Shown here piece after piece: positions 1 to 23,794 of a DNA stretch of 23,794 nt. Below the pieces are notes generated by a model, which was not told the origin of the DNA, ran no database searches, and was given only the letters and a program-made list of their open reading frames with translations. This stretch comes from an archaeon (GTDB lineage: Archaea > Methanobacteriota_B > Thermococci > Methanofastidiosales > NM3), in the NCBI GenBank assembly GCA_004212155.1, contig RXIG01000006.1, forward strand, positions 1 to 23,794. Direction: 5' to 3'. The position numbers were made by a program, and so were the translations under genes. How positions within the stretch are numbered: position 1 is the first letter of the stretch; each line of letters starts with the position of its first letter.

Positions 1-276
1 CATATCGGGGTCCTCATAGACCGTCGACTCGATCTCGATGATAGGGGTGAGTTCCTCTTCGCTTCGAGTCTGCATCGCGTTGAGCGTAAGACCGATGAAC
101 GTGAACTCGCGTATGCCGTAATCAACGAAAATCCATTGCAGAAGTTTTTTGAAAAGCAATGAAGTTGCATCGTACGCATCAATGTATGAACATCCCACTT
201 TCTCAGAATACATCCGTATTCCATGGGGTATGAGCAAAAAGTGAGTAAGAGGCGGCTTCGTTTCCCCTTCGTGCAT
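1..276 (-). CDS. Partial (runs off left edge) divergent cis-prenyltransferase / UppS-like protein
   Basis: Not in the ORF track. Hand translation from ATG at 276 is open to base 1: MHEGETKPPLTHFLLIPHGIRMYSEKVGCSYIDAYDATSLLFKKLLQWIFVDYGIREFTFIGLTLNAMQTRSEEELTPIIEIESTVYEDPDM. The pattern parallels the UppS N-terminus (H-hydrophobic-DGNRR ... GI.E.T....N..RS.EE). Confidence 0.6.
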   Translation of the reverse strand, partial: MHEGETKPPLTHFLLIPHGIRMYSEKVGCSYIDAYDATSLLFKKLLQWIFVDYGIREFTFIGLTLNAMQTRSEEELTPIIEIESTVYEDPDM

Positions 277-329
277 AGTAGTGATGATGATTACAACTTA
301 ATAAAGCTTTTTAGAAAAAGGAGGACCCA

Positions 330-350
330 CCCCTGTATTTCCACTGGAAC
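330..350 (-). promoter_or_regulatory. ORB element 1
   Basis: Reverse complement reads GTTCCAGTGGAAATACAGGGG followed by TGGG, matching the archaeal ORB consensus with G-string. Confidence 0.92.
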
Positions 351-483
351 TGATTTCAAAATCGATTAATAGAATCGATTGTTATAGTTTTCAAAATTCG
401 GTTCTGAAATGATATCAATTTTCTACTATAAATAACTTTTGATTTCAGTTTTGAAGCGAAGCGCGTTGGCACGATTGCCGTGC

Positions 484-510
484 ACTCCACACGAAACGAA
501 GGGGTAGGGT
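484..510 (+). promoter_or_regulatory. ORB element 2 (divergent core)
   Basis: ACTCCACACGAAACGAAGGGGTAGGGT keeps TCCA-nnn-GAAAC plus an extended G-string. Confidence 0.8.
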
Positions 511-559
511 GTTTTCTAACTTATTCAATAAATATTATAATATCTTAATTTAAGTTAAA

Positions 560-580
560 TCTCCAGTGGAAACAAAGGGG
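560..580 (+). promoter_or_regulatory. ORB element 3
   Basis: TCTCCAGTGGAAACAAAGGGG, near-perfect ORB consensus. Confidence 0.93.
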
Positions 581-589
581 ATGCCCAAA

Positions 590-597
590 TATATAAA
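590..597 (+). promoter_or_regulatory. Candidate TATA box of the cdc6-polD operon
   Basis: TATATAAA about 35 nt upstream of the ATG at 632. Confidence 0.5.
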
Positions 598-604
598 AAG
601 GACC

Positions 605-618
605 GTTTCTACTGGAAC
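605..618 (-). promoter_or_regulatory. mini-ORB
   Basis: Reverse complement GTTCCAGTAGAAAC: ORB core with one mismatch and no G-string. Confidence 0.75.
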
Positions 619-631
619 AGTGGGTGCCATA

Positions 632-1939
632 ATGAACGATCAGAAGAGTCTAGATAGCCTATTCGACAAACTGCTTACCAATGAACAGATCTTTACCAAC
701 AAGGAAGTGCTGCGTCATTCATACACACCAGATGAACTGCCTCACAGACAGAACCAGGTGGAGACCCTCGCATCGGTGCTCGTATCTGTGTTTCGAGGGG
801 AAACGCCTTCAAATCTGTTCGTTTATGGCAAGACCGGGACGGGAAAGACGGCCGTCGTCAAACACGTCGGCAAGGCCCTTGTGAGAAAGATTGGGGGCAA
901 CTTCTTTGCAAAGCCGTTTCACAGCACGAGGACCGTGCCTGACTTCGTGTCGACCATTACCACGCACAAATGCCCCGTATGGTTCATCTACATGAACTGC
1001 GAGGTTGTCGACACGCAGTATCGCCTGCTTGCAAAGCTGGGAGAGTACTTCGGACAGACGATTCCCCTGACGGGATGGCCGACCGACAAGGTCTATGATA
1101 CTTTTTTCTCGACGCTTGACATGGAGGAGCGTCTTGTAATTATCGTTCTTGATGAAATCGACCGGTTGCTGCGAAAGGGAAGCGACGAGGTGCTCTACAA
1201 CCTGACGAGGATCAACTCGGACCTTTCGAACGCGAAGGTGAGTGTCATAGGGATTACCAACGACCTCAACTTCATCGAGTTCCTCGATCCCCGCGTGCGA
1301 AGTTCGCTGGGCGAGGAGGAGATCGTGTTCCCCCCTTATGATGCCATACAGATTCAGGACATCCTGTCGCAGCGCGCGAAGATGTCGTGCAGGTCGCTTG
1401 ATGTTATCGATGCGGGCGTGATACCGCTGTGCTCTGCGTTTGCAGCCCAGGAGCACGGCGATGCGAGACGCGCGCTCGACCTCTTCCGCGTGGCGGGAGA
1501 GTTGGCGGAACGAGAACGAAGCAAACGCATCGTCGAACGCCATGTGCGCGAGGCCAAGGAGCGCATCGAGCAGGACCGGATCGTCGAGGTGGTAAAGACC
1601 CTGCCGACCCAGTCGAAGCTCATACTCTATTCATGTATATTATTGGAGAAGTACGAGCCGTCGGGCATATCAACGGGTGAGGTCTACAACGTCTACCGCG
1701 ACCTGTGCAAGCTCTCCGCCAGCGAGGTGCTCACACAGCGCAGGATCTCTGATATCATCTCCGAGCTCGACATGCTCGGCATCGTCAACGCCCGCGTCGT
1801 CAGCAAGGGGCGCTACGGGCGCACGAAGGAGATTCACATGGGAGTCCCCGTGACGCAGGTCAAGCGCGTCCTGGAGCAGGACAGGAAGATCGAGCGGGTC
1901 ACGACCTACGTGCCACCCATACAGCATAGGCTATCGTGA
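632..1939 (+). CDS. cdc6: Orc1/Cdc6 replication initiator
   Basis: YTPDELPHR, Walker A GKTGTGKT, Walker B IVLDEID, sensor GDARRALD, C-terminal winged helix with SKGRYGRT. Start moved from 566 to ATG 632 because the upstream part is made of ORB sequences. Confidence 0.97.
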   Translation: MNDQKSLDSLFDKLLTNEQIFTNKEVLRHSYTPDELPHRQNQVETLASVLVSVFRGETPSNLFVYGKTGTGKTAVVKHVGKALVRKIGGNFFAKPFHSTRTVPDFVSTITTHKCPVWFIYMNCEVVDTQYRLLAKLGEYFGQTIPLTGWPTDKVYDTFFSTLDMEERLVIIVLDEIDRLLRKGSDEVLYNLTRINSDLSNAKVSVIGITNDLNFIEFLDPRVRSSLGEEEIVFPPYDAIQIQDILSQRAKMSCRSLDVIDAGVIPLCSAFAAQEHGDARRALDLFRVAGELAERERSKRIVERHVREAKERIEQDRIVEVVKTLPTQSKLILYSCILLEKYEPSGISTGEVYNVYRDLCKLSASEVLTQRRISDIISELDMLGIVNARVVSKGRYGRTKEIHMGVPVTQVKRVLEQDRKIERVTTYVPPIQHRLS

Positions 1940-1947
1940 GGGTCCGC

Positions 1948-3504
1948 ATGCAATCTGCAAGCCCAGAGCAGGTATCCATTCCAAAGCTCTTCCTAGAGCG
2001 CGGCATCATCCTCACCGAGGAGGCGTATGCCAAGTTCCTCGGCGATGCAGTGGACATGGACAGCATCAGCGAGTTCCTCGACCAGCTCGAGGGCACGGAC
2101 AAGGCGTTTGTCACAAAGGATGATTACGAGGATTACTTCTACCCCCGATTCGAAGGCAACGGCGACAGGGGATCAAGCGACGAGAGCTCGTCCAGTCTCC
2201 AGTGGAAACAAAGGGGTAACGCGCCGCAAGAGTCCCATGCATCAAAACACTTTCCTGCCAAGGACGTAGCACCCGATATACGTATCATAACAGACGTTGC
2301 TGGCAAGGGCGAGTCCGAAGGGACGTTTGAGGACTTCTACTCCCTTTTCTCCGACAGGTACAGGAAGCTCTCGCGCATCTTCAAGGAACATGCCGAGTTT
2401 CGAAACTATACGTCGATCAAGGATGCCAAGCGCATGGAGCTCAAGTCCAACGTGACCGTTGTCGGCATGGTGCAGGACAAGTCGTATACGAAGAACAACA
2501 ATCTCATGCTCGAGATCGAGGACATGAGCGGGCATATCAAGGCTTTGGTGTCGTTCAACAAGGAGCGGCTCATGGAGCGCGCAAAGTACATCGTCCGCGA
2601 CGAGATCATCGCGTTCTCCGGTGCGCTCGGCGAGGACATCATATTCGTCAACGACTTCGCGTTCCCCGACATCGCCGTGGGGCGTCAGCGCAATCAGTCG
2701 CCCGATGACGTCAACGCCATCTTCACATCCGACATCCACGTGGGCAGCAACGAGTTCGTCGACAAGGCGTTCCTTCGCTTCATCAAGTGGCTGCGCCAGG
2801 AGAAGGGCAACAGCCGCCAGCAGGAACTTGCATCCAAGGTGAAGTACCTTGTCGTGTGCGGCGACGTTGTCGACGGTGTTGGCATCTACCCGAATCAGCA
2901 AAAGGAGCTTTCCATAACCGATATTTATGATCAATACAAGAAGACGGCGGAGCTGCTCGCCTACGTCCCAGACTGGATCGAGATCATCGTCTCGCCCGGC
3001 AATCACGACGCGACGCGAAGTGGAAATCCGCAATTCCCCATCCCCGAGGCGTTCGCCCATGAGCTCTACGAGATGGACAATGTCCACATGGTGTCGAATC
3101 CGTCGTTTTTCTCGCTTCACGGCGTCAAGTGCCTCGCTTATCACGGAGACTCCATATTCGACTTCCTCTCACAGGTCCCGGGTTTCCACCTGGACGACCC
3201 TATCGCTCCCATGACCGAGATGCTCCGCAAGCGCCATCTCGCGCCCGTCTATGGCATGGGCACGCAGATCGTCCCCGAACCGAAGGACTATCTTTGCATC
3301 GACGAGCCACCCGACATCTTCCAGACCGGCCACACCCACATGAACGGGAACGGGTCGTATCGCGGCACGACACTCATCAACTCGGGCGGATGGCAGGCCC
3401 AGACATCGTTCCAGAAGATGCGAAACATCACGCCCGATGTCGCCAAGGTCCCGATCATGAATCTGCACGACCACAAGCTGGTCGTCATGAACTTCGGTGA
3501 TTGA
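1948..3504 (+). CDS. polB: DNA polymerase D small (proofreading exonuclease) subunit DP1
   Basis: OB fold plus calcineurin-like phosphoesterase motifs SDIHVG, GDVVDG, PGNHD, HGDS, GHTH. ATG 1948 follows GAGGGT; GTG 1936 is an alternative start. Confidence 0.96.
   Translation: MQSASPEQVSIPKLFLERGIILTEEAYAKFLGDAVDMDSISEFLDQLEGTDKAFVTKDDYEDYFYPRFEGNGDRGSSDESSSSLQWKQRGNAPQESHASKHFPAKDVAPDIRIITDVAGKGESEGTFEDFYSLFSDRYRKLSRIFKEHAEFRNYTSIKDAKRMELKSNVTVVGMVQDKSYTKNNNLMLEIEDMSGHIKALVSFNKERLMERAKYIVRDEIIAFSGALGEDIIFVNDFAFPDIAVGRQRNQSPDDVNAIFTSDIHVGSNEFVDKAFLRFIKWLRQEKGNSRQQELASKVKYLVVCGDVVDGVGIYPNQQKELSITDIYDQYKKTAELLAYVPDWIEIIVSPGNHDATRSGNPQFPIPEAFAHELYEMDNVHMVSNPSFFSLHGVKCLAYHGDSIFDFLSQVPGFHLDDPIAPMTEMLRKRHLAPVYGMGTQIVPEPKDYLCIDEPPDIFQTGHTHMNGNGSYRGTTLINSGGWQAQTSFQKMRNITPDVAKVPIMNLHDHKLVVMNFGD
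2196..2216 (+). promoter_or_regulatory. Intragenic ORB inside DP1
   Basis: TCTCCAGTGGAAACAAAGGGG, identical over 21 nt to 560-580. Confidence 0.85.
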
Positions 3505-3505
3505 C

Positions 3506-6500
3506 ATGGCATCAGAATACGAATCATACTTCTCGCTCCTCGAGCACGAGGCGGACTTGGTCTATCAGCTCGCCAAGCGGGCGCGCGAGCGGGGCCTTGA
3601 CCCGTCGTTTGACGTCGAGGTGCCCCGCGCCAAGGACATGGCAAGCCGCGTCGAGAGCTTGGTGGGGCCACCTGGCGTCGCCGAGCTCATCAGGAAGCTC
3701 GACAAGAGCGGCCTGCAGCGCGAGGTCGTCTCGCTCAAGGTGGCCGAACGCATCTGCCACGGTGACTTCGGGGAGATGTCTATTGAGGAATCGGCCGAAC
3801 AGGCCGTTCGCACCTCGCTTGCCATACTTACCGAGGGCATCGTGTCGGCGCCGCTCGAGGGCATCGCAAGCATCAAGGTCAAGCACAATCCCGACGGCAC
3901 GAAGTACCTTGCCATCTACTTTGCGGGACCCATACGTTCCGCTGGCGGCACGGCTGCCGCCATGGCCGTGCTCATCACCGATTACGTCAGGCAAAAGCTC
4001 CATCTCGACGGCTACAAGGTCATGGCCGACGAGATCGAGCGGTTCTACGAGGAAGTGCAGCTCTACGACCGCAACGTACGTCTCCAGTACAAGCCTTCAT
4101 ACGAGGATGTCAAGGCGGCCCTCGAGCACATCACCGTCGAGGTCACGGGCGAGACCACCGACAAGATCGAGGTAACGGGATACCGCGACCTCGAGCGCAT
4201 CGAGACCAACTGCCTGCGCGGCGGTGCCATGCTCGCACTGTGCGAGGGCGTGCTCCAGAAGGCCTCAAAGATCCTTAAGATCACCGACAAGGCATCCATT
4301 GGGGGATGGGAGTGGCTCAAGGACGTCGGCAAGAGCAAGAAGTCGGCGAAGGAGGGCTCCGGCGAGATCGCACCCAACTGGAAGTACCTAAACGACATCA
4401 TCGCGGGAAGGCCCATCTTCTCGCATCCGATGGCGCGCGGCGGATTTCGCATACGCTACGGGCGTTCCAGGAACACGGGGCTTGCGGGATGGGGCATCCA
4501 CCCCGCCACGATGTACGTGCTCGACTCGTTCCTTGCCATCGGCACGCAGATGAAGACGGAGCGTCCGGGCAAGGCCAACGTCACGGCGCCCGTCGACTCC
4601 GTCGAGGGGCCCATCGTCAAGCTTCGCGACGGGACGGTCATGCGGGTCGAGTCGTCCGACCAGGCCAAGGAGATCAACGACAAGATCGATGAGATCCTCT
4701 TCCTCGGCGATGCCGTCATTGGCGTCGGCGAGTTCCTCGAGAACAACCACGTGCTTCTTCCTTCGGGGTACGTCGAGGAGTGGTGGGTGCAGGAGCTCGA
4801 GGCGGCCGATACGAAAGGCGAGTTTTCCCGCTACGTCGAAAATCCCTTTGACATCGGCGAGCGCGATGCGCTTGCCATCTCGCGCTCGTGCGGCATACCG
4901 CTCCATCCGCGATTCACCTACCACTGGGGAGACATCGATCTCGAGGAGTTGAAGGACCTGGTCGAATGGTGCAGCGAGGGTCGTATTGAGGACGGAAGGC
5001 TCGTGCTAAGGCGCGACGATCGAAAGCGCCTGCTCGAGCGCATCTGCGTGCCGCATGCCGTGAGCGGTGACACGATCTCGATCGCGTCCGAGACGTTCCG
5101 GCTTTGTGTGGACAAGGAACGCTTCGATGACGTCATCCCGCTCATATCGCCTGAAGGCAAGGGGGAGCAGGAGCTCGTCCATGAGACGGTGGGAAAGGTC
5201 CTTGGCATCGCGGTGCGGCCGAAGTGCCCCGTCACCGTCGGCGGGCGCATGGGCAGGCCGGAGAAGGCCAAGGAGCGCACCATGTCGCCGCCCGTGCACG
5301 GCCTCTTCCCCGTCGGTCCGTCGGGCGGAAAGACGCGTTCGCTCGTCAAGGCGATGGACAACAACTACCTGCGCGTCGAGGTGGCAAACAGGTATTGCCG
5401 CCAGTGCAACACGGTGCACTACACCGCGCTTTGCCCCACCTGCAAGGAGCCGACGATACCGTATGCCGTATGCAACAACAAGCGATGCAAGATGGCCAAC
5501 AACAAGACGTTTGAAGTCAGTTCGGAAACATGCCCCGGCTGTCGGGGCAGGCTCTCCAAGTACTCGTACAAGAACATCGACATACGCTCCGAGATGCAGG
5601 GGGCCATCGAGCGCATGGGCATCGATATGCCAAAGGAGGTCAAGGGCGTCATCGGCATGACGTCTGAGGAGAAGTTCCCCGAACGCGTCGACAAGGCGAT
5701 CCTTCGCGCCCGCAACGGGGTCTATGTCTTCAAGGACGGCACGATGCGCTACGATGCCACCGACGTTCCCCTCACCCATGTGCAACCTCGCGAGATCAAC
5801 ACGTCGGTCGACCGCATGCACGAGCTCGGTTACCTCCACGATGCCGACGGAAGGAAGCTCACGTCGCCTGACCAGGTGGTCGAGCTAAGGGTGCAGGACA
5901 TCGTGCTTGCCGACACGGCCGCAGACTACATCCTTCGGTGCTGCACGTTCCTTGATGAGCTGCTCGAGAAGTTCTACGGACTGCCGGCGTTTTACAATGC
6001 GAAGGAGCCCGACGATCTCGTTGGGCACCTCGTCATCGGCCTTGCCCCACACACGTCGGCCGGCGTGCTCGGGCGCATCATCGGGTATACGAAGGCTCGC
6101 GTCGGATACGCTCACCCGTTCTTCCACGCGGCCAAGCGACGGAACTGCGATGGGGACGAGGATGCGATTCTCCTCCTGCTCGACGCGCTGCTCAACTTCT
6201 CAAGGCGATTCCTTCCGGCCAATCGCGGCGGCAAGATGGATGCTCCGCTTGTCATGACGACACGCATCGACCCGCTCGAGATCGACAAGGAGGCGCACAA
6301 CCTCGACACGTCGAGGCGCTACCCCCTGACGTTCTACCAGAAGACCCAGGAGTATGCGCATCCGTCAGAGCTTGGCATCCCCACTGTCGCGGACAGGCTC
6401 GGCACCGAGGAGGCGCTCTGGCACCTCGACTACAGCCTTCCCACGCGTGACATCGCCGACGGCCCCGAGGCCTCGGCCTACAAGACGCTCGGCTCGATGT

Positions 6501-6895
6501 CGGAAAAGATTGAGGCGCAGCTCGAGATCGCGCGCAAGGTGCGCGCCGTCGACCTCGATGACACGGCCCAGCGCGTCATCATCTCACACTTCATCCCGGA
6601 CCTCATCGGCAATCTGCGCTCGTTTTCCAAGCAGACGTTTCGCTGTGTGAACTGCAACGCCATCTATCGGCGCGTGCCGCTTTCGGGCAAGTGCACGAAG
6701 TGCTACGGCGGCCGGCTCGTGCTCACCGTCTCCAAGGGATCGGTGGAAAAGTACCTGCAGGTGACAAAGGACATCATCCGCAACTACGAGATCGACCCCT
6801 ATATCTCCCAGCGCATCGCCATCATCGAAAAGGAGCTTGAATCGGTCTTCCGGGAGAAGACGAAACAGATGAGCCTCGCGGACTTTGCTCCTTAG
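3506..6895 (+). CDS. polC: DNA polymerase D large subunit DP2
   Basis: AGPIRSAGGT, GFRIRYGRSRNTG, GRMGRPEKAKER, catalytic RRNCDGDED, Cys zinc fingers, C-terminal PIP-like QMSLADF. ATG 3506 follows GGTGA. No intein. Confidence 0.98.
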   Translation: MASEYESYFSLLEHEADLVYQLAKRARERGLDPSFDVEVPRAKDMASRVESLVGPPGVAELIRKLDKSGLQREVVSLKVAERICHGDFGEMSIEESAEQAVRTSLAILTEGIVSAPLEGIASIKVKHNPDGTKYLAIYFAGPIRSAGGTAAAMAVLITDYVRQKLHLDGYKVMADEIERFYEEVQLYDRNVRLQYKPSYEDVKAALEHITVEVTGETTDKIEVTGYRDLERIETNCLRGGAMLALCEGVLQKASKILKITDKASIGGWEWLKDVGKSKKSAKEGSGEIAPNWKYLNDIIAGRPIFSHPMARGGFRIRYGRSRNTGLAGWGIHPATMYVLDSFLAIGTQMKTERPGKANVTAPVDSVEGPIVKLRDGTVMRVESSDQAKEINDKIDEILFLGDAVIGVGEFLENNHVLLPSGYVEEWWVQELEAADTKGEFSRYVENPFDIGERDALAISRSCGIPLHPRFTYHWGDIDLEELKDLVEWCSEGRIEDGRLVLRRDDRKRLLERICVPHAVSGDTISIASETFRLCVDKERFDDVIPLISPEGKGEQELVHETVGKVLGIAVRPKCPVTVGGRMGRPEKAKERTMSPPVHGLFPVGPSGGKTRSLVKAMDNNYLRVEVANRYCRQCNTVHYTALCPTCKEPTIPYAVCNNKRCKMANNKTFEVSSETCPGCRGRLSKYSYKNIDIRSEMQGAIERMGIDMPKEVKGVIGMTSEEKFPERVDKAILRARNGVYVFKDGTMRYDATDVPLTHVQPREINTSVDRMHELGYLHDADGRKLTSPDQVVELRVQDIVLADTAADYILRCCTFLDELLEKFYGLPAFYNAKEPDDLVGHLVIGLAPHTSAGVLGRIIGYTKARVGYAHPFFHAAKRRNCDGDEDAILLLLDALLNFSRRFLPANRGGKMDAPLVMTTRIDPLEIDKEAHNLDTSRRYPLTFYQKTQEYAHPSELGIPTVADRLGTEEALWHLDYSLPTRDIADGPEASAYKTLGSMSEKIEAQLEIARKVRAVDLDDTAQRVIISHFIPDLIGNLRSFSKQTFRCVNCNAIYRRVPLSGKCTKCYGGRLVLTVSKGSVEKYLQVTKDIIRNYEIDPYISQRIAIIEKELESVFREKTKQMSLADFAP

Positions 6896-6924
6896 AATTA
6901 TATTTCTTTTTTTAGAATTATATT
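6892..6924 (+). repeat. 13-nt direct repeat TTAGAATTATATT (6892-6904, 6912-6924) separated by a T tract; probable polD terminator region
   Basis: Repeat and oligo-T run overlap and follow the DP2 stop codon. Confidence 0.55.
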
Positions 6925-7037
6925 CTTCTTATGATATTTTTTTATAAATTTATAAGGATATTATTCTAATATTTTCATATATTACAGTATTATATACGAT
7001 AATTATAAATACTAGTAACTCCTATACGTATCAGGGG

Positions 7038-7292
7038 GTGGAATACGTGAATGAGGATGAAAATGTTAGGAAACTGCTCTCGATCCTCGATGAGCAGTAC
7101 GACAAAAGTCCCTACTATGTTGGGTCAAGCATTCTGAGGTCGAAGCTCGACATGCCCGTGAACGAACTTCGCGTGTATGCCGAATCCCTTTACGAAGAGG
7201 GCTACGTCGACAAGCTCGAGGGCCTCGCGCCGACGTTCATCCTGCGCATGAAGCGCAGGGGGCACGAATTTTTCTCACAAATGAACACATAA
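7038..7292 (+). CDS. Small hypothetical protein, winged-helix-like
   Basis: 84 aa with host-like codon usage between AT-rich spacers. LRSKLDM...L.EEGYV...LRMKRRG resembles wHTH helix/wing patterns. Followed by a T-rich tract at 7314-7328. Confidence 0.7.
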   Translation: MEYVNEDENVRKLLSILDEQYDKSPYYVGSSILRSKLDMPVNELRVYAESLYEEGYVDKLEGLAPTFILRMKRRGHEFFSQMNT

Positions 7293-7452
7293 GATAACTT
7301 ATATTCTCTAATATTTTCTTTCTTTTTTCATTAATCTTAGAATAATTTAAGATTTGTGTGTTATTAGTTGTGTAATTATTTATTAAACATAGTAAATTAT
7401 TTTGAAAAAATATTTAAACTAGAACATATATTATAATATATTGGTGGTAAAA

Positions 7453-7605
7453 GTGAGAGTCAACAGAACTCTTGGGACAAGCGTGCCCCCTGAGATAGAG
7501 AAGCAGATAGAGGCCCTCGTAAAGAAGGGATACTACAAGACCAAGTCGGACTTTCTCTACCAGGCGGTACTTGAAAAGATACGCAACGAACGGGACCTGC
7601 TCTAG
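7453..7605 (+). CDS. Ribbon-helix-helix (CopG/Arc/MetJ-like) protein, 50 aa
   Basis: Not in the ORF track. GTG after GGTGGT. Translation MRVNRTLGTSVPPEIEKQIEALVKKGYYKTKSDFLYQAVLEKIRNERDLL fits the RHH pattern LV..G.Y...S.F...A. Confidence 0.85.
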   Translation: MRVNRTLGTSVPPEIEKQIEALVKKGYYKTKSDFLYQAVLEKIRNERDLL

Positions 7606-7715
7606 GGCAGGCTATAGCGTTTTCTTCCTCTATGCTACGTTCGTATCGTAGATATTAGTTCTTTTTTTCAGTAAGTTCTTTATTCTGCCATTTCCACAGT
7701 GGTCCAGGTGGTAAC

Positions 7716-8135
7716 GTGACCGTGTATACAAAAAAGATGGTCTTGCCAAAGACCAATGAGCTCGATATCCTCGATATCACAGACCGTGTGCAGCTCGAGA
7801 TCGACAACTCCGGCGTGAAGGAGGGCATCGCAAACATCTACACCGTCGGCTCGACGGCCGCCATCACGACGCTCGAGTTCGAGCCGGGACTCGTCGCGGA
7901 CATGAAGACGGTGCTCAATCATATCGTGCCGCGCAGCTGGGAGTACGAGCATCACAAGCGATGGCATGACGATAACGGACATTCGCACCTTCGCGCTTCG
8001 CTGCTCGGCCCGTCGAAGTCGGTGCCCGTTCACAAGGGCAGGCTCATCCTGGGCACTTGGCAGCAGATCGTATTCATCGAACTTGACAACAAGCCGCGCA
8101 CCCGCGAGGTCATCACCACGGTGGTGGGCGAATGA
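7716..8135 (+). CDS. yjbQ: YjbQ/UPF0047 family protein (secondary thiamine-phosphate synthase family)
   Basis: GSTAAITTLEFE, DNGHSHLRASLLGPS and LGTWQQIVFIELD motifs. SD AGGTGG upstream. Confidence 0.92.
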   Translation: MTVYTKKMVLPKTNELDILDITDRVQLEIDNSGVKEGIANIYTVGSTAAITTLEFEPGLVADMKTVLNHIVPRSWEYEHHKRWHDDNGHSHLRASLLGPSKSVPVHKGRLILGTWQQIVFIELDNKPRTREVITTVVGE

Positions 8136-8683
8136 GCGTGCAGAGGCTCAGGCGCGAGGATTGCGTGCTGCTCATCATCGACGTGCAGGAGGCGTTCGTC
8201 CCATCGCTTTACGACCCCTATCCAACGATCAAAAACATTCTCAAACTCTCCCAGGGCGCTGATGTGCTCGGCATCCCGATCATCCTCACCGAACAATACC
8301 CGAAGGGAATCGGCGAGACCGTGCCGCACATACTCGACCGTCTCGGTACGCATTCGTATGTCGAAAAGGACACGTTCTCCTGCTTCAAGGAACCGCGATT
8401 CGTCGAGCAGCTCGGCGAGACGGGCAAGTCCCAGATCATCATCACCGGCATCGAGGCGCACGTATGTGTCACGAAGACGGCGCTTGACGCCATTGACGCC
8501 GGCTACGAGGTCTATGTCGTCGACGATGCCGTGACATCGCGCACCAAGCGCAATCGTGACCTCGGCGTCAGGCGCATGGAGCGGGCGGGGGCGGTCGTCG
8601 AGAGCACCGAGAGCGCGCTGTTTGCCTGCATCGAGCGTTCAGACGACGAGACGTTCAAGCAGATCCATCGCATCATAAAGTAG
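8132..8683 (+). CDS. Isochorismatase-family cysteine hydrolase
   Basis: LLIIDVQE, TEQYPKG, K.TFSC and GIEAHVCV give an intact Asp-Lys-Cys triad. ATGA overlap with yjbQ. Confidence 0.92.
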   Translation: MSVQRLRREDCVLLIIDVQEAFVPSLYDPYPTIKNILKLSQGADVLGIPIILTEQYPKGIGETVPHILDRLGTHSYVEKDTFSCFKEPRFVEQLGETGKSQIIITGIEAHVCVTKTALDAIDAGYEVYVVDDAVTSRTKRNRDLGVRRMERAGAVVESTESALFACIERSDDETFKQIHRIIK

Positions 8684-8701
8684 CCGGCAAAGCCACAAAC
8701 C

Positions 8702-8757
8702 TTTTATAGGGGCAGCAAACGATAATAATCCGATTATAAATTTTATAATCAGGTGAT
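8702..8757 (+). promoter_or_regulatory. thiB promoter with palindromic operator (candidate ThiR site)
   Basis: TTTTATAG at 8702, palindrome ATAATC-C-GATTAT at 8725-8737, second imperfect copy ATAATC-A-GGTGAT at 8745-8757 overlapping the SD. Confidence 0.6.
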
Positions 8758-8760
8758 AGA

Positions 8761-9771
8761 ATGAAACGGTTACTACTGATTCCGCTTCTCATCGTCGCGC
8801 TCGCATGCGGATGCATCGGCGGCAACGACGACAAGGAGCTTACCATCTATACCTACGACAGCTTTGTGGCCGAGTGGGGTCCCGGCCCCACGGTCGTGCC
8901 CATGTTCGAGGAGAAGTATGGCATCACGGTCAACATCGTGTCAATGGGCAGTTCTGGCGACATGATATCCCGCGCAATTCTGGAAAAGGACGACCCGAAG
9001 GCGGACATCCTGCTCGGGATCAACGACGTGCAGATGTATCGCGCGTTTTCAGAGGACGTTCTTGCAGAATACCGGCCCGATGCCTACGAGATGATTCCCG
9101 ATCACCTTGTCATGGACGACCAGTGGCGGCTGACGCCGTTCGATTACGGCTACATGGCCATCGTCTACGACTCGCAAAAGGTAGATAATCCGCCGACATC
9201 GTTTGAGGACCTCAAGGATGAGAGGTGGAAGGACTCGCTTATCGTCGAGGACCCGCGCACTTCATCTCCCGGCCTCTCCTTCATGCTATGGACCGTCGCG
9301 GCCTACGGCGACGACTTCGACGACTACTGGCGCGCCATCGACGACTCGATCCTCACGGTCGCCCCCAGCTGGAACACCGCCTACTACGGCATGTTCATGG
9401 AAGGCGAGGCCCCCATGGTCGTCAGCTACTCAACGAGCCCAGCCTACCACCTCGAGTACGAGGACACAGACCGCTACAAGAGCGTTATCTTCGAGGAGGG
9501 CGGCTTCGTGCAGATCGAGGGTGCGGGCATCGTGAACGGCGCCGAGCACGAGGATGCTGCGAAGAAGTTCATCGACTTCATGCTTACCGAGGAGTTTCAG
9601 CGCGAGCTTCCGCTCACCCAGTTCATGCTCCCTGTCAATCCCAACGTCGAGCTGCCGGCATCATATGAGATCGTCAAGACAACAGACGACGTGCTCGACC
9701 TTGACCGCACACTGCTTGCCACGCACCTCGACACATGGACGGACGATTGGATTGCAGCCATAGGAGGCTGA
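8761..9771 (+). CDS. thiB: Thiamine ABC transporter substrate-binding lipoprotein
   Basis: Lipobox LACGC, LTIYTYDSF...WGPGP, PFDYGY, DPRTSSPG and SYSTSPAYH are ThiB/TbpA signatures. Confidence 0.93.
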   Translation: MKRLLLIPLLIVALACGCIGGNDDKELTIYTYDSFVAEWGPGPTVVPMFEEKYGITVNIVSMGSSGDMISRAILEKDDPKADILLGINDVQMYRAFSEDVLAEYRPDAYEMIPDHLVMDDQWRLTPFDYGYMAIVYDSQKVDNPPTSFEDLKDERWKDSLIVEDPRTSSPGLSFMLWTVAAYGDDFDDYWRAIDDSILTVAPSWNTAYYGMFMEGEAPMVVSYSTSPAYHLEYEDTDRYKSVIFEEGGFVQIEGAGIVNGAEHEDAAKKFIDFMLTEEFQRELPLTQFMLPVNPNVELPASYEIVKTTDDVLDLDRTLLATHLDTWTDDWIAAIGG

Positions 9772-9777
9772 CGACAC

Positions 9778-11415
9778 ATGCTCGCAAGGGGCAGGCATGC
9801 GCTGCTGGCAGCGCTGGCGATCGCGTTCGCACTTGCCATCGGCGCGCCGCTCCTCTCCGTTTTCCTCTCGGGAATAGGGGGGGGCGGTTCGCTTGCCCCA
9901 TTTTTTTCCATTCTTGAAAGCGGCTACTACCGTGACGTCATCGCATTCACGTTCGGCCAGGCCGCCCTGTCGGTCGCCGTCACGCTTGTCGTCGGGCTGC
10001 CCGGAGCGTACGTCTTTGCCAACTACTCATTTCGCGGACGCGAACAGATGCTGGCGCTAGCCACCGTCCCGTTCGTCCTTCCCTCCGTCCTCGTCGTCCT
10101 CGGGTTCGTTATCTTTTTTGGCAACTCTGGTGTCGTGAACACGGCGCTTATGGGCCTTTTCAACCTGGAATCACCGCCGCTGCGCATCCTCTATAGCTGG
10201 CGTGCCATCGTGCTCGCCCATTCGTTCTATAACATACCGCTCGTCTTCAGGCTCGTCTCCGCGGTCTGGTCGCAGCTCGATGAGCGCATGCGCGAGGCGG
10301 CCTACAATGTAGGGGCGTCGCGCTGGGACGTCTTTCGCGATATCGAGTTTCCCCTCATACGCCAGTCGGTGCTCTCGTGCGCGCTGCTGACGTTTATGTA
10401 CTCGTTCACATCGTTTGCCATCGTGCTCGCTCTCGGGGGCGCGCGCTACACAACCATCGAGGTGGCCATCTACAACCTTGCCATGTTCAGGGGCGCATAC
10501 GGCCTTTCCAGTGCGCTTGCGCTCTTACAGATCGCGTTCCTTGCAGTGGTCGTTTGGCTCTACATGGGCGTCCGGGTGCACGGCGGCGCCCAGGGCGTCA
10601 GGATCAAACGGTCGTTCACATCGCTTGCGCGGTGGCAAAAGGCGGGCATCACAGCGTATGCCGGATGCGTCGGCGCGTTCCTCTTCGGCCCGCTCGCAAG
10701 CATCGTAGGCGAGTCGCTCAGGCGCACGGTCCACGGCGAGACCACATACACGCTCGCATGGTACAAGGAGCTCTTCTTTCCCGACACGCAGGGATTCATC
10801 GGGGCCTCGCCGCCCCAGGCCATCGTCAATTCAATCACGTTCGCCGTGCTTGCCATGGCGATCTCCGTGGGCGTGGGGCTTGCTGCGGCGTATCTGCTCA
10901 ACGGCCCACTGCGTGGAAGGGGCGTCATGGGGGTGGCCACGATGCTCCCCCTGGGCATATCGACGGTGACCCTTGCACTTGGTTACATCGTCATCGGCAA
11001 CAGGCTTGGCGTCGACGTCTCATTCTGGGCCATCGTGCTCATACACGCCATCATCTCAGTGCCGTTCTCGGTACGGACGCTCTCGTCCTCACTCGCTGCT
11101 ATCGACACGAGGCTTGTCGAGGCGGCACAGGGCGTGGGCGCATCAAGGCTGCGCGCGTTTTTTTCCATCGAGGTGCCGCTGCTAAAAGGCGGGCTCATCG
11201 CCGCTGCGGTCTTCTCATTTGCCATATCCCTGGGAGAGCTTGCTGCTGCATTCATGCTCTACGGTGGACGCTACACGACGATTCCCATCTACATCTACCG
11301 CTATATCGGCGGGTATCGATTCGGTTCGGCAGCCGCCATGGGCGTCGTGCTCATGGCAGTCTCCGCGGTAAGCTTCTACGTCATCGATCGCATGGGCGCT
11401 CGCATGCAGTTCTAA
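9778..11415 (+). CDS. thiP: Thiamine ABC transporter permease (two fused TM domains)
   Basis: FTFGQA, PFVLP, LAHSFYN.P and two EAA loops (REAAYNVGAS, VEAAQGVGAS). Directly follows thiB. Confidence 0.9.
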   Translation: MLARGRHALLAALAIAFALAIGAPLLSVFLSGIGGGGSLAPFFSILESGYYRDVIAFTFGQAALSVAVTLVVGLPGAYVFANYSFRGREQMLALATVPFVLPSVLVVLGFVIFFGNSGVVNTALMGLFNLESPPLRILYSWRAIVLAHSFYNIPLVFRLVSAVWSQLDERMREAAYNVGASRWDVFRDIEFPLIRQSVLSCALLTFMYSFTSFAIVLALGGARYTTIEVAIYNLAMFRGAYGLSSALALLQIAFLAVVVWLYMGVRVHGGAQGVRIKRSFTSLARWQKAGITAYAGCVGAFLFGPLASIVGESLRRTVHGETTYTLAWYKELFFPDTQGFIGASPPQAIVNSITFAVLAMAISVGVGLAAAYLLNGPLRGRGVMGVATMLPLGISTVTLALGYIVIGNRLGVDVSFWAIVLIHAIISVPFSVRTLSSSLAAIDTRLVEAAQGVGASRLRAFFSIEVPLLKGGLIAAAVFSFAISLGELAAAFMLYGGRYTTIPIYIYRYIGGYRFGSAAAMGVVLMAVSAVSFYVIDRMGARMQF

Positions 11416-11736
11416 ACGAGCTCATCAAATTTTTTCTAATCAGAAGATAACCAATATGCCCTCTTGCGGCCATATCTTTATCTTATCAGATCCATCATTG
11501 TGATACCTCCTCCACAGTGCCACTTGGCGCATTCGAAACGTGCGCACGAAAGAGAATGGGAAGAAGACGCATATAGAGAATATGTAAGGAATAGCCTATA
11601 TCAATCGGGAAAAGAAAACCAGTGTTTTATTTTCATCCAAGGAGGTCTTAATATTCAATATTGCCTCTATGTACAAGGACGATAGTTATAAAAACCATAA
11701 TTGAGAGATAATTTTATTTGTTTTTGGGTGATGTAA

Positions 11737-12630
11737 ATCAGACCTCCGTGTATCCTCGTTGGCGAACGCGTGCTTCCCGCTGTTCGACAGGCTGTTGCAC
11801 AGATACTGGTCAAGGAAAAGGGGTATTCCCAGAGCCGTGCAGCCGAGCTTCTCGGCATCACGCAGGCAATGGTCTCAAAGTATGCTTCCGGCGTCATCAA
11901 GCGCCTCGACGACCCGATCCAGGACGATATCGATGCGTTAGCCCGCGAGATTGCCGAAGTACTCGAGCAACCGGGTGAGGGAACGCGGCTTTTGTGCTCG
12001 CGCTGCATCTCCTGGCGCGAGTCGCTCAAGCTCTGCGCTCTGCACAAGTCGGCCAGCGACATCGAGGAGTGCAGGGCCTGCCTCAATCTCGGCAGGTCGT
12101 CAAATCCGCGAAACATGGTGCTTCACACCATCTCCCGCGCTGTGGAGATGCTTATCGACGAGAACATCGTCGAACTCATCCCCCAGGTGCGCTCGAACAT
12201 CGCGATGTGCACCCCCGACCCAGTAGGCCCCCAGGACGTGGCATCGGTGCCGGGCCGCCTCATCGTCGTTCGGGACAGGCTTTTGAGCCCCACGGACCCC
12301 GAGTTCAACGCCTCGAGGCACACGACGGAATTCTTGCTTCGCATCCACGAGTTCGTGCCGGCCATACGCTCGCTTCTCAACATTCGCCACTCTCCCGAGA
12401 TCATTGCGGCATGCAGGGAGCTTGGCATGTCGGTCTACCTCGCACCGCGCCGCGAGGAGCGCCTTGACATCGGAGGGATCGACGAACACACCGACTGCAT
12501 CGTCGACGAGGGCGATTTTGGCATCGAGCCATGCATCTACATCCTCGGCGCCGATGCGCTCGATGTGGCACGGAAGGCGGCCGCCATCCACTCCACGCTC
12601 AAGGGAGAGCACCATGATAGCGCTCACTGA
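11737..12630 (+). CDS. thiR: ThiR-type regulator (N-terminal HTH + ThiN-like thiamine-phosphate-binding domain)
   Basis: HTH SQSRAAELLGITQAMVSKY, Cys-rich linker, ThiN-like LIPQVRSNIA...VPGR...P.F.ASRH...DEG.FG.EP. Start proposed at ATC 11737; first canonical start is GTG 11770. Confidence 0.85.
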   Translation: MRPPCILVGERVLPAVRQAVAQILVKEKGYSQSRAAELLGITQAMVSKYASGVIKRLDDPIQDDIDALAREIAEVLEQPGEGTRLLCSRCISWRESLKLCALHKSASDIEECRACLNLGRSSNPRNMVLHTISRAVEMLIDENIVELIPQVRSNIAMCTPDPVGPQDVASVPGRLIVVRDRLLSPTDPEFNASRHTTEFLLRIHEFVPAIRSLLNIRHSPEIIAACRELGMSVYLAPRREERLDIGGIDEHTDCIVDEGDFGIEPCIYILGADALDVARKAAAIHSTLKGEHHDSAH

Positions 12631-13828
12631 CATCGTACTCTTGCTTCTTGTGGCCAAGGTCGGCGGCGAGGTCCTCGGCCGATTCGGCATCTCGCCTGTT
12701 GTCTCCGAGCTCCTCGCAGGCATATGCCTCGGGCCGTTCGTCCTCGACTTCGTCCATCCGTCGGAGGCATTCGATACGCTGGCCGAGCTTGGCCTGCTCA
12801 TGATGATGCTCTATGTGGGCCTCACGAGCAAGTTCTCCGATATTACCAAATACAAGGTATCGGCGACGGTGATAGGGTCGAGCGGCGTCATTGCGAGCTT
12901 CGCCCTCGGTTTCATGGCCACATATGCGTTCGGATTCGGCTTGGTGCCTTCGCTTTTCGTCGGCATCCTCCTCTCTAACACGTCGATCGAGGTCGTCTCG
13001 AGCATCATCATCCTCGAGGACACGCGCGGGATCGGCCCCCTGCTTGTCGCCTCCGCGCTTGCCGACGACTTCATCGCCATCTACCTTATCGGCCTCCTCT
13101 CCGCCATGGCGACCCAGGGCCTGCCGAGCCTGTCGGGCATGCTTGTCATCACGCTCAAGATCGTCCTCTTCGTCGGCACCCTGCTCTACCTGTCCGAAAA
13201 GGTGCTCGTCAAGGACATCTTCAAGCTGCTTCGCCTCAAGTACTTCAACAGCGACTATCACATGCTCACGATCATGTTCATCCTTACGTTCTCGTTTGCC
13301 ATGCTCGCCAAGGTGGTCGGTCTCCACGAGGTCATCGGCGCCTACCTGGCCGGGCTTGTGATAGGCCGTGTGCGGGAGCGGCCAGACCCGATGCTGAGGG
13401 TGCAGGTATGTCTCAATGAGAACATAGAGCATCTTTCAGTGTACTTGAAATCCATATTCATGCCTTTCTTTTTCATATCGATCGGCCTGAGCTTCGATCC
13501 TGTAAAGGGGCTCTACTGGACGTTTATCGCCGTTGTTGCCGCCGTTGCCTTCATCGGCAAGATCGCGGGATGCGGCATCGGCGCCCGCATCATGGGACTC
13601 GCGCGGGAACGTTCCGCTCTCGTCGGCCTTGGCATGTGCGGACGCGGTTCGCTTGAGCTTGCGCTCGTGAGCTATGGATTTGCAAGCGGAATAATAGGGG
13701 AGGAGATCTTCTCCGCCGTCGTTATCGTGTCACTTATGACGATCGTGTTCTCTCCGCTCCTCTTCAGATGGGGGCTTTCGCTCCTCGGTCCCCGCGTCGA
13801 CCAACCGATGCCCATCGAGCCCGATTAG
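12614..13828 (+). CDS. Cation:proton antiporter, CPA2/NapA-Kef family
   Basis: Many TM segments, ELLAGI.LGP, SNTS, ADD, GKI.G and GRGSLE motifs. Start moved from 12404 to ATG 12614 (MIALTD). Confidence 0.9.
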   Translation: MIALTDIVLLLLVAKVGGEVLGRFGISPVVSELLAGICLGPFVLDFVHPSEAFDTLAELGLLMMMLYVGLTSKFSDITKYKVSATVIGSSGVIASFALGFMATYAFGFGLVPSLFVGILLSNTSIEVVSSIIILEDTRGIGPLLVASALADDFIAIYLIGLLSAMATQGLPSLSGMLVITLKIVLFVGTLLYLSEKVLVKDIFKLLRLKYFNSDYHMLTIMFILTFSFAMLAKVVGLHEVIGAYLAGLVIGRVRERPDPMLRVQVCLNENIEHLSVYLKSIFMPFFFISIGLSFDPVKGLYWTFIAVVAAVAFIGKIAGCGIGARIMGLARERSALVGLGMCGRGSLELALVSYGFASGIIGEEIFSAVVIVSLMTIVFSPLLFRWGLSLLGPRVDQPMPIEPD

Positions 13829-15021
13829 AACCAGCGCGCGAGGGTGTCCTGTGTGGCCGTCATCGAGTGAGCGTAGACAAGCGGCGTGTCGGCGCCCGTC
13901 AAATCACAGGCATGGCCGATGGCGTCTCCATCCTGCCCGAACGTGCCTTGCGACGAAGCCGTTTTGAGGCCCTGGCGCATCGACTTTGCGCCCATGGGAA
14001 GGCAGATTCCCTCGTCTGGCACCTCGAGCGCCATCACCGCGGCCTGCCTGCCGCGCGCGTGAAGGATCTCAGCGGCGGCAAGCCTGCACGCATAGTAGGG
14101 ACCAGAGCCGCGCAGCGCCTGGTCGGACGCTCCGCGGTACGTCTCATGCTCATGTACCGATATCGTCTCCTCGGCACCAAGCGCCCAGATGTACGTCGGT
14201 GGCAGGACCTCAATGAGCTCGAACTCCCACGGGCGGGGCATGAGCACGAATGCGATGTTCGTGCCAAGCCATTTCGTGGCCACCACCTCTGCTTCTTCGA
14301 TGAGGGGATAGCGCTTGATACGGCGCATGAGCTCGGAGGAGCATATGTCATAGATCGTCGTCCTGGCCCATGACGTGGGCATCATGGGCTGGCCGTCGGC
14401 GAGGAGCCCGAGGGCGTAGCGATTGCACAGGTGCTCGGGGTCGACCCCCTTGAGATACGCGTTTGCAAGCGCCTGCGGCGCCGGTTCGCCGGCGTCGGGC
14501 CGCCAGGTGGACTGGAGCGTCTGCTCCTCGCACGCGAGGGCGTGCGGCTCGCAGGGGTTGGGGCGCGGCTCATCGACGGCGGTAAAGACAGGATCGTCCC
14601 TGAACGAATGATGGTCGATGTCCAGCGCCACGCGGGGCGTGTCGATCGAGAGAGCGATGGAGCGAAGGAGGCCGGGATCGATGCGTTCGCGCTCCATCGT
14701 TGCCGTCACGCTTCGGCGCAGCTGTTCGAACCGCTCCTCGCGGTCCCCCACGACCTCGCACGGCCCCACGACCACAGAGAGCGTATCGGGCTCGAGCTGG
14801 TCGATGACGATGTCGCGCACGCCGTCCTCGACCCGGCTGGAAAACACGGGCGGCACGTTGAAGTCGATGCGTATTGAGGACAGGAGCGGGCATGGGACGT
14901 GACCGCAGTAGAACCGTCCCTTGCACAGGGCGCACTTAGAGCGGGGTATCCCCTCTGCCAGCCCGGTGTCGACATACACGCTGCATGTCGCGTTTCGTTC
15001 GCGCGGTTCATCATCGAACAT
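13825..15021 (-). CDS. Nre-family DNA repair protein (divergent)
   Basis: N-terminal C..CKG...CG...CP, PT.W, P.PWEFELIE, E.YRG, YYA.RL and C-terminal PIP box QDTLARWF. Confidence 0.8.
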   Translation of the reverse strand: MFDDEPRERNATCSVYVDTGLAEGIPRSKCALCKGRFYCGHVPCPLLSSIRIDFNVPPVFSSRVEDGVRDIVIDQLEPDTLSVVVGPCEVVGDREERFEQLRRSVTATMERERIDPGLLRSIALSIDTPRVALDIDHHSFRDDPVFTAVDEPRPNPCEPHALACEEQTLQSTWRPDAGEPAPQALANAYLKGVDPEHLCNRYALGLLADGQPMMPTSWARTTIYDICSSELMRRIKRYPLIEEAEVVATKWLGTNIAFVLMPRPWEFELIEVLPPTYIWALGAEETISVHEHETYRGASDQALRGSGPYYACRLAAAEILHARGRQAAVMALEVPDEGICLPMGAKSMRQGLKTASSQGTFGQDGDAIGHACDLTGADTPLVYAHSMTATQDTLARWF

Positions 15022-15037
15022 GGCTCTTCCCTTCTCC

Positions 15038-15802
15038 TTACCCCTCGAGGAATATCTTGACGAATCGAACGACGTTTTTGAACTTCTCGAACGCGTCCGT
15101 GTGTGCGGCTGCCTCTGTCAAGGGGTGTCCTTCGTTTCCGGCCTGGATGAACTTTTCCGAGAATGGTATGCTGCCAAGGTATGGTATGCCCATCTCCATC
15201 GCGATATACTCTGCTGTCGTCTCGTTCTTGGGAAGGAGCTCAGTGCCGCATTCGGGACATGAAACGCTGCTGACATTCTCCACGAGCCCGATGACCAGGA
15301 GGTCGTGCTTGCGAGCGAACGTGATCGCCTTTTTTGTCTTCTTTAGCGCGATCTCCTGGGGCGTCGTGACGATGAGCGTGGCCTTTGGCCCCACCGCCTC
15401 GACGATCTCCGAGACCGTCTCGCCAATGCCTGTCGGTGGATCGACGATGAGGAAGTCGAGGTCGCCCCATGCGATGTTTCGCGTGTACTGGTCGATGACC
15501 TTCTTCTTGGCGTCCTTCTTGATGATAAGGGGCGTGTCCGTTTCCTCGGTGACAAGGTCCATCGCCATCACCTTGAGATGGGGCGTCACCTGTACGGGGA
15601 CGAGCTTGTCGTCGACCACCTTGGGCTGTTGGTCTGTAACGCCGAGGACGTGCCCGATGGTGCCGTTGTTGATGTCCGCGTCGAGCAGTCCCACAGCATA
15701 GCCCATGTTGGAGAGCTCGTATGCGACGTTTGCCGCGATCATCGTCTTGCCTACGCCGCCCTTGCCGCTGAGCACTACCACCTTGTGTTTGATAGAGTTC
15801 AT
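15038..15802 (-). CDS. Mrp/NBP35-family P-loop ATPase (Fe-S carrier-like)
   Basis: SGKGGVGKT, LLDADI, WGDLDFLIVD, VTTPQ, GLVEN.S...CPECG, LGSIPF. Confidence 0.88.
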   Translation of the reverse strand: MNSIKHKVVVLSGKGGVGKTMIAANVAYELSNMGYAVGLLDADINNGTIGHVLGVTDQQPKVVDDKLVPVQVTPHLKVMAMDLVTEETDTPLIIKKDAKKKVIDQYTRNIAWGDLDFLIVDPPTGIGETVSEIVEAVGPKATLIVTTPQEIALKKTKKAITFARKHDLLVIGLVENVSSVSCPECGTELLPKNETTAEYIAMEMGIPYLGSIPFSEKFIQAGNEGHPLTEAAAHTDAFEKFKNVVRFVKIFLEG

Positions 15803-15946
15803 CGTATCACATAATGGTCTCGCACCGGTGCATATATTAGGTTATCGCATTCATAACCGCCCCTCTTTGCCCAAAAAGGTGTGCGGCGCCGCGTCGCAAA
15901 ACAGAAAAATATAAAGAGAGATGCGCATAGTATCCATGTGGTCACA

Positions 15947-16417
15947 ATGGAGAAAAGGAAGTTCAAGACCCATGAGATTTGCCTGATGATAACTGCTGTC
16001 ATCAATGATGAGAAGGCGCTTTCTCTCATCACGGAGGAGAACAAGACCAAATGGGCGCATGCGTACCAGAAGGATGACGACGACAGGGCGGTCGAGGTCG
16101 CACTCCTCTTCGAACGGCTGTTCTTTGCAAACCACTTCGCCATCGATTACAACGAGCGCATCGGCTGGACGAAATGCACCTTCGAGATGCCGATGATAAA
16201 CATCGAGTACCTGCTTGACAGCAAGGAGTGGCGCCAGCTAAAGGACATCGAGCTCCTCAAGCTCCTTGTCGAGCTGTGGCGCGGCGTCTTCACGGAAAAC
16301 GGTGTCGTGTGCATGGCAAGCGAGAGCGACTACGACCAGCTCATGCTTCTCATCACGTATTACTACGACAAGCTCCTCGTGAACTATGTCGGAAAGATCG
16401 GAGAAGATCTCGAATGA
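15947..16417 (+). CDS. Hypothetical protein (156 aa)
   Basis: Host-like codon usage. Stop overlaps the nfo start (ATGA). Start placed at ATG 15947. No family recognised. Confidence 0.75.
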   Translation: MEKRKFKTHEICLMITAVINDEKALSLITEENKTKWAHAYQKDDDDRAVEVALLFERLFFANHFAIDYNERIGWTKCTFEMPMINIEYLLDSKEWRQLKDIELLKLLVELWRGVFTENGVVCMASESDYDQLMLLITYYYDKLLVNYVGKIGEDLE

Positions 16418-17262
16418 AGCGTATCGGCGCGCACGTGTCCATCGCCGGGGGCGTGAGCAACGCCATCGGGCGCCAGCGCGAGGTCGGGGGCAACGCGGGA
16501 CAGATCTTTTCATCCTCTCCGCGCACGTGGAAGGCCGAGGCCCCATCGCGGGAGGAGGCGTCCCGATTCAAAAGCCTTCGTACGGAGGCCGACCAACGCC
16601 CGTATGTCGTGCACGGCACCTACCTCATCAACCTCGGAACGAAAAACGACGACGTCTACGAGCGCTCGCTCGACGCGTTGCAGACCGAACTTGACATCAC
16701 GGGGCAGCTCGGGATCGAGTATTATGTATTCCACCCGGGCGCCGCCACCGGCGGATGGGGCGCCGATGAGGGCATATCCCGCGTCGCCGAGGGCCTGGAC
16801 AGGCTCGAGATACCCGAGGGCACGACGCTCCTTCTCGAGGACACTGCCGGCAAGGGATCGACACTGGGACGCACCTTTTCTGAGCTCAATGAAATGGTCG
16901 AACGCTCAGGCCACGGCCTTGGTCGCATCGGCATCTGTTTCGATACGTGCCATGCGTTCTGCGCAGGGTACCCCATCCACACCGAGAGGGGCCTTGCCGA
17001 CACGCTCGACGAGCTCGACGACGCGGTGGGCCTCAAGCACCTCCACATCGTGCATCTCAACGACTCGAAACATCCCTTCGACAGCCGCAAGGACGAACAC
17101 GCCCACATCGGCATGGGCGAGATAGGCGAGGACGCGTTTCGAAGGATCGTCAACGAACCGCGTCTTGGCAACGTTCCCTTCATCCTGGAGACGCCGGTGA
17201 CCGAGGAGCGCGGCTATGCGTGGAACATCGCCAAGGTGCGCTCGCTCATGGAAGGCGAGTGA
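16414..17262 (+). CDS. nfo: Endonuclease IV (AP endonuclease)
   Basis: IGAHVSIAGG, QIF...PR.W, VH..YLINL, FHPG, LLE.TAG, DTCHAF, HLNDSK, D.H.HIG.G and ILETP. Start moved to ATG 16414. Confidence 0.96.
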   Translation: MKRIGAHVSIAGGVSNAIGRQREVGGNAGQIFSSSPRTWKAEAPSREEASRFKSLRTEADQRPYVVHGTYLINLGTKNDDVYERSLDALQTELDITGQLGIEYYVFHPGAATGGWGADEGISRVAEGLDRLEIPEGTTLLLEDTAGKGSTLGRTFSELNEMVERSGHGLGRIGICFDTCHAFCAGYPIHTERGLADTLDELDDAVGLKHLHIVHLNDSKHPFDSRKDEHAHIGMGEIGEDAFRRIVNEPRLGNVPFILETPVTEERGYAWNIAKVRSLMEGE

Positions 17263-17265
17263 GCC

Positions 17266-18336
17266 CTACGCCCAGCGTACGAGTATGTCCTCTCTATTGA
17301 AAATGGCCTTTGCAAAGTAGTAGAGGCCGCCGTTTGCCGCCGCGAACGCGCCGGAGATCGCAAGCATCGCAAGCGGCGTGAGCAGTATCACGCCTGCGAG
17401 CACCCCGAACATCAAGACGATGACGGGCATCACGATGAAGCCGCCGACCTGCTGTGCCGCACGCACGTCGGTGACGCGTGACGAGACGATGACGCATGCG
17501 AGAATGCTCATGATGCATGCCAGCGGGGCGAGCAGCAGTATGCCAAGCACCCACGTGAGATTGGGGAGCAGCGGTTCGCCGAGCTGCGAGAGGAAGATGT
17601 TGATGATGGCCCCTCCCACCGCTACGGCGCCAAGCGTCGAGGCCATCGAGGGCACGAAGGCGGAGAGCACCTTCCCGAGGAGCAGTTCGCCATCGGTCGT
17701 CGGCGATGCCAGTATCGGCTCGAGGCTCTTGTTGTTCTTTTCACCAACGATGCTGTATGAGGCGATGATCGTCGGAAGCGTCACGGGGAGGATGATGAAG
17801 AGTATGAGCGTCGTGTTGAGGAACATGGGGATGAGCTTCTCGAGCTCGGACTCGCGCTCATGTTCGAAGACAAGCTCTGAATCAACAGACATGATGGTCT
17901 CTCCGTCGAGCCCCGCGCCCCTCGAGTTCGTTACGACGCAGTTGTAGAGATTGACGTTTTCAAGCAGGCACGAATCGATCGTCACGTTTTTCAGCGTCGA
18001 ATCGCGCACGTCACATTCGGTAAGCACGGCACGTTCGATGGTCGCGTTGACGACCCTTGTATTCTGGAGCGCCACATCGGCTGTCTCGACGGATTCGAGC
18101 GTCGACGCAGTTTCAGGCACGTCCCATGAAGGGTCGAGCCTCCCCTGCGTGAACAGGTTTTCCACATCCCAGGTGGGGCCCTCTGGGGCCTCCATGGCGA
18201 TGGGGGCGAACATCGAGAGAGGGATGAGAATCCCAAGTATGAGAGGCATCGCTATGATGGAGCCGATCACGAGCTTTTGCCTGCGAAACTCTGAAAGGTC
18301 CTTTCTCATGACCGCCTTCGCGTTGTCGGATATCAT
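17266..18336 (-). CDS. ABC-2 type exporter permease with repeat-containing loop
   Basis: ASYSIVGEKNNKSLEPILASP...ELLLGK and SSRV.D.RAAQQ. Start ATG 18336 after GGAAGGTGG overlaps the ATPase stop. Confidence 0.88.
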   Translation of the reverse strand: MISDNAKAVMRKDLSEFRRQKLVIGSIIAMPLILGILIPLSMFAPIAMEAPEGPTWDVENLFTQGRLDPSWDVPETASTLESVETADVALQNTRVVNATIERAVLTECDVRDSTLKNVTIDSCLLENVNLYNCVVTNSRGAGLDGETIMSVDSELVFEHERESELEKLIPMFLNTTLILFIILPVTLPTIIASYSIVGEKNNKSLEPILASPTTDGELLLGKVLSAFVPSMASTLGAVAVGGAIINIFLSQLGEPLLPNLTWVLGILLLAPLACIMSILACVIVSSRVTDVRAAQQVGGFIVMPVIVLMFGVLAGVILLTPLAMLAISGAFAAANGGLYYFAKAIFNREDILVRWA

Positions 18337-19262
18337 CGGCGGCCACCTTCCTCCATGAGTCTGAGGTAGACGTCCTCGAGCGAGTATTCCTCCTCCTCGA
18401 CAAACTGTACCCGCGCGCCCTTCTCGACGAGCCACTTCACGAGCGACGGATTGTTTTGTTCCGGGTCTTTGACCGTAAGGCGAAGCCGTGTGCCGCTCGT
18501 CTCTATCGATGCGATGTACGGGAATGATTCGAGCCCCTCTGCAAGCGATGGGTCCTCTTCCGCGAGGGTCACGGTGAGCGTACGGGCAAAGAGCCCTCGA
18601 GCGAGATTCCCTGGAGGGCCGACCTGGATCGTGCGTCCGTTGATGAGCGCCACCCTGTCGCAGATGCGCTCCGCCTCGGCGAGGTTGTGCGTGTTGATGA
18701 CGATCGTCTTTCCTTCCTCGCGCAGCGACACGATGTAGTCTCGCACCGTCTTTGAAGCCTTGGGGTCGAGGCCGGCCGTCGGCTCGTCGAGGAAGAGGTA
18801 TGTCGGGTCATGCAGTATTGCGCGCGCGATCGCCACCTTCTGGCGCATGCCCTTTGAGAACGTGCCCACCGCATCGTCTCGCCTGTCCCAGAGATCGAAC
18901 TTCTCAAGCACCTCCTTGATGGAGCGCTCGCGCAGCGCTTGCGGCATGCCGTAGAGCTTGCCGTAGAAGTCGAGATTCGCATGCGCGCTGAGCGTATCGT
19001 AGAGGCCCGGCGCCTCGGGCAGCAGACCGGTGATGCGGCGTATCTCTTGCTGGCCCCGCAGGTCCAGGATAGAATGCCCCCCGATGGTGGCATCTCCCGA
19101 GGTGGGGGCGATCAGGCACGCGAGCATGCGCATCGTGGTCGTCTTGCCCGCTCCGTTCGGGCCGAGCAGACCGAAGACCTCCCTGTCCTCTATGGTAAGG
19201 TTGAGGTCGGATATCGCCGTGATATCGTCATAACGCCGGGTAAGAGCATTGCATTTGATCAT
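18333..19262 (-). CDS. ABC exporter ATP-binding protein
   Basis: GPNGAGKTT, FSKGMRQK, LFLDEPTAGLDP, H-loop NTHNL, C-terminal SLEDVYL. Confidence 0.96.
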   Translation of the reverse strand: MIKCNALTRRYDDITAISDLNLTIEDREVFGLLGPNGAGKTTTMRMLACLIAPTSGDATIGGHSILDLRGQQEIRRITGLLPEAPGLYDTLSAHANLDFYGKLYGMPQALRERSIKEVLEKFDLWDRRDDAVGTFSKGMRQKVAIARAILHDPTYLFLDEPTAGLDPKASKTVRDYIVSLREEGKTIVINTHNLAEAERICDRVALINGRTIQVGPPGNLARGLFARTLTVTLAEEDPSLAEGLESFPYIASIETSGTRLRLTVKDPEQNNPSLVKWLVEKGARVQFVEEEEYSLEDVYLRLMEEGGRR

Positions 19263-19344
19263 GTGGATACATCCTATGAGATTAACTTATTAATTTTATA
19301 TGATAGTACGAAGTAGAAGAGATCAAAGTATAATTTTTTATTTT

Positions 19345-21954
19345 TTATTCAATTATTATGTATCTTCCATCATAATCTTTAGAATTAATGAACCATTCTA
19401 AAGCTTTTTTAGTTCCATTTCTGTCTGAACCTGCAATTACAATATAGGTTTGCCCATTATATTCAATTTTTTCAATAATCCCTTTTCCCCAACCAGGATT
19501 AGAGTTGCTCACGAAATAATCATAATTATTATCATATTCATTTTCTTGATGGCTTTTATAAGTCGAGGATAACGTTGCTAGTTCGACTATTAAGGGATTA
19601 GCAATTGGTCCGCCAAGTACAATAATATCATTTTCATCACATGGTATAGTAGCATATTCATGAGCAATGGTAAGGTCAAAGCTATCCTTACCACATACTA
19701 TTGGTACTCCTTCCACATAAGTCACTATTATGTCCTTATTTAGGAGTATATCGGGTGATTCAACTAAGATTATATTTAATGGAATATTGTATTTATCATC
19801 ATCGCTTCTGATATCGTACGTTACTGCAGAATTGTCTGATGGACAAATAGTAATGTTTGTGGTTACTTTGTCTTCATATATTATAGGATGAAAAAGAGCA
19901 TTGATCTGCCTATCACCATTTCCATTGTAACCATATTGCACATTGAAAAATCCATCTGTGATAATATTTCTATCGTTTGTAAATGTGACCTGTAAATTCA
20001 ACGTATCGGACCAGAATTTTTCATCATATATCTCAAAGATTAATTCTTGTTTAACATGGGGGAATAAATTTAAATATAATTTCTGATTCGCATTTTGAAT
20101 ATCAGTATTGTTAATTTTTTTATCAAGAATTTTAGTAATCCCAGAGGTATCATACTCAATATCGAATGGAGTTATCACTTGCTCGTAATTTAATCTTCCA
20201 TATTGATTATATTCTCTGATTAATTCTCTAATCTCATTCATCATAGGACGAATTCCATCTATTTCATAAAATGTAAAGAAGTTGCCCTGATCTACATCAG
20301 TCCAATGTTCTAAAGCATTTATTATGTCTTCCTCGGCCAAGTTATCAATGTCGTAATTATCGATAATGTAGTCTAAAAATGGATAGAAGTACATATCGAT
20401 ATCGTGCCATAACGGATTTTGACCCCAAAAATCAATATCTGCTGTAAAAGTTGCTACATCGTGAAAGAGCATATATCCCGAATTGTATCCATTAAAGTAT
20501 ACTGTGGCGTAATATGCAACAAGATCAGAGAAGTACTGAGAATAGTCTTCACAAAAAAGTATATCTTCCCCAAACTCCCCAATTGTTTCAAAATGAGTTT
20601 CAAAGAAAGACGAAAAACTTTTGCCCGTGACTTTGTATGCGGCCTTTCTCAAAGTATATAAGTTGACATCCTCTTCACCCCTATGTTCATACAAGTATTT
20701 TTGTACATCATCAATAGAGTATGTCCCTTCTGATTTTGAAAGTATTGTATTGTCCAACAAGGCTATCGCTAGTTCTGTCCACACATACTTTGTCTGATCC
20801 CTTTCAACCAGGTCGTCTGATTCAAAAGCTTGACGCGAAGGAAGAAGTCCTTTGTCTGCACGGAGCATGTATGAAAGATAATGTATATAGAATGCACCAA
20901 GGAACAGTTCATTCTCCGTATATTTATAGGCGAGCATGTGCTGGTAATACATGCTGATACCTTCCTCATATGAAAAGTTGTCACTATTTCTTATAAGTCC
21001 CATACTTCCAAAATTATATGCATGAAACATGTGGTGTATCGTCCAGCATATGCGTTCATAGTAATAAGAAGGTTCAATACCAAAAGCCCAATTATAATGC
21101 CTCGAATTGCCTCTATCGAAAACTATGTACTTTTCTAATGGAAAATCACCGTAAATACGTTCAAGTTCTTCAATGGTCCATTCGATCAAATCTAGGTTAA
21201 AATCATAAGCTTCGTCGATTGAGGATGTTAGAATCGGCCCCCACGACGTATCGGGCAGGCGTTTATTTTCATCATCTGTGCCAAAATAACATAATTGAAT
21301 CAGGGTGTCCCCCTGTTGTTTCTCATATAATTTATAGGGATAACCGATTATCGTAATGCCATAATAGAGATCGACAATTCGTTCCTCGAATATTTTTGGG
21401 CATGAATATACATCTTTATCTTCCTCATGATAGTTTGTAATAATCATCATATCCTCGGGATAATCAAATTCCAAACTAATCTCGTCTTCATGCCCTAAGG
21501 GAAATAGCAGAGTGCCAATTGGTGACAAGAATAAACATGTTTCTTCAAAAGACATTGAAACATAATTTTCATTGATATCATTAATACCTAAAATAACATC
21601 TTCATCCAATTGATATGATATGAATATTTCATTCACTTGTTCATTTATTGTAATTCGATTGTTTTCTATAGAATATTTGACCGGTTCGTGATTTCCATTT
21701 TGTATACTTATATCATCTAAAGTTGAAAGTAAGTATGATTCTTCTAAAGTGTGCCTCATTTTATATAGTAAATCGAACGTAATTAAACTATCTTGATTAG
21801 TCAGATAATGAATATCAATTTCTACTGGTCCATTTAGATCAGACAAAGAAATTTCATACTCTAAAATATTAGTATATGTACTTTCATACGCACTTGGTGT
21901 TAAAAAAAGCGATACAATAAGAATTAATAAGCAAAAACATATTTTTGCCGACAT
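19345..21954 (-). CDS. Secreted M1/M61 gluzincin-like protein with C-terminal S-layer-type domain
   Basis: 869-aa ORF in AT-rich DNA. Signal peptide, HHMFH.....EEGISMYY metal-site region, M1-like helical tail, C-terminal IIVLGGPIANP...PG.GKGII...IVIAGSDR.GT motif typical of Methanococcales/Thermococcales S-layer proteins. Confidence 0.75.
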   Translation of the reverse strand: MSAKICFCLLILIVSLFLTPSAYESTYTNILEYEISLSDLNGPVEIDIHYLTNQDSLITFDLLYKMRHTLEESYLLSTLDDISIQNGNHEPVKYSIENNRITINEQVNEIFISYQLDEDVILGINDINENYVSMSFEETCLFLSPIGTLLFPLGHEDEISLEFDYPEDMMIITNYHEEDKDVYSCPKIFEERIVDLYYGITIIGYPYKLYEKQQGDTLIQLCYFGTDDENKRLPDTSWGPILTSSIDEAYDFNLDLIEWTIEELERIYGDFPLEKYIVFDRGNSRHYNWAFGIEPSYYYERICWTIHHMFHAYNFGSMGLIRNSDNFSYEEGISMYYQHMLAYKYTENELFLGAFYIHYLSYMLRADKGLLPSRQAFESDDLVERDQTKYVWTELAIALLDNTILSKSEGTYSIDDVQKYLYEHRGEEDVNLYTLRKAAYKVTGKSFSSFFETHFETIGEFGEDILFCEDYSQYFSDLVAYYATVYFNGYNSGYMLFHDVATFTADIDFWGQNPLWHDIDMYFYPFLDYIIDNYDIDNLAEEDIINALEHWTDVDQGNFFTFYEIDGIRPMMNEIRELIREYNQYGRLNYEQVITPFDIEYDTSGITKILDKKINNTDIQNANQKLYLNLFPHVKQELIFEIYDEKFWSDTLNLQVTFTNDRNIITDGFFNVQYGYNGNGDRQINALFHPIIYEDKVTTNITICPSDNSAVTYDIRSDDDKYNIPLNIILVESPDILLNKDIIVTYVEGVPIVCGKDSFDLTIAHEYATIPCDENDIIVLGGPIANPLIVELATLSSTYKSHQENEYDNNYDYFVSNSNPGWGKGIIEKIEYNGQTYIVIAGSDRNGTKKALEWFINSKDYDGRYIIIE

Positions 21955-22029
21955 TATATGAATTGTAAAAACAATTTATAAATAATTTTCCGCTTATTCA
22001 CTACAATTGTATAATTATAAAGAATATAA

Positions 22030-22044
22030 TTAAAAGAAGAAAAG
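22030..22044 (-). terminator. Oligo-T terminator after rpsJ
   Basis: Minus strand reads CTTTTCTTCTTTTAA shortly after the rpsJ stop. Confidence 0.55.
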
Positions 22045-22055
22045 GTTGACCTCCG

Positions 22056-22364
22056 TTAGGAGATCAGCTCGATTTCAATACTGACGCCTTCGGGTACTCG
22101 CACTCTCATCACTTGCTTCATCGCTCGTTCTTCCGCGTCGACTTCTATAAGACGCTTGTGGATCCTCATCTCCCAGCGGTCCCATGTGGCGGTGCCCTCG
22201 CCGTCAGGCGACTTTCGCACCGGCACCTTGAGCCTCTTCGTGGGTAGCGGGATGGGACCGGCCATGTTGACGCCGGTCCTCTCGGCGATCTTCTTGACCT
22301 GGTCGCAGACCTCGTCGAGCCGCTCGGGTTGAGTACCTGCGAGTCTAATACGTGCTCTTTGCAA
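22056..22364 (-). CDS. rpsJ: 30S ribosomal protein S10 (uS10)
   Basis: [35 protein letters not shown] start with GGAGG upstream. Follows tuf. Confidence 0.98.
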
Positions 22365-22399
22365 TCCAATCGCCTCCAGGGCTAACCCTTATGGGGTTA

Positions 22400-23698
22400 T
22401 TAGTACTGTCCGCCCTTGTGGATTGCAATGCACATGCCAGCTGCTACCGTAGTACCCATGTCGCGTATTGCGAAGCGTCCCATCTCAGGGATTTCCTTGT
22501 AGTTCTCGAGCACCATAGGCTTCGTCGGCCTGAGCTCGACGATCGCGGCGTCACCGGACTTGAGGAACTTGGGGTTCTCCTCTGCGACACCACCGGTCTT
22601 CTTGTCGAGCTTTGCGACAAGCGCCTCGAACGTACAGGCGACCTGTGACGTGTAGGCGTGGAACACGGGTGTGTATCCGGCGGTGATGGCGGTCGGGTGC
22701 GTGAGCACGGCGATCTGCGCCCTGAAGGTGTCCTTCGGGGTGATGACGCTTGGCGGGTTGTTGACGTGCCCTATGACGTCGCCCCTCCGGATGTCCTTCT
22801 TGCCGATGCCGCGGATGTTGAATCCGACGTTGTCACCGGGGCGTGCCTCTTTGAGGGTCACGTGGTGCATCTCGATCGTCTTGACCTCGCCGGTCACGGG
22901 CTTGCCGACGATCGATGAGGCGGGCTCGAAGATGACCTTGTCACCGAGCTTCATGATGCCTGTCTCGACCCTGCCCACAGGGACGGTGCCGACACCGGTG
23001 ATGGTGAAGACGTCCTGGACCGGAAGCCTGAGCGGCTTGTCGATCGGGGGCTGTGGCTGCTCGAGCGCGTCGATGGCGTCGATGAGTGACTTGCCCTTGT
23101 ACCACGAGAGCTTGTCCGATGCTGCAGTGATGTTGTCTCCATGGAACGCAGAGACAGGGATGAACGGCGTCTGGTCGGGCTTGAATCCGACGACGCGAAT
23201 GAGCTTTGAGACCGCGTCCTTGATCTCGTTGAACTTCTCTTCCTTGTAGTCGACGACGTCCATCTTGTTGATGGCGACGACGAGATTGGTGATTCCAAGC
23301 GTTCGTGCGAGGAAGACGTGTTCCTTCGTCTGCGGCATGACACCGTCGTTGGCGGCGACGACGAGCACAGCGGCGTCGGCCTGCGATGCGCCGGTGATCA
23401 TGTTCTTGACGAAGTCTCGGTGACCGGGACAGTCCACGATGGTGATGTACTTGTTGTCAGTCTCGAACTTCTTGTGAGCGAGGTCGATAGTGACCCCCCT
23501 CTCACGCTCCTCCTTGAGGCTGTCCATGACCCAAGCGAACTTGAAGGTCTTTCCCTTCTCTCCCATGTCCTCGAACTTCTTGATGACAGTGTCCCTGATG
23601 TCTCCATGCTGAAGGAGCAACTGTCCAACGGTTGTAGACTTACCGTGGTCGACGTGACCTATAAAAGCTACATTCATGTGGGGTTTCTCTTTTGCCAT
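22400..23698 (-). CDS. tuf: Translation elongation factor 1-alpha
   Basis: [46 protein letters not shown]. Confidence 0.99.
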
Positions 23699-23745
23699 TT
23701 GATTATCCTCCTGATTACTGGATTAGCATCTCAATTAAGATTATG

Positions 23746-23762
23746 CTTTTTAAATTTTTCTG
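23746..23762 (-). promoter_or_regulatory. Candidate BRE/TATA promoter of tuf-rpsJ
   Basis: Minus strand CAGAAAAATTTAAAAAG about 50 nt upstream of the tuf ATG. Confidence 0.55.
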
Positions 23763-23794
23763 CTTGCCTGCGATGCTAACGCTTGGTTTATCCC

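Follow-up and report, generated by a model that had tools for sequence, protein, structure and literature searches.

The window, that is, the whole stretch of 23,794 nucleotides that was analysed, belongs to a Methanofastidiosales MAG (G000) of 1.49 Mb in 28 contigs, with 55% GC and a completeness of ~90%. The names carried by its nearest database proteins likewise point to Methanofastidiosa. It begins with the gene order oriC-cdc6-dp1-dp2, the genes being assigned by Pfam. The initiator gene, cdc6/orc1 (632-1939, plus strand), encodes 435 aa carrying Cdc6_C, Cdc6_lid and AAA domains. It is followed on the same strand by dp1 (1948-3504), which encodes the 518-aa small subunit of DNA polymerase D (PolD), and by dp2 (3506-6895), which encodes the large subunit. 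Since dp1 starts 8 nt past the cdc6 stop, cdc6 and dp1 are probably co-transcribed, an operon being suggested by this spacing. Upstream of the origin lies an open-ended ORF on the minus strand (1-276, 92 aa) without a Pfam match. A second, distant Orc1/Cdc6 paralog is encoded at C1:32917-34002 (minus strand), where a single 384-aa frame matches in two segments, at ~25-34% identity. No RNA family was detected by Rfam in positions 1-4000 at E up to 1.

Origin-recognition boxes (ORBs) consist of a dyad-symmetric core plus a downstream G-string, and are found as boxes flanking an AT-rich region beside cdc6. At the start of the window, ORB1 (330-348, minus strand) is a full box in which a perfect 11-nt core is followed by TACAGGGG; its dyad core points toward the AT-rich region and its G-string is distal. 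ORB3 (560-580, plus strand) is a perfect box situated directly 5' of a TATA-like run (~587-600), the putative cdc6 promoter, and of the cdc6 start. Between the inverted ORB1 and ORB2/ORB3 lies a putative AT-rich unwinding element (351-480), a role proposed from the canonical archaeal origin layout, and GC content is 23% at 351-450 versus 55% genome-wide. Inverted full boxes (ORB1 on the minus and ORB3 on the plus strand) enclosing an AT-rich stretch make up a canonical archaeal origin. Two weaker boxes accompany them. ORB2 (484-504, plus strand), 76 nt upstream of ORB3 and 76% identical to it, is degenerate, and a mini-ORB (606-616, minus strand) consists of a core with one mismatch and no G-string. 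The ORB2 core is broken in the host; two relatives (L010 and L013) retain two good tandem boxes 75 nt apart before cdc6. A box equivalent to ORB3 is present 5' of cdc6 at 8 of the 29 relatives' loci, counted where the flank reaches that far.

A further full consensus ORB, in its 23-nt extended form, lies inside the dp1 coding sequence (2196-2218, plus strand, codons 83-91). It points the same way as ORB3, and the two are 1636 nt apart, start to start. The first-pass annotation of this DNA had described 2196-2216 as an exact repeat of ORB3, and sequence comparison and a pattern search agree, with 0 mismatches over the 21 nt and both copies on the plus strand. Its chance estimate of ~1e-8 is of the correct order of magnitude (2 x 23794 / 4^21), and two such 21-mer matches were obtained in none of 100 dinucleotide-preserving shuffles of the window. 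The dp1 box fits the sequence definition of an ORB, with core plus NANAGGGG present. The additional TCCAGT that had been pointed out before the box is indeed there, at 2191-2196, abutting it. The DNA on either side has 50-58% GC and contains no AT-rich stretch. Core-like matches number 13 window-wide versus 5.3 expected; the only other one in dp1, at 2046-2056 with 2 mismatches, is within chance expectation.

Within DP1 the box falls in the linker that connects the N-terminal domain with the OB fold, as originally placed; Pfam gives aa 169-229 for the OB fold and aa 258-465 for the phosphoesterase domain. In an alignment of 30 DP1 proteins the least alignable stretch is ~aa 67-100, with indels exactly at the box site, where the DP1 of two family members has an 11-residue gap. 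Codon 83 ends with T2196, and the seven codons that follow, 84-90 (CTC CAG TGG AAA CAA AGG GGT), read L-Q-W-K-Q-R-G. That these codons are unusual was also correctly remarked. From genome codon usage, compiled from 701 long ORFs with 314,667 codons, AAA accounts for 19% of Lys, CAA for 24% of Gln, AGG for 16% of Arg and GGT for 16% of Gly codons, and the preceding AGT for 4% of Ser codons. Within dp1, which has a GC3 of 78%, AAA serves for 2 of the 32 Lys codons. The probability of drawing the box-spelling codons for LQWKQRG under genome usage is ~0.0026 (0.47 x 0.76 x 0.19 x 0.24 x 0.16). A run of minor codons as improbable as this argues that the DNA, rather than the peptide, accounts for the identity of the box.

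Short repeats can mislead assemblers, and in a MAG of 28 contigs a chimeric join could have put the box into dp1. Misassembly had been listed beforehand among the findings that would refute the proposal. It is contradicted by Logan contigs assembled independently from 4 runs, each of a different study, which bridge the box at ~96%, 95%, 86% and 86% identity and extend hundreds of bases beyond it in both directions. They derive from oil-field, crude-oil, subsurface and sediment metagenomes. The bridged intervals are 1808-3011 (X4), 1128-2999 (X6), 1633-3342 (X1) and 1625-2620 (X2). Among the indels listed for these contigs none is within the dp1 box, the nearest being at 2183-2187 and 2240-2244. 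The encoded peptide is also present in an independently assembled JGI protein, and the dp1 reading frame is intact. An assembly artefact is, on these grounds, extremely improbable. Two apparent joints, 349>2196 and 2217>3382, were considered as rearrangements and rejected; their sides are only 23 and 20 letters long, and they were taken as unrelated ORB-bearing contigs.

In the 1.49 Mb host genome the 11-nt core occurs in 6 copies, every one of them a full ORB in which the core is followed by NANAGGG(G/C). Two of the copies belong to oriC and one to dp1; the other three stand singly between genes on other contigs. Besides its 21-nt identity to ORB3, the dp1 box is identical over 21 nt to two lone ORBs, and its 5' flank matches that of ORB3 and its 3' flank those of the lone boxes. 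The 23-mer 2196-2218 agrees in full with the extended family consensus, both flanks included. It is unique in the host genome and is identical to lone ORBs in two related genomes. As the 23-mer is the family consensus and is found at no other resident site, the dp1 box is not a plain copy of any one of them.

Distribution among relatives was assessed by a DP1 search of 41 genomes including the host, 40 of which gave a DP1 match; 30 loci were compared. The 29 other loci are all from Methanofastidiosales; five of them, the congener G002 among these, come from the host's family and show 64-69% protein identity. The dp1 box is present in none of these 29 dp1 loci, even at 3 or fewer mismatches of 17 specified positions, and the 11-nt core with at most one mismatch is likewise found inside dp1 at none of them. 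Another congener, G001 (77% complete), is without the region, an absence made uninformative by its incompleteness. Scans of metagenomes and genome contigs returned only DP1s of 35-45% identity, none with the core in dp1 within 1 mismatch. The first-pass annotation had held that its proposal would be refuted if relatives lack the box, and lack it they do, at all 29 loci. The dp1 box is consequently lineage-specific, and origin function in the order does not depend on it. Among the genomes examined, it is seen, by these sequence searches, to be confined to one shallow lineage.

This distribution is also what would be expected of a neutral passenger, an ORB segment that got into an indel-prone linker by ectopic copying, template switching or slippage close to the origin and is retained because a disordered linker tolerates nearly any peptide; Orc1 might bind it, without selected consequence. 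The linker is hypervariable in both sequence and length, to the point of the 11-residue gap described above, and the abutting TCCAGT forms a direct repeat compatible with slippage. Minor codons would be expected equally of recently imported non-coding DNA. A single resident donor is, however, hard to reconcile with the two flanks of the box, which together match the 23-nt consensus, unlike any single resident copy. A mobile-element source is also without support, the 19-mer having 0 exact matches in viral contigs.

The fate of the encoded peptide also speaks against a neutral passenger. The closest DP1 found, P0002 from JGI metagenomes, is 92.5% identical over 518 aa, with 39 differences. Seven of these fall in the ten residues just before the box (aa 74-83), the densest patch of change between P0002 and the host DP1. 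This patch abuts aa 84-93 (LQWKQRGNAP), in which there are none. For 7 residues at the local substitution density of 35%, an unchanged run is mildly improbable (~0.05). The peptide has stayed intact in a lineage ~14% diverged in nucleotides, and an unchanged LQWKQRGNAP beside a scrambled linker is suggestive of constraint, at the level of the peptide. Together with the Thermococcales described below, in whose DP1 linker ORBs probably arose independently and are both conserved and bound (PMC1904270), these observations leave the neutral reading rather unlikely.

Single ORBs outside oriC are a feature of the family as well as of the host. When seven family genomes were scanned, 21 boxes with no more than one mismatch turned up, against 0 for a reversed-pattern control. 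The 15 boxes in the six other genomes comprise five at oriC, four orthologous to the host box at an Ogg-type site, four orthologous to the host box at an acetyltransferase-like site, and two unassigned. In the host, the lone ORB at C10:50010-50028 (L003:1501-1519) lies between the end of a glycosyltransferase gene and the start of a gene for an Ogg-type 8-oxoguanine DNA glycosylase, and sits between a TATA-like element and the glycosylase gene start. Its orthologs in L057, L058, L056 and L065 bring this site to 5 of 7 family genomes (G000 included) in three genera. The lone ORB at C15:181015-181033 (L004:1501-1519), directly followed by a TATA-like run, lies in G000 in the gap where an ARMT1-like phosphatase gene and an aminoglycoside 3-N-acetyltransferase-like gene converge, and could drive a small or antisense transcript. 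Orthologs of this site (L062, L060, L061 and L064) again give 5 of 7 family genomes, counting G000, and the box plus GTAT is invariant in all 5. The acetyltransferase-like flank is shared by all four orthologs, and the phosphatase flank was matched in G001 only. The third lone ORB, at C1:77936-77954 (L005:1501-1519), has one G-string mismatch and is flanked by a fumarate hydratase gene and a uroporphyrinogen methyltransferase/synthase gene in divergent orientation; no ortholog of it was found at one mismatch or fewer in the family genomes scanned.

In 140-nt alignments at both orthologous sites the box is the only conserved block, and the flanking proteins are 42-55% identical between genera. 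Single ORBs persist as islands of identity, in intergenic DNA that cannot otherwise be aligned, at two orthologous non-origin sites, which shows that in this family a lone ORB is under selection as a unit. Judging from its position, the Ogg-type box may reflect Orc1 acting as a repair-gene regulator. The lone ORBs of the family contrast with P. abyssi, for which practically no Cdc6 site other than oriC was reported, and suggest that use of the initiator outside the origin differs between Methanofastidiosales and Thermococcales.

Regulation of this kind could also be the main function of the dp1 box. Orc1 bound there would be a roadblock or attenuator in the cdc6-dp1-dp2 transcript, such that high occupancy lowers PolD, with no role at the origin. 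The box is inside the probable operon, ~1.6 kb from the cdc6 promoter, and the lone ORB at the Ogg-type glycosylase gene suggests that Orc1 also regulates genes. On the other hand, neither a TATA-like element nor a terminator feature lies beside the dp1 box, and the literature search found no experimental precedent for Orc1 roadblocking. A mainly transcriptional role is considered quite improbable.

ORBs inside dp1 have been described before, and the novelty implied by the first-pass annotation is not supported. ORB and mini-ORB repeats inside Pyrococcus and Thermococcus dp1, ~1.5 kb from oriC and bracketing cdc6, were published in 2007 (Matsunaga 2007, PMC1904270). The same report describes the dp1 cluster as kept in three Pyrococcus genomes and in T. 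kodakarensis, places P. abyssi Cdc6 on both clusters, oriC and dp1, by ChIP, and gives a gel-shift of a single dp1 ORB by P. furiosus Cdc6 at ~240 nM (PMC1904270). Matsunaga 2007 proposed that the dp1 cluster takes part in initiation, possibly through looping, by analogy to the B. subtilis dnaA gene flanked by DnaA boxes (PMC1904270). A literature search, partly at title/abstract level, returned nothing on origins or dp1 boxes in Methanofastidiosa.

The Thermococcaceae pattern was checked in six of seven genomes (G039 was left out). Perfect cores are present in the dp1 linker in all six, at 2-4 each and 16 in total, spread over aa 76-204, upstream of the part of DP1 alignable to the DP1 of the window. 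All but one of the 16 run antisense to dp1, and these 15 appear in the protein as (I/V/F)STG repeats. In these linkers (L069-L074, aa 76-204) the antisense cores encode a repeated (E/G)S(F/Y)(I/V)STG, from which it follows that the repeat structure of the Thermococcaceae linker is a by-product of the DNA boxes. The host box uses the other strand and another reading frame, is present as a single copy, and is absent from the other Methanofastidiosales examined; on these sequence features it is probably an independent gain, not inherited from a common ancestor with Thermococcales. Use of the same address twice, a tolerant linker past cdc6, is the best argument for selection on the site. An independent, minimal version of the dp1 ORBs in a sister order, a single perfect box in another orientation, would narrow the requirements of the feature. 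The factors shared by the two cases are position (past cdc6, in a tolerant linker) and a full ORB, and not a cluster or a given strand.

Taken together, the data favour, as reasonably probable, a dp1 box that is a selected Orc1/Cdc6 site tuning the origin or the supply of initiator. The stretch 2196-2218 would be bound with high affinity by the origin-linked Orc1/Cdc6, at a site embedded in the codons of a disordered DP1 linker, and with the oriC boxes it would bracket the initiator gene, as the Thermococcales dp1 cluster does. Binding of Orc1 is to be expected whatever the role, because the box is identical to ORB3 and a single ORB is sufficient in vitro in Pyrococcus. Going by established Orc1-ORB structures, the dp1 box would be occupied by one Orc1 monomer, its winged helix contacting the dyad core TCCAGTGGA and the AAA+ initiator-specific motif facing the G-string. 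The earlier proposal of dual-coding DNA kept for Cdc6 survives in part: the consensus ORB, the minor codons, the P0002 peptide and the binding in Thermococcales speak for it, and the lack of the box in relatives speaks against it.

With no AT-rich region beside it, the dp1 box cannot fire alone as an origin. Its most likely role would be that of an auxiliary initiator site near oriC, which may tune initiation by holding Orc1 in cis. Bridging of the dp1 box to ORB3 is possible, and transcription reading through from cdc6 into the polD genes might be affected as a by-product. Titration in cis is the most likely sub-mechanism, since no other has genetic support in any organism; for titration this comes from the ORB cluster downstream of cdc6E in Haloarcula hispanica. 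Both looping into a bipartite origin and datA-like titration, which the first-pass annotation put forward, are retained here as ideas already proposed in print (PMC1904270; PMC3936714) and not as new ones.

A wider reading, unlikely as a whole, is that an Orc1 site in the DP1 linker arose at least twice, on opposite strands and in different frames, with selection favouring it, and that through this site and the lone ORBs Orc1 couples its occupancy to the expression of replication and repair genes. If so, the origin-linked Orc1 of the family would be a site-specific regulator, beyond its part as an origin marker.

Among known systems, there is a likeness to the DnaA boxes at B. subtilis dnaA and to E. 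coli datA, analogies drawn in PMC1904270 and PMC3936714. The logic is analogous, in that extra sites near an origin or initiator gene give a bipartite origin or titration. However, DnaA is unrelated to Orc1/Cdc6, the bacterial loci are non-coding clusters, and the host box belongs to neither system.

Another parallel is oriC2D of Haloarcula hispanica, with 11 ORBs in a 722-bp intergenic region directly downstream of cdc6E (Wu 2014, PMC3936714). As reported there, these ORBs have no origin activity yet lower the activity of oriC2, as shown genetically, which Wu 2014 reads as datA-like titration of the initiator; ORBs are also described downstream of many other haloarchaeal ori-cdc6 pairs (PMC3936714). 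Both oriC2D and the present locus have boxes downstream of an origin-linked cdc6. They differ in that oriC2D has 11 intergenic boxes and the host one box within coding sequence, and the negative effect is shown genetically only for oriC2D. A titration locus is marked by high box density, and dp1 of the host contains a single box.

The closest counterpart is the Thermococcales dp1 cluster. In both cases the boxes are inside dp1, ~1.5-1.6 kb from oriC, with cdc6 bracketed between the two sets, in the gene order oriC-cdc6-dp1-dp2 and with the core TCCAGTGGAAA. They also occupy the DNA for the same linker, which joins the DP1 N-terminal domain to the OB/phosphoesterase part. The initiators are orthologous; compared along the whole protein, host Cdc6 and the oriC-linked Cdc6 proteins from the six Thermococcaceae genomes share 54-58% identity. 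The differences concern number, strand and the kind of evidence. Here there is one full box with its G-string, as against a cluster of 2-4 perfect cores in Thermococcaceae, and it is read on the sense strand as LQWKQRG, whereas 15 of the 16 Thermococcaceae cores are antisense and read as xSTG. Cdc6 binding has been demonstrated for the Thermococcales dp1 boxes and is predicted for the host box. Judged by its sequence and placement, the dp1 box of the window is a further example of a known arrangement, in which initiator boxes within dp1 bracket cdc6.
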